From: Chlamydiia bacterium
GTDB taxonomy: Bacteria > Chlamydiota > Chlamydiia > Chlamydiales > Rhabdochlamydiaceae
Assembly (NCBI GenBank): GCA_963804085.1
Contig: CAWDOQ010000017.1
Coordinates: 64,001 to 128,000 of the forward strand
Length of the DNA stretch: 64,000 nucleotides
Direction: 5' to 3'
The notes below the pieces were generated by a model. The model worked only from the letters and a program-made list of their open reading frames with translations. It had not been told where the DNA came from and made no database searches. Below are positions 1 to 64,000 of the stretch, one piece after another. Every line of letters begins with the position of its first letter. The stretch's first letter is position 1. Position numbers and translations under genes: made by a program.

Positions 1-813
1 TACTACGCCAGGGCGCGCCACCTGCATGCAGCAGCAAAAGAGGTCGTAGAGCGTCACGGGGGTTCTCTTCCTCAAAGACGCGAGGAGCTAGAAAAGATCA
101 AAGGACTCGGTCCCTACACGGTGGGAGCCATTTTGAGTTTTGCCTTTCACCAGAAGGCAGCAGCAGTAGATGCCAATGTCCTGCGCACGCTCGCCCGCTA
201 TTTTTTGATCGAAGAGGAGATCGATAAACCCAGCGTCCGCAAAAAAATAGAGGAGCTCACCCTCGAGCTTTTACCAGACGAGGAGCCCTGGGTGGTGATG
301 GAGGCGCTCATTGAACTTGGCGCAACAGTGTGTGGAAAAAAACCGCTTTGCTCTAGCTGTCCCCTTCGCACTAGCTGCTTGGCATACCGGCATAAAAAAA
401 CAGAAGTTTTGCCAAAGAGGCTTCCAAAAGCTAAGATCACTCTTTTACAAAGGTCGCTCCTCATCATTTGCCACGAAGAGGAGATTTTGGTGGGAAGAGT
501 CGAAGATAAAAAGGTGATGGCAGGGCTATATGAGTTTCCCTACTTGGAAGAGGTCCATGACACCGCATTTCTTAAAATGCACATAGAAAAAAAATGGGGA
601 CTAAAAGTGAACTTTGAAAGCCACTTGCCAGAAGTTTCGCATAGCTTCACCCGCTACAAGGCCCAGCTCCACCCTACTGTGTGGCAAGTAGAAGAAAAAG
701 CAGTTTGCGCTCCCTACCACTGGCACTCATTAGAAGAAGTGGGCAAGCTTCCATTTTCTTCTGGACATAGACGCATTTTAAAGGAGCTCATGCATGCGCA
801 TACTACACACTGA
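1..813 (+). CDS. mutY: A/G-specific adenine glycosylase (5'-truncated by window edge)
   Basis: Frame open from base 1 (YYARARHLH..., GLGPYT HhH motif), VDANV, CxxxxxxCxxCxxxxxC 4Fe-4S motif, C-terminal NUDIX-like HSFT. Confidence 0.95.
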   Translation, partial: YYARARHLHAAAKEVVERHGGSLPQRREELEKIKGLGPYTVGAILSFAFHQKAAAVDANVLRTLARYFLIEEEIDKPSVRKKIEELTLELLPDEEPWVVMEALIELGATVCGKKPLCSSCPLRTSCLAYRHKKTEVLPKRLPKAKITLLQRSLLIICHEEEILVGRVEDKKVMAGLYEFPYLEEVHDTAFLKMHIEKKWGLKVNFESHLPEVSHSFTRYKAQLHPTVWQVEEKAVCAPYHWHSLEEVGKLPFSSGHRRILKELMHAHTTH

Positions 814-1879
814 AAGTTCAAACGGTTGGGGAGGGCAGGAGATGCGCATCCTAAAAGAGGCCGAAGGGATGCGCGCGCGCGGCCACACCCTCTTTTTTGC
901 CGTCACGCGAGGCGGAAAGCTTGTCGAAAAGGCAAGAAAAAGCGGCTTTCGCGTCTATGAGATCCCCTTTAAAAAGCCGCTTGCGCTTTTGACCCTCTTA
1001 CTCCTTCTTTGGATTCTTCTGCGTCATAAGATCGAGCTTGTAAACACCCACTCCTCTTGGGATGCGTGGATCGCAGGAGTAGCCGCAAGAATACTCGGGA
1101 AAAAAATCATCCGCACCCGCCACCTCTCCACAGCAATTCGTCCGGGACTTAATAGCCGCCTTCTCTACAAAGGGCTTGCAGACTTTGTCGTCACTACATC
1201 TTCGCAAGTAGCTACTCTCATTCAAAAGCAGGCCGGCTTAACTTCTGCTCGCTGCTTGTCGATTCCGACCGGCGTAGACATAGACAAGTTGGTTGTAACA
1301 CCCGAAGAGATCGCAGAGTTTCGTAAAAGCATTGGCGTAAAAGAGGGGGAGTATCTCATTGGATGCGCCTGCATTGTCCGTTCTTGGAAAGGCATTCGCG
1401 ACCTTTTGCAAGCAGCCGCCCTTTTAAAAGAGCGCAAAGAGATCAAGTGGGTCATTGTCGGCGGCGGGTATTTGGAGAGTCACAAAAAGATTGCAGAAGC
1501 GCTCGCACTCCAAGACACAGTCACTTTTACAGGCCACCTAGATTCCCCCTTTGCTGCGATCGCAGCAATGGACATCTTCACCCTCCTCAGCACAGCCCAC
1601 GAAGGCGTCTCGCAAGCTAGCCTCCAAGCCGCCTTTTTAGAAAGACCCCTTCTTACCACCCCCATCGGAGGACTGCCCGAAGTCTGCATCGAAGGAGTCA
1701 CCGGTCTAATCGTCCCTCCCTCCTCTCCGGAAAAGGTCGCAGAAGCAGTGACCAAACTGCTCGATAACCCCCAACAGCGCCACACACTTGGCCAAAACGG
1801 CAACAGACTTGTTAAGGAAAAATTTACATTTCTCTCCACACTCAACCAGATGGAACAGATCTATAAATTAAAGTTTTAA
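794..1879 (+). CDS. Glycosyltransferase family 4 (GT-B)
   Basis: MRILHTESSNGWGGQE start, NTHSS, EGVSQASLQA and GGLPE GT4 motifs. Confidence 0.9.
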   Translation: MRILHTESSNGWGGQEMRILKEAEGMRARGHTLFFAVTRGGKLVEKARKSGFRVYEIPFKKPLALLTLLLLLWILLRHKIELVNTHSSWDAWIAGVAARILGKKIIRTRHLSTAIRPGLNSRLLYKGLADFVVTTSSQVATLIQKQAGLTSARCLSIPTGVDIDKLVVTPEEIAEFRKSIGVKEGEYLIGCACIVRSWKGIRDLLQAAALLKERKEIKWVIVGGGYLESHKKIAEALALQDTVTFTGHLDSPFAAIAAMDIFTLLSTAHEGVSQASLQAAFLERPLLTTPIGGLPEVCIEGVTGLIVPPSSPEKVAEAVTKLLDNPQQRHTLGQNGNRLVKEKFTFLSTLNQMEQIYKLKF

Positions 1880-1934
1880 TTATAGAACTATCTATAATTG
1901 ATCTTTTCCTCAAATTAAGTTAAAATAGTTGCCT

Positions 1935-3089
1935 ATGACACAAGCTATAACCAGACCAATCTTTAAAATTTCTGACCGTCTTGGCGAAGAGGTCCTATCC
2001 TACCTACCCAAAAGCGTCGTCTACAATGCAGTCTCCAAAACTTTTAGTCGTTGGAATAAACCACTTATGGAAAAGGAGTGGCAAGAGATGGTCAAAAATC
2101 CAAATCTCGCAAAATATGTAGTGACGATTCAGGCAGAGTCTCCGCTCTGTTTTAAGATCCTTTATGAGCGTCTCCACAAAACTTTTTGTACATATAGCGA
2201 TCTAGATAAGTTTAAAGAACGTGTAGCCTTCCCGCCACCCGAATTAAGAAATTCGGCATTTGCCGGTTCTTATGCAAAAGAGTGTTTTGAAGAGGCGTGG
2301 GCACGCACGCGAAGGGCAGAAGATAATAATTTGAGTCTGGCCTGGCATGACGATAAGGGAGGGGGGCTTTACAGTGGCTTGGGTCTTACTTTCCGTTTCG
2401 AGTGGGAGAAGAGTCCAAAACAGATCCGAGCTTATTTAAACGCCGCTGAAAATCAAGAAACGCTCAATAGGCATTCTGGGATAAGCATAAACGATCAAAG
2501 ACTTAATGCAATTCCTCAAGAGGTCGTTAAATTTAAAGGCTCGCGCTATCTCTACGCTAGCCACAACAATATCCGCGCCTTTCCCGAAGTAATACTCCAG
2601 ATGAAAAATCTGGAACGCGTGGATTTAGCAGAAAATCCCATCACTGTCTTTCCTGAAGAGATGTATAACCATTGCTTTACCTTGGACAACTGGTTGGGTA
2701 GGCCTTTTGATCAAGAATATCATGTGATACAGCCCTCCGACTGGCCCTTTGGCATTTTTAATCCTCCTGCACACACCACTTTGGACAATGGCTATATCCA
2801 GCTTTCAAAAAAGAATTTAAAAGAGATCCCTTTTGCCATGTGGCTACGAGAAAAATTGCGCGTGCCGAATCTTTTTCAGATGATTTTGGGTCAAAAGATG
2901 GACGACTGGGCGCCTGGTCTTCCTTGCATCTTAAGATGGCCCTTTATCATTGCCTCAGCCCTCGTTGCAATACTCATAGTCGCCCTCCCCACTTGGATCC
3001 TCAATCAGTTTCTGTCGCTTGCTGTGGTGCCTGTCGTCACGAAGGCGCGCGAGCTTCTCGGCTATGGCCGCATGATCAGGTTAGATTGA
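1935..3089 (+). CDS. Putative effector: F-box-like N-terminus, short LRR array, C-terminal hydrophobic segment
   Basis: EEVLSYLP...VSKTF (F-box-like); LYASHNNIRAFP and VDLAENPITVFP LRRs; C-terminal TM helix; paralogs at 3091 and 51330. Confidence 0.6.
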   Translation: MTQAITRPIFKISDRLGEEVLSYLPKSVVYNAVSKTFSRWNKPLMEKEWQEMVKNPNLAKYVVTIQAESPLCFKILYERLHKTFCTYSDLDKFKERVAFPPPELRNSAFAGSYAKECFEEAWARTRRAEDNNLSLAWHDDKGGGLYSGLGLTFRFEWEKSPKQIRAYLNAAENQETLNRHSGISINDQRLNAIPQEVVKFKGSRYLYASHNNIRAFPEVILQMKNLERVDLAENPITVFPEEMYNHCFTLDNWLGRPFDQEYHVIQPSDWPFGIFNPPAHTTLDNGYIQLSKKNLKEIPFAMWLREKLRVPNLFQMILGQKMDDWAPGLPCILRWPFIIASALVAILIVALPTWILNQFLSLAVVPVVTKARELLGYGRMIRLD

Positions 3090-3090
3090 T

Positions 3091-4255
3091 ATGACTCCTC
3101 TTTCCTATGATGTAGGCAAAACGATTTTAGCGTTCTCGCCGGAGGTAACGCACGCGCAAGTGAGCAAGACATTCGCTGCTTGGACTAAGAAGGCAATGGA
3201 GCAGGAGTGGCGAGCTGCTGGGAAGCAATCCGCTTCTAGAAAAGCAAGTTGCGGCGATTACTGATCCGCTTCCTCTTTGCTTTAAAAAGCTTCTAAACGA
3301 ACAGCGCGAAGCCTTTCTCACTTCGACCTTGTATTACGCATTTATAAAAGCACAGCCAGCGTTTGCCGGCTCCTACAGCCGCGCCCGCTTTGAGAAGGGC
3401 GCACTACTTCTTGTAGGGGATGGTCAAGAACAGGATAGGAACTTAGAGAGAGCGTGGCGACCAGCAGCTGGGCAGGAAGGAATTGCACGTGCGCTCGGGC
3501 TTAATGACTATGCGCCCGATTTCCAAAAACGGCAAAAAAGATTCGCGCTTATTTAAATAATCCCGCAAACCTTGCAGCCATTAATCTAGTTCAACAGTTT
3601 GACATATATGAAAGAGGGCTTACAGGGATTCCTCTCGAAATTGCAAGATTTCCAATGCTTCGAGAGCTCTACTTAGACCGTAATCAGATCCGCTGTGTCC
3701 CCAAAGAGATCTATAATTTAGAACATCTGGATACCGTGAGTTTTTCAGCTAATCGATTTGAGCACATTCCTAAAATGTCTATAGCAGCCAAAGATTTTAT
3801 CGATTTCAGATCCAACCCTATCAAGATCTTTCCAGAAGATGTGTATGACTACTACTTTACGTATGAAAACTGGTTGGGTAAACCTTTTAGCGATTCACCG
3901 GACTTTTTCCGTTGGTTTGGCTATGGGTATCTTTTTGGATATATCGGTAATCCATGCAATATGTACATCAATGTAATCGGATTGAGCCAGAAAGAGTTAA
4001 GAGAGATCCCTTTTGCCTTATGGATGCGAGAGAAACTTTACATGATCAACCCCGTCAGTATGCTCAACCCTGAGGAGCATCTCAGCTGTTTACCCGAATT
4101 TTTACAAAATGCAGCCGGAGTGACCTGCGTAGCAATTGCTATACTTATTGCCCCCTTCTTGTGGGTTCTCAATCGAGTTTCTATCGCTTGTTGTCGTGCC
4201 TGTCGTCACGAAGGCGCGTGAGCTTCTTGGCTATGGCCGCATGATCAAGGTGTAG
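3091..4255 (+). pseudogene. Frameshifted tandem paralog of the 1935-3089 LRR protein
   Basis: Pieces in different frames align with the paralog (VSKTF..W.K..ME.EW; PLCFK; AFAGSY; IRAYLN; LYLDRNQIR; EIPFALW; VTKARELLGYGRMI); three frameshifts near 3210, 3525 and 4175. Confidence 0.75.
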
Positions 4256-4294
4256 ACTCATTTTTGATTAGGTATGTGAGGGCGCGAAGCGGTT

Positions 4295-4406
4295 TGGAGT
4301 GCTGCGACTTGTCGCAGCTTTGTTAGACATCGACTTGTCGATGCTCTTCAAAAGATGCCGCGACAAGTCGCGTCAGAGAAAAGCGGCGACGAGTCGCCGC
4401 ACTCCA
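4295..4406. repeat. REP/MITE-like palindromic element with four GAC-TT/AA-GTC hairpins, copy 1
   Basis: TGGAGTGC...GCACTCCA termini; homologous copy at 32405-32515. Confidence 0.85.
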
Positions 4407-4415
4407 TACCAGTCC

Positions 4416-4561
4416 TAACGGTCTGACATCTTCATCGCTATGTGAAAGAGGCTCTTCTCTTGCTTTCTTCAATCGTGCCCGCGTCCGCGCCCGCATGCGC
4501 GCCCGATCTTCTCTTTTTCTTAACGGTCTGACATCTCCATCGCCATGTGATAGAGGCTCTT
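4416..4561. repeat. 41-bp direct repeat (4416-4456 and 4521-4561) flanking a GC-rich repeat unit
   Basis: 38/41 identity; duplicates the 3' end of the 4520-4891 gene. Confidence 0.85.
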
Positions 4562-4891
4562 GCCGCCATATAATCCTAGCTTCAGAAATACTAGAGGGGG
4601 CACGAACATCGAAAGCACCAGCCATGCGATTGCGAGTACGAGTTGGGTGAGCTTTTCCTGCTTGAATACAAAATGAAAGCTCTTTTTGAAAAATAGCTCG
4701 ACTCGGGCGGCTACGACTACGCCTAAGATACCGCCAAGGCTTGCGAGGACAACGCACCAGCCTGTTCCAAAGAAAACAAAACTAAAGAAGCAAGCGAGAA
4801 TAAAAGACAAACAAAAGAAGACTTCTAATTTGTATTTCTTTGTAAACTCTTCGACTTCTTTAACTGAAACTGAATCTTTTTTTCCGTTCAT
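4520..4891 (-). CDS. Small hypothetical membrane protein
   Basis: Three to four hydrophobic helices; GGAAGG RBS before ATG at 4891. Confidence 0.75.
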   Translation of the reverse strand: MNGKKDSVSVKEVEEFTKKYKLEVFFCLSFILACFFSFVFFGTGWCVVLASLGGILGVVVAARVELFFKKSFHFVFKQEKLTQLVLAIAWLVLSMFVPPLVFLKLGLYGGKSLYHMAMEMSDR

Positions 4892-5008
4892 ATACACCTT
4901 CCTCTTGCAATAGGTCTTTTTCGGCATTTAAATATTTTTTATAATTATTAGCAACCACCTTCGAGATATCTTTGTATTTTTAAGGTTTATCCCCTAGAAT
5001 CTTAACTC

Positions 5009-6292
5009 ATGTTTATCGGGAATTGTTCGGGATTTCAGCCCGACGGAGTTTGGAAGTATGCGAACAAAGGATGTGCAGCGGCAGGAGCGGCTCTTATCTT
5101 TGCTTTTTGCGCGCTCTCTTTTTTCACACTTAAACAAAAAGATCCGGTGGCTGTGTCGATGAGTTCTAGTTCTCTGAGTTTAGAAAAGAGGTATCTTCCT
5201 ACCGAAGCCTACGAAGCGATAGGAACGAACGCGCTTGCGCTCTCTAGCTACCGCTTCTCAGAATTCATTCCGCGCTTAAGCCGAGAGGTGGTTCTTCTCG
5301 CTCGCAACACACGTCCGGACGCATACAAAAGCGAGGCCTCTGTGCTCCTGGGTCTTAAGAGCGCCAAAGAGGAGAGGGTGGTAAAGAGCGGAGAGACCTT
5401 CTACTTGAAAGATAACGAAAAGGGGTGGAGGAGTCTTCTCACCTTCTCTCCAAAATCTACCGGCCTTGTGCTCAAGCCTCTTTTCACAGAGAAGGGAGCC
5501 GTCAGCTTCGAAGTGGCAAAAGAGGGGGAGCATGAGAAGCGCCAGTTTTCTCTCTCTTCCGTGTTAACAACAGGACAGGTCACAAGCCCGCTTCTGAAAA
5601 AACAGGAGACGCCCTACATGCAGTCTCTTAAGCAGGCTAAATGCTGGGGGAAAGATATTCTTTTGCAGGAGTATGGGGGAGAGGAGTACCGGCGCATGCG
5701 CGATAAGCAGAAAGTCCAGTTAGACAGCGGAGGGAGCTCCTACGTCTCCTATGTGGCGCAAGGCGACTATCTCACCTGGCAAGAGGAGAAGTGGAAGGTG
5801 GTCCCCTTCGAAGAGGTAAAACCCGACGCTCCTGTGGCGTATGTCCAATCTGCGACTCCGAAAGGAGTGGAGATTGTCGCCTGGGATGAGACCGGCTTTT
5901 TCCGCTCTCAACTGAAAGCCGAAGCGCAAGCTGCTCCCAAGCTTGCCTTTAAACCGGAGCAGTTCTTGACCTCCGTACGCTTGAGAAATAACTCGCAGGT
6001 CACGTGTGTTGCAGGAAAAAGACGGCTGATCTTGAACCAAGGAGACTGGCTTTTAAAGACCGCTTCCGGCTGGCGCCATCTTAAAAAATGGCAGCAGATC
6101 GAAGAATGTCTACAGCACCGATTGCGCGGAGAGCTGTTCATTGTAGATAGCATCGATAAGACTCAGGGAAAAGCGATGCTCCAAGGCAATTATTTTGATG
6201 AGATGCGCACGCAAATTGTTCCTGTATCGATTCCCATAACCTCTGAGCAAAAGCCTGCGCGCTCACACACAAAAAGAAAACGAGAGTTGTAA
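5009..6292 (+). CDS. Conserved chlamydial protein preceding gspD (single N-terminal TM; possible T2SS accessory subunit)
   Basis: 427-aa ORF 3 bp upstream of gspD, N-terminal TM helix. Confidence 0.65.
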   Translation: MFIGNCSGFQPDGVWKYANKGCAAAGAALIFAFCALSFFTLKQKDPVAVSMSSSSLSLEKRYLPTEAYEAIGTNALALSSYRFSEFIPRLSREVVLLARNTRPDAYKSEASVLLGLKSAKEERVVKSGETFYLKDNEKGWRSLLTFSPKSTGLVLKPLFTEKGAVSFEVAKEGEHEKRQFSLSSVLTTGQVTSPLLKKQETPYMQSLKQAKCWGKDILLQEYGGEEYRRMRDKQKVQLDSGGSSYVSYVAQGDYLTWQEEKWKVVPFEEVKPDAPVAYVQSATPKGVEIVAWDETGFFRSQLKAEAQAAPKLAFKPEQFLTSVRLRNNSQVTCVAGKRRLILNQGDWLLKTASGWRHLKKWQQIEECLQHRLRGELFIVDSIDKTQGKAMLQGNYFDEMRTQIVPVSIPITSEQKPARSHTKRKREL

Positions 6293-6295
6293 AAG

Positions 6296-8621
6296 ATGCG
6301 ATATCTTCTCCCACTATTTATTTTGGCAGCAGCTCTTCCACAAAAAGGGATGGGGCAGACGATCTCGGAGAAAAAAGCCCAAACCTCTCCCAAAAAAGAG
6401 GGCTATGGAGCAAATGGCGAGAATCTTTTGCAAAAGGTCAACCAGGATCTGATCTCTTTGCGCAGCGAGCTCAGTGACTGCTACAGCAAGATAGACAGCC
6501 TATACACTCAGGAAGCAAAAGATGAGGAGTATGCCGCTCTCCTAGAGCATGTCAATGGCATTAAACAGGAGATCTCTCAGTTAGAAGAGGGGTGGCGCGA
6601 GAAAGCAGTGCTCGACATGAAGCGAGAAGATGAGGGGTATGCTCTCTGGGATCAGGAGGAGACGACTCTGGGTCAGATCGTAATGGAGTATGGAGCTTTA
6701 GACTACCTCTACATCGTGCCTCCCGAGATGGCTGCACTCAAGCTGCAGATGCACTCGAGCATCCCGATTCCACGCGAGGCATGGAGCGATGTTCTAGAGA
6801 TAATCCTCGCGCAAAACGGGATCGGCATTAAAAAATTAAACGCCTACACGCGCCAGCTCTTTTTGCTTAAGCAGGACCCATCTGCTGTAAAAAATATCGC
6901 AAGCTCCCTGCACGATCTTGGAAGAGTCCCTAACTACGCACGTCTTTTCTACCTCCTCTCTCCTCCGATCGAGCAGGTAAAAGCAGTATTCCAGTTTTTA
7001 GAGAGATTTGCCGACGCAAGACAGACCTTTGTCTATCAGCTCGGCACTAAGATCGCGATCGTCTCTTCCAAAGAGGAGGTCGAACGGCTTCTCTCTCTTT
7101 ACAGCACGGTGTGGGCAGACGGCTCGGGCAAGATCTCGCGCGTCGTGCCGGTAACCAAGATGAACGTAAAAGAGATGGAAAAGCTTCTGCAATCTTTCTT
7201 TGGCGACACGATCGAAAAGGTGAAGGTCCCCTTTGGAAAAGTCGAGCAGGAGGGGCTCACCGTGCTTCCACTTGCACAAGGAAGATCGCTTATCTTGATC
7301 GGTACACCTGCAGTGGTGGACCGCGCAGAGAAGATCATCCAAGAAACAGAAGAGCAGCTGCAAAACCCCTCTGAGATGACCGTCTTTTTGTACAGCTGCC
7401 GTCATAGCGATCCTACAGAGCTCTCCAAAGTGCTCGACAAGGTCTACTCCTCTTTACTCTATGCAGCACCCGAAGGCGAGCGTGACAACTACGAGGTGAA
7501 CTACACGCTTCAAGGACCGGGCACTAAACCTGCCGACGGCTATGCTCAGAATCCGCCGGCTCTTGCCAATCCACCCCCTTCTACTCATCCAACCGTCATC
7601 TCGCATACAGAATATGAGGAGGAGGGATCAGACCACTTTATCCCCGATCCTAAAACGGGCACGATCCTGATGGTGATCCGCAGAGACACGCTTCCGAAAG
7701 TCAAAGAGCTCCTCCGCAAGCTTGATGTCCCGAAGAAGATGGTGCAGATCGAGGTACTCCTTTTTGAGAAGAGGCTGAACCAGCAGAACAATTTTGGCTT
7801 GAACCTCCTCAAACTGGGGCCAAAAGCCAACCATATAAAATTTGAGTCGGGCAATGCGCCGAGCGGCCCGGGCGTACTACAATTCTTCTTCAGCCGTGGA
7901 AGCAGCAAGTGCTTTCCTTCTTTTGATTTGGCCTACAACTTTCTCATGACGCAAGAGGATATCCAGCTAAATGCGGCCCCTTCTATCGTCACGGTCAATC
8001 AGACTCCTGCGACGATTGCGATTACTGAGGAGATCTCGATCAACAATGGTGCGGCTCCTATCGATACCAACAAAGGGATCGCCTTTTGAAAAGTCGTTCA
8101 CGCGTGCCCAGTATGGTATCACCATCGTGCTGACGCCTACGATCCATCTTCCCGACAATGAGAAGGATATAGGCGAAGAGGGCAAGGGGTTTGTGACACT
8201 GCAGACCGACATCACTTTTGATACGACCAAGCCCCATCCGGACGACCGTCCTCTTGTCGATAAGCGCCACATCCAGAACGAGGTGCGCGTGGTAGATGGC
8301 CAGACGATCATCCTAGGCGGCCTGAGAAGAAAGGCGAGCCAAGACTCTCAAGAGAAGCTCCCCTTCTTGGGTGAGATCCCCGGCCTGGGCAAGCTCTTTG
8401 GATCGACAAAACTCACCGACAACAACACAGAGATGTTCTTTTTCATCACCCCAAAAATCATCTTAGATCCGAAAGAGGAGTTTGATCTCTTGCGCACAGA
8501 AGAGCTTAAGAAGCGCGCAGGCGATATCCCCGAATTTTTAGAGAAGATGGTCGAAGCGCGCAATAAAGAGCGCAAGAAGTTTTTCCAAAACAGTCTGAAG
8601 ATAATCTTGCACGGAACATGA
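6296..8621 (+). CDS. gspD: Type II secretion secretin GspD, split by a one-base frameshift at about 8084-8087
   Basis: Signal peptide; LDVPKKMVQIEV; GITIVLTPTI, DGQTIILGGL and LPFLGEIPGLGKLF secretin motifs across two frames; removing one T from GCCTTTTGAA fuses them. Confidence 0.9.
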
Positions 8622-10192
8622 TTGCAGAAGAGATTGAGACCTTAGGCGAACGTTTTGGCATTCCGGTCGTAACGGACCTCTCCACATATACCTTTGTCAA
8701 AGAGAAGAGGCAGATGCTCCCTTACGCTTTTGTAAAAAAGCGGCTGCTTCTGCCTTTGTGTGAGGAGGGAGACAAGATCCTCGTTGCGCTCTCAAATCCT
8801 CTTGATCTGGATGCGCTCGATGAGGCGCGCGCCTTTTTAAAGAGGGAGATCCAAGAGATCCTCTCCTCTCAGCAAACTCTCGAAGAGGCGATCGAGCTAT
8901 GCTACCACCAGAAGGACAACGAAGCCAAAGAGCTGATTGCGAGCTTGCATCAAGCAGGAGATAAAAGCTTAGACGAGGGAGAGGGGTATGACCTTCTCGA
9001 GCAGAGCGCAGGCTCTCCTGTTATCCGCATGCTCAACGCGATGCTTTTAGAAGCGATCCAGCAAGGCGCCTCCGATGTCCATTTCGAGCCTATGGAGAAT
9101 GGCACTTCCGTGCGCTACCGCATCGACGGAGTCCTCCAGATGCGCCACGCGCCGTCTCGCGAGTTCCAGTCGCAGCTTATCACGCGTATCAAGGTGATGG
9201 CCCAGCTCGATATCGCCGAGCAGCGTCTACCGCAAGATGGACGCATCAAACTTAAAATGGGTAAGCGCGAGATCGACTTTCGTGTCAGCACAGTGCCTGT
9301 GGTTTTTGGCGAGAGGATCGTGCTCCGTATTCTCGACAAGAGCAATGTGATGGTAGGACTTAACAAGATCGGCATGCGCCCTGCCATTTTGGAGGCGTTT
9401 CAACACCAGATCAGCTTAAGCGAAGGGATCGTTCTTGTGACAGGGCCGACCGGAAGCGGTAAGACGACAACACTTTATAGCGCGATCTCCGAGATAAACT
9501 CATCTGAGATGAATATCATGACGATCGAAGACCCTGTTGAGTATAAGCTCCAAGGGATGGCTCAGATCGGCGTAAATCCAAAGATCGATCTTAATTTTGC
9601 TACTGGCCTCCGCCATATTTTAAGACAAGATCCCGATGTGATCATGATCGGAGAGATACGCGACAAGGAGACAGCAGAGATCGCGATTCAAGCAGCGCTT
9701 ACCGGACACCTTGTCTTGAGCACACTGCACACCAACGACGCGCCTTCGGCACTGACTCGCCTAGTCGACATGGGGATCGAGCCCTATCTGCTCTCCTCTT
9801 CTGTTGTGGGCGTGCTGGCCCAGCGCCTTGTGCGGATGATCTGTCCCGACTGCCGCACTTCCTATACGCCATCGGAGCGCGAGCTTGCCGATTTAGGAAT
9901 CTCTCAAGACAGACTCAAGGACGGTCAGCTATTTAAAGGTGCGGGGTGCTCTTCCTGCTTCGGATCGGGATACAAGGGCCGCTGCGGAATTTATGAGCTT
10001 ATGCCCGTCACGAGCGCAATCAAACGCCAGCTTTTAAAAAGTGCCGATTCAGTCGAGCTGCAAAAAGTAGCCGCGACTGAAGGGATGTGCAACTTGCGCG
10101 AAGAGGGGGCCCACTTGGTCTTGGCCGGCATCTCTTCCAGTGCAGAGGTTCTGCGCGTCACACGCAGCTTTGAAGATCAGAGGATAATATAG
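8618..10192 (+). CDS. gspE: Type II secretion ATPase
   Basis: ASDVHFEP, GPTGSGKTT, TIEDPVEY, LRQDPDVIMIGEIRD, LSTLHTND, CxxC...CxxC. Confidence 0.97.
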   Translation: MIAEEIETLGERFGIPVVTDLSTYTFVKEKRQMLPYAFVKKRLLLPLCEEGDKILVALSNPLDLDALDEARAFLKREIQEILSSQQTLEEAIELCYHQKDNEAKELIASLHQAGDKSLDEGEGYDLLEQSAGSPVIRMLNAMLLEAIQQGASDVHFEPMENGTSVRYRIDGVLQMRHAPSREFQSQLITRIKVMAQLDIAEQRLPQDGRIKLKMGKREIDFRVSTVPVVFGERIVLRILDKSNVMVGLNKIGMRPAILEAFQHQISLSEGIVLVTGPTGSGKTTTLYSAISEINSSEMNIMTIEDPVEYKLQGMAQIGVNPKIDLNFATGLRHILRQDPDVIMIGEIRDKETAEIAIQAALTGHLVLSTLHTNDAPSALTRLVDMGIEPYLLSSSVVGVLAQRLVRMICPDCRTSYTPSERELADLGISQDRLKDGQLFKGAGCSSCFGSGYKGRCGIYELMPVTSAIKRQLLKSADSVELQKVAATEGMCNLREEGAHLVLAGISSSAEVLRVTRSFEDQRII

Positions 10193-10194
10193 AG

Positions 10195-11382
10195 ATGGCA
10201 CTCTTCCGCTACAAAGCTTTAAACGACATGGGAAAAAAAGTAGTCGGCGTCATCGATGCCGACTCGCTTGCGCTTGCACAAGAGCGGCTACTGCGCGAGC
10301 AGGTGATGGTGACCGATCTGACTCTTTTAGAAAAAAAAGAGGATAAGATCGTCCTTTCCCCACCTCTTTTACTCAACTTCACACGCGAACTTTCCCAGCT
10401 TTTGCGTGCGGGCCTGCCTCTTTATGAGAGCTTACTCACGATTGAGGAGAAGTACCGCAGACATAGAACACATCCCCTCTTTTTAGACCTCTGCGACAAG
10501 CTAAAAAGCGGCTCTTCGCTGTCTCACATCCTCAAAAAATATCCCAAAAGCTTCGATGCGATCTACCTCTCTTTAGTACACGCAGGTGAAAAGAGCGGCT
10601 CGCTCCCTCAAATTTTCGATCAGCTCACTCTTCTCATCTCGCGCCAGCAGAGGTTAAAAAAGCAGCTCATCTCCTCGCTCACCTATCCCGGCATACTCTT
10701 TGGCTTTTGCATGATAGTTGTGGCAAGCCTCCTCTTTTTTGTGGTCCCCTCTTTGCAAGAGCTCTTCGACGGCAGAAACGTCCATCCTTTGACCCGCACT
10801 GTCTTAGCTATTAGCAAGTGGGTCAATGCAAATACTCTACTTCTTTTTTCCGCCTTGACGGCCCTTGTTGTGGGGCCTATGGTTTTTTTGCGTATGCCCA
10901 ATGGGCGTCTCTTGCTGCAGAGATTTTTGTTAAAAGTGCCCATTTTCAAGACGCTGCTCCTCGATTCGGCGCTGATCCGCTTCTGTAGATCCTGCTCTCT
11001 TCTTTTAGCAGGAGGCGTACCTCTCATCGAGGCGCTCACGCTTGCGCGCAAGACGATGAAACTGGTCGAACTCGAACAGGCGATCGAAAGCGCGGAGAAG
11101 AAAATTGTCGAAGGCGAGCGTTTGAGCCAGCAGCTCAAGCGCTCTCCACTGATTCCCCCGGTAGTCATCCGCATGCTCAGCATTGCAGAAGAGACAGGCA
11201 CCATGGGGCATATGCTGCAAAAGATCGCCGAGATCTACGATGAGGAGCTCGAAAAAAACCTGGCGCAGCTGACTACATTTTTACAACCCGCATTACTGCT
11301 TACACTTGGGGCAATAGTAGGTCTGGTCGTCTTGTCGATCCTACTTCCGCTAACCGACGTGAGCTCATTTATGAATAACTAA
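10195..11382 (+). CDS. gspF: Type II secretion inner-membrane platform protein
   Basis: FTRELSQLLRAGLPL, GEKSG and AEETG motifs, three TM segments. Confidence 0.95.
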   Translation: MALFRYKALNDMGKKVVGVIDADSLALAQERLLREQVMVTDLTLLEKKEDKIVLSPPLLLNFTRELSQLLRAGLPLYESLLTIEEKYRRHRTHPLFLDLCDKLKSGSSLSHILKKYPKSFDAIYLSLVHAGEKSGSLPQIFDQLTLLISRQQRLKKQLISSLTYPGILFGFCMIVVASLLFFVVPSLQELFDGRNVHPLTRTVLAISKWVNANTLLLFSALTALVVGPMVFLRMPNGRLLLQRFLLKVPIFKTLLLDSALIRFCRSCSLLLAGGVPLIEALTLARKTMKLVELEQAIESAEKKIVEGERLSQQLKRSPLIPPVVIRMLSIAEETGTMGHMLQKIAEIYDEELEKNLAQLTTFLQPALLLTLGAIVGLVVLSILLPLTDVSSFMNN

Positions 11383-11393
11383 AGGATATAACC

Positions 11394-11783
11394 ATGAAAA
11401 AAAGAACAAAAAAAAGAGCGTTAACACTGCTCGAGATCATGATCGTGATCTTCTTGATTGGCCTGATCGGCAGTGTGATCGGCTACAATATGAAGGGCAG
11501 CCTTGACGAAGGTAAATATTTTAAATCCAAACACGCCGCAAAACAGGTGCGCGACATCCTGCTTTTGGAAGTTGCCAAAGGAACACCAAGAGATGATGTA
11601 ATAGATATAAAAAAGGCGGAGAAGATTTTAAAGGAGTCCGGGTTAGTCAAAAATCCAGAAAAACTGCTCAAAGACGGTTGGGGAACAACATTTACGATCA
11701 CGCCAGAGGGTACGGATGATATTAAGGTAACAACTGCAAAATATGACACCCTACGCACGCAAAAGAATGACACCGAGGACTAA
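11394..11783 (+). CDS. gspG: Major pseudopilin-like protein
   Basis: Prepilin motif A/LTLLEIMIVI and DGWG motif. Confidence 0.75.
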   Translation: MKKRTKKRALTLLEIMIVIFLIGLIGSVIGYNMKGSLDEGKYFKSKHAAKQVRDILLLEVAKGTPRDDVIDIKKAEKILKESGLVKNPEKLLKDGWGTTFTITPEGTDDIKVTTAKYDTLRTQKNDTED

Positions 11784-12267
11784 GCGCTCTTTTACACTTC
11801 TTGAGATCTCTGTGTCGCTTATTCTGGTGGCTCTCATCGCCTCCGTCGTAGGCTGGCAGATGAGCTCGCTAGTCGGGTTGTACAGGTTCCGCGCAAGTAG
11901 CGAGACACTCGTCAACGAGATCAAGCAGCTGCAAGCGCTTGCTCTTTGCTACCGCGCGGAGATGGAACTCAAGATCTTTACCAATGCCAAAGGAGAGCTC
12001 TGTTACAAAACCTCGACAGACGAGATAAAGATGCTCGGAAGAAGACACGACGGGCGTTTGAAGGGTGTCGAGAGTTTGCGCGTGGATGACAAGCCGGCAA
12101 AAGGTACCGACCTGACCATCTACTCTACGGGCAGAATTCATCCTGCAAATAAGATCATGTTATACGCAAAAGACAAGACCAAAACGCTCATCGACCTCTC
12201 CTTTCTTCAAATAAATGTTAAGAGAGAGTACAAAGAAAAGAATGAAGCTGACCAGTCCAGCATTTAA
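11767..12267 (+). CDS. Minor pseudopilin-like protein
   Basis: KRS/FTLLEISV type IV prepilin signal. Confidence 0.75.
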   Translation: MTPRTKRSFTLLEISVSLILVALIASVVGWQMSSLVGLYRFRASSETLVNEIKQLQALALCYRAEMELKIFTNAKGELCYKTSTDEIKMLGRRHDGRLKGVESLRVDDKPAKGTDLTIYSTGRIHPANKIMLYAKDKTKTLIDLSFLQINVKREYKEKNEADQSSI

Positions 12268-12694
12268 AGAGGGTGAGAGAATCGCATCTAAGTTCACATG
12301 CGATGGCAAGAACTGCAACCCTGCTCTTGAAATCAAAGACGTTCCTAAAAATGCCAAGAGCCTCGTGCTCATCATGGATGATCCCGACGTGCCCGAATCT
12401 GTGAGAAAAGACCGTATGTGGGTCCACTGGGTCGTCTACGATATGCCCACAACTCTTGCATCGATTGCAGAAAACAGCCAGCCGGCCGGCACCCCAGGCA
12501 AAAATACAGGTGGAGGACTCACCTACCAAGGCCCCTGTCCACCCGACCGCGAACACCGCTACTTCTTTAAACTCTACGCCTTAGACAAAACTCTCGGCCT
12601 CCCCGTCGGCGCCACCAAAGAGCAAGTCGAAAAGGCTATGGCCTCCCACATTCTCGTCCAAGTCACCCTGATGGCTCGCTACGAAAGAAATTGA
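12242..12694 (+). CDS. YbhB/YbcL family (PEBP/Raf kinase inhibitor-like) protein
   Basis: MKLTSPAF, DDPD, WVHWVV, YQGPCPP, HRYFFKLYALD. Confidence 0.93.
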   Translation: MKLTSPAFKEGERIASKFTCDGKNCNPALEIKDVPKNAKSLVLIMDDPDVPESVRKDRMWVHWVVYDMPTTLASIAENSQPAGTPGKNTGGGLTYQGPCPPDREHRYFFKLYALDKTLGLPVGATKEQVEKAMASHILVQVTLMARYERN

Positions 12695-12757
12695 CAAGTA
12701 ATTTATTTAATTTGTAATTTGATGATATTAGGGGTTTTAATTTTTAAGGGAGGCAGT

Positions 12758-13141
12758 ATGGAAATGGAAAAAGCAATGTGGCTCGCAAGTATTTTTGGGC
12801 CATTTCTCTTTATTCTTGGTCTTTGGATGTTACTTTATAATGAGAACTTAGCGAAGACTCACGCATCAATGAAAAGCATGCCAGCGGTGCTCTATTTGCG
12901 CTCCGTAATGAACATGCTAATCGGTCTTTTCATCATCCGCGAATACAACATGTGGGAGTGGGAACCAGCTCTTGCCGTAACCATTGTCGGTTGGGCTCTC
13001 TTTTTAAGAGGCGTTCTTACACTCTACGCTCCTCAGTTCATCGTCCAAATGGGCATGTCTGATCAGCGTATGCTCAAAATTAGAGGTATTATCCCCTTTG
13101 TAGCGGGTATCTACCTCTCTTGGTTCGCTTTCTGGTCATAA
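12758..13141 (+). CDS. Hypothetical 4-TM membrane protein
   Basis: GGAGG RBS, four hydrophobic segments. Confidence 0.75.
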   Translation: MEMEKAMWLASIFGPFLFILGLWMLLYNENLAKTHASMKSMPAVLYLRSVMNMLIGLFIIREYNMWEWEPALAVTIVGWALFLRGVLTLYAPQFIVQMGMSDQRMLKIRGIIPFVAGIYLSWFAFWS

Positions 13142-13150
13142 GGATTTCTT

Positions 13151-13192
13151 TAAAAAACGCAGGCCTATGCTTTAAATAGGCTTGCGTTTTTC
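13151..13192 (+). terminator. Intrinsic terminator (likely bidirectional)
   Basis: AAAAAACGCAGGCCTAT...ATAGGCTTGCGTTTTT hairpin just after the stop codon. Confidence 0.75.
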
Positions 13193-13246
13193 CTTTCTTT
13201 TGAAAATAATTCAGATTGTCACTGATTTAATTTCAGAGGAAAATCT

Positions 13247-15868
13247 ATGCGTTATTCTCCTTTTTTATCTCTCTGTGCAATTACTCTCTTTTTGTCCGCC
13301 CCCCTTGTTTCTGAAGAGCAAGGAAAGAAGGCTCCCACCATTGTCCAGTCGCTAAAAGCACGCGAGCCGCACTGGCGTCCAAAGATAATGGAGAGCTACC
13401 CGGAAGGCACTCCCGAGAGAGTGATCTTTTTTGAGCAAAAAGAGGATGAGCAGCAGGTTCCGATGAAGCAGCAGCGCTTCTATGCCAATGGCCAGCTTAA
13501 AAACGAAATGGATCTGACTATCGTCAAAGAGGATTCTCCCGGATTTGCCGAATGGAAAACACCTGTTGTACCACATGGGGTTAACGTCTCCTTTTTTTCT
13601 ACAGGGCAGGTCGAGAAGCTAGCCTGTTATGACCAGGGATTGCTCGAAGGGGAGATGCAGATCTACTATCCCGGAGGACAGCTCCGTGGAACAGGGATGT
13701 TTAAACAGGGCGTGCGCAATGGTTCTATGGTCGCCTTCCACGAAGATGGCTCTAAAGCCGAAGAGGGTACCTACGAAGATGGAAAACTAGTCGGCGAATT
13801 TAGCCGCTATTATGCAAAAGGAGTCCGCTCGGCTCTTATTCCCTACGAGAAGGGAGTGCCACATGGCACCGCTTTTGAGTGGCATCCCAATGGCGCGCTC
13901 AAGGCAAGCCGCAGATATTTTAATGGACTTCTGCACTCAGATGGCAAAAATCCTGCAGTTCTTCTCTATGCGGATGATCGCACTGTGCTAGAGGTTCAAG
14001 ACTTTAAACAGGGAGAACCTCTCGGCACGCACCTCCGCTACCATCCGAACGGTAAGGAGGGTTACAAGGTCGCTTACAAAAATGGAAAGAAAGAAGGAAA
14101 AGAGCAGTTTTTCTCTTCTAATGGACAGCTTCTCGGCGAAGGGGAGTACAAGCAAGATGTAAAAGTGGGTAAGCACTGGAGAAACCATGAGAATGGCCAG
14201 CCTGCATATGTCGCCTTGTATGATCAAGAGGGCAAACTGAAAGAGCCGATAGTGGAGTACCACGCAACCGGCAAAAAGAGTGCCGAGTATTTTCTAGCAG
14301 ACGGCAAGCGAGAAGGCGCTCATCGCCAGTGGTATACAGATGGAAAGATCCAAATCGACTACTTCTACGTTAAGGGAGAGTTTGAAGACGAGCAGAAGGA
14401 GTACTACTCTTCCGGACAGATGAAGATGCGCGCAAGTTATAAGGCAGGAAAAAAAGAGGGCGCTTACGAGGAGTGGTATGAAGGGGGCAAGCCAGCGATC
14501 TTGTGCGAGCTCACTCAAGGGACAAAGAACGGTGCGAACAAAGAGTGGTATGAAAATGGAAACGCCCGCCTAGAAGAGCACTATGTAAATGGTCTTCTCG
14601 AAGGTGAGAGAAAAGAGTGGCATGATAGCGGCGTCTTAAAAACATCAGGCAACTTCCATGCCGGAAAAAAGCAGGGAATGCACCGCGAATGGAGCGCTAC
14701 AAGCGAGCTTGTTTTCGAAGGGCGGTTTGAAGAGGATCTGCCAGAGGGTGCAATGAAGATCTGGTATGCAAAAGACCATCTTAAAGAGAGCGTCTTGTTT
14801 GTAAAAGGCAAGCGCCAAGGCAAAGGCGAAGAGTATTACCCCGATGGAAAGATGCGCTCGCAAGCGAGCTACGTCAATGACCAAGCCGATGGACAAGTGC
14901 AGATCTGGTACGAAGATGGAAGCCTCTGGCTTGTTAAAAACTATGTAAAAGGCATGCCGGTCGGTGAGCAGAGAGAGTACTTTGCCAAGGAGGCGCTCAC
15001 AGAGAAGCAGGCTTTAAAATTGGCTAAACGCTACTTTTACAACGAACAGGGCAAGTTGGATGGAGAGCAGAAGACCTACTATCCCGATGGAGTCACCCAA
15101 ACGGTGATCGTTTACAAATCAGGAGAGCTCCATGGGATGAAAGCGCTCTGGGATCCCGAAGGCAACCTTGTTGAAGAAGCAAATTATGAGATGGGCAAAC
15201 TAAACGGCCGCTTTTATGAGAGAAAGCAGGATGGCAAAGAGCTTATCTTCCACTACAAAAATAACAAAAAAGAGGGTGTGCACGAGATCTTCTATCCACC
15301 CCATGAGTTTTTTGGAAAAGTCAAAGCGCTCGAAGTGAACTTTCATGAAGATAAGCCTGAGGGAGAAGCGGTTGAATACAATGAAGCTGGAAACAAGGTC
15401 TCCACGACGTTTTATAAAAATGGATTGCGTGAAGGCGTTGCAAAAGTCTTCAACCCCAAGGGTGACACGATCATGTCTATAGAGTTTGTGGCAGACAAGA
15501 AGCATGGCAATGCTGTCCAGTGTTTCCCAAATGGAAAGCTCTTTAAAGAGGCCTTCTTTCAGAACGATGTGAAAGAGGGAGAGGAGAAGACCTATTTCGA
15601 CAATGGGAAGCTTGCCTCCGTAAACCACTACATCCATGGAGTGCTCGATGGACTTGCGTCTGAATGGAATGCGGAAAATGTCCTAGTTTTTGAAGGTGAG
15701 TATAAAGATGGCAAGCGCCACGGCAAATTCAACAAGTACTATGACGATGGCAAGCCGCGCCTCCTCCAGACCTTTGTCGACGATCTCCTACACGGCACCA
15801 AAAAGTCCTACGACAACCAAGGTGTCTGCAGCGAATCCCGCTACGACAAAGGCAAAAAACTAGGCTAA
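13247..15868 (+). CDS. Exported MORN-variant (YwqK-like) repeat protein
   Basis: Signal peptide followed by many YxNG...EGxYxxGKKxG repeats over about 850 aa. Confidence 0.85.
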   Translation: MRYSPFLSLCAITLFLSAPLVSEEQGKKAPTIVQSLKAREPHWRPKIMESYPEGTPERVIFFEQKEDEQQVPMKQQRFYANGQLKNEMDLTIVKEDSPGFAEWKTPVVPHGVNVSFFSTGQVEKLACYDQGLLEGEMQIYYPGGQLRGTGMFKQGVRNGSMVAFHEDGSKAEEGTYEDGKLVGEFSRYYAKGVRSALIPYEKGVPHGTAFEWHPNGALKASRRYFNGLLHSDGKNPAVLLYADDRTVLEVQDFKQGEPLGTHLRYHPNGKEGYKVAYKNGKKEGKEQFFSSNGQLLGEGEYKQDVKVGKHWRNHENGQPAYVALYDQEGKLKEPIVEYHATGKKSAEYFLADGKREGAHRQWYTDGKIQIDYFYVKGEFEDEQKEYYSSGQMKMRASYKAGKKEGAYEEWYEGGKPAILCELTQGTKNGANKEWYENGNARLEEHYVNGLLEGERKEWHDSGVLKTSGNFHAGKKQGMHREWSATSELVFEGRFEEDLPEGAMKIWYAKDHLKESVLFVKGKRQGKGEEYYPDGKMRSQASYVNDQADGQVQIWYEDGSLWLVKNYVKGMPVGEQREYFAKEALTEKQALKLAKRYFYNEQGKLDGEQKTYYPDGVTQTVIVYKSGELHGMKALWDPEGNLVEEANYEMGKLNGRFYERKQDGKELIFHYKNNKKEGVHEIFYPPHEFFGKVKALEVNFHEDKPEGEAVEYNEAGNKVSTTFYKNGLREGVAKVFNPKGDTIMSIEFVADKKHGNAVQCFPNGKLFKEAFFQNDVKEGEEKTYFDNGKLASVNHYIHGVLDGLASEWNAENVLVFEGEYKDGKRHGKFNKYYDDGKPRLLQTFVDDLLHGTKKSYDNQGVCSESRYDKGKKLG

Positions 15869-15869
15869 C

Positions 15870-16036
15870 CCCCCAGTGGACGAAGTGGACAGGCGCAGAT
15901 TTGTGGACTAAAGTGGACGAGGTGGACGGGGATCTTTTCCGACTTTAAGGTTTTATAGTTTATTAGACCTCTTGCGGCCTGTCCACTTCGTCCACTAAGG
16001 TCCACAACGTCCACTTCGTCCAGTGTCCACAGGGCC
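15870..16036. repeat. GTGGAC/GTCCAC inverted tandem-unit element A
   Basis: Five GTGGAC units then about six GTCCAC units; shares GGGGATCT..CCGACT core with 40360 and 52378 copies. Confidence 0.85.
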
Positions 16037-16087
16037 CTTTTCTCGCGTCATGTCGCTGCGCTTTGAAGAAAGGACCAAGACGGGGGC

Positions 16088-16246
16088 GTAACGGACGAAA
16101 ACGGACAAGGAAGAGGCACGGACAGGAAACGGACGAAAACGGACAGCCCCCCAACGGACAATTTCTTTCTTAGGCCCGCGTCCGTTTCCCGTCCATTTTT
16201 GTCCGTTTCTTGTCCATTGAAGTCCGTTGTCCGTTTTTCTTACGGG
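16088..16246. repeat. ACGGAC/GTCCGT inverted tandem-unit element B
   Basis: Six ACGGAC units followed by GTCCGT/GTCCAT units. Confidence 0.8.
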
Positions 16247-16264
16247 CCTCTTTCTCCAATTTTC

Positions 16265-17167
16265 TTAGAGTTCGGTTGTGGAGAGGTTGCCGTGCTCGTC
16301 TACTAGGTCGGTGGCTAGGATCGAGCGTCCGTCTGCAAAAACCGTATTGAGATTTTCGAGTGAAAGTATTTTCGAATATTCCGGCAGAAGGACTAAGGAA
16401 GGCGAACCCATTTTACAGCCAAACATGCTGTAGTTCATGCAAAAGCAAGTCTCGGCTGATTTTTGGATGTGCATAAATTCGATCGTATAATGGCGTATTT
16501 TGCCCGCATGCGATAGGAGTAGATCGCGGAACTCTTCTAGCTCTGTTTGAAGGCGTTTTTCATCTCCTTTTTGATAGAGAGAGCCCAATTTGCCGGTGGC
16601 TAAGCCCCGCTGCTTTTTTGCAAGGTCTACCCATTGAAGATCAGCTCTTACTACGACTCTGCAGGGAAAGAAGCTCTCCAATTGAGAAGGCTCTTTCTCT
16701 AACCAAGAAAGGATTTTGTTGTTCATGATTCTTTCGATATCGTCAAGCATCTGCTGAGGTGTAGGGAGATTAATGCCCGCTTTAAATTCGCTACGGACGA
16801 TCCACGCATCATCGGTTTCGTCCTTACCGGTTTCGTCTTTTTCTCGCGGCAGCATCTCTGCTTTTTTGAGAGAGTTCTCGTCAATAATGAGCGTGCGTTG
16901 TTTGCGAAGGGATGGAGTTTTTGCCTTTTCTTGTCCAAAGAGGCACTCCCATAGAGATATAAACAAGCTTCCGATGTAGCGGAAGCCGCTTACGATGCAA
17001 GAGGGAAGCAGCCACTCACAGCAGCCGCAGCAGCTCTCAGACTCTTTTGCCGATTTTAATGTGTCGACATCTTTTGATCGTGCAGCAGTAGTTGGCAGTC
17101 TAGCTTGGGTGCTGGTGTCTGTTGAAAGGCTACCGGAAGTCTTAATAGGATTTGTACCTGTAGTCAT
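16265..17167 (-). CDS. Hypothetical protein, candidate secreted effector
   Basis: Ser/Thr-rich N-terminus, Cys-rich hydrophobic helix; FPCRVVV motif shared with 17182-18483. Confidence 0.7.
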   Translation of the reverse strand: MTTGTNPIKTSGSLSTDTSTQARLPTTAARSKDVDTLKSAKESESCCGCCEWLLPSCIVSGFRYIGSLFISLWECLFGQEKAKTPSLRKQRTLIIDENSLKKAEMLPREKDETGKDETDDAWIVRSEFKAGINLPTPQQMLDDIERIMNNKILSWLEKEPSQLESFFPCRVVVRADLQWVDLAKKQRGLATGKLGSLYQKGDEKRLQTELEEFRDLLLSHAGKIRHYTIEFMHIQKSAETCFCMNYSMFGCKMGSPSLVLLPEYSKILSLENLNTVFADGRSILATDLVDEHGNLSTTEL

Positions 17168-17181
17168 AATAATTCCTCTTA

Positions 17182-18483
17182 TTAAATTTCTGTTGAAAAA
17201 ACTCTATCGTTCAGATGACCCGTGCTCGAAAGAATGTCTGCTTGCTCGCCACAAGCGTCAAATGCAGGGCAGTGCTCGTGAAGCTCTTTCATGAGCTCTT
17301 CTGAAGAGCGCGGTTCTATGCTTTGATAGGGTGTCGTTGTTGGATCTTCGCTGTTGCTAGCAGCGGAGTTTGCCAGCTCAAAGGAGACGGTAGTGTAGTC
17401 AAATTTGTTCGAATGAGTTTTATTGGCGTGAATGAGCAGAAAATCCAGTTTAAAATCTACAAGATGGGGACTCTTGAGAGGTAGGATTTGTTGAAAGAGT
17501 CCTAACCCTTCTGTAACGTCGATCTTGTTTTTGCAAAGCTTGCCAAATTTAAAGCTCTTGAGGTCTTGCGTACTTTCGTTTGTGACGATCTGTAGGAATG
17601 CTAAACAGCGGCAGGGGAATACACGGTTGAGCTCCTCGTATCCTTTAAAGAATTCGGTAAAAGACACGAAAATCTGATTGGCCACGATGCGATCCAGAGG
17701 TAACTGCCTCTCTTTATTGGTGATTGCACGGCCGGTTAGTGCTTCATGGATGAGATTTCCTTCCTCATCGAACAGATTTTTAATGCCAATTATACCTTGT
17801 AAAGCGCTTGCCTGAGAGATGCCGGTTGCAATTTCGGGATATCCTTTAAAAAGGCCAGAGGCCATGGCAGGTTTATTATCTTTATGCCCGCAGGTGTATT
17901 CGGTAAGAGTGCAATGAGGTTCTTCTCCGCTCTGATATCCCCATGCGACAGCAAGTTGAAAATCTGCAAGATCTGCGCTCTTGGATGCGTAACCTTGCAT
18001 TTTTTGAAAGAATCCTTTTATTTTCTGAAAATCATTTAGATTTTGCTGATTAAAATACTTGGCCGCTTTGTAAATTTTGGGAGCCGGCTGCTTTCCCTCA
18101 GGATCTTTTTTCATAAAGAATTTTGCCGAGACAACAACGCGGCAGGCAAAATCATCTGGTTTTTCCCATTGGAGCCACGTCTGTTCCACATTGGCATAGA
18201 TGCTGCTAAGCTGGTTGGCTATTTTAAGCTCAGGTTTCTCTTCTGCCTTTTCGCTCCCAAACCAAGAGGATAGATAGTGGCAGATGAGTCCGCCAAGGGT
18301 GGTTATAGCGGCCAAAACGAAGGTGCAAATACACGCTAAGTAGGAGCTCTCTTCGGCGGCTTTTGCTGCTTCTAGAGAAGCAAGCGAGTCCACAGCAGGC
18401 TTGACTGAGACATCTTTTTTCAAGATGGTTTCAGGAGGAGTCGGGGCGACCCTTCTTGTATCTGTTGCAATAGGATTAGTCAT
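17182..18483 (-). CDS. Hypothetical protein, candidate effector with an internally duplicated domain; paralog of 16265-17167
   Basis: FACRVVV and FPCRCL repeats; DEEGNL and STGHL versus DEHGNL in the paralog. Confidence 0.7.
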   Translation of the reverse strand: MTNPIATDTRRVAPTPPETILKKDVSVKPAVDSLASLEAAKAAEESSYLACICTFVLAAITTLGGLICHYLSSWFGSEKAEEKPELKIANQLSSIYANVEQTWLQWEKPDDFACRVVVSAKFFMKKDPEGKQPAPKIYKAAKYFNQQNLNDFQKIKGFFQKMQGYASKSADLADFQLAVAWGYQSGEEPHCTLTEYTCGHKDNKPAMASGLFKGYPEIATGISQASALQGIIGIKNLFDEEGNLIHEALTGRAITNKERQLPLDRIVANQIFVSFTEFFKGYEELNRVFPCRCLAFLQIVTNESTQDLKSFKFGKLCKNKIDVTEGLGLFQQILPLKSPHLVDFKLDFLLIHANKTHSNKFDYTTVSFELANSAASNSEDPTTTPYQSIEPRSSEELMKELHEHCPAFDACGEQADILSSTGHLNDRVFSTEI

Positions 18484-18578
18484 ATAGATCTCGCCTCCAT
18501 TAGAAGACGTAAATTATAAGCGATCAGTGATTTAATTAAAATATGCGAATGGTTGCGAAGAGCGAAAAACGTAATAAA

Positions 18579-19067
18579 TTAAATTTTATTTGATAATCTC
18601 GAGAAGATCTTCTCTTCGAGAGCGGGAGGGACAAAGGCGCCCAGGCGCATTTTATGGCTGGCGAGCTCGCGGATGAGGCTAGAGCTTATAAAAGTGTGTT
18701 TTTGGTCGTGCATTAAAAAAATTGTTTCAATGCCTGCGATCTTATGGTTGATATAGGCCATCTGCTCTTCTGTCTCCCAATCCGCTAGCCCGCGCAGGCC
18801 TCGAATTAGGCAGCGGACGTCCAGCTTTTTGGCAAGATCTACTAAAAGGCCAGAGAAGCTCACCACTTCGACTGAAGAAAAAGAGCGGGTAATCTCGCGG
18901 AGCATCTCTTTTCGCTCCTCTTGAGAAAAGCTCTCTTTCCCCTGTTTTTGGCTATTTGAGGCAATGGCGACATAGAGCTTGTCGGATATGCCTACTCCAC
19001 GCTCAATCAGGTTGAGGTGGCCTAAGGTGGGTGGGTCAAAGGAGCCGGCGAGGAGTGCTTTCTTCAT
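18579..19067 (-). CDS. coaD: Phosphopantetheine adenylyltransferase
   Basis: GSFDPPTLGH, IRGLR, ISSSLIRE. Confidence 0.95.
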   Translation of the reverse strand: MKKALLAGSFDPPTLGHLNLIERGVGISDKLYVAIASNSQKQGKESFSQEERKEMLREITRSFSSVEVVSFSGLLVDLAKKLDVRCLIRGLRGLADWETEEQMAYINHKIAGIETIFLMHDQKHTFISSSLIRELASHKMRLGAFVPPALEEKIFSRLSNKI

Positions 19068-19076
19068 AACCGCATC

Positions 19077-19646
19077 TTATGAAGAGCGGAGATATTGATG
19101 CAAGAGGGAGCGGCCAAACTTGCGTGTGTCGATGTGGCGGAGGTTTTGAAATACGATCTTCTGCTCTTCAATCAAGGAGGGAAAGGGCTCTTCGATAAAC
19201 AGATGTGCTCCTTGTGCAAGCTGGGCGGTATCTAAAAAGGTGAGGATGTCGAGGTTAAAGTTGTTCTCGCCATAAGGCGGATCGATATAGATCATCGAGA
19301 ACCTCTTTTTGAGCTTCTCTAACCGCTCGAGCATCTGCAGAGCATCTCCTAGAAGAACTTGTGCCTGCTCCTCCAGTTTGAGTGCGCGTAGATTGTCCTG
19401 GATACAGAGAAGAGCGCGCTTTTCGCTATCGATGAATGTCACATGGGATGCGCCGCGGCTGAGTGCTTCAATTCCGATCGCGCCCGATCCTGCAAAAACG
19501 TCTAAAAAGACAGCCCCCTCGATCCAGGGTCGGCAGATATCAAAGACAGACTTGCGCAAGATGCCGGAAGTGGGACGCGTCTTATCTGTCTTGGGAGACT
19601 TAAGCAGACGACCTTTGTACTCTCCGGCAATCACACGTAAACTCAT
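19077..19646 (-). CDS. rsmD: 16S rRNA m2G966 methyltransferase
   Basis: LRVIAGEYKGR, TRPT, DVFAGSGAIGIEALSRGA, DPPY. Confidence 0.95.
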   Translation of the reverse strand: MSLRVIAGEYKGRLLKSPKTDKTRPTSGILRKSVFDICRPWIEGAVFLDVFAGSGAIGIEALSRGASHVTFIDSEKRALLCIQDNLRALKLEEQAQVLLGDALQMLERLEKLKKRFSMIYIDPPYGENNFNLDILTFLDTAQLAQGAHLFIEEPFPSLIEEQKIVFQNLRHIDTRKFGRSLLHQYLRSS

Positions 19647-21454
19647 TCAAATGCTATCTCATTGCCTGCTGACTTCAGCAGCTCTTTTGCTTTGGTTAAG
19701 TGGGCGGTTTTTCCCTCTTTTACAAAGTTGCCATATTGGGCTTGCGCTTGCTTGTACATCCACTTTTTCTCAAGAGTGCGGCCCGCCCTTGTGGCTTTTG
19801 TCAAGGAGATCTCCTTTTTGATCGCCACCCACTCCTCCTTGTGCCTTCCTTGGATGAGCAGGGTAAAGTCGCAAGGCTTGTCGATCGTGCCGACTATCTC
19901 GTAGGGCATATGCTGGTAAAAGATGGGGAGATGCGCGGAGCAGGAGGCGCATACGACTGCTGCTTTTCCGTCTTTGGGAGTCGCTGTAATCATTATATCT
20001 TTTAAAAGAGGATCGCGCAGGTTGAGCATCAATTTAGCCAGGCGTCTTGGGAAGGCAGCGTGTGTGTCGGAGTAGAGAAGGTCTCCTCCGCTGGTAGAAC
20101 TGAGAAGATCGAGCAGCAAGAGGTTATTGTCATGTCCAACTGCTGCGGTATAAAGAGAGACGCGTCCCGAGTTTTTTTGTATCCAACCGTTGATCTTTTT
20201 CTGCTGTCTGGATGTGTTCTCTATCGACTTGCCGTCTGTGAGCAAAATGGCAGTATGCACCTCTTTTTCTTGATCTGCACCGGGAATGATCTTTTCTAAA
20301 GTTCCAAAGAGGTCGCAAGAGGCAAACATGCCTCCATGCTCTTGCTTATCCAAAAAATCTTCTGCGCGTTGGATCGCAGCGTGTGTGAGATGGACACTCT
20401 TTTCGCTCATACGCACAGATCTCTTGTCAAAGAGGATGATGTTAAACTTATCTCCCTCTTGCAAGCAGGAGAGCGCCTTTAGGACGGCTCTTTTGTAGAC
20501 AGAAAATCTGTGTCTTTCGATCGAGTTAGAGCGGTCGATGAGAAAGTAAAAATTTTGCGGGATCTTGGTGATTCCCATCTCTTGATTGGGTTGTAACGAG
20601 AGAGAAAAGACATACCCTTTGTCCTCGTTTTGCATGAGAGTCACTTTTACGTCGAACCCCTCTTCCCACTCTTCGGCTTCTGCAATTTCAGGAAAGAGAT
20701 AAGCGTTTAGACCTTCTAGAGAGCTTGCCTGTTCTGGGCCTTTTGCAGCAGGAGGAGGAGCAGAAGGTAGAGAGGCGACCTTTCTTTTAGGCAGTGGCAG
20801 CTCTTTAAGATCGAAATTCGCTACTCCTTTTTCTTGTTCAATAGGAAGAGATCCAAGCGGAGTTCTTTGCATGACGCTCGCCTCCTCGCCTCGCTTCTCA
20901 AAGGAGGGAACTGGTGCCGCCGAAAGAGGAAGGGTCTCCTCGTTTAAATCTCCCTCTTGGGCAGCAAGGGGAGAAGAGGGGGCAGCAAAAGCGGGGGTTT
21001 TATCGATTGCAATTTGAGGAAAGGGAAAGAGGTTTTCGTCTATCGCAAGCTGCTGGGATGGAACAAACGAAGGAGTCGGAAGAGCAAGAGAGTAGCCCTC
21101 CTCTTCTTTGCCAATCGCAACTTCCGGCGTCACTATTGCCATTTCCGGAGAGCTTGTTTCGGTAGTGGCCTCTCTTGCTATGTCAGAGGGGTGATAGAGA
21201 GCATCAAAAGGGATCTCTTCGTGAGGAGAGGGAAGAGAGAGCTTAGCAAATGCCTCTTCAAGTTCTTTATTTTTTTCATCGAGCGCAAGATCGAGCGTCT
21301 CATCCGGAACATGCTCAAGAGGCGAGCGCGTTTTTTTGAACAGCGTGCCAAGAGGCGTGAGGAAAAGAGGATTGCGGTAAAACAAAAAGAGAGCAGAGAC
21401 GTGCACGACTAAAGAAGCGAGAAGGCATTTTATGAGAAGGGAGCGCTGTTTCAT
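19643..21454 (-). CDS. Membrane-anchored von Willebrand factor A domain protein
   Basis: N-terminal TM, Pro-rich linker, DRSNS MIDAS, ILLTDG. Confidence 0.85.
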   Translation of the reverse strand: MKQRSLLIKCLLASLVVHVSALFLFYRNPLFLTPLGTLFKKTRSPLEHVPDETLDLALDEKNKELEEAFAKLSLPSPHEEIPFDALYHPSDIAREATTETSSPEMAIVTPEVAIGKEEEGYSLALPTPSFVPSQQLAIDENLFPFPQIAIDKTPAFAAPSSPLAAQEGDLNEETLPLSAAPVPSFEKRGEEASVMQRTPLGSLPIEQEKGVANFDLKELPLPKRKVASLPSAPPPAAKGPEQASSLEGLNAYLFPEIAEAEEWEEGFDVKVTLMQNEDKGYVFSLSLQPNQEMGITKIPQNFYFLIDRSNSIERHRFSVYKRAVLKALSCLQEGDKFNIILFDKRSVRMSEKSVHLTHAAIQRAEDFLDKQEHGGMFASCDLFGTLEKIIPGADQEKEVHTAILLTDGKSIENTSRQQKKINGWIQKNSGRVSLYTAAVGHDNNLLLLDLLSSTSGGDLLYSDTHAAFPRRLAKLMLNLRDPLLKDIMITATPKDGKAAVVCASCSAHLPIFYQHMPYEIVGTIDKPCDFTLLIQGRHKEEWVAIKKEISLTKATRAGRTLEKKWMYKQAQAQYGNFVKEGKTAHLTKAKELLKSAGNEIAFE

Positions 21455-24135
21455 GCGTGTTTTTTCGTGACCTTTTCAAGTGTGTCTGCGATTTTTTTCT
21501 TAAGAGTTGGGGTGAGCTGGGATTGTTGTTGCATCTCCTCTAACATTTTTACAGCCTGTTTTTTAAGAGGGGGCGCCTCCTTCTCTTCACACATCTCCGA
21601 TTCTAGATGCATAACTGTCGCATCTACAAACTTCATGTAGTTCTGAAAAAGCCTCTCCTTTTCGGGAAAGCGCGAGCGAAGAGCATGGTAGTCTTGTGCC
21701 AGTAGATCCTCTTCTGAGAAGAAGTCTTCGCGCATCTGCTTAAAAAGATGCAGCGCCTTTTCTGTACGCGCGTCTGTTGGCGCAAGGTCCACTTTAATCG
21801 CGATGTATTCGAGAGCCGCTTCTAGGTGGAGAGGCTCGGAGACCAGTCTCTTTTTAATTTGTAGATCCTTTAAATTGTCGAGAATCTTGAAAATCTTAGG
21901 ATTTTTTTCACTCTTCTCTTCTTTACTTAACAAAGAATACTCAAGTTTCGCTTTCTCGAGAAGAGCTTCGTCTGCAAGAAGAGAGGGGACAAGAGGCGCG
22001 CTTGTGATGAGTTGATCGTAGCTTTGAATCGCCTTTTCACTGTTTTTATCTGCTGTATAGGCTCTTGCAAGCTCAAGTAACGTCCGTCTTTGAAACTTCC
22101 AAGAGAGGTCGGGCTTTTTTTTCTGCTGCTGTGCAAGCGCCTCCAGAAGCGTTGCAGCTTCCTTTGCTCTCTTCTGGCAGCTTAAAAGATCGGCAAACTT
22201 TAGCACCTCGCTTTCCAAAGATAGATTCTCATCCGTTATTGAGAGGTCGGCAAAAGATTTTTCCACACCCAAGAGTTTCTGCAAAAGCAGCGCGGCGCGC
22301 TCGCCCTCTTTAGATGCAGGATCCTGTTTTGCTCTCTGGTAGTAAAAATCCGATAGCCAGACCAGATTCTCAGGACGCGTAGAAACGCCGGGGAGCGAAA
22401 GGGAAGAAAAGAGATAATCGGCGCCCTTTTCCATCCAGCTTGCGCACTTGTTATCCTTTTCTTGGGCGAGCTTTAAGCAGGCGTTGTACATTTCGACAAG
22501 CACCCACCCTTTGGTCTTATCATCTGTGCCTCTTTCGAGCGCTTTATCTGCATGCGTAAGAAAAGAGAGAGGATCGCTCTTCGAGGAGAGCGCTAGCATC
22601 AGGTAGACGTGGCCAAGTGAGGGAGAAGCCGGAAAATCTTGCACAAAGCGTGAAAGCTCCATAAAGGCATCTGTATCTCTTCCGCACTCTTGCAAAAGCT
22701 GTGCATAAAGAAGGCGGTACTCTTCGCGATTCTCCTGCTGAACCAGGAGTGTAACGGATGAGAGAAGCTCCTCTTTTTTCGGAGTAGTTGCACCCTTTAA
22801 CTCTTGGGTAGAGGAGTTATAAATATAACGCAAAGAAGAGAGAAGACGGCTGCTTTCGGGAAACTCTTTTAGAAAATCTAAAAAGGTCTTACGGCAATTT
22901 TCCCACTCTTTTGCAACATAGAAGAGACGGCCTCTTTCGAAAAAGGCTCTCTCTCTTTCTTGAAATGCAGGAAACTCTTGTACCACTCTTTTCAAATCTG
23001 CTTGAGCAGCAGCCGTGTCGGTCAGCTTTTCTGAGAGCTCAGCATGGAGCATTAGGGCATAAGGAGAGGCGGAGTCTTGCGGAAAGAGAGCAAACAGATT
23101 CTGCATTGCCCGCTCTAAAAGAGGGCGATCATTTAACGCCTGAGCGCAGTGAAGAAGAGAGAGAAGTGCGGCTTGGCATTCAGGAGTCGCCTGTCTTTTT
23201 TCTCGCACAAAAAACTCTAAAGGAGCAACTGCTTCTTTATGATTGCCCAAAGCATAGTAGCTCTTGCCGATGAAGAAATTAAGTAGAGGTAGCTTCTCCT
23301 GAGGGATCTCTTTTAAAGCCTGATCTTTTGCTGCTACGAGCTCGCGGAACTTGTCGTTTTGGAAGAGAAGCAGCATCTGATTGTAGGCGGCTATGGGTGC
23401 GCGTTTGCCCTTCATCTCATAGACTGTTCTAAAGGTCTCAGCTGCTTTTGTATTATCAAAATACTGCTGCATGCATCCCGCTTGAAAGAGAAACTCCTCT
23501 TTTTTTTCGGACTCTTTCTTTGCAAGCGCAAGAAAAAGAGAGGCGGCCTGAGGGTAGCGCTTCAGCTCTTTGTTGATCTCAGCGAGTGGAAGAAGACAAT
23601 CCTCTTTGTAACGCGTCTTCTCAAGAAAAACATATTCCACCTGAGCCTGCTCTAAAAAGAGTGCGCGCTTCTCTTTTGATTCGATCTTCATCCCATGACG
23701 CCAGAGAGATTCGGCGAGTAAAAAGCGCAGAGTCTCCTCCTCTTTTATCTCGCTCCCTTCTTTAAAATGCTCAGTTACGTTGCGGATGAGCGGGATATAC
23801 TCTTGCATAGAAAAAAGCGCCTGCAGACGGTGCAGAAGTATGCGCTTTTTGAACTCTTTAGTTGTGACTTGATCGTAGGCGGCTATCGCATCTTTGTACT
23901 GATTCTCCAAAAAGTAGATATCGCCCAGCATCGCATAGAGGTGATCTCGCAAATCACTCTTCTCGTAGTGAGACAAAAAAGAGAGAATCTGCCCCTTTGC
24001 TGCCGTATAATCCCCCTCCTTCCAATACTCAGAGATGCGCCTCAAATGCAGCGCCTGATCCGGCGATGCGACTTTCACTTGGCTGAACGACGAAAGAACC
24101 AAGACTAGCACAAGAAGAGCAGAGACAAAGTACAT
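21451..24135 (-). CDS. Exported tetratricopeptide repeat protein
   Basis: Signal peptide and multiple TPR-like helices (LGDIYF...AIAAY; IGKSYYALG). Confidence 0.85.
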   Translation of the reverse strand: MYFVSALLVLVLVLSSFSQVKVASPDQALHLRRISEYWKEGDYTAAKGQILSFLSHYEKSDLRDHLYAMLGDIYFLENQYKDAIAAYDQVTTKEFKKRILLHRLQALFSMQEYIPLIRNVTEHFKEGSEIKEEETLRFLLAESLWRHGMKIESKEKRALFLEQAQVEYVFLEKTRYKEDCLLPLAEINKELKRYPQAASLFLALAKKESEKKEEFLFQAGCMQQYFDNTKAAETFRTVYEMKGKRAPIAAYNQMLLLFQNDKFRELVAAKDQALKEIPQEKLPLLNFFIGKSYYALGNHKEAVAPLEFFVREKRQATPECQAALLSLLHCAQALNDRPLLERAMQNLFALFPQDSASPYALMLHAELSEKLTDTAAAQADLKRVVQEFPAFQERERAFFERGRLFYVAKEWENCRKTFLDFLKEFPESSRLLSSLRYIYNSSTQELKGATTPKKEELLSSVTLLVQQENREEYRLLYAQLLQECGRDTDAFMELSRFVQDFPASPSLGHVYLMLALSSKSDPLSFLTHADKALERGTDDKTKGWVLVEMYNACLKLAQEKDNKCASWMEKGADYLFSSLSLPGVSTRPENLVWLSDFYYQRAKQDPASKEGERAALLLQKLLGVEKSFADLSITDENLSLESEVLKFADLLSCQKRAKEAATLLEALAQQQKKKPDLSWKFQRRTLLELARAYTADKNSEKAIQSYDQLITSAPLVPSLLADEALLEKAKLEYSLLSKEEKSEKNPKIFKILDNLKDLQIKKRLVSEPLHLEAALEYIAIKVDLAPTDARTEKALHLFKQMREDFFSEEDLLAQDYHALRSRFPEKERLFQNYMKFVDATVMHLESEMCEEKEAPPLKKQAVKMLEEMQQQSQLTPTLKKKIADTLEKVTKKHA

Positions 24136-24201
24136 GTCGCCTCAAAGTAAATATTTTGTGCGATTATACTAAGCGGGCATTAATTTACCACTGTGGTGAA
24201 T

Positions 24202-25263
24202 TTAAGAGACGTGAAGAGCTGGAAGCGGATCGAGAACAGCTCCCCCTTCAAGGTAGGACGCAGCAAGCTTTTGCACGGGGTGAGGCAACGAGGGGGTAGA
24301 TACGCAAATCGCAGCAAAGCGATCGTTAATAAAGCTTGTGATCACAGGATCGTAACCCCAACAATACTCTTGGCGCTCTTCAAGACCTAATGCCCGAGCG
24401 GATAAAGGGCGAGCATCCACGTTAGAAATTTTGGCTCCTAAACTTGCTCCTTGGCGGAGCAGAATATCTATCAGCTTATTAACGCAGCCATCATCGCATT
24501 CTTTTGGCCAATTATTGATAGCTTGCAAAGCAGACCCAAGAGGTGTTGATCCACGGTCGTCTTCTGCTTCTAAATCAGCCCCATTGCTGATCAAAGTTTC
24601 TGCAAGAGGCACAAATTCAGGACATGTAGTAATAGAGAGGTCCAGCTTGCCATCGCCGCTTATGGCAACGACTATCGCATAGTGCAGAGCAGTGCCTCCT
24701 CTTTCATGCTTAGTCCACACCTGTTTATCCTTGTCATCTAAGGTAACGCCTGCCTGGATATAGGCTCTCGTCAATTCCATCGCAAAATCAGCATAAGCTT
24801 TTCGGACTGGCGCTTTTAGATGCTTAAATCTCATTTCTGTCTGAACCCTCTTGATAAGAGAGATCAAGGGGGTATTCTCTTTCCATGCTGCAGCTTCATT
24901 TAAAAGGGGGCGAGCAACAGAAAAGTCAGGAACTTCATCCTCTTCTTTCGGCCACATGCGGTCCCACGCTATATGGCACTCATCTACTAAGTCGCGTAAT
25001 GTCCTGACTGTGGCTTTAGGAAGATGTATGGCAACAGGTGCTTTCAGAGCAATGGCAAGAGGTGCCTTCTCATAAACGGCAGCAGGAATCGGGGCAGCAG
25101 GAACCGGCGAAAAGAGCCAAGAAACGCATTCTGAAAGCAGCCTACAAAAAGCCTGCCAGACAGCCGAGATGCGCTCCACCAGACAGTCGCAGCAGCTTAT
25201 CTCTGCAGGATAAGCAGCTGTAGTAGTAGGCGCTGATGTAATTGCCGCAGTTAAATGTGTCAT
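24202..25263 (-). CDS. Ankyrin repeat protein, candidate effector
   Basis: GGTALHYA, LISNGADLEAEDDRGSTPL, LLRQGA. Confidence 0.8.
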   Translation of the reverse strand: MTHLTAAITSAPTTTAAYPAEISCCDCLVERISAVWQAFCRLLSECVSWLFSPVPAAPIPAAVYEKAPLAIALKAPVAIHLPKATVRTLRDLVDECHIAWDRMWPKEEDEVPDFSVARPLLNEAAAWKENTPLISLIKRVQTEMRFKHLKAPVRKAYADFAMELTRAYIQAGVTLDDKDKQVWTKHERGGTALHYAIVVAISGDGKLDLSITTCPEFVPLAETLISNGADLEAEDDRGSTPLGSALQAINNWPKECDDGCVNKLIDILLRQGASLGAKISNVDARPLSARALGLEERQEYCWGYDPVITSFINDRFAAICVSTPSLPHPVQKLAASYLEGGAVLDPLPALHVS

Positions 25264-25365
25264 ATTTAGACAGCAATTATATAATTATTTCGCAAATAAA
25301 CAAACAAAATTAATAAGATAATATATTAAAAAATTTACTTGAATTTACAAGGAATAAAAGGAGCA

Positions 25366-25650
25366 GGCCCCCAATGGACAGAGAGGACAACGGACTAAAA
25401 TGGACGTGACATGGACATGAATGGACGGGGCCTAAGAGAACTAGCTCAAGTTTTCTTTCTTGGCGCTTGTCCATGTGAAGAACTCCTCCGTAAAACGGAG
25501 GAGATTCTCCCCATGTGAGGGGCGTCTGCTTCGCGCCGCATTGTTTATATAGCTCGGCTAACTCGCCCTGAAGGGGCGAGATTGCGCTCGAGCAACATGC
25601 TCATGTCCATTTTAGTCCGTTTTTCTTGATTGTCCTTTTTCGTCCATTAA
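25366..25650. repeat. ATGGAC/GTCCAT inverted tandem-unit element C, interrupted by an insert of about 120 bp
   Basis: GGAC units at 25374-25427 and GTCC units at 25469-25647. Confidence 0.75.
25475..25596. mobile_element. Putative non-autonomous IS200/IS605-type mini element (two subterminal hairpins)
   Basis: CTCCTCCG-TAAAA-CGGAGGAG (25483-25503) and CTCGCCC-TGAAG-GGGCGAG (25562-25580) near each end; no ORF. Confidence 0.45.
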
Positions 25651-25721
25651 ACGCCCTCTTTTTTGAGTGCACCTCTCTGAAAATCAACGATTAATGTTGT
25701 TTGTTAGACTTAATTTTTTAG

Positions 25722-25803
25722 CTAGAATACCTATAAAAAGAAGGAATTTTGGTATTAATTCTTTCTTTTTTGCCAAAATTCCCACAAAAAATAGGAATTT
25801 TGG
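25722..25803 (+). promoter_or_regulatory. Two tandem inverted-repeat operators over the abiE promoter
   Basis: CCAAAATTCC-N11-GGAATTTTGG (25773-25803) and CTAGAATACC-N11-GGAATTTTGG (25722-25752); the latter overlaps a TAGAAT -10-like box. Confidence 0.7.
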
Positions 25804-25827
25804 TAATATCTCAAAAAGAGGAGGGAT

Positions 25828-26463
25828 ATGAGAGCTAAGCTGAAACTTATAAAAACACCTTATGTGGATGCGCAGACGCTGCTTAACCTTTTGGCTGATT
25901 ACCGAAAGCCAAGAGAAGGTATTTTGAGGATGGTTAAGAATGGAGAATTAATCAGGCTGAAAAATGGCTTTTACCTCATCGCAGACAAAATTAAATCGGA
26001 TGGCAATACCGTAATTCCTTACGAACAGGTCGCAAATTTGCTCTATGGCCCTTCTTACGTGAGTCTGGAATGGGCTCTTTCTTTTTATGGGATGATTCCA
26101 GAGCGGGTGCATACAATCACCAGTATGACTTTGGGCAAGAAAAAGGAGTTTCACACACCACTAGGTGATTTTGTTTACCATCCTCTTTCACCTAAGAGGT
26201 ATTCGATTGGAATTACACAAAAACAGACAGCTGGTTTTCCGGGGGGATTTTTAATAGCAACGCCTGAAAAGGCGCTCGTAGATTTAGTATTTACGACATG
26301 TAAAGGGCTAGATAAAGATCTCTTACAACAAGAGCTATTGGAGTCTAAGCGAATGGAACCAGAAGTTTTTCATCAGTTGAATAAGAGTTTTCTGGTTGAA
26401 ATCGCCAAGGCTTATCGGGCAAAAAGTGTCAGTTATCTAATAGATTTGGTAGGCAAAATATGA
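25828..26463 (+). CDS. Type IV TA antitoxin, AbiEi-like
   Basis: LIRLKNGFY wHTH, PSYVSLEWALSFYGMIPE, IATPEKALVD. Confidence 0.88.
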   Translation: MRAKLKLIKTPYVDAQTLLNLLADYRKPREGILRMVKNGELIRLKNGFYLIADKIKSDGNTVIPYEQVANLLYGPSYVSLEWALSFYGMIPERVHTITSMTLGKKKEFHTPLGDFVYHPLSPKRYSIGITQKQTAGFPGGFLIATPEKALVDLVFTTCKGLDKDLLQQELLESKRMEPEVFHQLNKSFLVEIAKAYRAKSVSYLIDLVGKI

Positions 26464-27332
26464 ACTTCGATCCAGTCATCACAAAAATGTTGGAGAGTTA
26501 CACGGATAATGTTCCAAAAATTGACAAAATACGCGAGGTTTTACAACAGACGGCTCTGTTAGGATTAGCTCGCCATCAATTTTTTGAGCATGCGGTTTTT
26601 TACGGGGGAACCGCATTGAGAATTTTATATGGATTGGATCGGTATAGTGAGGATCTTGATTTTTCACTTATAAAAGCTGATCCAAATTTTGATTTTTCTC
26701 CTTTCATAGAAGGAATGCATCAAGAATTAAGAGCCATGGGATTCGAGCTAGATGTTGCGATTCGAAAAAAAAATCAAGAAACGGGGATCTGGTCCGCATT
26801 TTTGAAAGCAAATACACTCGCTCTTTTATTATCTATCAAGGAAGCAGCTGAAGGAATTCATCCGGAACAAAAAATTCAAATCAAACTGGAGATCGATACT
26901 GATCCTCCTCCATCCCATTTACCATTTGAAAGTAAGCTAGTGTTGCAACCGGTCCCCTTTTATGTGAGCACATATGCAATCGTTGATCTATGTGCAGGAA
27001 AGATACATGCCGCTCTTTGTCGCAATTGGCAAAAGCGTGTCAAAGGTCGAGATTGGTATGATCTAATTTGGTATATGCAAAACGGAATTCCTGTGAATTT
27101 ATCTCATTTAAGAGAAAGAATGCGGCAAACTGGACATCTACAGCAGAATGAAAAATTTGGGATTTCCGAACTTTTCGCAAGGCTACACAAAAAGATAGAT
27201 GAGATCGATTGGGAACTTGCTAAATCAGATATTTCAGTCTTTATTGCAGATAAAACTAAAATAGCACTCTGGTCGAAACAGTTTTTTCACGATGCGATCG
27301 TTCATTTGCGTTGGGTAGATGATCCCAAATAA
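26460..27332 (+). CDS. Type IV TA toxin, AbiEii/AbiGii nucleotidyltransferase
   Basis: FYGGTALR, RYSEDLDF, KLEID, KIHA, KGRDWYDL; ATGA overlap with the antitoxin. Confidence 0.92.
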   Translation: MNFDPVITKMLESYTDNVPKIDKIREVLQQTALLGLARHQFFEHAVFYGGTALRILYGLDRYSEDLDFSLIKADPNFDFSPFIEGMHQELRAMGFELDVAIRKKNQETGIWSAFLKANTLALLLSIKEAAEGIHPEQKIQIKLEIDTDPPPSHLPFESKLVLQPVPFYVSTYAIVDLCAGKIHAALCRNWQKRVKGRDWYDLIWYMQNGIPVNLSHLRERMRQTGHLQQNEKFGISELFARLHKKIDEIDWELAKSDISVFIADKTKIALWSKQFFHDAIVHLRWVDDPK

Positions 27333-27334
27333 AA

Positions 27335-28348
27335 TCAGCGGGTGTAGAAGGCGATGAGGTCGCCTGCGCGGGGGTCGTGGAGCTTTTTGAGCTGCTCGTA
27401 GAGGCGGAGGGCTTTGGCGTTTTGGCCTTGCTGGAAGTAGAGGACGCCTAAGCGAAATAGGATGTCGCTCTCGAGGGGATTAATTTTGAGCATCGCTTCG
27501 TACTCTGCGCTCTCGTGCTCCAGGTCGTCCATCTCGTGGTAGAGGGCGGCAAGTTGCGCGTGTACCCAGAGCTCGCCTGGGGCAAAGTGGTCTAAGATTT
27601 TAAACTCTTCGATTGCGCGTGCTGCGGACTTTTCAAACATTTGACGCATCTTGAGAGAAGCGTATTCGCGCGGGATATATGCCATCGGGGTATCCGGTGT
27701 TTTATAGATCTTGGCAAGAGCGACATACGCAGTTGCAAGGCGTGCGTGGGGCTCTATCGCACAGGGCTCTTGTTTGATGGATTGAAGATACTCTTGCACG
27801 GCGTGCAGCAGCAGCTTCTCTTTTATCTCATAGACATCCTTCCAATGCATCCAAATGTTAAACTTCTCCGCGACAAGTGAAAGAGAAGGACGCTTTTTAA
27901 AGGTCTGGTAGAGGCTTTGCATCTTCTCGTCGATAAGATCGGCTAGGTGGAAGAGAGCAGACGCGATCTCTTGTGGCTCGGGGGTAGAAGAAAGCATCCT
28001 GCAGGATGCGACGTAATCCTCTTTGATCTCTTCGAACTGCTCAGGTCTTTTTGCATCGAAGTAGAAGCGAAGGACAAAGTAGGAGAAGAGGGTGAGAAAG
28101 AGGGCAGCGAGTGTGAATGCAAAAACAGTTGATTGGGTAAGCAGCGGGAAAAAGATAAGAAAACCCACACACTCTAAAGTAGCGACCAGAAAGAAGGCGA
28201 TGCGGAAGAGAGCATAAGAGCGCATGAGAGAGAAAAACTCTTGGACTGCGGTAGCGGCTCGCTCTTTCGCTTTTTCTTCAAAATAAGAAGAGCGAAGAGC
28301 GAAGTGAAGAATCTTACCCTGTTTTTTCTCAGAACTTGTTGTTTGCAT
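27335..28348 (-). CDS. Membrane-anchored TPR protein
   Basis: Two N-terminal TM helices; C-terminal TPRs (LFRLGVLYFQQG). Confidence 0.8.
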   Translation of the reverse strand: MQTTSSEKKQGKILHFALRSSYFEEKAKERAATAVQEFFSLMRSYALFRIAFFLVATLECVGFLIFFPLLTQSTVFAFTLAALFLTLFSYFVLRFYFDAKRPEQFEEIKEDYVASCRMLSSTPEPQEIASALFHLADLIDEKMQSLYQTFKKRPSLSLVAEKFNIWMHWKDVYEIKEKLLLHAVQEYLQSIKQEPCAIEPHARLATAYVALAKIYKTPDTPMAYIPREYASLKMRQMFEKSAARAIEEFKILDHFAPGELWVHAQLAALYHEMDDLEHESAEYEAMLKINPLESDILFRLGVLYFQQGQNAKALRLYEQLKKLHDPRAGDLIAFYTR

Positions 28349-28379
28349 GCAAAAAATCTACCCTAAAAGCGTAATTTAC

Positions 28380-28820
28380 TCAATCACCGGTTTCGATCAT
28401 GTAGTTGATCACATACTCGGAGACGCCTGCTTTTTTGAGACCGATGATATCAGAACTGGAGAGACGAAAGACGCTTTGTGTTGCATCGATCTGTCTGGTA
28501 ATTGTGTCATCGCTCAAGCCGTTTTTGGACATGTTTTTCACATCTTCTACGGTGAGCTGCTGTCTTCGATCGATTCTATCCAATGTGCGAGGAGACTTCT
28601 CTGCCATCACTGCGCGATCGTGCTCATCCAGGGCATAGCCGATGAGGGCGCCTCCAACTGCGCCTGCTGCTCCCCCGATAAGCGCTCCGGTGCCGCCTCC
28701 GGCGAGACCTCCGATGAGTGCGCCGCCGCCAGCTCCTACGAGTGCGCCAGTCCCTGCTTTACTCTCGCAACCCGCTAAGAGCACAGCACATGCCATTATG
28801 GGCAGTAATTTGCTTTGCAT
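28380..28820 (-). CDS. Glycine-zipper lipoprotein
   Basis: LAGC lipobox; GALVGAGGGALIGG glycine zipper. Confidence 0.85.
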   Translation of the reverse strand: MQSKLLPIMACAVLLAGCESKAGTGALVGAGGGALIGGLAGGGTGALIGGAAGAVGGALIGYALDEHDRAVMAEKSPRTLDRIDRRQQLTVEDVKNMSKNGLSDDTITRQIDATQSVFRLSSSDIIGLKKAGVSEYVINYMIETGD

Positions 28821-28877
28821 ATCGCCTCTCCTCGTTTATTCTTTGTTTAGTAAGATTTAACGGTTTTTGCAAGAGAT

Positions 28878-29717
28878 ATGTTGCCTTTCGAAGAAAAAAA
28901 TACAGAGCTAGAAGAGAAGCGTAAGAAGGAGAGAAGGCGCTTTTTAGTACTGCTTAAAAGAAAAGAGAATGGGCTCGCTATTCTCGTAAAAGAGGAAGCA
29001 AGAGGAGAGCGGTGGAAGGAGGAGGAGCAGGAGGCGAGGCTTCTTCAAAGCAATCTCTTTCGCGTAAAAAATGGAATGAAGAAGATCGAAGTGGAGGATT
29101 GGGAGAATGAGGGAAAGATGCGCACTCTTACACTCGATTCCGATCTTGAGCCTGGCGAATTTTTAAAGCGCAAGTTTGTCCATGCGCGCAAATTAAAACG
29201 AAAATTGGCTCATGCAAAAGAGCAGATTGCGCGTGTAAGAAAAGAGATAGCGCTGCTTGAGGAGAAGCTCAAAGCAGTCGAAGTACAAGAGAGCTTCGAA
29301 GAGCCAAAAACAAAGAAAGCAGCTGAAAAAAAAGCCCACCCTTTTCGCGAATTTACAACAGAGGCAGGCCTCAAGATCTATGTGGCCAAGAAAGATAGGG
29401 ACAATGAGAAGCTCACCTTCTCTTTTGCGCATGGAAACGATCTTTGGATGCACGTGGCAGATAGGCCAGGCGCTCATCTAATAATAAGATGTCCTAAAGG
29501 CAAAGTTGTCGATGAAGCATCACTTTTGGATGCAGCGCTGCTCGCAGTCCACTTTAGCAAAGCTAAAGGGGAGAAAATAGCCGACGTTACCGTCGCCGAG
29601 GTCAAGCACGTCTCAAAGCCCAAACGCGCAAAAGCAGGCCTGGTCAACGTGAGCAAGCACAAAAAAATCACCGTCCGCTCCGACCCCGCACGCCTTAAAC
29701 AACTTCTTACTCTTTGA
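28878..29717 (+). CDS. NFACT-R RNA-binding domain protein (short RqcH/FbpA-like)
   Basis: Coiled coil plus DNEKLT...DLWMHV...PGAHL...AALLAVHFSK...VSKP; start uncertain. Confidence 0.8.
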   Translation: MLPFEEKNTELEEKRKKERRRFLVLLKRKENGLAILVKEEARGERWKEEEQEARLLQSNLFRVKNGMKKIEVEDWENEGKMRTLTLDSDLEPGEFLKRKFVHARKLKRKLAHAKEQIARVRKEIALLEEKLKAVEVQESFEEPKTKKAAEKKAHPFREFTTEAGLKIYVAKKDRDNEKLTFSFAHGNDLWMHVADRPGAHLIIRCPKGKVVDEASLLDAALLAVHFSKAKGEKIADVTVAEVKHVSKPKRAKAGLVNVSKHKKITVRSDPARLKQLLTL

Positions 29718-30393
29718 AGCGGTAGCCGACGCCGCGGACAGTGTTGATCCAGTCGAAGTTGGGGCCGAGCTTTTTGCGGAGCGATGCGATGTGCACGTCG
29801 ATGTTGCGATCGACGATGAAGGCATCATCATTGTGCACGTCGTCTAGGAGCTGGTTGCGAGTCAAGACCTTGCCACGGTTGGAAAGCAGGCGCTTTAAGA
29901 TGCCGAATTCGGATAGGGTGATTGTGATGAGCTTATCGCCTTTGCGTAAGAGGTAGCGGTCGACTTCGAGAATAAAATCTCCAAAAGAGAGTGTTTTGAG
30001 AGTCTTTTCTGCCTCTTTGCCACGACGCAGCACCGCTTTGATGCGTGAGAAAAGCACTTTGGGCGAAAAGGGTTTAGCGACATAGTCATCTGCTCCGAGC
30101 TCTAAGCCGAGCACGACGTCGAGTTCCTCTCCTTTTGCGGTGAGGATGATGACGGGGATGTTTTTAAGTTCGGGGTTGTTTTTGATCTTGCGGCAGACAT
30201 CGAATCCATTTTGTCCGGGGAGCATGATGTCGAGAATGACGAGATCGGGTTTCTCTCTTTCGATCGCTCTATAGCCATTGATGCCATCTACTTCTACGTG
30301 CAGCTTGTAACCGGACACTTCGGCTTGGAGTTTGAGGAGAGCGGCGATGTCCTCTTCATCTTCGATAAGCAAGATTCTCTTTTTTTGGCTCAT
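29707..30393 (-). CDS. OmpR/PhoB-family response regulator
   Basis: IEDE, LDIMLP, GADDYVAKPF, RNIDVHI, TVRGVGY. Confidence 0.93.
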   Translation of the reverse strand: MSQKKRILLIEDEEDIAALLKLQAEVSGYKLHVEVDGINGYRAIEREKPDLVILDIMLPGQNGFDVCRKIKNNPELKNIPVIILTAKGEELDVVLGLELGADDYVAKPFSPKVLFSRIKAVLRRGKEAEKTLKTLSFGDFILEVDRYLLRKGDKLITITLSEFGILKRLLSNRGKVLTRNQLLDDVHNDDAFIVDRNIDVHIASLRKKLGPNFDWINTVRGVGYRFKE

Positions 30394-30554
30394 GTTTCAT
30401 TACCTTTTTTTGTACGCTGACGCTTGGGGTTCGACTCGCTTGCAGAGGGCGATGCTGGGCGCTTTTGAGAAAGGGAGCGGGTCATGTCCTCTTGGGATTG
30501 GGAAGAGTCGGCATAAAATTGCGAGACGATCTCGCTATTGATCTTCTTTACCAT
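30390..30554 (-). CDS. Unannotated 54-aa small protein with bipartite NLS-like motif
   Basis: MVKKINSEIVSQFYADSSQSQEDMTRSLSQKRPASPSASESNPKRQRTKKGNET*; fills the intergenic gap; stop overlaps the next ATG (ATGA). Confidence 0.5.
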   Translation of the reverse strand: MVKKINSEIVSQFYADSSQSQEDMTRSLSQKRPASPSASESNPKRQRTKKGNET

Positions 30555-30567
30555 GGAGACGATTCTC

Positions 30568-31146
30568 TTACGCTCCTTCTTCGTCCAAGATAGCTATAGG
30601 TCCCCACACTGCCCAAGGAAAATACTCTTCTGCTTGCGCACTGTTGCATTTTTTGAATATCGCTTGAAATAGTGCAACCTTTAGTTTTTCTCTATCCTTA
30701 ATTCCCTCTCCACTCAAAGCGTTAAAAATATTTGGTCTATTTTGAAGCGTATCGATTACTTTTCGGAGTTCTTCTCCTTTAATATGAACCAACTGGTAGC
30801 GGCTGTGATAGACGATAGGAGCGCAGGTATCATCAGTAGCAAGTTGAAGAGCAAGCTTTCCGGGTTCTTTAAATTTGGAGAAATCCAGCTCTCGCAAATT
30901 AGATAAACAGCCTTTGATGATGACAAGGTAAGAACGTCTATATTCTGGGGCATAGCATTTTTTACCAATAAAACGCATATCCTCTTTGCCGCAATAGGTA
31001 TGCTGCTTAATCGCCTGCACAAACAGCGTGAAGCTGCTATCTTTAGAAAAAAAGAGATTAAATAGTGCATCCGCTTTTCCAGGAGAGAGATAGCTTCCCA
31101 CTATTGTCATAAGGCCGGTGTTATGAAAAAGAGATACGCTTGTCAT
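30568..31146 (-). CDS. Hypothetical protein
   Basis: 192-aa ORF coupled to murI by ATGA overlap; AT-richer than neighbours. Confidence 0.65.
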   Translation of the reverse strand: MTSVSLFHNTGLMTIVGSYLSPGKADALFNLFFSKDSSFTLFVQAIKQHTYCGKEDMRFIGKKCYAPEYRRSYLVIIKGCLSNLRELDFSKFKEPGKLALQLATDDTCAPIVYHSRYQLVHIKGEELRKVIDTLQNRPNIFNALSGEGIKDREKLKVALFQAIFKKCNSAQAEEYFPWAVWGPIAILDEEGA

Positions 31147-31949
31147 ACGGGTTTTGAAAGTACGTGTTCAATAGGGTAGCTTAAAAAAGTTTTACCAAGA
31201 AGACGAAATTTTTCCGGATCGTCAGAAACATAAAAAGTGTAATCGGGTGTTCTCTTTTGCGGATTGAGAAGAGCATTTTTGTTTAACAGGAGACGCACGC
31301 TCTCGGCACAAGAGAGAGCGGGATCTATCAATGTAGTCTCTTTTGAGCACTCTTTTTTTAATGCGCTTTCTAAAAGAGGGTAATGGGTGCATCCCAAAAG
31401 AAGGGCGTCGATCTTCTCTTTTTTTAAGGGGCTCAAGTATTCGCGGATGGCAAGCTCTGTAAGCATATGGTCGATAAATCCTTCTTCTACGAGGGGAACA
31501 AAGAGAGGACAGGCGATGGCAAAAATTTTGGAGCGAGGAAGCTTTTTTGCGATCTCAGCCTGATAGACGCCCGACGAGATGGTGCTGCGCGTGGCTAAAA
31601 CTGCGATGCTATCGTGTTTAGGAAGATGTTCTAAGCTTTCGATTGCTGCAGGAATTACTCCCACAATTGGGATGGGAAACTCCTTTTGCAGTTCGCTCAA
31701 GGCGAGCGCGCAAGCTGTGTGGCAAGCTATGACGAGGATTTTGATCTTCTGCTCGAGAAGAAATTGGCTGCTTTCTTGCACATAGCGTAAGACTGTTTCC
31801 TGACTCTTGTTACCATAAGGCAGCCTTGCGGTGTCACCAAAATAGACGATATTTTCGTGGGGTAAAAGCGCGCGAATTCTACGCATGACGGTGAGACCGC
31901 CAAACCCTGAATCAAAGATGCCGATTTTGGCGCTTTTTTCAGTCTGCAT
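31143..31949 (-). CDS. murI: Glutamate racemase
   Basis: FDSGFGGLTV, DTARLPYG, IACHTA, LGCTHY. Confidence 0.95.
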   Translation of the reverse strand: MQTEKSAKIGIFDSGFGGLTVMRRIRALLPHENIVYFGDTARLPYGNKSQETVLRYVQESSQFLLEQKIKILVIACHTACALALSELQKEFPIPIVGVIPAAIESLEHLPKHDSIAVLATRSTISSGVYQAEIAKKLPRSKIFAIACPLFVPLVEEGFIDHMLTELAIREYLSPLKKEKIDALLLGCTHYPLLESALKKECSKETTLIDPALSCAESVRLLLNKNALLNPQKRTPDYTFYVSDDPEKFRLLGKTFLSYPIEHVLSKPV

Positions 31950-32382
31950 TTTTATTTTTTAATGCTTGGCTAAGAGAGGTGAGGGTGCTTTTAAGTTTAG
32001 CGACCTCATCGAGACGCTTGTTTTGCGTGGCGATCTCATTTTCTAGCTCGCGCATCTTATCTCTTAGCTGAGAAAAGGTGGTTTGCGATTGGGTCGTATG
32101 TGAGGAGATCTTCTCTTGGAGTTTCTCTAGTTGGGCGACTTTTTGAGAAAGTGCGGCTATCTGCTGGGCAAGTTCTGGGCTGCGCGCAGGCGGCTTTTGC
32201 ACTTTTTTCTCGCGCTCTTCTAAAATTTGAAGAGCGACTTGTGTGCCGTGCAAAGTGTGTTTAAGATCTGCCACTTCCGTTCGCAGCTCATCTATTGCAA
32301 TGTCAACGCGATGGTTGTCCTCTTGCAAAAAGGCAAGAGGAGCACGCGAGCAACCGGCCAACAGAAGCATTAATAATCCCAC
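31939..32382 (-). CDS. Coiled-coil lipoprotein downstream of pal
   Basis: LAGC lipobox then long coiled coil; start uncertain (GTG 32382 or ATG 32370). Confidence 0.65.
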   Translation of the reverse strand: MGLLMLLLAGCSRAPLAFLQEDNHRVDIAIDELRTEVADLKHTLHGTQVALQILEEREKKVQKPPARSPELAQQIAALSQKVAQLEKLQEKISSHTTQSQTTFSQLRDKMRELENEIATQNKRLDEVAKLKSTLTSLSQALKNKNAD

Positions 32383-32404
32383 TAATGTTGGATATACTCT
32401 TATA

Positions 32405-32515
32405 TGGAGTGCGGCGACTTGTCGCCGCTTTGTTAGACAGCGACTTGTCGCTGCTTTTGAAGAGCACCGTGACAAGTCACGGTGGAGAAAAGCGGCGACA
32501 AGTCGCCGCACTCCA
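32405..32515. repeat. REP/MITE-like palindromic element, copy 2
   Basis: Homologous to 4295-4406. Confidence 0.85.
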
Positions 32516-32587
32516 CACAAGAAGGATGCGCTCTTTAAGTATCTATCGCCCTTTTTATACGCAGCAATGAAGTTACGCAAGAGGTCT

Positions 32588-33268
32588 CTATCTTTGATAG
32601 ATCTTAAATTGTGCGCGACGGTTCTTTGCCCAAGACTCGGAAGCATGGCCGAGCTCTGCAGGACGCTCTTTGCCGTAAGAGATCGTGTGGATCTGGTTGA
32701 GATCGACACCCTTCTTGACCAAGAGAGAGCGGATGTAATTGGCACGACGAGCTCCCAAAGAGAGGTTGTAGGCTTCTGGGCCCCTTTCGTCCGCGTGTCC
32801 TTCGATCATCAAATAGGTATTAGGATGATCTTTCAAATACTCAGCAGCACGGTCTACCGCTGCCAAAGAGTCTTGAGAGCGCAGCATGTGGTCATCGGTA
32901 TTAAAGTAGAGTGTGCGGAAAACAGAGAGAAGTGCAGAAGAGGGGTTTTGGAAGGCCTCGATATTAGGGATACCGCTTCCAGGCTCTCCTGGAGCATTTT
33001 TAGGTTGTGGGATAGCTCCATCGGAAAATTGCGATTTTAAATCTTCATCGCGCAGTGCGAGGAAGTCTTCGCTCGAAGGACCGATAAAGTCGTCGTTTTG
33101 TGCAAAGTGGTCTTCGCCATCATTGCCCCAAAGGGACTGGCTGTTTTTATATTTGAAGCTTCCTGCAGACTTGGAATCGTCCCATACGTTTCTGTTGTTT
33201 TTACATCCTGTGACGATAAGGCAGGTAAGACCGCATGCTACGAGCATCCATTGATAATTCTTTTTCAT
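32588..33268 (-). CDS. pal: Peptidoglycan-associated lipoprotein
   Basis: VTGC lipobox; IEGHADERG...YNLSLGARRA, SYGKERP, NRRA. Confidence 0.95.
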   Translation of the reverse strand: MKKNYQWMLVACGLTCLIVTGCKNNRNVWDDSKSAGSFKYKNSQSLWGNDGEDHFAQNDDFIGPSSEDFLALRDEDLKSQFSDGAIPQPKNAPGEPGSGIPNIEAFQNPSSALLSVFRTLYFNTDDHMLRSQDSLAAVDRAAEYLKDHPNTYLMIEGHADERGPEAYNLSLGARRANYIRSLLVKKGVDLNQIHTISYGKERPAELGHASESWAKNRRAQFKIYQR

Positions 33269-33282
33269 TTTTTCCTCTTATA

Positions 33283-34659
33283 TTAACGTTTTCCCCATGT
33301 GGGGTAATGTTTTTTTCCCTGACCTTTAGTAATTTTAAAGGCGTCGGGTTGGTTTAAATTCACAAGATAAAGTTCAGACGAGGAGCCATCGGTCGAGTTA
33401 AACACCATGTGGGTGCTATCTGGTGCCCAAACAGGATTCTCTTTGTTGCCGGGTCCAAATGTGAGCTGTTTTTCCTCTTTCGTCATGAAGTCATAAATCC
33501 AAATCTGGCGTATCCCCCCTGTTTTAGCACTATAGGCTAATTTTCTTCCATCAGGAGACCAGGAAGGACAGGAATTTTCGTTATTTTGTTTTGTAAGTAG
33601 CACAGCTTCAGAGCGCTTTCCCTGAAAAGTTGCAGGAATCGTGTAGATGCGCATGCGGCTATCTTTGTCTGACACAAAAGCGATTTGAGAGCCATCGGGG
33701 CTAAATGTAGGCGATGCTTGTGTAGAACGTGGGTAGGAGTAGAGCTGCACCGGCTTTCCCACCTCGCCCGTCGCAGGATTGAAGGGCTGTAAAAAGAGGT
33801 CCGATCTTCCGTTGGCATCGCAGATAAAAGCAACCTTGTCGCGCTGCAAAGAGATCGCAGGAAGCAGCTGATTGCCGCGCAAATCGATTAGTCTACGGCC
33901 GACTCCCTCTTTTATCGAAGCGATGAAGATTTTAGGCTGACCCATCTTGTAGGAGACGTAGAGGAAACGATCGCCCGCTGCGGGATATTGAGGAGAGGCG
34001 GGAACGAGGACGGGTGTAACGCAGTAGCTGCGCTCTTTCGTGATCTGGCGCGCATTGTGTCCATCCCAGTCGCACTCCCAAATCTCCGACTGCCAATCGC
34101 CGCTATCGGCTTTAGTCTCTTTGAGCTGGACAGCGTAAAGAATTCTTGTGCTGGCAATCCCCTCTTTATTGAAGAGCGCTTTAGAGACGCCGTCTGCAAG
34201 CTTGTGGATCTGTCTGCGGTCCTGGTTTAAATCTCCGGTTAGTGCCACATCCATAAAGTGTTTGAGCGAACCGGTTTGTATAGAGAGGGCGTAAGCCTCG
34301 AGGGTTTTACCGGTGATTTTGACTTTTACGAGGTAGGGAATGCCCATGCTCTTCCAAGAAGGGACATGAAAAGCTTCTTTCACATCTTCTTTGGAAAGGA
34401 GCTGCTCCTTCTGCTCAGTTGAAGGAACGACTTTTGTGACGCCGTTATAGCTTAGGTCAAAAGCTAATACCGCTTCGAGCTGATGCAGGTAATCTTTATC
34501 GAAAGAGCTCGTGCCGCCAAATTTGCCGACATATAGCGGAGAGAGGGCGCTTGTAGAAGAGAGCTGCACACGGATCTCTTGGCTAGAAGAGTCTTCTGCA
34601 TAAAGTACAGAACAGGGACTAGAGCAGACTAAAAGAGATGCAAGTATTTTATATTTCAT
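33283..34659 (-). CDS. tolB: Tol-Pal beta-propeller protein
   Basis: PD40 repeats (PTFSPDG, PSWSPDG, PVWAPD); upstream of pal. Confidence 0.93.
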   Translation of the reverse strand: MKYKILASLLVCSSPCSVLYAEDSSSQEIRVQLSSTSALSPLYVGKFGGTSSFDKDYLHQLEAVLAFDLSYNGVTKVVPSTEQKEQLLSKEDVKEAFHVPSWKSMGIPYLVKVKITGKTLEAYALSIQTGSLKHFMDVALTGDLNQDRRQIHKLADGVSKALFNKEGIASTRILYAVQLKETKADSGDWQSEIWECDWDGHNARQITKERSYCVTPVLVPASPQYPAAGDRFLYVSYKMGQPKIFIASIKEGVGRRLIDLRGNQLLPAISLQRDKVAFICDANGRSDLFLQPFNPATGEVGKPVQLYSYPRSTQASPTFSPDGSQIAFVSDKDSRMRIYTIPATFQGKRSEAVLLTKQNNENSCPSWSPDGRKLAYSAKTGGIRQIWIYDFMTKEEKQLTFGPGNKENPVWAPDSTHMVFNSTDGSSSELYLVNLNQPDAFKITKGQGKKHYPTWGKR

Positions 34660-35441
34660 AGCTCGTTACAAAATGTCACTACGTAGGTCTTCTGTTTTTT
34701 AATTCCTTCCACCGGAGGAAATCTCAAGTGCGGTAGATGCAATTCGAGATACTCCCTATTTTTCTCACTTTCCGTTTTTATGACTAGAAGATTCACGACG
34801 CTGCCATCTGCACGCAGAGTCAGCTGTACCTTCACCTCGCCATAATCGGGAAGGTGGAGCGACTCTTTTAAATAACCGATAAGCGTCGCTTGATACTCCC
34901 CTTCACCACTTCCTCTCTCATCTATACCATCTAACTGGACTGGTGCTAGCTTGCTAGGCAGCTCTAATTTTCGAGAGGAACTTCTTTTATCGGGCTTTTC
35001 ATCGATTTTCGCAATGCTTTCTTCTAGATCGTTTAATAACTTCTGCGTTAGTTTTTCCCGGTTTTCAGGTACAGATTTTTTTGGAGGCGGCTTTTTGTTG
35101 CTCTTGTCTAGCTGTTTATCAGCAATGGGAGGCGCCTTTTTTGCTGGTGGCGGCGTTGGCTTTTTGACAGGAGCAGGGGGAGGGGCTTTTGCCTCAACCT
35201 TTTTTGCTTTTGGAAGAGATGGCGAGCTGTTTGCAGCTTTTACACTCTTTTCTCTCGGTGAGGAGGCGATGGGTTTTGCTGTCATCGTCTTGATGACGAG
35301 CGACTTTTGCGTATTTTTAACTTTAGGCGTGAAGAAAAAGGTAAGGTATCCGAGCAGCGAGAGATGAGCGCCAATCACAAAAAAAGTGAAAAAGGCGCGC
35401 GGAGTATCACGTTTAATCCATTTGCGTAGGCGGTATAGCAC
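34656..35441 (-). CDS. TolA/TonB-like energy transducer
   Basis: N-terminal TM with His, Lys/Pro-rich linker, C-terminal alpha/beta domain; operon context. Confidence 0.7.
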   Translation of the reverse strand: MLYRLRKWIKRDTPRAFFTFFVIGAHLSLLGYLTFFFTPKVKNTQKSLVIKTMTAKPIASSPREKSVKAANSSPSLPKAKKVEAKAPPPAPVKKPTPPPAKKAPPIADKQLDKSNKKPPPKKSVPENREKLTQKLLNDLEESIAKIDEKPDKRSSSRKLELPSKLAPVQLDGIDERGSGEGEYQATLIGYLKESLHLPDYGEVKVQLTLRADGSVVNLLVIKTESEKNREYLELHLPHLRFPPVEGIKKQKTYVVTFCNEL

Positions 35442-35451
35442 GCCTTACAGG

Positions 35452-37677
35452 CTAGGACGAACGACGCGAATTTGTCAATCGGCTTAAGATAGCGGTGACC
35501 TCTCCGCGCTGCTTATCCATCCTTTCAGACCTATAGAAGGCATTGGCGGGCAGATGCATCACGCGCCCGTGGTATGCATGGTTCAAGGCGTTTACCGTCT
35601 TTGCCGTGCCATCTTCCTTTTCATAGCTGATGCTTCTCCATGAGCCGAGGACCAAGCATAGGAAAGAGAAGAGAAAGTCTCTTAGCCAGAGCCACCAGAC
35701 ACTGCGGATGCTACGTATGAAATCGAAAATAGGACCGAGAACAGGTTTTTTAAGCTCAGCATCGTAGATCGATATCTTATAAAACTGCTGACTCTCAAAA
35801 CAGAGCGTGATGAGCTTTTGAAGGTCATTTGTTAAGATAGCATCTGCACCTGCAGGGTTTTCTGCATAGAGAGCTTGGATTTTTTGAAGAGCTTCAGCTT
35901 CTGTGACTTTATATGCAGCGATAGGCGTTCCATTGATTTTGAGCACATCTGCAAGGGTGTTGATACAGAGGTGCAGAAGGGATGCCATCTTTGCTTGGTC
36001 TTTTCCTGCGATCAGATGCTCGGCTACCTCTTTGGAGAGAACCGAAAGAGCCTCATCATCCAGCTCTTTTCTAATCACTTTGATCTCCTCGTGAACTTCT
36101 CTATCCGGAAAGAGCGATTCAACGAACTCTTCAAATGGTTTGTAAAATCTTTGGCCGATTACTGTATCATACACTTTTTGTACGTGTCTTGCGCAGTTAT
36201 TGCCCGTCGGTTGGAAGACCTCTTGTCCTGCACGCGCCTTCTCGACAAAGTGGGCTAAATGCTTTTGCAGCACCTGAAACTCTGCGCCATCGATCGCGAA
36301 GAACTCAGAAAATTTCTGCCTTTGGCTTAAGTAGTCGCTCTCATCCGGATAGTGAAGCATGCCCGGCTGTGTGCTTTGCAAGAAGCAAAGCTTGTCTATG
36401 TCGCTGTCGGGTAGCGTAGGAGGCTGGAATCCAAAAGGAAGAATAACGAATTTTCCAGGCTCAACTTCTGCGACAACCTCAAAAAAGCCGTGGTTATTGG
36501 GGATGTTTAGATCCGCAGTCTCACGTGTTGCGCAAACTGCAAGAGCAAAACGTGTGCCGGAGTAAGGCCAGCGTACTTGACCGGCGAAACGTTGTTGAAG
36601 CTGCGCCTCGTCGACCATTCTCCATGGGGGTAGTTTTAGGAGCCAGTCTGGCTGATTCACGTCGACCTGATCGATCTGGTGGGTTGTGGGATTAAAAGAG
36701 CCAAGCTGAATCGAATCCCAGTTTAAGATTCCCTCTTGAAAGACCTCGACATCTTCGTAACCGGAACGTTTAGCGCGCATCTTGGAGTAGATATCTTGTT
36801 TCGGAAGAGAGTGGGGAGTGGCCTTAGTATCTACCAAGTTGCGTAATGCAACAGATTGCTTTTTTGTTCCCTGAACTCTTTCCCACACCCCTTGTATCTT
36901 GATACTTACTGCTAAAGAACCATCCGCTTGAGGACGCAAAGAGAGCATGTCGGGGGAGACTGCGCCGATCCGCTTATCAAGAGTCGCCTTCATGAGAGCA
37001 TCGGTTTCATTGGGATATTCAACAAAAACCTTAATCCATTCGGGAGCATCCATTCCAGAGGCGCCTGGGGACCTTAGGCAAAATTTAACAAATCCCTCTG
37101 TCCAAGGATCTTTGTATTTATCATCTTCATCATGATATACGAAGTACTGTCTTACGAATTTTGGATACATGCGTTTATCGAGCTTGTCCCACACGAGGCT
37201 GTTTGAATTGCGCTCGATTTCTGCACTTTTTGTGTGGCGGCGAAGAAGAGCTTCGACAAATGCGGGATACTCATTGCAGACGCGTGCGATTTGCGCCCTA
37301 TCATGAGCAGTTAGTTGTCCGTTTCCACCGGGATAAAGATCGGCTTTTCTTTTGTAACGCTCGATGATTCTGGTAAAATCGGTCAAAAGCTCATCGCGAG
37401 CAGGGGCATGTGTGCGTCCCTTTGTGCGGTACATGAGGGCAATTTGCTGCCGTTCTAACATCCAAAGGTCGTTTTCTGCATCAGGTTCATCGGTAAGTTT
37501 TTCAAAAACTAAACCGAGGCGCACTCCTTGCGCATCGTCAACGAGTTGTTGGTAAGTTCTAGCTTCTCCTTCAACCGGCGCCTTTGCAGCAGCAGAAATA
37601 TCGGGTCTTACGGGGATCTGCTCAAGCTTTGCTAGTTGTGGGTTTAGCGCATTTAACCTATCGACGGCAGATGCCAT
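35452..37677 (-). CDS. Large hypothetical protein, possible permuted papain-like (His...NNC) domain
   Basis: 741-aa ORF; NNHGFFEV and FQPTGNNCA motifs; C-terminal hydrophobic helix. Confidence 0.6.
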   Translation of the reverse strand: MASAVDRLNALNPQLAKLEQIPVRPDISAAAKAPVEGEARTYQQLVDDAQGVRLGLVFEKLTDEPDAENDLWMLERQQIALMYRTKGRTHAPARDELLTDFTRIIERYKRKADLYPGGNGQLTAHDRAQIARVCNEYPAFVEALLRRHTKSAEIERNSNSLVWDKLDKRMYPKFVRQYFVYHDEDDKYKDPWTEGFVKFCLRSPGASGMDAPEWIKVFVEYPNETDALMKATLDKRIGAVSPDMLSLRPQADGSLAVSIKIQGVWERVQGTKKQSVALRNLVDTKATPHSLPKQDIYSKMRAKRSGYEDVEVFQEGILNWDSIQLGSFNPTTHQIDQVDVNQPDWLLKLPPWRMVDEAQLQQRFAGQVRWPYSGTRFALAVCATRETADLNIPNNHGFFEVVAEVEPGKFVILPFGFQPPTLPDSDIDKLCFLQSTQPGMLHYPDESDYLSQRQKFSEFFAIDGAEFQVLQKHLAHFVEKARAGQEVFQPTGNNCARHVQKVYDTVIGQRFYKPFEEFVESLFPDREVHEEIKVIRKELDDEALSVLSKEVAEHLIAGKDQAKMASLLHLCINTLADVLKINGTPIAAYKVTEAEALQKIQALYAENPAGADAILTNDLQKLITLCFESQQFYKISIYDAELKKPVLGPIFDFIRSIRSVWWLWLRDFLFSFLCLVLGSWRSISYEKEDGTAKTVNALNHAYHGRVMHLPANAFYRSERMDKQRGEVTAILSRLTNSRRSS

Positions 37678-37754
37678 AATCTGGAATTCCTCTCATGTAA
37701 AATAAGGAAAATTATATAGGGAATCTCTTTAAATGACAAATGTTAAAGAGATTT

Positions 37755-38180
37755 TTAGTCGGGTTGTAAAATAATGTCTAGCTGTTCGAAGCCCGCCTGC
37801 TCTATAGCATTTTTAATGGCTTGGTAGGTGCCAAATTCCGCTTTTTTATCGGGAAAGAGCTGGGGGGTGCGGTTGGGATATTTTTTTTTAGCTTCTTTGA
37901 GGAGGGGCAAAAGATGCTCACGAGTGACAAATTTTGAATTGAATCGGATCCGGTTGTCGGCAAAAACATAGATCGCAACAGGGCTTGCCTCTTCAACGAC
38001 TGCCATCTGCTTGCTCTCTTTTGCACTGGCTTGAGCGAGCTGGATCCGGTCGAGCTCTAAGAGAGGGGCGATCAGGATGAACATGATCAGAACGACAAAG
38101 ATAACGTCTAAGAGAGGCGTCAGGTTGATCGACACATCTTCGATCGCTTCATGATGAGCAAGTGAGCGTTTTTTTCTCAT
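37755..38180 (-). CDS. exbD: TolR/ExbD biopolymer transport protein
   Basis: INLTPLLDVIFVVLIMF. Confidence 0.9.
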   Translation of the reverse strand: MRKKRSLAHHEAIEDVSINLTPLLDVIFVVLIMFILIAPLLELDRIQLAQASAKESKQMAVVEEASPVAIYVFADNRIRFNSKFVTREHLLPLLKEAKKKYPNRTPQLFPDKKAEFGTYQAIKNAIEQAGFEQLDIILQPD

Positions 38181-38183
38181 GAT

Positions 38184-38942
38184 CTAATCGATATCCGCTT
38201 TGCGGTATTGGAGTTCCACGCGCGAGAGGAGCATATAGAGAAAGTCCTCCATATCGGAGGAGAGGTTTTTAGAAGTTTGCTTCAAGTAGTTATAAGAGAT
38301 AATAGCAGGAATGGCGATTAAAAGGCCGATCACCGTTGCTGCAAGCGCCGTCGAAAGTCCCCCTAAAATCATGGCGCTAGATCCTGCCGAGCCAACATGT
38401 AGCTCTGAAAAGGTGATCACGATTCCCCATACTGTGCCCAAAAGACCCAAAAAGGGAGCAAGCGTCACTACAGTGGAAAGAATGAAGAGGTTTTTTTCTA
38501 GTTGTTTCGCTTGAATGGAGATAGTGGTGAGAACATGCGACTCGATGAGATCCAGATCTCCGCGCGATAGATAGACGGCTTGCGTTTTAGGAGAGCCTGC
38601 CTGCGCTGAGAAGTAGCGGTTTTTATTTAACACTTCAACCGCCTTCTGCTTTAAGCTAAAGAAGATCGCTGCAAAAGGGTGTGGGATCTTGGATGTCGTT
38701 TTGGGGAGGTCTGTGATATCCAAAGAGAAAAGAGGTTCATTATTCTGTTCGACAGCAGATTGGAAAGCAAAAGAGACCTCTCTTACTTTGCGTGTTAGCC
38801 ATGTTTTGTGCAGAAGAACCACCCAGCAGACCACCGAGAGGATGATCAGACCGAGAAAAATGAGTTTACCAAAAAAATCCGATTGGGAATAAGCGGTGAC
38901 AAAGACGTTCATGCCAATAAGAGACAAAGATGTGGAGAGCAT
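38184..38942 (-). CDS. exbB: TolQ/ExbB proton channel
   Basis: LAPFLGLLGTVWGI, ALAATVIGLLIAIPA; start uncertain. Confidence 0.9.
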   Translation of the reverse strand: MLSTSLSLIGMNVFVTAYSQSDFFGKLIFLGLIILSVVCWVVLLHKTWLTRKVREVSFAFQSAVEQNNEPLFSLDITDLPKTTSKIPHPFAAIFFSLKQKAVEVLNKNRYFSAQAGSPKTQAVYLSRGDLDLIESHVLTTISIQAKQLEKNLFILSTVVTLAPFLGLLGTVWGIVITFSELHVGSAGSSAMILGGLSTALAATVIGLLIAIPAIISYNYLKQTSKNLSSDMEDFLYMLLSRVELQYRKADID

Positions 38943-39594
38943 GCCTATAATAGATACAGCAAAGGAGGGCCACTTGTCAAGAGAGCCAAGAGAGAAAGAG
39001 CCGCTTGTCATCTCTTTTTATACTGCAGGGACTCCCTATGAGGAGGAGGCCAAGGCTCTTATAGACTCTTGCAAAAGATGGAAGTTAGAGCATGCAATCG
39101 AATCGCGTCCTTCTCTAGGATCTTGGGAGAAGAATTGCGCTCAAAAGCCGCTTTTCATCCTAGAAAAACTAAAAGAGCATAAGAGGCCTGTTTTTTGGAC
39201 AGATGCCGACTCCATTTTTTTAAATGCTCCGGACTTTTCTCTGTTCCACAACTATGACTTTTCTGTACGCACCCATGATTCTCTTGCAGCGGATCATCCT
39301 TCAAAAGTTATCTCCAATACGATCTATGCGGCTTACACTCAAGAGACGCTCCAGCTTTTGCACCAATGGATGGGAAATTGCATTGAGGAGTTACAAGACA
39401 GAAAACGAACGAAGGAGTTTTGGGATCAGATAGCATTAAGAGGGGCGCTCCTCTCTTGTCCCAAGACCCGTCTACTCTCTATGCCTCTTGCATACTGCAA
39501 AATTTTTGATTCCGATTTTTTTAAGATTGCCCCCTCAGAGGTTATTCTGGAACACTATCAAGCTTCACGCCGATTTAAAAAACTGATAAAGTAA
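38941..39594 (+). CDS. Putative nucleotide-diphospho-sugar glycosyltransferase (GT-A)
   Basis: ISFYT, KPLFI, WTDADS (DxD), WDQ, EHYQASRR; start uncertain. Confidence 0.65.
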   Translation: MPIIDTAKEGHLSREPREKEPLVISFYTAGTPYEEEAKALIDSCKRWKLEHAIESRPSLGSWEKNCAQKPLFILEKLKEHKRPVFWTDADSIFLNAPDFSLFHNYDFSVRTHDSLAADHPSKVISNTIYAAYTQETLQLLHQWMGNCIEELQDRKRTKEFWDQIALRGALLSCPKTRLLSMPLAYCKIFDSDFFKIAPSEVILEHYQASRRFKKLIK

Positions 39595-39600
39595 CAACCG

Positions 39601-40380
39601 ATGTTTATCGATTCTCATGCTCATCTTACCTCTTCAGAGATCCTTCCGGACGTAAAAGAGGTGCTCGCGCGTGCGCAAGCAGCAAACGTCACCAAGATCA
39701 TCAACATCTGCACCGATGAGCTGACTTTAGAGAAGGGGCTTGAGCTGAGCGAGCAGTATGATTGGGTGTATAATACGGCAGCCACAACACCGCACGATGT
39801 GGAAAAGGAGGGAGAGAGCTTCTTTCCTATTGTCGAGAAGTGCGCCAAAGAAAAAAAGCTGGTTGCGATCGGCGAGACCGGCTTAGATTACCATTACGAG
39901 CACTCCCCCAAAAAAATGCAGCAGAAGTTTCTAGAGCGCTACTTGCAGCTTGCGCTTGATTGCAACCTTCCGGTTGTAATCCACTGCCGAGACGCTTTTG
40001 CTGACCTTTTTAGCATTGCAGATGCCACATACAAAAAAGAGGCGCTGCTCCTGCACTGTTTTACCGGAACACTCGAGGAGGCAAAAGAGGCGTTAAAAAG
40101 AGGCTGGAGTATCTCCTTGAGCGGCATCGTCACATTCAAGAAGTCGGAGAGCTTGCGCGAAGTGGCCCGCTACCTTCCACTAGATCGCATTCTCATCGAA
40201 ACAGACGCGCCCTATCTTGCCCCGCACAGCCAGCGCGGCAAGAAAAACGAACCCGCCTTCCTTCCAGAAACCGCTACCCTCATCGCCTCCCTCCGCAATA
40301 TCCCTCTCCCTGCTGTGGCTGAAGCCACCACCCGCAATACTGCTCGCTTTTTTTCTTTAAGTGGACAGAAGACCCCTTAG
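39601..40380 (+). CDS. tatD: TatD-family deoxyribonuclease
   Basis: DSHAHL, AIGETGLDY, IHCRDA, HCF, ETDAPYL. Confidence 0.93.
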   Translation: MFIDSHAHLTSSEILPDVKEVLARAQAANVTKIINICTDELTLEKGLELSEQYDWVYNTAATTPHDVEKEGESFFPIVEKCAKEKKLVAIGETGLDYHYEHSPKKMQQKFLERYLQLALDCNLPVVIHCRDAFADLFSIADATYKKEALLLHCFTGTLEEAKEALKRGWSISLSGIVTFKKSESLREVARYLPLDRILIETDAPYLAPHSQRGKKNEPAFLPETATLIASLRNIPLPAVAEATTRNTARFFSLSGQKTP

Positions 40381-40538
40381 TGGACGAGGTGGACAGAGTG
40401 GACAAAAGATTTGTGGACGAAGTGGACGGGGATCTCCTCCGACTCTTCTTCTTGGCGCTGTCCACTTAGTCCACATCGTCCACCAAGTCCACTAAAGTCC
40501 ACCCTCTTCGCGCCTGTCCACTTTGTCCGTTGGGGCCC
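40361..40538. repeat. GTGGAC/GTCCAC inverted tandem-unit element D
   Basis: Near reverse-complement of 52378-52529; overlaps the tatD stop. Confidence 0.85.
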
Positions 40539-40699
40539 TCTTTCTTAATTCATTTGCGTCTCCGCGACCCTGCGTCTTTCCCCTGAAAATTTCTAGGTTT
40601 TGTGACATGGGGGTAGCCTTGTTGTAGCAATCCTTCTTTCCCAATTATTTTATTGGACAGGCTCTACTCCCTTCCACTCAAGATCGTCCTTTAATCCAA

Positions 40700-40835
40700 T
40701 TTGCGTGTCAGTTAAGAAAAGCAAGCTTTCCCCTACGTGTTCACCAGCTGTGCTGGGACGACAATCTATTGTACTTACACTGACAGATCAGTTTGCGTTG
40801 CGGGGTAATCCACCACTAAGACGTCGATCTTTTGC
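40700..40835 (-). ncRNA. Putative IS110 bridge/seek RNA (target- and donor-binding loops)
   Basis: Hand-folded stem-loops whose internal loops match the target halves (CGTCTT, TTTGCGTT) and the donor end (TTTCCCCT). Confidence 0.7.
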
Positions 40836-40883
40836 AAATGTTTTAATTTCTCTCCCTTGATCGGACTATTGGTTGTTCTTTTT

Positions 40884-42113
40884 TTAGGCTATCTTCTTAG
40901 TGACCTGTACCTGGTATCCCAATTCTTCTAGCCGCTTGGCATGATATTTGGCTTTTCGCTCTGGCTCTAGCTTGTCTAGAAAATCAACGCCTATTTCGTG
41001 GAACGGGATATTATCCTTAAGCATGTGGAAACACACGACGAGAGTTTTGCGCCCGATGGCTATAATAGATCTCTGTTTTCCTCTCCGGAGTGCTAGAGCG
41101 CGATACTTAGCTCCTAAGTAAGTGTTTTTTGTACGCGATACTGCCCATGCGACCTGGGTCATTGTTACCTTCAGGTGCCTGTTGCCCTTTCTGATACGCG
41201 AGGATTTGATCTTCCCCGCGCTTTGGTTATTTCCTGGACATAATCCTGCCCAGGCCGAAAGGTGGGCGGCACTTCTAAACTGACTCATGTCGACTCCTAA
41301 TTCAGCTATTAAGGAGGCTGCGGCTAGGTCTTTTACACCAGGAATTGTTTTTAAAAGTTCTACCTGCGCCTGATAGGGGATCAATTGTTTTTGAATCTGT
41401 TTGTCAATCTGCTCAATAATAGCTTCAATGGCTGTGATATGATCCATCATCATCCGTAATATCTTGCGGTCTTCTTCTGCAAGGGTGCCTTTTAGAGCCT
41501 TTTCAATTTCCAGCCTAGGCGCTTGGCACTTCCCGTGAACATAGTCCATTAGTACTTCCATTCTCGTTTCTCCTGCAACAAGCTTGCAGATCATACCCCA
41601 TGCTGTAACACCGAAAACATCTGAAAATACAGAGGAAAGCTTGATGTTGGCGTTCTCTAGCATTTTAATGATCCGATTTTTAGCGCTCGAAAGGTCTCTG
41701 GTTAGCGTTTGTCTATACCTAACAACCTCTCTTAATCGGACGATCTCTCTCGGTGGAATAAAACTTTTGCTAAGTAGCCCACATTTCAAAAGCTTGCATA
41801 ACCATTCACTATCTTTAACATCGGTCTTTCTTCCGGGGACATTTTTCACATGTTGCGCATTCACCAAAACAACATCAAAATCGCCTTCAAATACATTAAA
41901 AATCGGCTTCCAGTAAATTCCTGTACTCTCGACGGCAACATGGTGGATATCAAGCGATTTTAACCAGTTTGCCAGTTCCTGAATGTCTTGTGTAAAAGTG
42001 AGGAATGTTTTGATTGTCTTGCGCTTTTGAGTTCCATTGCCTATCATTACGCACGCAGTTATGGAATCTCTATGTACATCTAATCCGCAGCATCTTTCGA
42101 ATACTTCTTCCAT
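40884..42113 (-). CDS. IS110-family recombinase/transposase
   Basis: GLDVH, VESTGIYW, KTDVKD (DEDD RuvC), TIPGV, AWAGLCP..NQSAGK catalytic Ser. Confidence 0.97.
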   Translation of the reverse strand: MEEVFERCCGLDVHRDSITACVMIGNGTQKRKTIKTFLTFTQDIQELANWLKSLDIHHVAVESTGIYWKPIFNVFEGDFDVVLVNAQHVKNVPGRKTDVKDSEWLCKLLKCGLLSKSFIPPREIVRLREVVRYRQTLTRDLSSAKNRIIKMLENANIKLSSVFSDVFGVTAWGMICKLVAGETRMEVLMDYVHGKCQAPRLEIEKALKGTLAEEDRKILRMMMDHITAIEAIIEQIDKQIQKQLIPYQAQVELLKTIPGVKDLAAASLIAELGVDMSQFRSAAHLSAWAGLCPGNNQSAGKIKSSRIRKGNRHLKVTMTQVAWAVSRTKNTYLGAKYRALALRRGKQRSIIAIGRKTLVVCFHMLKDNIPFHEIGVDFLDKLEPERKAKYHAKRLEELGYQVQVTKKIA

Positions 42114-42365
42114 GGCTCATATCTCCTATATTTAAGATTGTAGGGTTGTCGAAAGACAACACCACGTAAAGAGTATGAGTCATGGGTTTTTTTTAAACCG
42201 AGACTAAATTTTCATCGATTATTGTGAGCCCAGAGCTCATCGGGGTTTGCGTTAATCTTCAAGAAAAACGCAAAGACGCAGGGTCGCGGAGACGCAATAA
42301 AAATTTTTTAGCATAATAAATATGGTGTTTCCATTTTCAGATATTAATGCTATAATTTTTGCTCT

Positions 42366-43304
42366 ATGACACAAGCAATAGGTTTAAATCCTACAATTAA
42401 TACTTTACCTCCGGCACAAGAAAAGCCCTGCTTGGATGCGCTTTTCGAGCGCATTCAAGCGATCTGGAATGCGATTTGCGCCTGGATCTCTTCTCTAGCT
42501 GAGCGTCTTTTTCCGCCAGAAGTGCTTAAACAGCTGACTATAGCAGATAGCTCGCCTGACTCTTTTCGTTTGGTGATGCGCTATCTCTACCCGGAAGAGG
42601 TGGCTCGATGCGAACCGGTCTGTAAATCTTGGAAGGCGAACATCATCGAAAAGGTATGGGAGATGCAATGCCAGCAAGAAGGAGTCGAGCTGGAAGAAAA
42701 TTATAAGTGCAAAGCGGGGCAGTACAAAGAGGCGTTTAAAACCCCCGAGCCAATCCGAGCCTTTGGAGCGACAGAGTGGAAACAGTATTTTGGAGATCCA
42801 GGCGTTGCCCCGCGCCTTCCCGTCAGCATCTACCGCACCTTTAAAAAGTTAGAAGTGACACACACTCTTACTCTCATCCCCGCAACGGTAAATGGGAAGC
42901 CGCTTACCTTAAACACCTTTGCTTCATTTACACCCGTGCGGACGATGGAGTTGCGCATGGTGCCAGGTATTCGAAAAACATTAGGGGATGAGCCTGTAGA
43001 GAAATCTCTTTGGGTCTGGTTGCAAAAAGATTTTGTGCCAGAGACTGGAGGAAAGTCGCAGGAAGAAGCAGAGAAGAGTTATCGGCTTGGAAAAACGCTT
43101 TGGATCGTTGTCAGCATCTTTGCTCATTACACCCGTTGGGATCAGCGTCCCTTAGACTCGGATGACTTCATCGCTATGATGCAAGAGAAGAATCCTGAAA
43201 GCGGTGCGCCTGCAGCTGTTTCTTGTTCTGATGATGGTGTATTGGTATTCTTTGCCACGAAAAACCATGCCGATACACGGGTGGCTAATGCGTTTCCCGC
43301 ATAA
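42366..43304 (+). CDS. F-box-containing candidate effector
   Basis: PDSFRLVMRYLYPEEVARCEPVCKSWK F-box; amphipathic N-terminal helix. Confidence 0.75.
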   Translation: MTQAIGLNPTINTLPPAQEKPCLDALFERIQAIWNAICAWISSLAERLFPPEVLKQLTIADSSPDSFRLVMRYLYPEEVARCEPVCKSWKANIIEKVWEMQCQQEGVELEENYKCKAGQYKEAFKTPEPIRAFGATEWKQYFGDPGVAPRLPVSIYRTFKKLEVTHTLTLIPATVNGKPLTLNTFASFTPVRTMELRMVPGIRKTLGDEPVEKSLWVWLQKDFVPETGGKSQEEAEKSYRLGKTLWIVVSIFAHYTRWDQRPLDSDDFIAMMQEKNPESGAPAAVSCSDDGVLVFFATKNHADTRVANAFPA

Positions 43305-43358
43305 AAAATCATAAATTTTTCTTTTTGAAAAGTGTGGGGGTCATTACATTGTTCATGT

Positions 43359-44387
43359 ATGACAACCTCTTCGACTTCCGGTCTTCCGAGAGCATTCATT
43401 TGGAGAAGGCTCCATTCGCTGATGGGGCTCTGGCTGGTGATTTTTCTCATGGAACATCTCCTGACAAACTCGCAAGCTGCACTTTTATTAGGTGACAGCG
43501 GCCAAGGGTTTGTGCAGATGGTCAACTGGCTTCATAATTTGCCTTACTTGCAAGCGATCGAGATCACGCTGCTCGGTGTGCCGATCTTTGTGCACCTGGT
43601 TTGGGGAGTGAAGTATCTTTTCACAGCCAAATCCAATTCTCATCGTACAGATGGGAGCACACCATCACTACCTGAGTATGGACGCAACAGGGCGTACACC
43701 TGGCAGAGGATCACCTCGTGGATTTTGCTGTTTGGTCTGATTGGACATGTGGTCAAGTTCCGCTTTTTGGAGTATCCCGATTCGCTCAATCAAGGTGAGA
43801 ATAGCTACTACTTTGTGCGCGTGAGTGTAGACGATGGTCTCTACACTGTTGCAGATAGATTGGGCGCGACGCTATATGACACGAAAGGAATCGAAAAAGA
43901 GGTGCGCAAGCTCGAAGAGAGAAAAGAGGAGAGTGCACTCGTTGATGCCGCGCAAGCTTTAAAACAGAAGGAACTTTTAAGTTGGGAAGGCCCGACGCCG
44001 TCTGCTTACGATCTACAAAAGGCGGTTATCTTTGCTTCTTCACAACAATTTCAAGAGAAGCAGCGCTGGGTGCAGAAGTTAAGTGCAAAAAAAATCAGCA
44101 GTACAGAGGTGATCGCGGTGGCAGATAATTTTGGGACCGCCTCCTTGCTGGGCGTGCGCGACACTTTTAAAAATCCGATCTATGTAGGGCTCTACACAAT
44201 CTTTGTCTTAGCTGCGTGCTTCCATGCGTTTAACGGCCTTTGGACCTTTCTCATTACGTGGGGCGTTGTGCTCCGCATGTCCGCACAGCGCTGGACAGTC
44301 ACTTTAGCCATAGCTTTAATGCTGCTTGTCACCTTTTTGGGGCTCTCCTCCATCTGGGGCACCTACTGGCTTAACCTGAGGTATTAA
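43359..44387 (+). CDS. sdhC: Succinate dehydrogenase cytochrome b558 subunit
   Basis: RRLHSL, EHL, QRIT, FHAFNGLW; precedes sdhA. Confidence 0.9.
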   Translation: MTTSSTSGLPRAFIWRRLHSLMGLWLVIFLMEHLLTNSQAALLLGDSGQGFVQMVNWLHNLPYLQAIEITLLGVPIFVHLVWGVKYLFTAKSNSHRTDGSTPSLPEYGRNRAYTWQRITSWILLFGLIGHVVKFRFLEYPDSLNQGENSYYFVRVSVDDGLYTVADRLGATLYDTKGIEKEVRKLEERKEESALVDAAQALKQKELLSWEGPTPSAYDLQKAVIFASSQQFQEKQRWVQKLSAKKISSTEVIAVADNFGTASLLGVRDTFKNPIYVGLYTIFVLAACFHAFNGLWTFLITWGVVLRMSAQRWTVTLAIALMLLVTFLGLSSIWGTYWLNLRY

Positions 44388-46276
44388 TGGCGCTCAAAAA
44401 AGAGGTGGTTGTCGTAGGCGGCGGTCTTGCAGGCCTTGCTTGTGCCATGCGCCTTGCAGAAAACGGTTGCCATGTCAAAATTGTCTCTGTAACAAAAGTC
44501 AAACGCTCCCACTCTGTTTGTGCGCAAGGGGGGATCAATGCAGCGATGAATCTTAAAAATGAGGAGGATTCGCCGATTGTCCATGCGTACGACACGATCA
44601 AAGGTGGAGATTTTTTAGCTGATCAGCCTCCCGTGCTCGAGATGTGCATGGCCGCTCCCGGCATCGTCCGCATGATGGAAAAGCTTGGCTGTCCTTTCAA
44701 CCGGACAAATGAGGGTAACCTCGATGTGCGCAGATTTGGAGGAACGCTCTACCACCGAACTGCTTATTGCGGAGCATCCACCGGTCAACAGCTGCTCTAT
44801 GCGCTTGATGAACAAGTGCGCAGGTTCGAAGTGAAAGGGCAGATTGAAAAGTTTGAAAACCATGAGTTCATGCGTCTTGTCCTGGATGAGGAGGGGGTTG
44901 CGCGCGGGATCGTGATCATGGATCTCTTTACGCTTAAACTCGACGTACTTAAGGCAGACGCTGTTGTTATTGGCACAGGCGGACCTGGCCTGATCTTCAA
45001 AAAATCGACCAACTCCACCTTTTGCACCGGTGCTGCAAACGGAAGGCTCTACAAGCAGGGAATGCGTTATGCTAATGGCGAATTTATTCAGATCCACCCG
45101 ACTGCAATTCCGGCAGATGACAAACTACGATTGATATCTGAATCTGTTCGAGGAGAAGGGGGACGCATCTGGGTCTATGGAGACTCCTCCAAAACGATCG
45201 TAACGCCCGATGGCAAAACGATCCCTTGCGGAGAGACGGGAAAACCCTGGTACTTCTTGGAAGAGATGTACCCGGTCTTCGGCAATCTCGTCCCGCGCGA
45301 TATCGGCGCCCGCGAAGTGCTGCGCATCTGCGAAATGGGGCTTGGCATCGATGGTAAAATGCAGGTCTATCTCGATATCACACATCTTTCTGCTCAGCAG
45401 CAGCATAAGGTCGAATCGGTCCTTGAGATCTACCGCAAATTCACGGGAGAGGACCCGCATAAAGTTCCGATGAGGATCTTTCCGGCTGTGCACTATTCGA
45501 TGGGAGGCGCGTGGGTCGATTGGCCCGCAGCTGATGATCCGGACCGCTTCACGCGCTTCCGTCAGATGACCAACATCCCAGGCTGCTTTAATGTGGGCGA
45601 ATCGGAGTTTGCTTACCATGGTGCTAACCGCTTAGGAGCCAATGCATTACTTGCTTGCATCTTTGCCGGACTAACTGCCGGTGGCGAAGTCCCCCGTTAT
45701 TTAGATGGCCTTCAAAGTAACTACGGCAATCTCTCTACGAAGATGTATGCAGAGGCGCTAGCGCAAGAAGAGGTTTTTAAACACGACCTGATGTCGCGCA
45801 GCGGAAAAGAGAATGTGCACCGGTTGCATGATGAGCTCGCAGAGATCATGATCAGCCATGTCACTGTCAAGAGAAGCAACAAAGATTTAAAAAAGGCGAT
45901 CGAAGATATTAAAAAGATACGCGAAAGATATGCTCATATCTCGCTCGATGATCGCGGCACTCATCTCAACCAGACCTACGCATTTGCCAACCAGTTTGCC
46001 TACATGCTCGAGCTTGCGCTTGTCATGGCAAAGGGTGCGCTACTTCGCGATGAGTTTCGTGGGGCGCACTACAAGCCGGAGTTTCCCGAGCGCGACGATG
46101 AGAAGTGGCTGAAGACGACGATCGCGACCTACGATGCCAAGAAGAATGAGCCCCATATCAGCTACCTTCCGGTTGACTTAAGGCACTTAAAGCCCGTAAA
46201 AAGAGAGTATGTGAAAGCAAAGAAGGTTAAACCCACTTTGGAAAATATTCCGACAAACATCGCGCTTCCAGTTTAA
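44387..46276 (+). CDS. sdhA: Succinate dehydrogenase flavoprotein
   Basis: GGGLAG, RSHSVCAQGG, QIHPT, HYSMGG, HGANRLG. Confidence 0.97.
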   Translation: MALKKEVVVVGGGLAGLACAMRLAENGCHVKIVSVTKVKRSHSVCAQGGINAAMNLKNEEDSPIVHAYDTIKGGDFLADQPPVLEMCMAAPGIVRMMEKLGCPFNRTNEGNLDVRRFGGTLYHRTAYCGASTGQQLLYALDEQVRRFEVKGQIEKFENHEFMRLVLDEEGVARGIVIMDLFTLKLDVLKADAVVIGTGGPGLIFKKSTNSTFCTGAANGRLYKQGMRYANGEFIQIHPTAIPADDKLRLISESVRGEGGRIWVYGDSSKTIVTPDGKTIPCGETGKPWYFLEEMYPVFGNLVPRDIGAREVLRICEMGLGIDGKMQVYLDITHLSAQQQHKVESVLEIYRKFTGEDPHKVPMRIFPAVHYSMGGAWVDWPAADDPDRFTRFRQMTNIPGCFNVGESEFAYHGANRLGANALLACIFAGLTAGGEVPRYLDGLQSNYGNLSTKMYAEALAQEEVFKHDLMSRSGKENVHRLHDELAEIMISHVTVKRSNKDLKKAIEDIKKIRERYAHISLDDRGTHLNQTYAFANQFAYMLELALVMAKGALLRDEFRGAHYKPEFPERDDEKWLKTTIATYDAKKNEPHISYLPVDLRHLKPVKREYVKAKKVKPTLENIPTNIALPV

Positions 46277-46279
46277 AAT

Positions 46280-47047
46280 ATGAAAAAATTCACTCTTAAA
46301 ATTTTACGCGGCGTCCCTGAAAAGCAGTACTGGGAGGAGTTTGAGCTCGAGCTTAAGCCCTTCATGAACGTCACCTCTGCGCTGATGGAAGTGCAAAAGG
46401 AGCCCGTTAACAAAAAGGGAGAACGAGTCACACCTATTGCTTGGGAGCAAGGCTGTTTAGAAGAGGTGTGCGGCTCCTGCTCGATGCTCGTCAATGGAAA
46501 GCCGCGTCAAGGGTGCACAGCGCTTATTGAAGAGATCTTAAAAGCTACAGGCAAAGAGACGGTTGTCTTAGCGCCATTTACTAAGTTTCCTCTCATCAAA
46601 GATCTAGTCGTAAATCGCGACAGCATGTTCGAAGCTCTCAAAAAAATCCGCGGCTGGGTCGATGTCGATGACTCGTTCGATCGTGGCTTTGGACCAAAAG
46701 TTGATCCCAAATTGCAAGAGACACTCTATCTTCTCTCCACCTGCATGACGTGCGGTTGCTGCGTGGAGGGTTGCCCTCAGGTGAATAAGCATTCCAAATT
46801 TATCGGTCCTGCGGCGATTTCACAAGCGCGTTTATTTAACGCGAATCCAACCGGCAAGCTGATGAAAGAGGAGCGCCTTCTTCCCATGATGCAAGAGGGC
46901 GGCGTAAGCGACTGCGGTAACGCACAGAACTGCGCGCGCGTCTGTCCCAAGAAGATCCCTCTCACAGAGTCGATTGCTGTGATGGGAAGAGAAGTTGCCA
47001 AGCAAGCCATCTCTAATCTGATCAGCCTACCCGACCGCAAAAAGTAG
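46280..47047 (+). CDS. sdhB: Succinate dehydrogenase Fe-S subunit
   Basis: CLEEVCGSC, CMTCGCCVEGCP, CGNAQNCARVCP. Confidence 0.97.
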   Translation: MKKFTLKILRGVPEKQYWEEFELELKPFMNVTSALMEVQKEPVNKKGERVTPIAWEQGCLEEVCGSCSMLVNGKPRQGCTALIEEILKATGKETVVLAPFTKFPLIKDLVVNRDSMFEALKKIRGWVDVDDSFDRGFGPKVDPKLQETLYLLSTCMTCGCCVEGCPQVNKHSKFIGPAAISQARLFNANPTGKLMKEERLLPMMQEGGVSDCGNAQNCARVCPKKIPLTESIAVMGREVAKQAISNLISLPDRKK

Positions 47048-47075
47048 ATCTTTTGCGTTCTTGCCGCCTTTCTTG

Positions 47076-47184
47076 ATCCTGCTTATCCTGCCGGCGAAGC
47101 CGATCGTGTTGATCCTGTCATCTTGCATTTTAAGAAAAGTAACAGGATGAACACGATCGGCTTCGCCGGCAGGATAAGCAGGAT
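47076..47184. repeat. 43-bp-arm inverted repeat between convergent sdhB and lplA
   Basis: 47076-47118 versus 47142-47184, 42/43 complementary; ATCCTG/CAGGAT sub-units. Confidence 0.9.
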
Positions 47185-47204
47185 GTTATACATCGCTTAA
47201 GAAT

Positions 47205-47909
47205 TTAAATGGATAGGTTCGTAGTGGCTTGTCTATGGGGAAGAGCGGCAATTTTGAGCGCCTCTTCAAGAGGTATTGTATGAACAGAATAGCGCGAAGA
47301 GAGCACTTCTTTTACTCTATTTATAAAGTGCTCCTTGCTAAGTAGATGCTCGTGCAGCTGACAGAGAAAGTCGAGATGATCTCTTCCTGCACGATATGCA
47401 GGTGTCTTTTTTGGATGCAGAAGATGGCGCATCCGTTCCTTTTCATATTTCCAGAGAAAGGTCGTATGGTGCAGCCAGCGATCTTTTTTTAAATACTGCG
47501 CGTTGCCGCCGCATTTACGTTCCCCGATCACATAGTCATTCTCGCGCAAATGAAAATCAGGTAGCTGAAAGACCTCTTTGTAAAACCCTTCGCTCCACTT
47601 CAAAATCGGTTCGGGATAGCAAGGAAAGGGGTGAAGCTCCTTTTGCGAGATGAAGGTGACAAAGAGAGTCTCCTCGTCGACAACAACCGTGCCTCCGCCG
47701 CTAAAGCGCCGTACGAGTGGAATGCTGCTTTCTCTTGCTCTCTCAACGTCGACAAGCTCTTCAGCTTTGCCCGAAATCCCCAGCACAATTGCAGGTGGAG
47801 CACCTTGATTGATGAGACAGAAATTGCGCGTATCGGCTCTTAGAAGAGCCTCTTCCAGCCTTAGCTGCTCCCACACTGGCGCTTGCATCTCAATTAGATG
47901 AATGGTCAT
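47205..47909 (-). CDS. lplA: Lipoate-protein ligase family protein
   Basis: RRFSGGGTV, ENDY, KCGGNAQ, HHT; follows mnmG as in other chlamydiae. Confidence 0.85.
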   Translation of the reverse strand: MTIHLIEMQAPVWEQLRLEEALLRADTRNFCLINQGAPPAIVLGISGKAEELVDVERARESSIPLVRRFSGGGTVVVDEETLFVTFISQKELHPFPCYPEPILKWSEGFYKEVFQLPDFHLRENDYVIGERKCGGNAQYLKKDRWLHHTTFLWKYEKERMRHLLHPKKTPAYRAGRDHLDFLCQLHEHLLSKEHFINRVKEVLSSRYSVHTIPLEEALKIAALPHRQATTNLSI

Positions 47910-47921
47910 CCTTGTTCCCTT

Positions 47922-48006
47922 CGCGCCCGCTTCCGCGCCCGCATGCGCGCCCGAAATTTAATCCTGATCCGGATCGGGCGCGCATGCGGGCGCGGAAGCG
48001 GGCACG
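47922..48006. repeat. GC-rich 33-bp inverted repeat spanning the mnmG stop codon
   Basis: Arms 47922-47954 and 47974-48006; third copy at 4474-4508. Confidence 0.85.
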
Positions 48007-49832
48007 TATTTTGATTTTTTAAGCGCGACCATTAGCACCGAAATATCCGAAGGAGAGATTGCAGTAAGCCGCGAAGCTTGACCAAGATTCATGGGTCTTA
48101 CGCGGTGGAGCTTATCTCTTGCTTCATTCGAAAGTCCCTTCACTTGTAAATAGTCAAACGCATCCGGAATTTTGATGTTTTCGATGCTCAAGAGCTTTTC
48201 CACTTCATGCTCCTGTCTTTCGATATAGCCTGCGTATTTCAGTTTTAACTCGATCTGGAAATTGGTCTCTTGCCCAAAGTCGGAGGCAGCTGCCGGAAAA
48301 TCGGCAAGAAGCGTAGCGTAAGTGTAGCCCGGTCGCGAAAGCAGCTGCGCAAGAGAAGTGCCTCTTCCATCGATCGTCTTAAAGACTTTTGCAAGCCTTG
48401 CACACTCGCTATCGATTGTCTTCTGCTTTTCGACTGTTTTATTGTAACGCGCCTCTTCGATCATCCCCAAAGAGTAGCCGTAAGGACGCAAGCGCAAGTC
48501 CGCATTGTCTTGGCGCAGAAGCAGCCTGTGCTCGGCTCTACTTGTGAACATGCGATAGGGCTCCTCCAGCTCTTTTGTCACAATCTCATCGATCATCACA
48601 CCGAGATAGGCTTCGGAGCGCTTCAGAATAAACGGTTCTTTTCCTGCTACTTTTTGCGCAGCATTGATCCCTGCAATTAGGCCTTGTCCTGCCGCCTCTT
48701 CGTAGCCCGTCGTTCCATTGATCTGGCCTGCAAAGAAGAGCCCCTCTACCAGCTTGGTCTCAAGCGAGTAGGAGAGCTGTCCGCTCTTTGCATAGTCATA
48801 CTCGATCGCGTAGGCAGCGCGCATGATCTCGGCTTTCTCCAGCCCTGCGATGCTCTGAATCATCTCAAACTGCACATCAAATGGGAGCGAGGAGGAGACG
48901 CCGTTGACATAAAACTCTTCTGTGTTAAGTCCTTCCGGTTCGAGGAAGATCTGGTGGCGCTCTTTATCTGCAAAACGCACGATCTTATCTTCAATCGAAG
49001 GGCAGTAGCGCGGGCCGATGCTCTGGATTTTTCCTGAGTACATCGGAGATCTATGCAAATTTTTCTGGATAATTCTCTTTGTCTCTTCTCCCGTGTAGGT
49101 GATGTAGCAAGGAACTTGTGGAAGCCCAGGCCCTTCGGGCTCATCGTAAGAGAAGCGCACGCCAGCGTCTCCATTTTGCACCTCGACTTTAGAAAAATCG
49201 ATGCTGCGTCTGTGGATGCGTGGAGGTGTGCCTGTTTTAAGTCTGCCTAAAGTAAATCCGAGCTCTTGCAGAGAGGCGGAAAGTCCAACGGATGGCTTAT
49301 CTCCTGCGCGCCCTCCAGCAAAGTTTGTTTCGCCGATATGGATAAGACCGCGCATGAAAGTGCCCGACGCGAGGATCACAGTTTTTCCGCGGTAGGCGAT
49401 CCCCTCTAGCGTTCTTACGCCTTCGATCTTTCCATTCGTGACAATTAAAGACTCTGTCGTTCCCTGCTTGATGTGAAGATTAGGCGTCTTTTCCAGCCTG
49501 TGGCGCATAGCAGTCTGATAGGCAAGTTTATCTGCTTGTGCGCGCGGCGACCAGACTGCCGGTCCCTTCGAGGCGTTGAGCATACGAAACTGGATTGCAG
49601 TCTCATCCGTCACTTTGCCCATGATGCCGCCGAGCGCGTCGATCTCACGCACCAGGTGCCCTTTGGCGGTGCCGCCGACAGCAGGGTTGCAGCTCATCTT
49701 GGCGATCGTATCCAGATTCATCGTGAGTAGAAGCGTCTTTGCGCCCATGCGCGCAGCTGCATGCGCAGCTTCTGCCCCTGCATGGCCGGCTCCGCTTACA
49801 ATGACATCAAACTCTTCTGGATAGGTCCACAT
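47958..49832 (-). CDS. mnmG: tRNA uridine-5-carboxymethylaminomethyl modification enzyme
   Basis: GAGHAG, MSCNPAVGG, LKTGTPPR, GPRYCPSIEDK, GQINGTTGYEEA. Confidence 0.98.
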   Translation of the reverse strand: MWTYPEEFDVIVSGAGHAGAEAAHAAARMGAKTLLLTMNLDTIAKMSCNPAVGGTAKGHLVREIDALGGIMGKVTDETAIQFRMLNASKGPAVWSPRAQADKLAYQTAMRHRLEKTPNLHIKQGTTESLIVTNGKIEGVRTLEGIAYRGKTVILASGTFMRGLIHIGETNFAGGRAGDKPSVGLSASLQELGFTLGRLKTGTPPRIHRRSIDFSKVEVQNGDAGVRFSYDEPEGPGLPQVPCYITYTGEETKRIIQKNLHRSPMYSGKIQSIGPRYCPSIEDKIVRFADKERHQIFLEPEGLNTEEFYVNGVSSSLPFDVQFEMIQSIAGLEKAEIMRAAYAIEYDYAKSGQLSYSLETKLVEGLFFAGQINGTTGYEEAAGQGLIAGINAAQKVAGKEPFILKRSEAYLGVMIDEIVTKELEEPYRMFTSRAEHRLLLRQDNADLRLRPYGYSLGMIEEARYNKTVEKQKTIDSECARLAKVFKTIDGRGTSLAQLLSRPGYTYATLLADFPAAASDFGQETNFQIELKLKYAGYIERQEHEVEKLLSIENIKIPDAFDYLQVKGLSNEARDKLHRVRPMNLGQASRLTAISPSDISVLMVALKKSKYVPASAPACAPDPDQD

Positions 49833-49906
49833 GATTGAAAAATTTAGACAAAAGAACCCCCTGCTTAAAAACAGGAGGCTACTGTTAGATTAGAAAAAAT
49901 TTAACT

Positions 49907-49996
49907 TTAGCTCTTCTTATGGCGGTCGCGGCGTCTACGTTTTTTACGCTTGTGCTTGGCGATCTTCGCTCTACGCTTTTTTTTAACAGAGGACAT
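49907..49996 (-). CDS. Small basic AURKAIP1/COX24-type protein (bS22-like ribosomal protein)
   Basis: MSSVKKKRRAKIAKHKRKKRRRRDRHKKS with GGAG RBS. Confidence 0.8.
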   Translation of the reverse strand: MSSVKKKRRAKIAKHKRKKRRRRDRHKKS

Positions 49997-50125
49997 TACT
50001 TTTCTCCGTACTTTTAAAAGTATAGTAGAAGGCGCTGCATTAAATGTAAAGGAGCGCGATGCACGCATTAAAAATTTTAATACGCGATCGGCTTGTAGTT
50101 TCTTTATATTATCTTCATAGTTATA

Positions 50126-50774
50126 ATGGCCTCCACTTTTGTTAATTTCGAGGATCAAATGTGTGATTTGATAGAAGGTATGTGCAATTTTTGGGATAGG
50201 GCAATGACTGACTCTCATGTAACAGTCGATACTCCTATCTTAACCGCCTGCTTCGCTTCACCCAGACAGGGAGAGGAGGAGTGGCGGGCATATGATACGC
50301 CGCAGCTCGATCCCGCACGCGTCACACCGCTCGATATCGAACAGTGTAAAGCTTTGGCAGAAGAAGCGCGCTCAAGAGGCCATTGGGAGATGGCTAAGCT
50401 GGTTGCACTGTCCGTCGGAACGGTTCTAGCGACAGCGGTTCTTTATATTGGGTTGTGCATCCTCATTTCGGCGGTTACTGTTGCGATCATCTATATTTTT
50501 GCTCCATCTTGCAGTGGCTGCTCTTGCAGCCAGCGAGCTTTTAGCGGGGGCAGTTGTCATTGTCGGTTTCGTTGCTGCCGTAACTGCGTTTGTCAATGGT
50601 ATCCCTGCCGCCCTATATGTTCTTACTTGCACGTGGACAAAAGAGGGGATCCCGCAGATCAGCAGAAGCTACGATTATATGCAGCATCTTTATGAGCGCT
50701 CGCGCGAACTAGAGATCTTAGGCGCACGCGATCCTGAACCCGCTGCAGCAGCAGCAGCTGTTGGAGGAGCATAG
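50126..50774 (+). pseudogene. Inc-like membrane protein with a frameshift in a T5 run (about 50496-50500)
   Basis: Removing one T joins the 50126 and 50448 frames into a long bilobed hydrophobic domain; paralog of 50778-51328. Confidence 0.6.
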
Positions 50775-50777
50775 ACT

Positions 50778-51328
50778 ATGGCTTGTATTCCAAGAGGCGT
50801 CGACATTTATATGAGGCAGTGGGAGTATGCCTTCTCCTCAGGTGTCGTGCATGCACAAGACCCTTCTTTTTTTGATGACTTTACACCCAGAAGAGGGAAC
50901 TGGCACACCTGGGATGTGAGACATCTCAACTCTGCTCAGTGCCGCATAGCCGCCAAGCACGCCGCAGAGGATATCTGCTGGGAGAAGATGAAAACAGCGT
51001 GGTGATCACCACAGGTGTTGTATTTACCACGGTAGTTGCAGCCTCTTTGCTCTTTTGGGCAGGCGCCGTTGTCTATTTAACGGGAAGCTTCTTCGCAGCT
51101 CTTTTAGAAATCAGCGCCGGTATCACTGCTTTAGAAATCGGCATCTGGAGTGTGATTGTACTAGTTGGAACTGCAGCCGCAGCTTACGGCGCGGCAGGTC
51201 TTGCATTCGTGGTGACGATCATCTGGACGAAGGAGTTTTTGCCTGCGATCAATAGGAGTGCAAGCTACCGCGACCATTTGCATACCTCGATAGACACGCT
51301 GATGAAAAAAGCAGAAAATAGGGTGTAA
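50778..51328 (+). pseudogene. Inc-like membrane protein paralog with a frameshift at about 50998
   Basis: WEKMKTA continues as VVITTG in another frame; WTKEFLPAINRS matches WTKEGIPQISRS in the paralog. Confidence 0.6.
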
Positions 51329-51329
51329 G

Positions 51330-52373
51330 ATGACACAAGAAGTCGGAGCACAAAATGGCCCCATTTTTTTTGCATGGGATAAAATAGCCACTCCTCTTGG
51401 GGTTGAGATTTTATCTTATGTACAAGAGACAAATCCTGCAAAAACTTGCCGCATTTTTTCTGCGTTCAGCCGCCAGTTTGTGTGCAATAATCTCTGGAGA
51501 GAGGGTGCAAAAAACACAGCAATAGCCGAGCTTCAAGTCGATGTTCTATTCTACAATCCAAGCCTAAATGTCACCCTGCAAGGCATCTCGAAATGTTTTG
51601 CCAAGCTTTTAGAAAGACAGCGCGCCTACTGTCCGACCTATCAAGCGGAGTTTGATGAGGTGCAGCGCAAGCACCCGAGCTCCTTGTCTTTAAAGAGATT
51701 TACTGAAGGGCAGAGATACGTTAATCAAGAAAGAGACGATAATTTAGTGAAGCTCTGGGGTGTGATTAAAGAGAGGATTGCACGCCTTTCCAAAGACTTT
51801 GGAACCGATAAAATGAGGAGAGACGCAGCTAATCTCGAAGTTGCGTATGAGATACGCGCTTGGATGCAGGACCCGGACAATCAAACCGCGCTGCTCAGCA
51901 AAATTACCCAATTAGACGTCTCGCACAACGATCTTTCTGAGATACCGCGCGAGATCCTTCTTCTCAAAGGACTTGAGCCCGAGAAGCTCACGATCGATCA
52001 CAACCCACTCCGTAGAATCTCTCCCGAGCTTGTTCCCTACATTGCGCTTAACATGCCCAGCTTATGCGATAGAGAAGATAAAAAAGCGCCTTTATCAAAG
52101 CTTGGCGTTCTCGAGGAGATTCCCTTCCGTTTGTGGTTTAGACAAAACTACATGCCCGGCGAGACCTATCAGAAGATCGTGGAGACGATCGGCGAGTGCT
52201 TATTGCGCCTCGTTGGTTTCCTCATGATTATCCCTGGAGCGCTCATCTATTTTGTTACCACGGCTCTTCCTGCATTCTTGCTCAACCAGTTCACGATGCA
52301 CATCATCGAACCCGTTGTGGCCTACTTCCGCAACTTCCTCGGCTATTCGCCTACCATCGACACCAAGAAATAG
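51330..52373 (+). CDS. LRR and C-terminal TM candidate effector, paralog of 1935-3089
   Basis: LGVEILSY, LDVSHNDLSEIP, EIPFRLWFR, LNQF...PVV...LGY. Confidence 0.7.
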   Translation: MTQEVGAQNGPIFFAWDKIATPLGVEILSYVQETNPAKTCRIFSAFSRQFVCNNLWREGAKNTAIAELQVDVLFYNPSLNVTLQGISKCFAKLLERQRAYCPTYQAEFDEVQRKHPSSLSLKRFTEGQRYVNQERDDNLVKLWGVIKERIARLSKDFGTDKMRRDAANLEVAYEIRAWMQDPDNQTALLSKITQLDVSHNDLSEIPREILLLKGLEPEKLTIDHNPLRRISPELVPYIALNMPSLCDREDKKAPLSKLGVLEEIPFRLWFRQNYMPGETYQKIVETIGECLLRLVGFLMIIPGALIYFVTTALPAFLLNQFTMHIIEPVVAYFRNFLGYSPTIDTKK

Positions 52374-52377
52374 TATA

Positions 52378-52529
52378 CCCCAGTGGACTTGCGCGAAGAA
52401 GGTGGATTTTAGTGGACGAGGTGGACTAAGTGGACTTTGTGGACAGCGCCAAGAAGAAGAGCCGGAAGAGATCCCCGTCCACCTCGTCCACCAATCTTTT
52501 GTCCACTCTGTCCACTTTGTCCACTGGGG
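52378..52529. repeat. GTGGAC/GTCCAC inverted tandem-unit element E
   Basis: CCCCAGTGGAC...GTCCACTGGGG termini; fills the gap between convergent genes. Confidence 0.88.
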
Positions 52530-53975
52530 TTAATCGGGAGCACGAGGGGAGAAGGCGCTGAAGGCCTCCTCGTTATCCGCTTGCTTTCCGCTGTTACTGT
52601 AGACGGGAGAGTAGTTGACAAATTGCGCGAGCTCTTTGCGGAAGGTGAGCTGGATGTTGCCGATGCCGCCGTGGCGGTTTTTAGCGACGATCAGCTCGGC
52701 CATGCCAGGTTTGTCGTAAGGATCGTAATACTCCCTTCGCAATAAAAAGAGGACAAGGTCGGCATCCTGTTCGATCGAGCCGCTCTCGCGCAGATCGCTC
52801 ATCATGGGACGATGGCCTTGGCGCTCCTCCACTTTTCGCGAAAGTTGTGACAGACACAGAATCGGGATGTTGAGTTCGCGCGCAAGCGTCTTAAGCAGGC
52901 GCGAGATCTCCGAAATCTCGTTTTGTCTGTTCTCTGCAGAGCGAAAGAACCCCGATCCCGAGAGCAGCTGCAAGTAGTCGACAATGAGAAAACCGATGCC
53001 GTAGCTCTCCTTCATCCGTCTTGCGCGCGCTCTTAAGTCGGTGATCTTAAGTCCCGGCTGGTCGTCGATCACCATAGTCGCTTTTTGCATCTCACTCACA
53101 GAGGAGACGATGCGCTGAAATTCGACCCCATTCAAAGAGCCTGTTTTAATCTTGTCCGATTCTACCTCTGCTTGCGAGCAGATGACTCTGTGGAGGAGCT
53201 GTTCGGCACTCATCTCAAGCGAGAAGATGCCGACCGGTACCCCGTTTTTAAAGCAGACATTCTCGGCGATGTTGAGGGCAAGAGCTGTCTTTCCCATGGC
53301 AGGCCTTGCCGCCAAGATCATCAGGTTAGAGGGAGACAAGCCATTTACCATCTTATCAAAGTCGATAAAGTGTGTGGGAATCCCCGTGATCCCCAAATCT
53401 TCAGGACCCTTTTCTTGGTAGGACTCTTGTCTTGTTTGCAGCTCTTTTAAGTAGGGCGTTTGTGAAGTGGCTTTTACACCCGACAAGATCTCTTTGATGT
53501 GAACGCCGGCAAATGGGTTGGCCGCCTGGCTGATAGTGAAAAACTTCTGCTGCGCTTCATCCAGTGTGCCGTGGACATCTTCCGGATCTGTTAAAGAACT
53601 CTTTTCGATCTCTTGAGCGGCTTGGATCATCCGCCGCAAGATCGCTTTATCTCGGACCAGATCCACATACTCTTCGATATAAGCCGATGTGCCCGCATAT
53701 TGCGCAAGCGTCGTGATGTAGCCCGCACCGCCTACTGCCTTCAGCTTGTCCTGGCGTTTGAGCTCTTCGCAGACCAGATGGATATCGGCCGGCTTATCAT
53801 TCTTATACGCGCCCTTCAAGACCTGAAAGATGATCTTGTGCTCGGTGAAGTAGAAGTCAGACTCATCGAGTCCGTCAGAGGCGATGTTGAGGCTGTTGAT
53901 GCTGGTCAGCATGCAGCCCAATACCATCATCTCCGACTCTTTGGAATGGGGAGCAACTTTGATATTTTGGGTCAT
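52530..53975 (-). CDS. dnaB: Replicative DNA helicase
   Basis: AARPAMGKT, FSLEM, VDYLQL, LSQLSR, DLRESGSIEQDAD, KNRHG. Confidence 0.98.
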   Translation of the reverse strand: MTQNIKVAPHSKESEMMVLGCMLTSINSLNIASDGLDESDFYFTEHKIIFQVLKGAYKNDKPADIHLVCEELKRQDKLKAVGGAGYITTLAQYAGTSAYIEEYVDLVRDKAILRRMIQAAQEIEKSSLTDPEDVHGTLDEAQQKFFTISQAANPFAGVHIKEILSGVKATSQTPYLKELQTRQESYQEKGPEDLGITGIPTHFIDFDKMVNGLSPSNLMILAARPAMGKTALALNIAENVCFKNGVPVGIFSLEMSAEQLLHRVICSQAEVESDKIKTGSLNGVEFQRIVSSVSEMQKATMVIDDQPGLKITDLRARARRMKESYGIGFLIVDYLQLLSGSGFFRSAENRQNEISEISRLLKTLARELNIPILCLSQLSRKVEERQGHRPMMSDLRESGSIEQDADLVLFLLRREYYDPYDKPGMAELIVAKNRHGGIGNIQLTFRKELAQFVNYSPVYSNSGKQADNEEAFSAFSPRAPD

Positions 53976-54006
53976 GCTGATTGTGTGTAACAGATTGTCT
54001 AAAAAT

Positions 54007-54096
54007 CGGAAAGAGTGGGATTTGAACCCACGGTACCCCTTTAGGAGGTACGCGTCCTTAGCAGGGACGTGCCTTCGGCCGCTCAGCCATCTTTCC
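54007..54096 (-). tRNA. tRNA-Ser(GCT)
   Basis: GGAAAGA acceptor stem, CT-GCT-AA anticodon loop, long variable arm, GGTTCAAATCC T-arm; CCA not encoded. Confidence 0.95.
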
Positions 54097-54168
54097 CCAG
54101 TTGATCAAAAATGGTATCCCGCCGCTTTCTTTTTATCAAGGAGAAGAGAAATAAGTTTTTCTTGGTTA

Positions 54169-54731
54169 AATAGACATGTCGGGTGACAAGCCACTGCGTG
54201 TGCGTGTCCCCTTTCGAAGCCCGATACAGCACCGAGCATGGGCTTTCCCTACTGCTTTGCAAATCAAATGTGCCGTCAGGCACATTTGATTGTCTTCGCA
54301 GCCTCGGAGTCGGGGCGTGTATAACACAGCCCCGAACGTGCTTTGCACTCTCCTGCGGTACAATTTTGCTGTGCGATCTGAGTCGAATGGCTGCTCGCGC
54401 GCTCACTTCCCGCCGGACTTACGTCTCGGGGCGGGTCCCTTCTCGCGTCGTGTCGCAGTGCCTGTCACTGTTGGATACACTCTTGAAGTATGGCTCTGTG
54501 AGCCGACATGGAAGGGGACCCGCGACGAAGGAGTGGGGAGGGAATGCGCCGAGCAGCCCTTCGACCCAGATCGCACAGCAAAATCACACCACAGGAGAGC
54601 GCGGAAGCGCGCGGGGGGTCGTGTTATACACACCCCTCCGACGAGGACGTGATTTGGCAAAGCGAGGTGAGGCGCAAGGGGGCCAGCGGGGGGTAGCGAC
54701 GAGAATCGCCGATACCCCCGACATGTCTATT
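54169..54731. mobile_element. MITE/palindromic element of about 563 bp with 15-bp terminal inverted repeats
   Basis: AATAGACATGTCGGG (54169-54183) and CCCGACATGTCTATT (54717-54731); GC-rich; long internal inverted repeat. Confidence 0.75.
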
Positions 54732-54759
54732 CAACTTAACAAAAAATTAAATCTAATAC

Positions 54760-55596
54760 CTAATCGATGAAGTGGGTTTGGGAGAGGCGCTGGCCGTTTA
54801 GGGCGTTCCAGTGGCTTGTGTGGATCGAGCCGTCGGGGTTTTGCACGACAATGCAGTGGACGGGGAGGTAGACGTCGGAGGTTTTGCGGATGGCAAAATC
54901 GTTGCCAAAGGCAGCTTTGGTAAGTTTCTCTACTTGCGAGAGGGCAAAGCGTCTAGGCAGGCGCACCGCATTTTTGTAGGGCATGGTGACCAGCTTCTCG
55001 TCGATCTGCGTTTCGGGCACGGTTTTAAGTTTGGGGTTTTGCAGGTGGAGGCGGTAGCGGTTTCCTGCTTGGACGATCAGCTTTTTCCTGCGGCAGCTGT
55101 CGATCCAAGCATCGAGCACATCGTTTTCAACGCGAAGTGCTTGCGAGAGACCGTCGCGGTCGATCGATCCGCCTTTGCGGGCGAGGATATTCAAAATTTT
55201 AAACTCGTGGCGGTCTGTGCTGGCATGGATGCAGTCGCCAAAGCCGTGGGTCTTTTCCCAAGCTCGTGTGTCGATGACCATCTCGCCATCTCTTAAGTCC
55301 CACAGGATGATCCCTTCGCGCGTCTTCTCGGGAGTGGTGTTGTACTTCACTTCCATCATGAGGTAGGGGTAGAACTTGAGCTGTGGCTCTAAATACTTGT
55401 GGCGGTTGTCTTTAAGAAGATCGCGTCTATGCACTTCCATGATCTGGTTGGCTGTGTAGCGCACTTCTAGCGTGTGGAAGGAGCCTCGGTTGACATACTC
55501 TATAATTTGATTTTTAAATTCAGGATGGTGCAGGTTGGTCCACCAGCCGCCATACCCTAGAGCCCCTAGACTGAGAAGTGTGAATATAAAACGCAT
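54760..55596 (-). CDS. Hypothetical protein with N-terminal membrane anchor and possible winged-helix-like region
   Basis: 278-aa ORF with typical codon usage. Confidence 0.7.
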   Translation of the reverse strand: MRFIFTLLSLGALGYGGWWTNLHHPEFKNQIIEYVNRGSFHTLEVRYTANQIMEVHRRDLLKDNRHKYLEPQLKFYPYLMMEVKYNTTPEKTREGIILWDLRDGEMVIDTRAWEKTHGFGDCIHASTDRHEFKILNILARKGGSIDRDGLSQALRVENDVLDAWIDSCRRKKLIVQAGNRYRLHLQNPKLKTVPETQIDEKLVTMPYKNAVRLPRRFALSQVEKLTKAAFGNDFAIRKTSDVYLPVHCIVVQNPDGSIHTSHWNALNGQRLSQTHFID

Positions 55597-55635
55597 ATAT
55601 CTTAAGATATAGGTTTTTCGGAGTATTTTAACAAG

Positions 55636-56520
55636 ATGAAGCGTTTCGTTTTATTGGGCGTCTGTGTCAGTGCAGCGCTTGCCTGGGGACTCAAAAGCGA
55701 GTAAAAAGCAGCCGCTCTCTTTTTCGGATAACATGGTTTTTCCTGAGCTGTGTGCCTCGCTTGTGAAAGAGGATGCATTTCGTAATTTTAAGCGCGAGCC
55801 TCTTGCCAACCTCTCATGGGAAAATCTGAGCTACGAGGAGGGGAAAAGCTTCTTTGATGCGCTCCAAAAAGAGTATCCCGAACTGCTCGCTTTGCATGAG
55901 AAGTGCCGCAAAAACGATCTGATCGGCAATCCGCGCAAGTTTATCTATAAAAAAGTGGGGGCGTTTTCGCCCTCTACGCTGCGTTTCATGAAGATCTCTG
56001 GAGATTTAAAACGTCACTTCGGCTCTTTAGATGGCCTCAAAGTTTTGGAAATGGGAGGGGGCTATGGCGGGCAGTGCACGGTGCTCTCCTCTCTTTCTCT
56101 TTGCAAGAGTATGCAATTGCAGATCTATCCTCTTCGCTAGAACTGCAGCGTAAATACTTAGAAGAGCTTTCTATTCCAAGCGTCTCGCTCTACACTCTAA
56201 ATTCTCCTCCTTCTGCCTCGTACGATCTTATAGTCAGTGATTTTGCCTTTGGCGAGATGGACCGCTCAGTCCAAAAAACTTTGATCGACAAGGTATTTAG
56301 CCATGCGCAGGCAGCCTATTTGATTTTAGCGCCTGCTCACTGGAAGGAGATCCCCTATAGCGCAAAGGAACATAAGCGTGTAAAGCCCTATCCGAAGGAA
56401 AAGCTTGTTGCACTCTTTCAAAAGCAGGGCTTTCTTTGTGAGGAGCTTGCTGAAGTTCCTCTTTCGGGCAAAGGCCACTATATTTTAAAACTCACCAGGA
56501 AAAGCCATGATGCTCTTTAA
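55636..56520 (+). pseudogene. Putative exported sugar O-methyltransferase with two frameshifts
   Basis: Signal peptide MKRFVLLGVCVSAALAWG at 55636; IGNP, SPSTLR and EMGGGYGGQ in a second frame; YAIADL...LQRKYL...SDFAFGE in a third. Confidence 0.65.
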
Positions 56521-57121
56521 GGATCGACGCGATGCAGGAAAAATGCTCGCAAAAGAGCTTAGCTCTTACGCAAACAAGAAAGAGACGGTTGTGGTTGGTC
56601 TTGCACGCGGAGGAGTGATCGTCGCAGATGAGGTGGCGAAAATGCTTGGGCTGATTTTAGCAGTTCTTGTCGTGCGCAAAATCGGCGCGCCCGGCAATGA
56701 GGAGTATGCGCTTGGCGCGCTCTCTGAAACTGGCGAGCTGCTTTTAAATGAACAAATGGGGGTATCTTCTGCTTATATCCAAAAAATTATCGAACGCGAA
56801 AAGAAGGTCGCTCAAGAGCGTTCGGCACTTTATCGCGGCAAAAAACCCCAGGTGGATTTTAAGAACAAGGTAATCATTTTGGTCGATGATGGGATTGCAA
56901 CGGGATCTACGATGGAAGTCGCGATCCGTTCGATGCGAAAAGCAAAAGCCAAAAAGATCGTTCTAGCTGTTCCTGTAGCTGCGCCTGATTCGCTCAAGAG
57001 ACTGAGCGCCCAGGTGGATGAAACGGTTTGTTTATCGAGCCCTTCGCCCTTTTATGCGGTGGGCAACTTCTACCGCGAGTTTGGACAGACAAGCGATCAA
57101 GAAATAATAGCACTTTTGTAA
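56507..57121 (+). CDS. Phosphoribosyltransferase family protein
   Basis: FKDRRDAG, GLARGG, VRKIGAP, ILVDDGIATGST. Confidence 0.9.
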   Translation: MMLFKDRRDAGKMLAKELSSYANKKETVVVGLARGGVIVADEVAKMLGLILAVLVVRKIGAPGNEEYALGALSETGELLLNEQMGVSSAYIQKIIEREKKVAQERSALYRGKKPQVDFKNKVIILVDDGIATGSTMEVAIRSMRKAKAKKIVLAVPVAAPDSLKRLSAQVDETVCLSSPSPFYAVGNFYREFGQTSDQEIIALL

Positions 57122-57123
57122 AA

Positions 57124-58143
57124 ATGAAGTATTTTCTTCTTCTTCTCTTTTGCATCTCCTCTCTCCCGCTCTCGGCAATTCCTATGATCGACGTGCTCAT
57201 GCGCCAGGCGATCGAAGAGAAGGCATTTCCGGGTGGCGTGCTTCTAGTGGCGCAAGAGGGAGAAGTTGTCTTTATAAAAGCATATGGCACGCGCACCTAC
57301 ACCGACAGTACGCCGATCACTTTAGACACTCTCTTTGATCTTGCTTCGCTTACAAAGGTAGTGGCTACCTCAGCTATTATCGAGAAGCTGTGCGAAGAGG
57401 GTAAAATTAAGAAAGATGATCCTCTTTTCCTCTATTTTCCAGAATTTTCACAGCCGATCACGATTAGTCAGCTTTTGAATCATCGAGGGGGATTTAAAGC
57501 AGATATCCCGCCTTGGTTTAATGAGAGCGATTTTTTAGCGCTGACACGCGAGAAACAAGAAGAGGAGATCTGGAATTTTATCTTCTCGGATGGACTTTGC
57601 TATGCTCCTGATGAAAAAAGATGCTACAGCGACCTCGGCTTCATATTGCTAGGAAAGATCGTAGAAAAAGTAACGGGCAAGAGCTTAGAAGAGGTTCTGC
57701 AAGAAAAAGTTCTAATGCCCCTTGCAATGAAGCACACCGTCTTCAATCCTCTAGAAAAGGGCTTCTCTTTAGAGGAGATCGCTCCGACAGAAGAGGATCT
57801 TATCTTTCGCAAAAGACTCATTCAGGGCACGGTGCACGATGAAAAAGCAGATCTCTTAGGAGGTATAGCCGGACATGCAGGTCTCTTTAGTACGGCAGGC
57901 GATCTCTTTCTTTTCATGCAGAGCGTTCTGGACAAACCCAACCGGTGCGAGTGGGGCTGGGAAACAATGCCACTCTTTGGCGAAAAGGCCTTTGGCCATT
58001 TTGGCTTTACCGGCACCTCCCTCTGGGCCGATCCCGAGACAAAGTGTGTTGTGATCTTGCTTACAAATCGCGTTTGTCCCACGAGAAGTAATATTAAAAT
58101 TCGTGAGGTGAGAAGGAAGTTGGTGGAGACTATAAGCGAATGA
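57124..58143 (+). CDS. Exported serine hydrolase (beta-lactamase class C/AmpH-like family)
   Basis: Signal peptide; FDLASLTK (SxxK), YSD, GHAGLF, GHFGFTG, LLTN. Confidence 0.88.
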   Translation: MKYFLLLLFCISSLPLSAIPMIDVLMRQAIEEKAFPGGVLLVAQEGEVVFIKAYGTRTYTDSTPITLDTLFDLASLTKVVATSAIIEKLCEEGKIKKDDPLFLYFPEFSQPITISQLLNHRGGFKADIPPWFNESDFLALTREKQEEEIWNFIFSDGLCYAPDEKRCYSDLGFILLGKIVEKVTGKSLEEVLQEKVLMPLAMKHTVFNPLEKGFSLEEIAPTEEDLIFRKRLIQGTVHDEKADLLGGIAGHAGLFSTAGDLFLFMQSVLDKPNRCEWGWETMPLFGEKAFGHFGFTGTSLWADPETKCVVILLTNRVCPTRSNIKIREVRRKLVETISE

Positions 58144-58154
58144 CGCAAAACGAC

Positions 58155-58224
58155 ATAAAGGACCTAAGGGACCAATAAATGGACTAAGTCCCATGTCTTT
58201 AGGTCCTTGACGTCCCTTTGGTCT
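58155..58224. repeat. Short degenerate GGAC/GTCC element F
   Basis: AAGGAC, GGGAC, TGGAC followed by GTCC units, between convergent genes. Confidence 0.55.
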
Positions 58225-58256
58225 AATCGGTGCAATTCATCGGAGTGTATATCGGA

Positions 58257-59618
58257 TTAATCCTTCATCGAGAGCAAGAACTCCACATTATTACTTGTCT
58301 TCTTCAGGCGGCCAATGAGCAGGTTCATCGCATCAAGCGGCGAGAGGTCTGCTAGCGCTTGGCGGATGAGGTAGATCTTCTCTAGCTCGGATGGATGGTA
58401 GAGCAGCTCCTCTTTACGCGTGCCGCTCTTGACCAGATCGATCGCAGGCCATACGCGTCTATCGGCAAGACGTCGGTCTAAGACGAGCTCCATGTTGCCG
58501 GTTCCTTTGAACTCTTCAAAGATAACCTCATCCATACGCGAGCCTGTTTCGATTAGCGCTGTTGCAATGATGGTGAGCGATCCGCCCTCTTCGATGTTAC
58601 GCGCAGCTCCAAAGAAGCGTTTAGGCTTATGTAGAGCGTTGGCGTCGATACCGCCGGTTAAGATTTTGCCAGAGTGCGGCTGCACTGTGTTATACGCTCT
58701 TGCAAGGCGAGTGAGTGAGTCTAGTAGGATCACAACATCGTGGCCATACTCGACGAGTCTGCGCGCTTTTTCGATCGCCATCTCGGCAACCTGCACGTGT
58801 CTTTCTGGGGGCTCATCGAATGTCGAGGAGACCACTTCGCCCTTGACGATCCGGATCATGTCGGTCACCTCTTCGGGGCGCTCGTCGATGAGCAGCACGA
58901 TGAGGATGACTTCTGGATTGTTCTTTGCAATCGCGCTTGCGATATTTTGCAAGATGATCGTCTTACCTGTACGAGGAGGAGCGACGATTAGGCCGCGTTG
59001 GCCTTTTCCTATAGGAGCTGCCAGGTCGAGCACGCGTGTTGTGAAGACATCTCTAGTCGTCTCCATCACGATGCGTGTGCTTGGATAAAGAGGCGTTAAG
59101 TTTTCAAAGAGGATACGCTCTTTAGCTTGCTCGGGCGCTTTGTTGTTGATCTTGTCGACTCTCAAAAGAGCAAAGTACTTCTCCTTGTCTTTGGGCGAAC
59201 GGATCGTGCCATAAACCGTGTCTCCCTTCTTCAGGTCAAAACGACGGATCTGCGCAGGAGAGACGTAGATATCTTCAGCAGAAGGCAGGTAGTTATAGTT
59301 CGGAGAGCGCAAGAAACCGAAAGCATCGGGAAGAACCTCGAGTACCCCTTCGCCTACTAAGATCTCATTTGGACTCTCTGATTTTAATTTGACGACTTCA
59401 AAGACCATTTGAGACTTTGTCATCGTACCAAGATTTTTTACCCCGATGTGACGCGCGTAGTGAGTGAGCTGGTCAATGTTCATCCTCTGGAGCTCAGAGA
59501 TCTTTGTCAGATGCTGTTCGCCGGAGGGAGCCGCGCCCTCTTCTTGTGGGGGCAGCTTTTCATTGTTATTGTTATTATCGGGTTTGTGGGCGTTTTGAGA
59601 GAGGTCTTCTTGATACAT
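58257..59618 (-). CDS. rho: Transcription termination factor Rho
   Basis: [40 protein letters not shown]. Confidence 0.98.
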
Positions 59619-60230
59619 TTAAGGTGAAACTCCTTTTATTGAACCGAATACTTGTTTAACGTTCTTTTTTAAATCTTCCATACTGCCATTGTTTTTGATC
59701 ACAAAGTCTGCTCTTGCAGCTTTTTCATGAATCGGGAGCTGCCTGCGCATCCTCCGTTCATACTCGTCTGTGAGATATCCCGTAGATTTTTCAAATCGAC
59801 TGCGAGAGAACTCCTCACCTGCGACAACTGCAATGACATAATCAAACGCCTTGTGGCTTTCGCTCTCATACAAGAGAGGGATCTCAGCGACAAAGAGGGC
59901 GTAACGTGCATCATTTCGTGTGTTCTGGTAGCGCTCTTCGATCTCATTTAATACTGCAGGGTGAAGAAGTTTTTCAAGATATTGAAGCCTTTCGGGATCT
60001 GAAAATGTTTTTTCTGCAACTTTTTTTCGGTCGATCTTCTGATTTATGAGAATTTCTGGACCAAACTTGAGGATGACCTTTTTTCCAATCTCTGTTTCTG
60101 GGGATAACAACCTGTGGACAATCTCATCGGCGCTCACAACATATGCGCCACAACTTTTGAGGATTTGGCAAACGGAACTTTTACCAGAAGCGAGTCCACC
60201 GGTAACTGCAACTTTTTTCAAAGTTAACAC
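59619..60230 (-). CDS. coaE: Dephospho-CoA kinase
   Basis: VTGGLASGKS, SADEI, LHPAV, EIPLLYE; start approximate. Confidence 0.93.
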   Translation of the reverse strand: MLTLKKVAVTGGLASGKSSVCQILKSCGAYVVSADEIVHRLLSPETEIGKKVILKFGPEILINQKIDRKKVAEKTFSDPERLQYLEKLLHPAVLNEIEERYQNTRNDARYALFVAEIPLLYESESHKAFDYVIAVVAGEEFSRSRFEKSTGYLTDEYERRMRRQLPIHEKAARADFVIKNNGSMEDLKKNVKQVFGSIKGVSP

Positions 60231-62884
60231 TCCTCCCAATTTTTTCCAATGGAAATATCGGCCACTAGCGGCACCTTCAATTGAAAGACCCCTTCCATCG
60301 TCTTTTTCACAAAAGTGGCAAGACGCTGAGCTTCACTGTCTGCCACTTCAAAGAGGAGCTCATCGTGGATCTGGAGCAGCATAACCCCAAGATTCTTATC
60401 GCTTTGGAGCACATCATCTATCTGGATCATAGCGATTTTTATCAAGTCTGCGGCGGTCCCTTGCAGGGGTGTATTGATCGCAAGCCGTTCGGCCTGAGCG
60501 CGGATCATTGGATTCTTATTGTCGATCTCAGGAATGGGGCGCTTGCGGCCGGTTAAAGTGACAGCTCTCCCCGTTTTGCGGGCGCACTCTTTGCAAAAGT
60601 TAAGATATTCTTTTACCCGTTTGTAACGCTCGAAGTAGGTCTCGATAAACTCTGCAGCTTCTGCATATTCGATATCTAGACCCTGCGATAGGCCAAACGC
60701 CTGCTGTCCGTAGATGATGCCGAAGTTAACTGCTTTTGCGCGTCTGCGCATCTCGGGCGTGACCTCTTGGAGCGGCACATTGAAGACCAATGAAGCGGTG
60801 AACGCGTGCACATCTTCGCCCTCATTAAAAGCCTTTAAAAGCGCAGGGTCTTCGCTTAAGTGGGCAAGAAGCCGCAGCTCGATCTGCGAATAGTCGCCCG
60901 CGACAAAACTAAAGTGCGCATGCTGCGGTTTGAATGCTGTGCGGATCTTGCGCCCTTCTTCCGTGCGTATCGGAATGTTTTGCAAGTTGGGGTCTTGTGA
61001 TGAAAGGCGTCCTGTCGCTGCAACCGATTGATTGAATGTGCAGTGGATGCGGTGTGTGTGCTTGTCGATCTCTTCGGGTAGGGCGTCGACATAGGTGGAG
61101 CGTAGCTTCTCGAGCGTGCGATAGACGAGGATCTTTTTTATGACGGGCGCCTCTTCTTGCAAAGACTCTAAAACGTCTGCACTTGTCGAATAGCCGGTGG
61201 CTGTTTTTTTTGGCGGCTTGATCGCCATCTTCTCGAAAAGAATTACGCTTAGCTGCTTTGGTGAGTTTAAGTTAAACGTCTCGCCCGCGAGTGCAAAAAT
61301 CTCCTCTTGCAGCACCTGTAATTTCTCGGCAAGCTCTTTGGACATCTTGTGCAAAATAGTGACATCGACAAAGATTCCACTTCTTTCCATACGAAGAAGC
61401 ACAGGGATAAGCGGAAGCTCGATCTTGAGTAGTAGCTCTAGAAGATCCTCTTTTTTTAACTCTTTTTCGAAGAGCTCTTTTAGACGGAAGGTGTAGTCGA
61501 CATCTTCGCAGCAATAAGCAGACACCTTTTCGATTGGCACCAGATCCATCGTGATCTGTTTCTTTCCCTTGCCAATCAGATCTTCGATTGGGATCTTCAC
61601 CTTACCAAATTTTTCTAAAGCGAGCTGATCTAAGTTGTGCCGCTGGTTGTGAGGAGAGAGCAGGTAGGAAGCAAGAAGCGTGTCAAAAGAGATCTTCTTA
61701 AGCGTAATACCGAGATTTGCTAGCACATGCAGATCATACTTGATGTTATGCCCAAAAAAAGAGATGTGCGGACTTGCAAAGATCGGTTTTAAGATATCCA
61801 GCACTCTTCCTCGCGGGATATTGCCATTTGTAGGGATATACCAAGCTTCGTGTGTGCGCACTCCTAGCCCGATGCCGACAAGTTCAGCACGTAGCGGCTT
61901 CACATCTGTCGTCTCTGTGTCGATGCAGATCTCTTTTTCGAGCAGGAGCTTTTCGACTAAAGAGGTGAGCTCCTTCTCATCTTCGACAAGTTTGTAATGC
62001 ACCTCTTTTTCTAAAGCAGGCTTTACTGCTTCTAAGCCCATCTCTTTGAGAAGAGTCATAAAGTTCATCTCTTGGTAAAACGCTTGGAGCTCCTCTCGTT
62101 TGGGCTCTTGCAGATGAAAGAACTCGACCTCATGTGGAAAGTCGACCGTGAAATCTAAAGAGGCGAGCTGCTTGCTTAAGAGGGCGATCTCTTTGCCTGT
62201 ACGGATCGTCTCCTGTTTTTTTGCTCCCGGCACCTTTTCCGGATGCTCCAAGATGTTTTCAAGAGTGCCAAACTCGTTTAAGAGAGCGACTGCGGTCTTA
62301 GCTCCAAACCCCTCGAGTCCCGGGATATTGTCGGAAGCGTCTCCCATGATAGCGAGAAGATCGACGATCTGCTCGGGTGTGACACCGAAGAGCTCTTTCA
62401 CTTTTTCTCGATCAATACGAAGATTCTCTTTGTGCACGTTGATTACAAACACGTGATTAGAGACAAGCTGGCAAAGATCCTTGTCGCTAGAGGCTATGTA
62501 GACCTCTTTTCCTTTCTGTTCTGCCCAGCGTGCGATGGTGCCGATCGTGTCATCTGCTTCGACGCCCGGGATGGCCAAGTGTGGGATTCCTGCGAGCGAG
62601 CAGAAGAGGATAGCGCGTTCCAGCTGCAAAAAGAGATCTTCGGGCATTTTCGCTCGATTGCTCTTGTACTCTTTGTAGATCTCTATGCGCTTTTTTTTGC
62701 TCTCAGGCCCGTCGAAGACGGCGATAAAGTAGTCCGGGGAAAAATCCTTGATCATCTTGTTTATAGAACGGATGAAGCCGAAGAGAGCATTAGTCGACTC
62801 TCCCTTGGGATTGGTCATCGGTCCTATTGCGTAATAGGAACGAAAGAGGATGTTGACCGCATCGACGATAAAGATCTTTTTCAC
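60224..62884 (-). CDS. polA: DNA polymerase I
   Basis: 5'-3' exonuclease EADD, DTET, TGRLSS, DYSQIELR, KAVNFGIIYG, QIHDEL. Confidence 0.98.
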   Translation of the reverse strand: MKKIFIVDAVNILFRSYYAIGPMTNPKGESTNALFGFIRSINKMIKDFSPDYFIAVFDGPESKKKRIEIYKEYKSNRAKMPEDLFLQLERAILFCSLAGIPHLAIPGVEADDTIGTIARWAEQKGKEVYIASSDKDLCQLVSNHVFVINVHKENLRIDREKVKELFGVTPEQIVDLLAIMGDASDNIPGLEGFGAKTAVALLNEFGTLENILEHPEKVPGAKKQETIRTGKEIALLSKQLASLDFTVDFPHEVEFFHLQEPKREELQAFYQEMNFMTLLKEMGLEAVKPALEKEVHYKLVEDEKELTSLVEKLLLEKEICIDTETTDVKPLRAELVGIGLGVRTHEAWYIPTNGNIPRGRVLDILKPIFASPHISFFGHNIKYDLHVLANLGITLKKISFDTLLASYLLSPHNQRHNLDQLALEKFGKVKIPIEDLIGKGKKQITMDLVPIEKVSAYCCEDVDYTFRLKELFEKELKKEDLLELLLKIELPLIPVLLRMERSGIFVDVTILHKMSKELAEKLQVLQEEIFALAGETFNLNSPKQLSVILFEKMAIKPPKKTATGYSTSADVLESLQEEAPVIKKILVYRTLEKLRSTYVDALPEEIDKHTHRIHCTFNQSVAATGRLSSQDPNLQNIPIRTEEGRKIRTAFKPQHAHFSFVAGDYSQIELRLLAHLSEDPALLKAFNEGEDVHAFTASLVFNVPLQEVTPEMRRRAKAVNFGIIYGQQAFGLSQGLDIEYAEAAEFIETYFERYKRVKEYLNFCKECARKTGRAVTLTGRKRPIPEIDNKNPMIRAQAERLAINTPLQGTAADLIKIAMIQIDDVLQSDKNLGVMLLQIHDELLFEVADSEAQRLATFVKKTMEGVFQLKVPLVADISIGKNWEEC

Positions 62885-63933
62885 TGTGCTTGAGGCTGAT
62901 AGAGATAGAGGAATTTACCGCTCATCTCTGAATTTAAGTAGGGACCCATCTGGAATGTGTGGGTGATCTTGCCGCGGAAAAGAGAGTAGCAGCTCTGCGT
63001 AAACTCTGAGAAAAAGGGCATTTTGGGCGTGAGCTGAAACACCTGGTAGTGCGTCTTTTCATCCAACCCGGCAGCTTTTGCAAGTTCTTGCAGAGCTTCG
63101 CTATAACTCATATTCGCATTGTCGATATAGCCATACTCTTCGGCTTCCCTTGCGATGAAGACATTTGCGCCATACTCGTTGATCAGTTTTTCTTTGCTCA
63201 AACGTGGGCGCGCATCGGTAACGATGGTGATAAACTGCTCATACATAGCAGCCGTAATCGCACGCAGCGAACTATCTTCTCCCTCTTTCCAAGGTCTAAA
63301 GGGGTTTAATGCATCCTTGTCCTTACCTTGTGTGATTGTAAGAGACTCAATGCCCCACTTATCCATCGCTTGCGAAAAGTTAAAGGTAGGCCCCATGAGC
63401 ACACCGATCGAGCCGATGACGCCGGAAGGAGCCGAGAAGATACGATCAGCCGCTGACGAGATATACATGCCGCCGGAAGCACAGAGACCATCGACATAAG
63501 CAAAGACAGGCACATTGTACTTCTGTTTGTAGGCTTTGATCGCGCGGTAGATATTATCCGCATCTGTCACCGTGCCGCCGGGAGTGTCCATGTGGAGCAA
63601 GATCCCTTTGACGCGGTTGCCTTTTAGCATCCCTTCGCGCGAGTCGATCAGGATATTATTCATCGTCTCGGTATTTAGATCTGCTGCTCCGATCACGCCA
63701 TGAAAGTCGATTCTGAGTAGCACAGGGCTGCTGGGAGATAAGAGCTCGCGACGACCCTCTGCATCTTGTGCCACCATGAGCTCTGTTTTCTCAGGGACAA
63801 AGCTGGGGGGAGAGAGAATTAAAAATACAACGCCTAGCAAGACGATGCCGAGTAGAATCCCCAAAATAGCTCCTAAAGAGGTGCAAAAACTGCGGATGGC
63901 AGAGACAAAGATCGATTCGCGTGTATAGTCCAT
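62881..63933 (-). CDS. sohB: S49-family peptidase (SohB/SppA-like)
   Basis: DTPGG, CASGGMY, GSIGV; N-terminal TM; upstream of polA. Confidence 0.85.
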   Translation of the reverse strand: MDYTRESIFVSAIRSFCTSLGAILGILLGIVLLGVVFLILSPPSFVPEKTELMVAQDAEGRRELLSPSSPVLLRIDFHGVIGAADLNTETMNNILIDSREGMLKGNRVKGILLHMDTPGGTVTDADNIYRAIKAYKQKYNVPVFAYVDGLCASGGMYISSAADRIFSAPSGVIGSIGVLMGPTFNFSQAMDKWGIESLTITQGKDKDALNPFRPWKEGEDSSLRAITAAMYEQFITIVTDARPRLSKEKLINEYGANVFIAREAEEYGYIDNANMSYSEALQELAKAAGLDEKTHYQVFQLTPKMPFFSEFTQSCYSLFRGKITHTFQMGPYLNSEMSGKFLYLYQPQAQ

Positions 63934-64000
63934 TTTTTAATCCTTTTAATTTAAAAAAGATCTTAGAGGTTGGGTTTGAATTTAGCAAGTGTAAGAAGAA

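Follow-up and report, generated by a model that had tools for sequence, protein, structure and literature searches.

An IS110-family insertion sequence with a predicted guide RNA in one arm of a palindromic host repeat of a Chlamydiia bacterium

Background

Several elements of the IS110 family are known to insert into repeated sites of their hosts. IS621 inserts site-specifically into a repeated palindromic host element, without duplication beyond a short core (PMC11208160), and ISPpu9 and ISPpu10 of Pseudomonas putida insert only in one intergenic palindromic repeat (PMC12288879, 10.64898/2026.03.19.712850). A long non-coding region downstream of the transposase gene is found in the IS1111-type elements ISEc11, ISPa11 and ISKpn4, and an IS110 subgroup with a downstream region has been noted as well (PMC11187229). 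The element under study lies in a stretch of 64,000 nucleotides of a Chlamydiia bacterium of the Rhabdochlamydiaceae (assembly GCA_963804085.1, contig CAWDOQ010000017.1, positions 64,001 to 128,000 of the forward strand), which is referred to as the window and in which positions are counted from its first letter.

With IS621 (as described in PMC11208160) the element shares a DEDD and Ser recombinase of the same Pfam families, a predicted RNA with two guide-bearing loops that each carry a long bottom-strand segment (9 nt here, 8–9 nt in IS621), a target loop that also carries a short top-strand segment (6 nt here, 4–7 nt in IS621) and a core that falls inside the pairings. It differs from IS621 in the position of the RNA (in the right end, 3' of the gene, rather than in the left end), in the order of the target guides (short top-strand guide first and long bottom-strand guide second in the 5' to 3' direction, opposite to IS621), in the core (the 3-nt AAA rather than CT) and in the length of the transposase (409 versus 328 aa, the two being distantly alike with an E value of 1.4e-16), while the fourth (right-donor) guide was not found here.

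The resemblance to the IS1111-type elements (PMC11187229) extends from the downstream non-coding region to a top-strand match that is 5' of the bottom-strand match, matches that overlap in the target, natural retargeting among close relatives (cf. ISEc11/ISXne4) and, less clearly, a subterminal inverted repeat (7–17 bp in the IS1111 group, 9 bp here). However, this repeat is asymmetric here (5–13 versus 35–43 nt from the ends), a donor-matching segment is also evident, and the transposase, compared by description, is longer than the 330–350 aa of the IS1111 group, its 409 aa fitting the 395–455 aa of the IS110 subgroup. In the IS110 group sensu stricto, in turn, the RNA is located upstream instead of downstream. 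ISPpu9 and ISPpu10 are similar in family and in being confined to one intergenic palindromic repeat, as well as in the left target, which is formed by the 3' strand of a stem-loop of the target DNA; they differ in host and in repeat family (octamers of GCGNCNNN here, with ~19 arms in the genome).

Results

Insertion site and ends of the element

Removal of 40580–42248 (1669 bp) from the window leaves an inverted repeat with perfect arms of 31 bp around a 13-nt spacer, which confirms the palindrome that the initial annotation had reconstructed by the same deletion. In the interrupted state, only 26 nt (40554–40579 versus 42272–42297) face each other with 100% complementarity; joined to 42249–42253, however, the first of these stretches becomes a 31-nt arm of which the reverse complement is exactly 42267–42297, with 42254–42266 as the spacer. 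This cannot be chance, as the perfect 31-bp complement is seen only after excision of one exact block. The TTT described earlier at both junctions is indeed present (40577–40579 and 42246–42248), so that the insert measures 1669 bp when one copy of the 3-nt core is counted (equivalently 40577–42245). TTT alone is present twice, and target duplication beyond this shared core is absent. Homology to relatives ends at the same two positions, 40580 and 42248 (plus the short target). The second target in opposite orientation, which had been noticed in the intact arm, turns out to be a full 12-nt copy (Table 1).

The ends of the element read AAACCCCGATG.. and ..TTTTCAGGGG, without terminal inverted repeats at the extreme ends. 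Of the 9-bp subterminal inverted repeat TGAAAATTT, 7 bp are conserved among relatives; in the window its two copies are 5 and 35 nt away from the respective IS ends. The family consensus of the right end is TTTTCAG-RRRK^AAA (carets mark junctions), and the left end of relatives reads ATGAAAAT at the corresponding position. The small left-end hairpin persists in relatives, where compensatory changes preserve its pairing (GAAC..GTTC, CCGAC..GTCGG; by eye).

Table 1. Features of the insertion sequence and its host site (window positions)
Feature	Position	Strand	Remarks
Host, outer 26 nt of the interrupted palindrome arm	40554..40579		last 3 nt (40577–40579, TTT) are one core copy
IS110-family insertion sequence, 1669 bp with one core copy (TTT, 42246–42248)	40580..42248	-	homology of relatives stops here
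Right-end copy of the 9-bp subterminal inverted repeat, TGAAAATTT	40584..40592		5–13 nt from the IS end
Bridge/seekRNA-like non-coding RNA (predicted), ~141 nt between the strands of closing helix P1	40699..40839	-	covariance-model match 40689–40844
Donor guide (putative), RNA AGGGGAAAG	40726..40734	-	equals last 5 nt of right IS end + core AAA + first right-flank base
Left target guide (putative), RNA AACGCAAAC	40791..40799	-	equals 5 nt of left flank + core AAA + first IS base
Right target guide (putative), RNA CGUCUU	40818..40823	-	complementary to top strand AAGACG (last 2 core bases + 4 right-flank bases)
Transposase/recombinase gene, 409 aa	40884..42113	-	DEDD/Ser; Pfam and NCBIfam matches
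Left-end copy of the 9-bp inverted repeat, AAATTTTCA	42206..42214		35–43 nt from the IS end
Small left-end hairpin GAGC-N5-GCUC	42226..42238	-	read by eye
Host: inner arm GCGTT (42249–42253), 13-nt spacer (42254–42266), intact arm (42267–42297)	42249..42297		unoccupied 12-nt target at 42267–42278 (+)

Transposase

Judged by its sequence, the insert is an intact IS110-family element. The transposase matches PF01548 (E 3.7e-27, residues 9–155) and PF02371 (E 1.5e-23, residues 252–337), and scores 277.6 bits against a cut-off of 140 with NCBIfam NF033542 ("IS110 family RNA-guided transposase"). Residues D12, E62, D98, D101 and S298 align with the matching D/E/D/D/S of IS621 (PDB 8wt6) and are invariant in 30 homologues, while the Ser motif reads GLCPGNNQSAG, i.e. 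with Ala-Gly rather than Gly after the Ser. The gene is accompanied by 304 nt of non-coding sequence on its 3' side and 135 nt on its 5' side. Its nearest annotated relatives are "IS110 family transposases" of 381–410 aa from Bacillus and Streptomycetaceae. Further relatives were recovered by alignment-based scans of genome contigs (a single-protein scan found none), and a blastn search of the IS against plasmids gave no match. Close homologues number ~120, and those relatives of the IS that carry a name derive from MAGs of Chlamydiota, in agreement with a host lineage in this phylum.

Predicted RNA

A covariance model (R1), built from 6 sequences, places an RNA just 3' of the transposase gene and on the same strand in 44 of the 74 sources searched, and the RNA of the window has the top score among all matches of the model (182 bits). 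The predicted RNA carries the target guides in one arm and the donor guide in a second arm (helix P2). As judged from the alignment, the helices of this ~141-nt RNA covary: with pairs counted on the alignment fitted to the model itself, 92.8% of cells are paired and 20 of 30 pairs change on both sides, which was matched by none of 500 shuffles, and a control with slid pairing partners reached 32–43% paired. An additional helix of 5 bp (92% paired) closes the target loop. G-U pairs are frequent (e.g. UG in 38 of 40 distinct rows, GU in 36), which means that only the minus (gene) strand fits.

Among the 6 close relatives alone, changes on both sides occur in just 3 pairs. The single-sequence fold of the RNA is not better than that of shuffles (z -0.51), an Rfam scan of 40000–43000 on both strands gave no match with E <= 1, and a promoter/terminator scan of the minus strand gave no consensus promoter for either RNA or gene, with counts equal to those of shuffles.

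Guide segments

The left target guide AACGCAAAC would pair with the bottom strand. Across the family, an exact upstream match to the left guide (5 nt) plus AAA is present at the expected distance in 22 of 44 loci, followed by the left-end consensus in 20 of these 22, whereas the guides of other loci match in 22 of 1,144 control tests. For the donor guide (4 nt) plus AAA, 31 of 42 loci show a match to the right end, involving 8 guide variants (controls: 16 of 294). For the right guide, the longest stretch shared with the right flank is at least 6 nt in 8 of 28 own pairs versus 13 of 730 cross pairs; the window itself has a short one of 6 nt, many distant loci match over just 3–4 nt, and the site of L043 has 2 mismatches to its right-flank guide.

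The naturally retargeted relative L040 has guides AUAGGAAAC and UUGAAUU and flanks GGATAGG^AAA^TTCAAG (UUGAAUU versus AATTCAA), and in L042 the guide is CGGGAAAU and the flank ATCGGG^AAA^T. On these alignments, the putative guide segments and the flanks vary in concert among relatives, L040 being one of them. No convincing fourth guide, which would be complementary to the left IS end, emerged from a search of the window's clade. In a sister clade (L009, L056–L061), CAUGGG before the 3' strand of helix P2 could pair with left-end CCCATG (by eye). The "handshake" base that follows the core of the donor guide showed no consistent match to the first flank base across the family (by eye).

Host target and other copies

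The 12-nt target AACGCAAAGACG has 8 exact intact sites in the host genome (0.25 expected), all 8 of them unoccupied. It belongs to a low-copy repeat family, built of GCGNCNNN octamers and often hairpin-forming, of which 19 arms without the IS were found, versus 1 when the sequence was reversed as a control. Enrichment of the target extends to relatives without a detected transposase (17 sites in G032 and 9 in G039).

Relatives with the same guide segments (L038, L006, L039/L007 and L043; 71–89% transposase identity) have left junctions of the form ..(A/T)CGC^AAA^, while their right junctions read ^AAA^GACGC.. in L006 and L039/L007 and GGAGC in L043. In contigs from two soil-metagenome runs (X2 and X4), a 99–100% identical IS end is joined to different flanks, namely ...GCGTCTTT^IS and IS^GCGTT.... 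Together with the window this makes seven distinct sites (window, L038, L006, L039/L007, L043, X2 and X4) at ..CGC^AAA^G.. in the same type of repeat, some of them seen from one side. The left-hand flank of X2 is present in the host assembly at C10:62752 and C10:62339, adjoining an unoccupied site with one mismatch; its right-hand flank and the flank of X4 were not found in that assembly, allowing up to 4 mismatches, and none of the soil-run contigs spans an empty site.

It thus seems that the copies with the same guide, including those of X2 and X4, all lie in the motif that the initial annotation had singled out. The palindrome does not travel with the IS, given that L040 lies in unrelated sequence with changed guides and that arms and target exist without the IS. 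The suggestion that a different repeat family serves as the target is supported, with independent insertions into the same motif in X2 and X4, but it is the 12-nt motif that appears to be read, not the palindrome as such. The insertion is plausibly recent, with gene and RNA intact, perfect arms and near-identical copies elsewhere, and the repeat may, going by its intergenic position, act as a "safe harbour".

Discussion

It is highly likely that the IS110 element entered the host target by recombination, at a site chosen by its own guide RNA. The host site AACGC-AAA-GACG (in IS orientation) would have recombined with the joined IS ends ..CAGGGG-AAA-CCCCGATG.., and because the crossover would fall within the shared 3-nt core AAA, TTT is found at both junctions without any other duplication. 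Selection of the site would be performed by the ~141-nt RNA, encoded on the gene strand in the interval from the transposase stop codon to the right end, in which the loop of the second arm would contribute the 9-nt segment that matches the right IS end plus the core. In the circular intermediate, the abutted ends would read ..TTTTCAGGGG-AAA-CCCCGATGAG... From what is known of IS621 and the seekRNA elements of IS1111 type, we infer that the RNA is produced, forms a complex with the transposase and guides recombination via this intermediate. The position inside one hairpin arm would then follow from the match between the guide RNA of the element and the 12-base site: since this site is part of a host repeat that often forms a hairpin, the IS ends up within one arm while the other arm still offers a target in opposite orientation. 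The mechanism is the known bridge/seekRNA one, and the kind of element is already well understood; comparative sequence analysis establishes the element ends, the gene family, the (predicted) RNA structure and the co-variation of guides and flanks.

The 26-nt perfect inverted repeats that flank the insert could also be taken to delimit a larger element (40554–42297) with terminal inverted repeats of 26–31 bp, or a hairpin-ended miniature element that captured the IS. This is very improbable, considering that the 31-bp match appears only once the exact internal block is removed, at which point the arms are 13 nt apart and form a hairpin rather than termini, that the homology of relatives stops at the IS ends plus the short target, that L040, X2 and X4 hold the same IS with other flanks, and that the arm family occurs 19 times without it. 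The inverted repeats as the element's own termini, already contradicted by the hairpin geometry and the IS-free arms, were rejected. A different matter is whether the copy is still mobile. The IS is present once in the 2.13-Mb draft genome and leaves 8 perfect targets free, in keeping with little or no activity in this genome at present. Of the 40 relatives searched, 39 did not yield it, and no contig with a joint or circle junction was seen (which, with contigs only, says nothing either way). An intact sequence stranded in this host, e.g. for lack of expression of the RNA or the junction promoter, would agree with this, but seems unlikely in view of the full-length ORF with its catalytic residues kept, the RNA scoring highest of all matches, and the 99–100% identical copies with other flanks in runs of the same study, which point to recent movement in the population; moreover, a draft of 24 contigs can hide further copies.

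RNA pairing could also be necessary without being sufficient, with the target hairpin (GCGTT-spacer-AACGC, 5' of the core) being read by the recombinase as well, as proposed for ISPpu10. The left flank of the window does read GCGTT-N13-AACGC^AAA in IS orientation, the same geometry recurs in L038 and the X2 contig (more weakly in L039 and L043, by eye), and the ISPpu10 preprint (10.64898/2026.03.19.712850) reports a conserved, functional 5' stem-loop complementary to the left target. On the other hand, the available flanks of the retargeted L040 and of L006 contain no such complement, the repeat family is palindromic anyway, so that the geometry may be a by-product, and, by eye, no partner arm is visible within the ~70 nt shown for at least 4 of the 8 intact host targets. 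Such a gate is a possibility, but not the expected outcome, and site choice by the guide RNA remains the preferred reading.

An element on the Bacillus thuringiensis plasmid NZ_CP074713.1 (L124), with a transposase that is 49% identical, is informative with regard to the layout. Its left end has the same start as here, AAA^CAATCATGA.., its right end is likewise the same, ..TTTTCACAGA^AAA, and the RNA model of the window's clade matches too, albeit weakly (25 bits, E 2.9e-4). The putative guides match its own flanks, both on the left (AAAAUAAAC versus ..TTTAAAAT^AAA^C) and on the right (GCUUUUU versus AAAAAGC). Here, however, the RNA (723–881) lies upstream of the gene (901–2046), whereas it is downstream in the clade of the window, which suggests that the location of the RNA can vary among elements of one transposase clade. 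Tentatively, and with doubt prevailing, these elements might represent a third layout of RNA-guided IS110, with a transposase of ~380–410 aa, the short top-strand guide first, a core of AAA, and a donor recognized through a single RNA segment together with an asymmetric inverted repeat that the protein would read. The RNA gene would also have changed ends, from left to right, inside a single transposase clade, both termini keeping their motifs, and the target hairpin may be a structural gate.

Conclusions

The current picture of IS110 function is unchanged by the present case. What is added is an RNA family that Rfam 15 lacks, with a model that found 44 sources and, weakly, a cultured Bacillus plasmid, and, for genome engineering, another orthologue with a 3-nt core. 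The locus resolves what is very probably a natural RNA-guided insertion, with exact ends, a reconstructable empty site, three putative guide segments and a naturally retargeted sibling, and the 12-nt motif AACGCAAAGACG predicts the possible landing places of this IS.

Insertion site and target repeat

The 26 nt at 40554-40579 are 100% complementary to 42272-42297 (from the sequence and a repeat search), and when joined to 42249-42253 they form an arm of 31 nt that is the exact reverse complement of 42267-42297. Excision of 40580-42248 therefore gives back a perfect inverted repeat of 31 bp with a 13-nt spacer, just as the initial annotation had claimed. Its TTT at both junctions was likewise found (40577-40579 and 42246-42248), so that the insert comprises 1669 bp with one copy of the 3-nt core and no other duplication. 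In IS orientation (the strand of the transposase gene; hyphens mark the junctions) the left junction reads TTAACGC-AAA-CCCCGATGAG and the right one TTTCAGGGG-AAA-GACGCAGGG.

The 12-nt target, AACGCAAAGACG, has 8 intact sites in the host genome, compared with 0.25 expected from composition, and 49 sites when up to one mismatch is allowed. All eight lie inside arms of one family built from the octamer GCGNCNNN (19 in the genome versus 1 in the reversed-sequence control), to which two more full palindromes belong (C2:336084 and C17:17110; C numbers denote contigs of the host). None of the eight is occupied, including the second target copy noticed earlier in the intact arm, which is present at 42267-42278. 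The target is also enriched in four same-order relatives (G032 17, G039 9, G022 5 and G024 4 sites; reversed-pattern control 0-1, in another count 0-3), where it sits in ACGCAAAG-type octamer repeats and where the window query did not find the transposase. Since the motif is enriched where the transposase was not found, the repeat belongs to the hosts and not to the IS, and the proposed insertion into a host intergenic palindromic repeat is right, the target repeat being present in the host and its relatives apart from the IS.

Directly upstream of the GCG-type palindrome lies a second, far more abundant palindromic repeat of 9-nt GTGGACNNN / GTCCACNNN units, with at least ~25 copies genome-wide (130-190 nt, 73-88% identity, blastn). 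Downstream follow a promoter-like stretch and an ORF without a Pfam match, which is a member of a large paralogous family (>20 genomic copies, 38-50% identity, tblastn). A paralogue of the window's intergenic region stands at C2:46400-46560 (reverse strand). It shares the spacer and the promoter-like stretch, contains GTCCAC repeats and a single GCG-type arm in which the 12-nt target is intact, and precedes a paralogue of the 312-aa gene; the IS and the second arm are both absent. A further repeat regularly abuts a GCG-type arm, namely TTTGCATTCCTTC..AAAG, a short hairpin ATATCNGC..GCAGATAT and then GCTTTGCGG (C10:62339-62860, C13:30306, C19:195961, C2:172346, C8:30672). On C10, a 384-nt stretch packed with long hairpins lies between two inverted copies, and this unit looks like a miniature mobile element.

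Features in and around the element (window coordinates)
Feature	Position	Strand	Remark
Transposase ORF	42113..40884	minus	one long ORF in insert, 409 aa
Right target guide CGUCUU	40823-40818	minus	complementary to AAGACG, i.e. last 2 core bases + 4 right-flank bases
Left target guide AACGCAAAC	40799-40791	minus	5 left-flank bases + core AAA + first IS base
Donor guide AGGGGAAAG	40734-40726	minus	last 5 IS bases + core + first right-flank base
Left-end hairpin	42226-42238		8-20 nt inside left end
GTGGACNNN / GTCCACNNN repeat	40355-40553
Sigma-70-like promoter	42328-42356		10/12 match
312-aa ORF	42366-43304	plus	downstream of palindrome

Transposase and related copies

The transposase contains both PF01548 and PF02371 and reaches 277.6 bits against the NCBIfam model NF033542, 'IS110 family RNA-guided transposase' (cut-off 140 bits). 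Its D12, E62, D98, D101 and S298 fall opposite the corresponding acidic residues and serine of the solved IS621 transposase (8wt6; phmmer, E 1.4e-16) and are invariant across 30 aligned homologues (65-91% identity, all ~409 aa). The non-coding parts measure 135 nt (5') and 304 nt (3') in IS orientation. A small hairpin inside the left end is kept in relatives by compensatory changes (GAGC..GCTC, GAAC..GTTC, CCGAC..GTCGG) and is followed by CACAA(T/A) in the window and the relatives' left ends; it may be a site for a protein or mark where a transcript ends.

The 2.13-Mb genome assembly (24 contigs) contains a single copy of the IS. A search of 40 relatives from the same family or order found the transposase in one genome only, as genes of 35-38% identity. 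The protein database contains numerous proteins of 65-99% identity, most of them on contigs of about IS length. Alignment-based scans gave 32 loci on genome contigs and 80 on metagenome contigs, and homology with the closest of these (L006, L007, L038-L043) stops at the window's IS ends and a few flank bases (BLAST, MAFFT). The left junction (A/T)CGC-AAA recurs in L038, L006, L039 and L043, and the right junction is AAA-GACGC in L006 and L039/L007 and AAA-GGAGC in L043; L039, like the window IS, lies inside a palindrome built from that octamer. Four soil-metagenome runs from one study carry the IS at 99-100% identity. In one run (X2) the contig with the right end runs on into another flank, which ends ...GCGTCTTT, and the contig with the left end reads on as GCGTT plus different sequence; another run (X4) shows a third flank. 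The X2 flank is found in the host assembly on C10, adjoining an unoccupied one-mismatch site, and the X2 and X4 sites share the TTTGCATTCCTTC..GCTTTGCGG repeat context. As the soil runs may include the genome's source sample, they show further sites of insertion within the population rather than separate lineages.

The expectation that other copies lie in the same motif was borne out by L038, L006, L039/L007, L043 and X2, all at CGC-type sites. The 80% identical copy L040 (metagenome contig, IS at ~318-2135) instead lies in unrelated sequence, GGATAGG-AAA-...-AAA-TTCAAGCCC, and is naturally retargeted, both of its target guides being altered to fit its site. That the palindrome represents the element's own termini is ruled out by the 31-bp match arising only after excision, the relatives' homology ending at the IS ends, the other flanks (L040, X2, X4) and the IS-free arms in the host.

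A structured RNA with probable guide segments

The 3' non-coding region holds a block conserved among relatives, for which RNAalifold (six sequences) predicts hairpins and two helices, a closing one (AUUUGC/GCAAAU) and a second, long-range one (UGUCAGU/ACUGACA). A covariance model, built from a trimmed alignment with trusted helices only, finds the RNA in 44 of 74 sources, all matches being on the transposase strand just downstream of the gene, with the window scoring highest (182 bits). Across 40 distinct rows, in an alignment fitted to the model and thereby favouring structure, pairing occurs in 92.8% of cells and both partners vary in 20 of the 30 pairs; 0 of 500 shuffles match any of five measures, and pairing falls to 32-43% when partners are slid by 1-3 columns. 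An extra 5-bp helix GAUCG/UGAUC (GGUCG/UGACC elsewhere), 92% paired, closes the target loop. G-U pairs are abundant and compatible with the sense strand only. Six close sequences alone give both-side changes in 3 pairs only, a single-sequence fold was no better than shuffles, and Rfam has no family matching the RNA.

Three segments of the RNA match the IS junctions. An internal loop with an invariant hairpin as its cap carries the left target guide on its 3' side and the right one on its 5' side, and the donor guide lies on the 3' side of the second-arm loop; no stretch complementary to the left end of the IS was found in the window's clade. These guides covary with the flanks in relatives: CAUCGCAAAC goes with CATCGC-AAA-C in L039/L006, CGGGAAAU with ATCGGG-AAA-T in L042, and in L040 the left guide AUAGGAAAC with GGATAGG-AAA-C and the right guide UUGAAUU with AAA-TTCAAG. 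An exact upstream match to the own left guide (5 nt + AAA) occurs at the expected distance in 22 of 44 RNA loci, compared with 22 matches in 1,144 tests with other loci's guides (searchable upstream sequence was <200 nt in seven loci), and the left-end consensus AAA-CACCCATG then follows in 20 of the 22. The donor segment equals the right end in 31 of 42 loci (control: 16 matches in 294 tests), with 8 variants, always after TTTTCA(G), and tracks it through GGGG, GAGG and GAAG. For the right-flank guide, a longest shared stretch of at least 6 was seen in 8/28 distinct own pairs versus 13/730 cross pairs (mean 4.46 versus 3.20), a signal that is weaker than that of the other two guides but clear.

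Discussion

Targeting of palindromic intergenic repeats by the IS110 family is long established, and was reportedly described by Choi in 2003 and by Tobes and Pareja in 2006 (both cited in PMC11208160). Neither this targeting nor the mechanism, that of bridge/seekRNA-guided IS110 elements, is new, and the present IS would work in the same way. The annotated insertion is real and its interpretation correct.

A structural role of the target hairpin besides base pairing is reported for ISPpu10 in a preprint (10.64898/2026.03.19.712850). Such a role here is compatible with the left flanks of the window IS, L038 and X2, which share a GCGTT-N13-AACGC geometry. It is not required by L040 or L006 and is judged rather unlikely. 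It is also possible that the single copy, with eight free targets in the genome, is stranded and inactive there, although the intact gene and RNA, as well as the near-identical copies elsewhere, make this less likely.

According to Siddiquee et al. (PMC11187229), seekRNAs of the IS1111 type come from the region downstream of the gene and have the top-strand match 5' of the bottom-strand match, natural retargeting is possible among close relatives, transposases measure 330-350 aa in IS1111 versus 395-455 aa in the IS110 subgroup, and in one IS110 subgroup the non-coding region is a downstream one; PMC11208160 likewise places predicted IS1111-group RNAs in the right end. Set against these descriptions, the window element is IS1111-like in RNA position and guide order, whereas its protein is of IS110 size. 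Among annotated proteins, its nearest relatives are 'IS110 family transposases' from plasmids of Bacillus and Streptomycetaceae (42-49% identity). One such element, L124 on the B. thuringiensis plasmid NZ_CP074713.1 (641-2211), belongs to the IS110 family, has the same end motifs and encodes a transposase of 49% identity; its RNA lies at 723-881, upstream of the gene (covariance model, 25 bits, E 2.9e-4), with guide segments that fit its own junctions. With the RNA upstream in L124 and downstream in the window, it seems to have changed ends within this transposase clade. What is noteworthy is the RNA position and guide order within a clade of IS110-size transposases, together with a possible move of the RNA between the element ends.

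Follow-up and report, generated by a model that had tools for sequence, protein, structure and literature searches.

The window analysed here, a stretch of 64,000 nucleotides of DNA from a Chlamydiia bacterium, contains on its minus strand an intact IS110-family insertion sequence, which is flanked by AAA on either side and lies inside one arm of a perfect 31-bp palindromic repeat (Table 1). The recombinase gene leaves non-coding ends of 304 nt downstream and 132 nt upstream, and a predicted bridge RNA (seekRNA) gene starts on the same strand 44 nt after the recombinase stop codon. One full copy of the element was found in the source assembly (G000, a draft). An earlier note, made from the sequence alone, had read the downstream end as encoding a guide RNA and had placed the element in a chlamydia. 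This host assignment agrees with the neighbouring TatD gene, the named relatives of which are Chlamydiota, Chlamydiales and Rhabdochlamydiaceae MAGs at 62-65% identity, and we therefore take the host to be an environmental chlamydia.

Table 1. Positions of the element, its recombinase, the predicted RNA and the target repeat in the window. Sequences are given in recombinase orientation.
Feature	Position	Strand	Remarks
IS110-family insertion sequence	40580..42245	-	1666 bp plus one AAA core copy
Recombinase gene, 409 aa, intact	40884..42113	-	Pfam, NCBIfam and IS621 match
Bridge/seekRNA gene, predicted, 143 nt	40698..40840	-	covariance model R1, covariation, MFE fold
Helix P0	40834-40839/40699-40704	-	closing stem AUUUGC/GCAAAU
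Helix P1	40825-40830/40785-40790	-	
Helix P2	40810-40815/40801-40805	-	
Helix P3a	40780-40784/40707-40711	-	
Helix P3b	40774-40777/40713-40716	-	
Helix P4	40752-40756/40744-40748	-	
Target loop, 5' side, ACGUCUUAG	40816..40824	-	right-flank covariation
Target loop, 3' side, CAACGCAAAC	40791..40800	-	left-flank covariation
Donor loop, 5' side, UACAAUAGAUUGUCGUC	40757..40773	-	conserved ACAA-N4-UUGU motif; contains UAGAUU
Donor loop, 3' side, AGGGGAAA	40727..40734	-	right-end covariation
Element left end	starts CCCCGATGAGC at 42245	-	
Element right end	finishes TTTTCAGGGG at 40580	-	
Left-end hairpin TGAGC-tctgg-GCTCA, then CACAAT	42225..42239	-	compensatory changes in homologs
Core AAA (TTT on plus strand), left flank/left end junction	42246..42248	-	read from sequence
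Core AAA, right end/right flank junction	40577..40579	-	read from sequence
Uninterrupted palindrome arm (42267-42297) and loop (42254-42266)	42254..42297	-	empty site rebuilt
Interrupted palindrome arm, distal part; right flank GACGCAGGGTCGCGGAGACGCAA	40554..40576	-	

Recombinase and element boundaries

The recombinase matched the Pfam families DEDD_Tnp_IS110 (PF01548, 3.7e-27) and Transposase_20 (PF02371, 1.5e-23), scored 277.6 bits with the NCBIfam model NF033542, 'IS110 family RNA-guided transposase' (cut-off 140), and was related to the IS621 transposase 8wt6 at an E-value of 1.4e-16. In an alignment of 38 homologs D12 was found to be nearly invariant, and E62, D98, D101 and S298 were invariant. 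When aligned to IS621, E62, D98 and D101 face identical residues, and the QSAG of the query, containing S298, faces ESGS. The catalytic residues of IS621 are given as D11/E60/D102/D105/S241 in the published structural work (PMC11208158). We assign the conserved D/E/S residues to these putative catalytic positions by alignment, the numbering of the chain and that of the paper being different. The protein is accordingly described here as a predicted recombinase with a DEDD (RuvC-like) domain and a Tnp domain with the catalytic serine.

The boundaries of the element were set by alignment with homologs and agree with end motifs that are found family-wide: left ends have C-N-C-N-C-ATG followed by a hairpin and CACAA, and right ends have TTT[TA]CAGNNN. 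On the plus strand the junctions read ...CTGCGTC-TTT/CCCCTGAAAA...CATCGGGG/TTT-GCGTTAATC, with the slashes marking the element. The core is identical at both junctions and nothing beyond AAA is duplicated: removal of the element together with one AAA gave a perfect inverted repeat of 31 bp with a 13-nt loop, so that the empty site with a single AAA is a perfect palindrome. The left-end hairpin had compensatory variants in two homologs (TGAAC/GTTCA in L041 and TGGGC/GCCCA in L042). The two ends of the window copy share just CCCC/GGGG (4 bp), and comparison of left with right ends in the homologs gave no consistent inverted repeat.

Homologs and covariance models

Relatives of the recombinase were abundant, with 7842 of the 8000 scored proteins at E ≤ 1e-30. 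The best 120 of them were 65-100% identical to the query, nearly all on contigs of 1.4-2.5 kb. A scan of genome contigs with the single protein yielded no relative, whereas an alignment-based scan succeeded, and the DNA of 160 loci was collected from metagenome and genome contigs by a search with the 38-sequence alignment.

The covariance model R1 was built from six close homolog sequences and a hand-drawn structure, and was searched against the window and 98 loci. It gave 74 matches at E ≤ 1 (71 at E ≤ 0.001) in these 99 sources, and the RNA of the window itself scored 171 bits. All the matches were on the recombinase strand; 73 of the 74 followed the ORF at a distance of up to about 60 nt, and one (L107) preceded it. 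A second model, R2, was built on the 74 sequences and detected 31 further matches at E ≤ 0.01 in 100 sources, 86 of which were new and 14 of which were earlier sources without a match.

Structure and conservation of the RNA

The predicted RNA has a closing stem from which two arms extend, and each arm contains a large internal loop and an inner hairpin. The strings on which the earlier note had based its hand-made fold were all present on the minus strand, both for the stems (AGAUC 40826-40830 with GAUCU 40785-40789, and GUCAGU 40779-40784 with ACUGAC 40707-40712) and for the loops (CGUCUU 40818-40823, AACGCAAA 40792-40799, AGGGGAAA 40727-40734 and UAGAUU 40763-40768). Minimum free energy folding of the 143 nt alone returned the same two stems and in addition the closing stem. 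As the folding energy was not unusual in comparison to shuffled sequence (z was -0.67 with the 143 nt and +0.22 with the entire 304-nt end), the RNA is supported by covariation and not by thermodynamics.

In alignment A5 the six helices were paired in 90.4% of 1829 cells, and 28 of the 31 pairs varied on both sides, although these counts are biased towards the structure because A5 was fitted to the R1 model. None of 500 shuffles reached the observed values, a count that overstates the significance since the related sequences are not independent, and partners slid out of register paired at 26-50% (maximum 49.8%). Helices P0, P3a and P4 had at least four pair types per position. Two positions were G-U in 63 and 66 of the 68 distinct rows; such near-invariant G-U pairs exist on the recombinase strand only, which argues for a structure of RNA rather than of DNA. 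In the closest homologs the RNA block was 88-92% identical over 143-171 nt, while the non-coding sequence flanking it could barely be aligned until the last ~20 bases of the element, indicating that the RNA is better conserved than its surroundings.

A scan for a sigma-70-like promoter or a terminator beside the RNA found none. With Rfam 15, cmscan of 40300-42500 at E ≤ 10 gave chance-level matches alone, and none of these was over the RNA.

Guide relations of the target loop

The relations between guides and DNA were counted over unique combinations, comparing cognate with non-cognate pairs. For this purpose left ends were placed with a motif that is independent of the guides (5 bases, ATG, hairpin, CACAA), and right ends with TTT[TA]C and 5 bases, then AA. 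The three bases 5' of the left ends placed in this way were A in 48/51, 51/51 and 50/51 unique elements.

In the window, the 3' strand of the target loop contains AACGCAAA, which reads as the left target followed by the core (8/8) and would thus pair with the bottom strand. On the 5' side, CGUCUU would pair with top-strand AAGACG, which consists of the core and the right target, and the final G of this side would pair with the C just 5' of AAA (6 contiguous matches and the terminal G). The two sides of the target loop are therefore predicted to address opposite strands of the two target halves, overlapping on AA.

The earlier note had proposed both relations from this one copy, and both were recovered among the homologs. 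The 3' target guide covaried with the left flank: all five variable bases agreed in 27 of 46 cognate pairs as compared to 10 of 2042 non-cognate pairs, and at least four of the five in 39/46 versus 87/2042. Mutual information between RNA positions 43-46 and positions -7 to -4 of the left flank was 1.37-1.46 bits of 1.8-2.0. The 5' target guide was complementary to the right flank in a less strict way. Its reverse complement had a run of at least 6 with the right flank in 14/56 cognate and 30/2974 non-cognate pairs, and a run of at least 5 in 26/56 and 177/2974, respectively; the guide was loose, with a run of at most 4, in 30 of the 56 cognate pairs. RNA position 21 shared 0.64 bits, in the complementary sense, with the first right-flank base after the core (right-flank position 3).

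Individual loci illustrate how the loop follows the site. In L037 the loop is AUCGCAAA and the left flank is TCATCGC-AAA, so that an A-to-U change in the RNA tracks the change from AACGC to ATCGC in the DNA. L038 has a wholly different target loop (UUUGAAUU, AUAGGAAA), with GGATAGG-AAA as left flank and AAATTCAAG as right flank. For some elements, e.g. L077, L085 and L041, just one side of the site agrees with the guides. The loci L076 and L077 are two copies in one genome record, and L085 can be set beside L072 and L082; in these sets RNAs that are identical or nearly so were found with sites matching on one side only. Such one-sided sites may represent tolerated mismatches, or possibly an exchange of flanks by recombination between copies.

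The donor loop and the left end

In the window, the 3' strand of the donor loop, AGGGGAAA, reads as the right element end followed by the core (8/8) and would pair with the bottom strand. The donor guide that the earlier note had recognized here covaried with the right end. At least five of the last six element bases agreed in 24/26 cognate versus 187/646 non-cognate pairs, and all six in 16/26 versus 36/646, and ten different end hexamers were matched exactly. Mutual information between RNA positions 108-111 and the last four element bases was approximately equal to the entropy. The donor loop is AGAGGAAA in L037, where the element ends in CAGAGG, and AGAAGAAA in L041, where it ends in CAGAAG.

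Donor guide and right end differed at one base in L122, L124, L081, L120, L090, L087, L045 and L046. These natural mismatches sit furthest from the core, as for instance in guide CAGGGG with end CTGGGG.

Both guides that have the same sense as the DNA terminate in AAA, and the 5' target guide, which is complementary, ends with UU. From this the common core is read as AA(A), or TT(T) on the plus strand.

The other side of the donor loop behaved differently from what the earlier note had suggested. UAGAUU, taken there as a partial 5' donor guide, was without covariation with the left element end and spans the variable middle of the ACAA-N4-UUGU motif. A mutual-information scan of the RNA columns against the first six left-end bases revealed no one-to-one relation, only a diffuse signal at the level of lineages. 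Pairing between ACAA and UUGU is possible in 87% of cells, but both are almost invariant and one compensatory change was seen. The conserved left-end motif may be read by the protein or via very few base pairs.

Three other ways of reading a left-end guide, tried by hand, failed in the clade of the window. A register with AUU as complement of the core was rejected. The UGUU register fitted AACA, but only in a sub-clade whose left end starts with CA, to which the window does not belong. Pairing of AUUGU with the left-end CACAAT box was ruled out, as elements with CACAAA have AAUGU or AGUGU.

Handshake bases

The earlier note had also described dinucleotides placed like handshake guides, and these are at best weakly supported. 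According to the published description of IS621, handshake bases pair with the non-cognate DNA, and cognate pairing blocks strand exchange (PMC11208158). The last base of the 5' target guide was Watson-Crick to the cognate target base 5' of AAA in 31/48 combinations, a value that none of 2000 shuffles reached. Pairing with the donor base, as expected of a handshake base, was not clear (23/48; 264/2000 shuffles as high). The donor-guide base after AAA was equal to the right-flank base after AAA in 15/35 (76/2000 shuffles as high), a weak sign in favour of a handshake. The target-guide base after AAA was equal to the first left-end base in 41/41, but 40 of these are C:C and the comparison is almost uninformative.

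Alternative roles for the conserved block

Two other roles of the 143-nt block were weighed against these data. It could act as DNA, with sites inside the element where the recombinase binds or with extra copies of the ends, in which case the matches would be DNA repeats; the donor match does in fact repeat the right end, in direct orientation, ~150 bp further in. This is very improbable, because the helices are kept via compensatory changes and the G-U pairs would be A-C on the other strand. In addition, the loop bases that match the target differ from one insertion site to the next among unrelated targets, and a single loop appears to address both strands from its two sides, which is the published RNA logic and has no explanation as a DNA repeat.

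The structured RNA could also have another function, for instance stabilising the recombinase mRNA at its 3' end or regulating it, with the protein choosing the target, as the RNA directly follows the ORF and no promoter of its own was detected. We give this hardly any credence either: it leaves unexplained why the loop bases track flanks and ends across ~50 elements, and in relatives the same RNA is upstream of the ORF with the guide relations kept.

The comparative evidence instead bears out the central proposal of the earlier note, an IS110 recombinase with a bispecific guide RNA in the 304-nt downstream end, with target and donor loops and a TT(T)/AAA core. We consider it very likely that 40580-42245 is an IS110-family insertion sequence whose 409-aa DEDD/serine recombinase works with a bridge RNA (seekRNA) of ~140 nt encoded downstream of its gene.

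Target repeat and mobility

The natural target of the element is, as judged from sequence, a REP-like palindromic repeat of the source genome, of which empty copies were found elsewhere in that genome. The 12-mer set by the guides had 8 exact occurrences, and 49 with at most one mismatch, in the 2.13-Mb assembly, where ~0.25 exact occurrences are expected from composition. Nearly all the occurrences fall within copies of the palindromic repeat, among them the second arm of the palindrome that the element occupies.

The REP-like repeat family (GCGTCTnnGCGnCnnnGCGTCTTTGCGTT, loop, reverse complement) gave 14 matches at up to 6 mismatches to a 26-mer. Its copies in the source assembly, including those at C2:336082 and C17:17108, supply insertion sites for the element.

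Arrays of another kind were also observed in the window. At 40361-40427/40460-40521, 5-6 GTGGAC hexamers face 5-6 GTCCAC hexamers across a spacer of ~33 nt, and similar GTGGAC/GTCCAC arrays, forming long imperfect palindromes, are at 15876-16030 and 52412-52524. There were 51 hexamer clusters in the genome (at least 4 hexamers, spacing up to 25 nt), many of those listed being in facing pairs. The GTGGAC hexamer was not over-represented genome-wide (803 versus ~1042 expected).

Contigs of four soil-metagenome DNA runs covered the element in pieces, and neither a circle junction nor an empty site was found in them; a look-up of RNA runs containing the element returned none. In two of these runs (X2 and X4, at window positions 40572 and 42253) single low-depth contigs leave the element ends into sequence unlike the window. 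They diverge from the window after 8-12 target bases, and one alternative flank of 22 nt was absent from the source assembly at up to 2 mismatches. As a hint, these flanks are possibly a second insertion site in a related strain.

A distant relative, L129, was found on a contig of 1681 bp that begins with the right end and AA joined to the left end, and that finishes with the right end and AA joined to the first left-end bases. This junction could be a circle, a tandem copy or an assembly wrap-around.

The RNA and the element may be real while this copy is an immobile relic, that is a single fixed insertion that was acquired horizontally. Its one copy in the source assembly is in line with this, as is its rarity, with the RNA model found in 2 of 151 sampled genomes of the phylum and a close protein relative in 1 of 400 others. 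Draft assemblies, however, often collapse IS copies. The ORF is moreover intact with its catalytic residues, the agreement of the three guides with their own flanks and end is still perfect, and eight exact target sites remain in the genome. The contigs of other runs with element ends beside different sequence also speak against a relic, albeit weakly, being single contigs of low depth. We therefore regard a relic as possible but doubtful.

An active element would, by analogy with IS621 and the IS1111 seekRNAs, excise as a circle that joins right end, AAA and left end. The RNA would then bring the target AACGC-AAA-GACGC and the circle junction together within a tetramer of the recombinase. Strand exchange would take place within the common AAA, leading to insertion without duplication and with AAA on both sides.

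Distribution and position of the RNA

Within the phylum, the RNA model matched 2 of the 151 sampled genomes, the source assembly included. The protein search matched 19 of 401 genomes at E ≤ 1e-20, mostly with distant IS110 relatives, and a close copy (86% protein identity) was present in 1 of 400 other genomes, belonging to the same order. MAGs often lack repeats, so that this rarity is to be read as 'not found' and not as 'absent'. In this sense the element is rare in the phylum; it was probably acquired horizontally.

Outside the phylum, relatives of the recombinase at 41-49% protein identity were found in elements on plasmids of Bacillus thuringiensis, Alicyclobacillus, Streptomyces and Cupriavidus, annotated as 'IS110 family transposase'. 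According to covariance model R2 they carry the same RNA family (E 1e-9 to 5e-5), and they have the same three guide relations, to the left flank, the right flank and the right end. They differ from the window in having the RNA upstream of the gene, inside the left end, and AG as core.

The RNA was upstream of the gene in 14 loci altogether, which were L107 (found with R1) and 13 of the 31 R2 matches. These upstream loci (L198-L201, L104, L105, L107, L135, L136, L139, L140, L154, L163 and L180) have ~30-49% protein identity and an AG core, not AAA, and their guide relations to flanks and right end were unchanged in the 12 of the 14 loci that were checked.

As the RNA is upstream in these relatives and downstream in the window, the RNA module appears to have switched ends within one lineage. 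This fits the translocation of guide RNAs between ends that was proposed by Durrant et al., 2024 (PMC11208160), and the remark of Siddiquee et al., 2024, that some IS110-type groups have a 3' non-coding region (PMC11187229).

Discussion

The guided recombination mechanism, and downstream RNAs in many IS110-family elements, were published in 2024 (PMC11208160, PMC11208158, PMC11187229). The chlamydial element is of this known bridge/seekRNA type and leaves the known mechanism unchanged.

With IS621, as described in the published work, it shares a DEDD/Ser recombinase and a single RNA with a target-binding and a donor-binding internal loop (PMC11208160, PMC11208158). As in IS621, each loop would address both DNA strands and include the core common to target and donor, which in the chlamydial element applies to the right-end half of the donor. 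Recognition of the donor is asymmetric in both, with one long side, and for the other donor side of IS621 a short and discontiguous pairing has been reported (PMC11208160).

The differences from IS621 are several. The RNA is downstream of the gene in the chlamydial element and upstream in IS621. The guide that reads like the left target lies 3' within its loop, in contrast to a 5' placement in IS621. The core is AAA/AA instead of CT, and the protein has 409 aa as compared to 328 for the solved IS621 chain. A left-end guide was not found in the RNA of the element. Furthermore, the base that comes next after UU-A, which pairs with the core, is matched to the cognate target, and such a pairing is described as blocking exchange in IS621 (PMC11208158).

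The element thus departs from the layout of the IS110 subgroup, to which IS621 and ISEc21 conform with an upstream RNA and the bottom-strand guide on the 5' side. In relatives with 41-49% identity the RNA is placed upstream, but the reversed guide order is retained.

In other respects the element resembles the IS1111 seekRNA systems (ISEc11, ISPa11, ISKpn4) as they have been described. In both, the transposase gene precedes the RNA, the part complementary to the top strand comes 5' of that for the bottom strand, and the target is a repeated palindrome (PMC11187229). IS1111 transposases are given as 330-350 aa (PMC11187229) and their subterminal inverted repeats as 7-17 bp (PMC11208160); by these published descriptions the chlamydial element differs in having a 409-aa protein and in being without 7-17-bp subterminal inverted repeats. 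Its layout is mixed: the protein is long and IS110-like, and the place of the RNA and the order of its guides follow IS1111.

ISPpu9 of Pseudomonas putida is, by its description, likewise an IS110-family element located in REP sequences, and a small-RNA gene downstream of the transposase gene has been reported for five of its copies (PMC12288879). The element of the window is set apart from it, by description, through its host, its target sequence and its RNA.

Taking the left end and the distribution together, we put forward, tentatively, that the RNA carries three guides while the left end is read by the recombinase as a motif, and that the RNA module moved between ends with its guide-DNA relations unchanged. 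If true, this would represent a natural, half-programmable donor and a modular relocation of the guide gene.

To our knowledge, few genetic tools are available for environmental chlamydiae, and the present element places a complete, predicted RNA-guided recombinase in one of them. Its mixed layout blurs the scheme of two subgroups. The guide code of this IS110 lineage was readable from one genome copy, and the ~50 natural elements with matched sets of RNA, target and donor and an AAA core could help in establishing guide-design rules beyond IS621.
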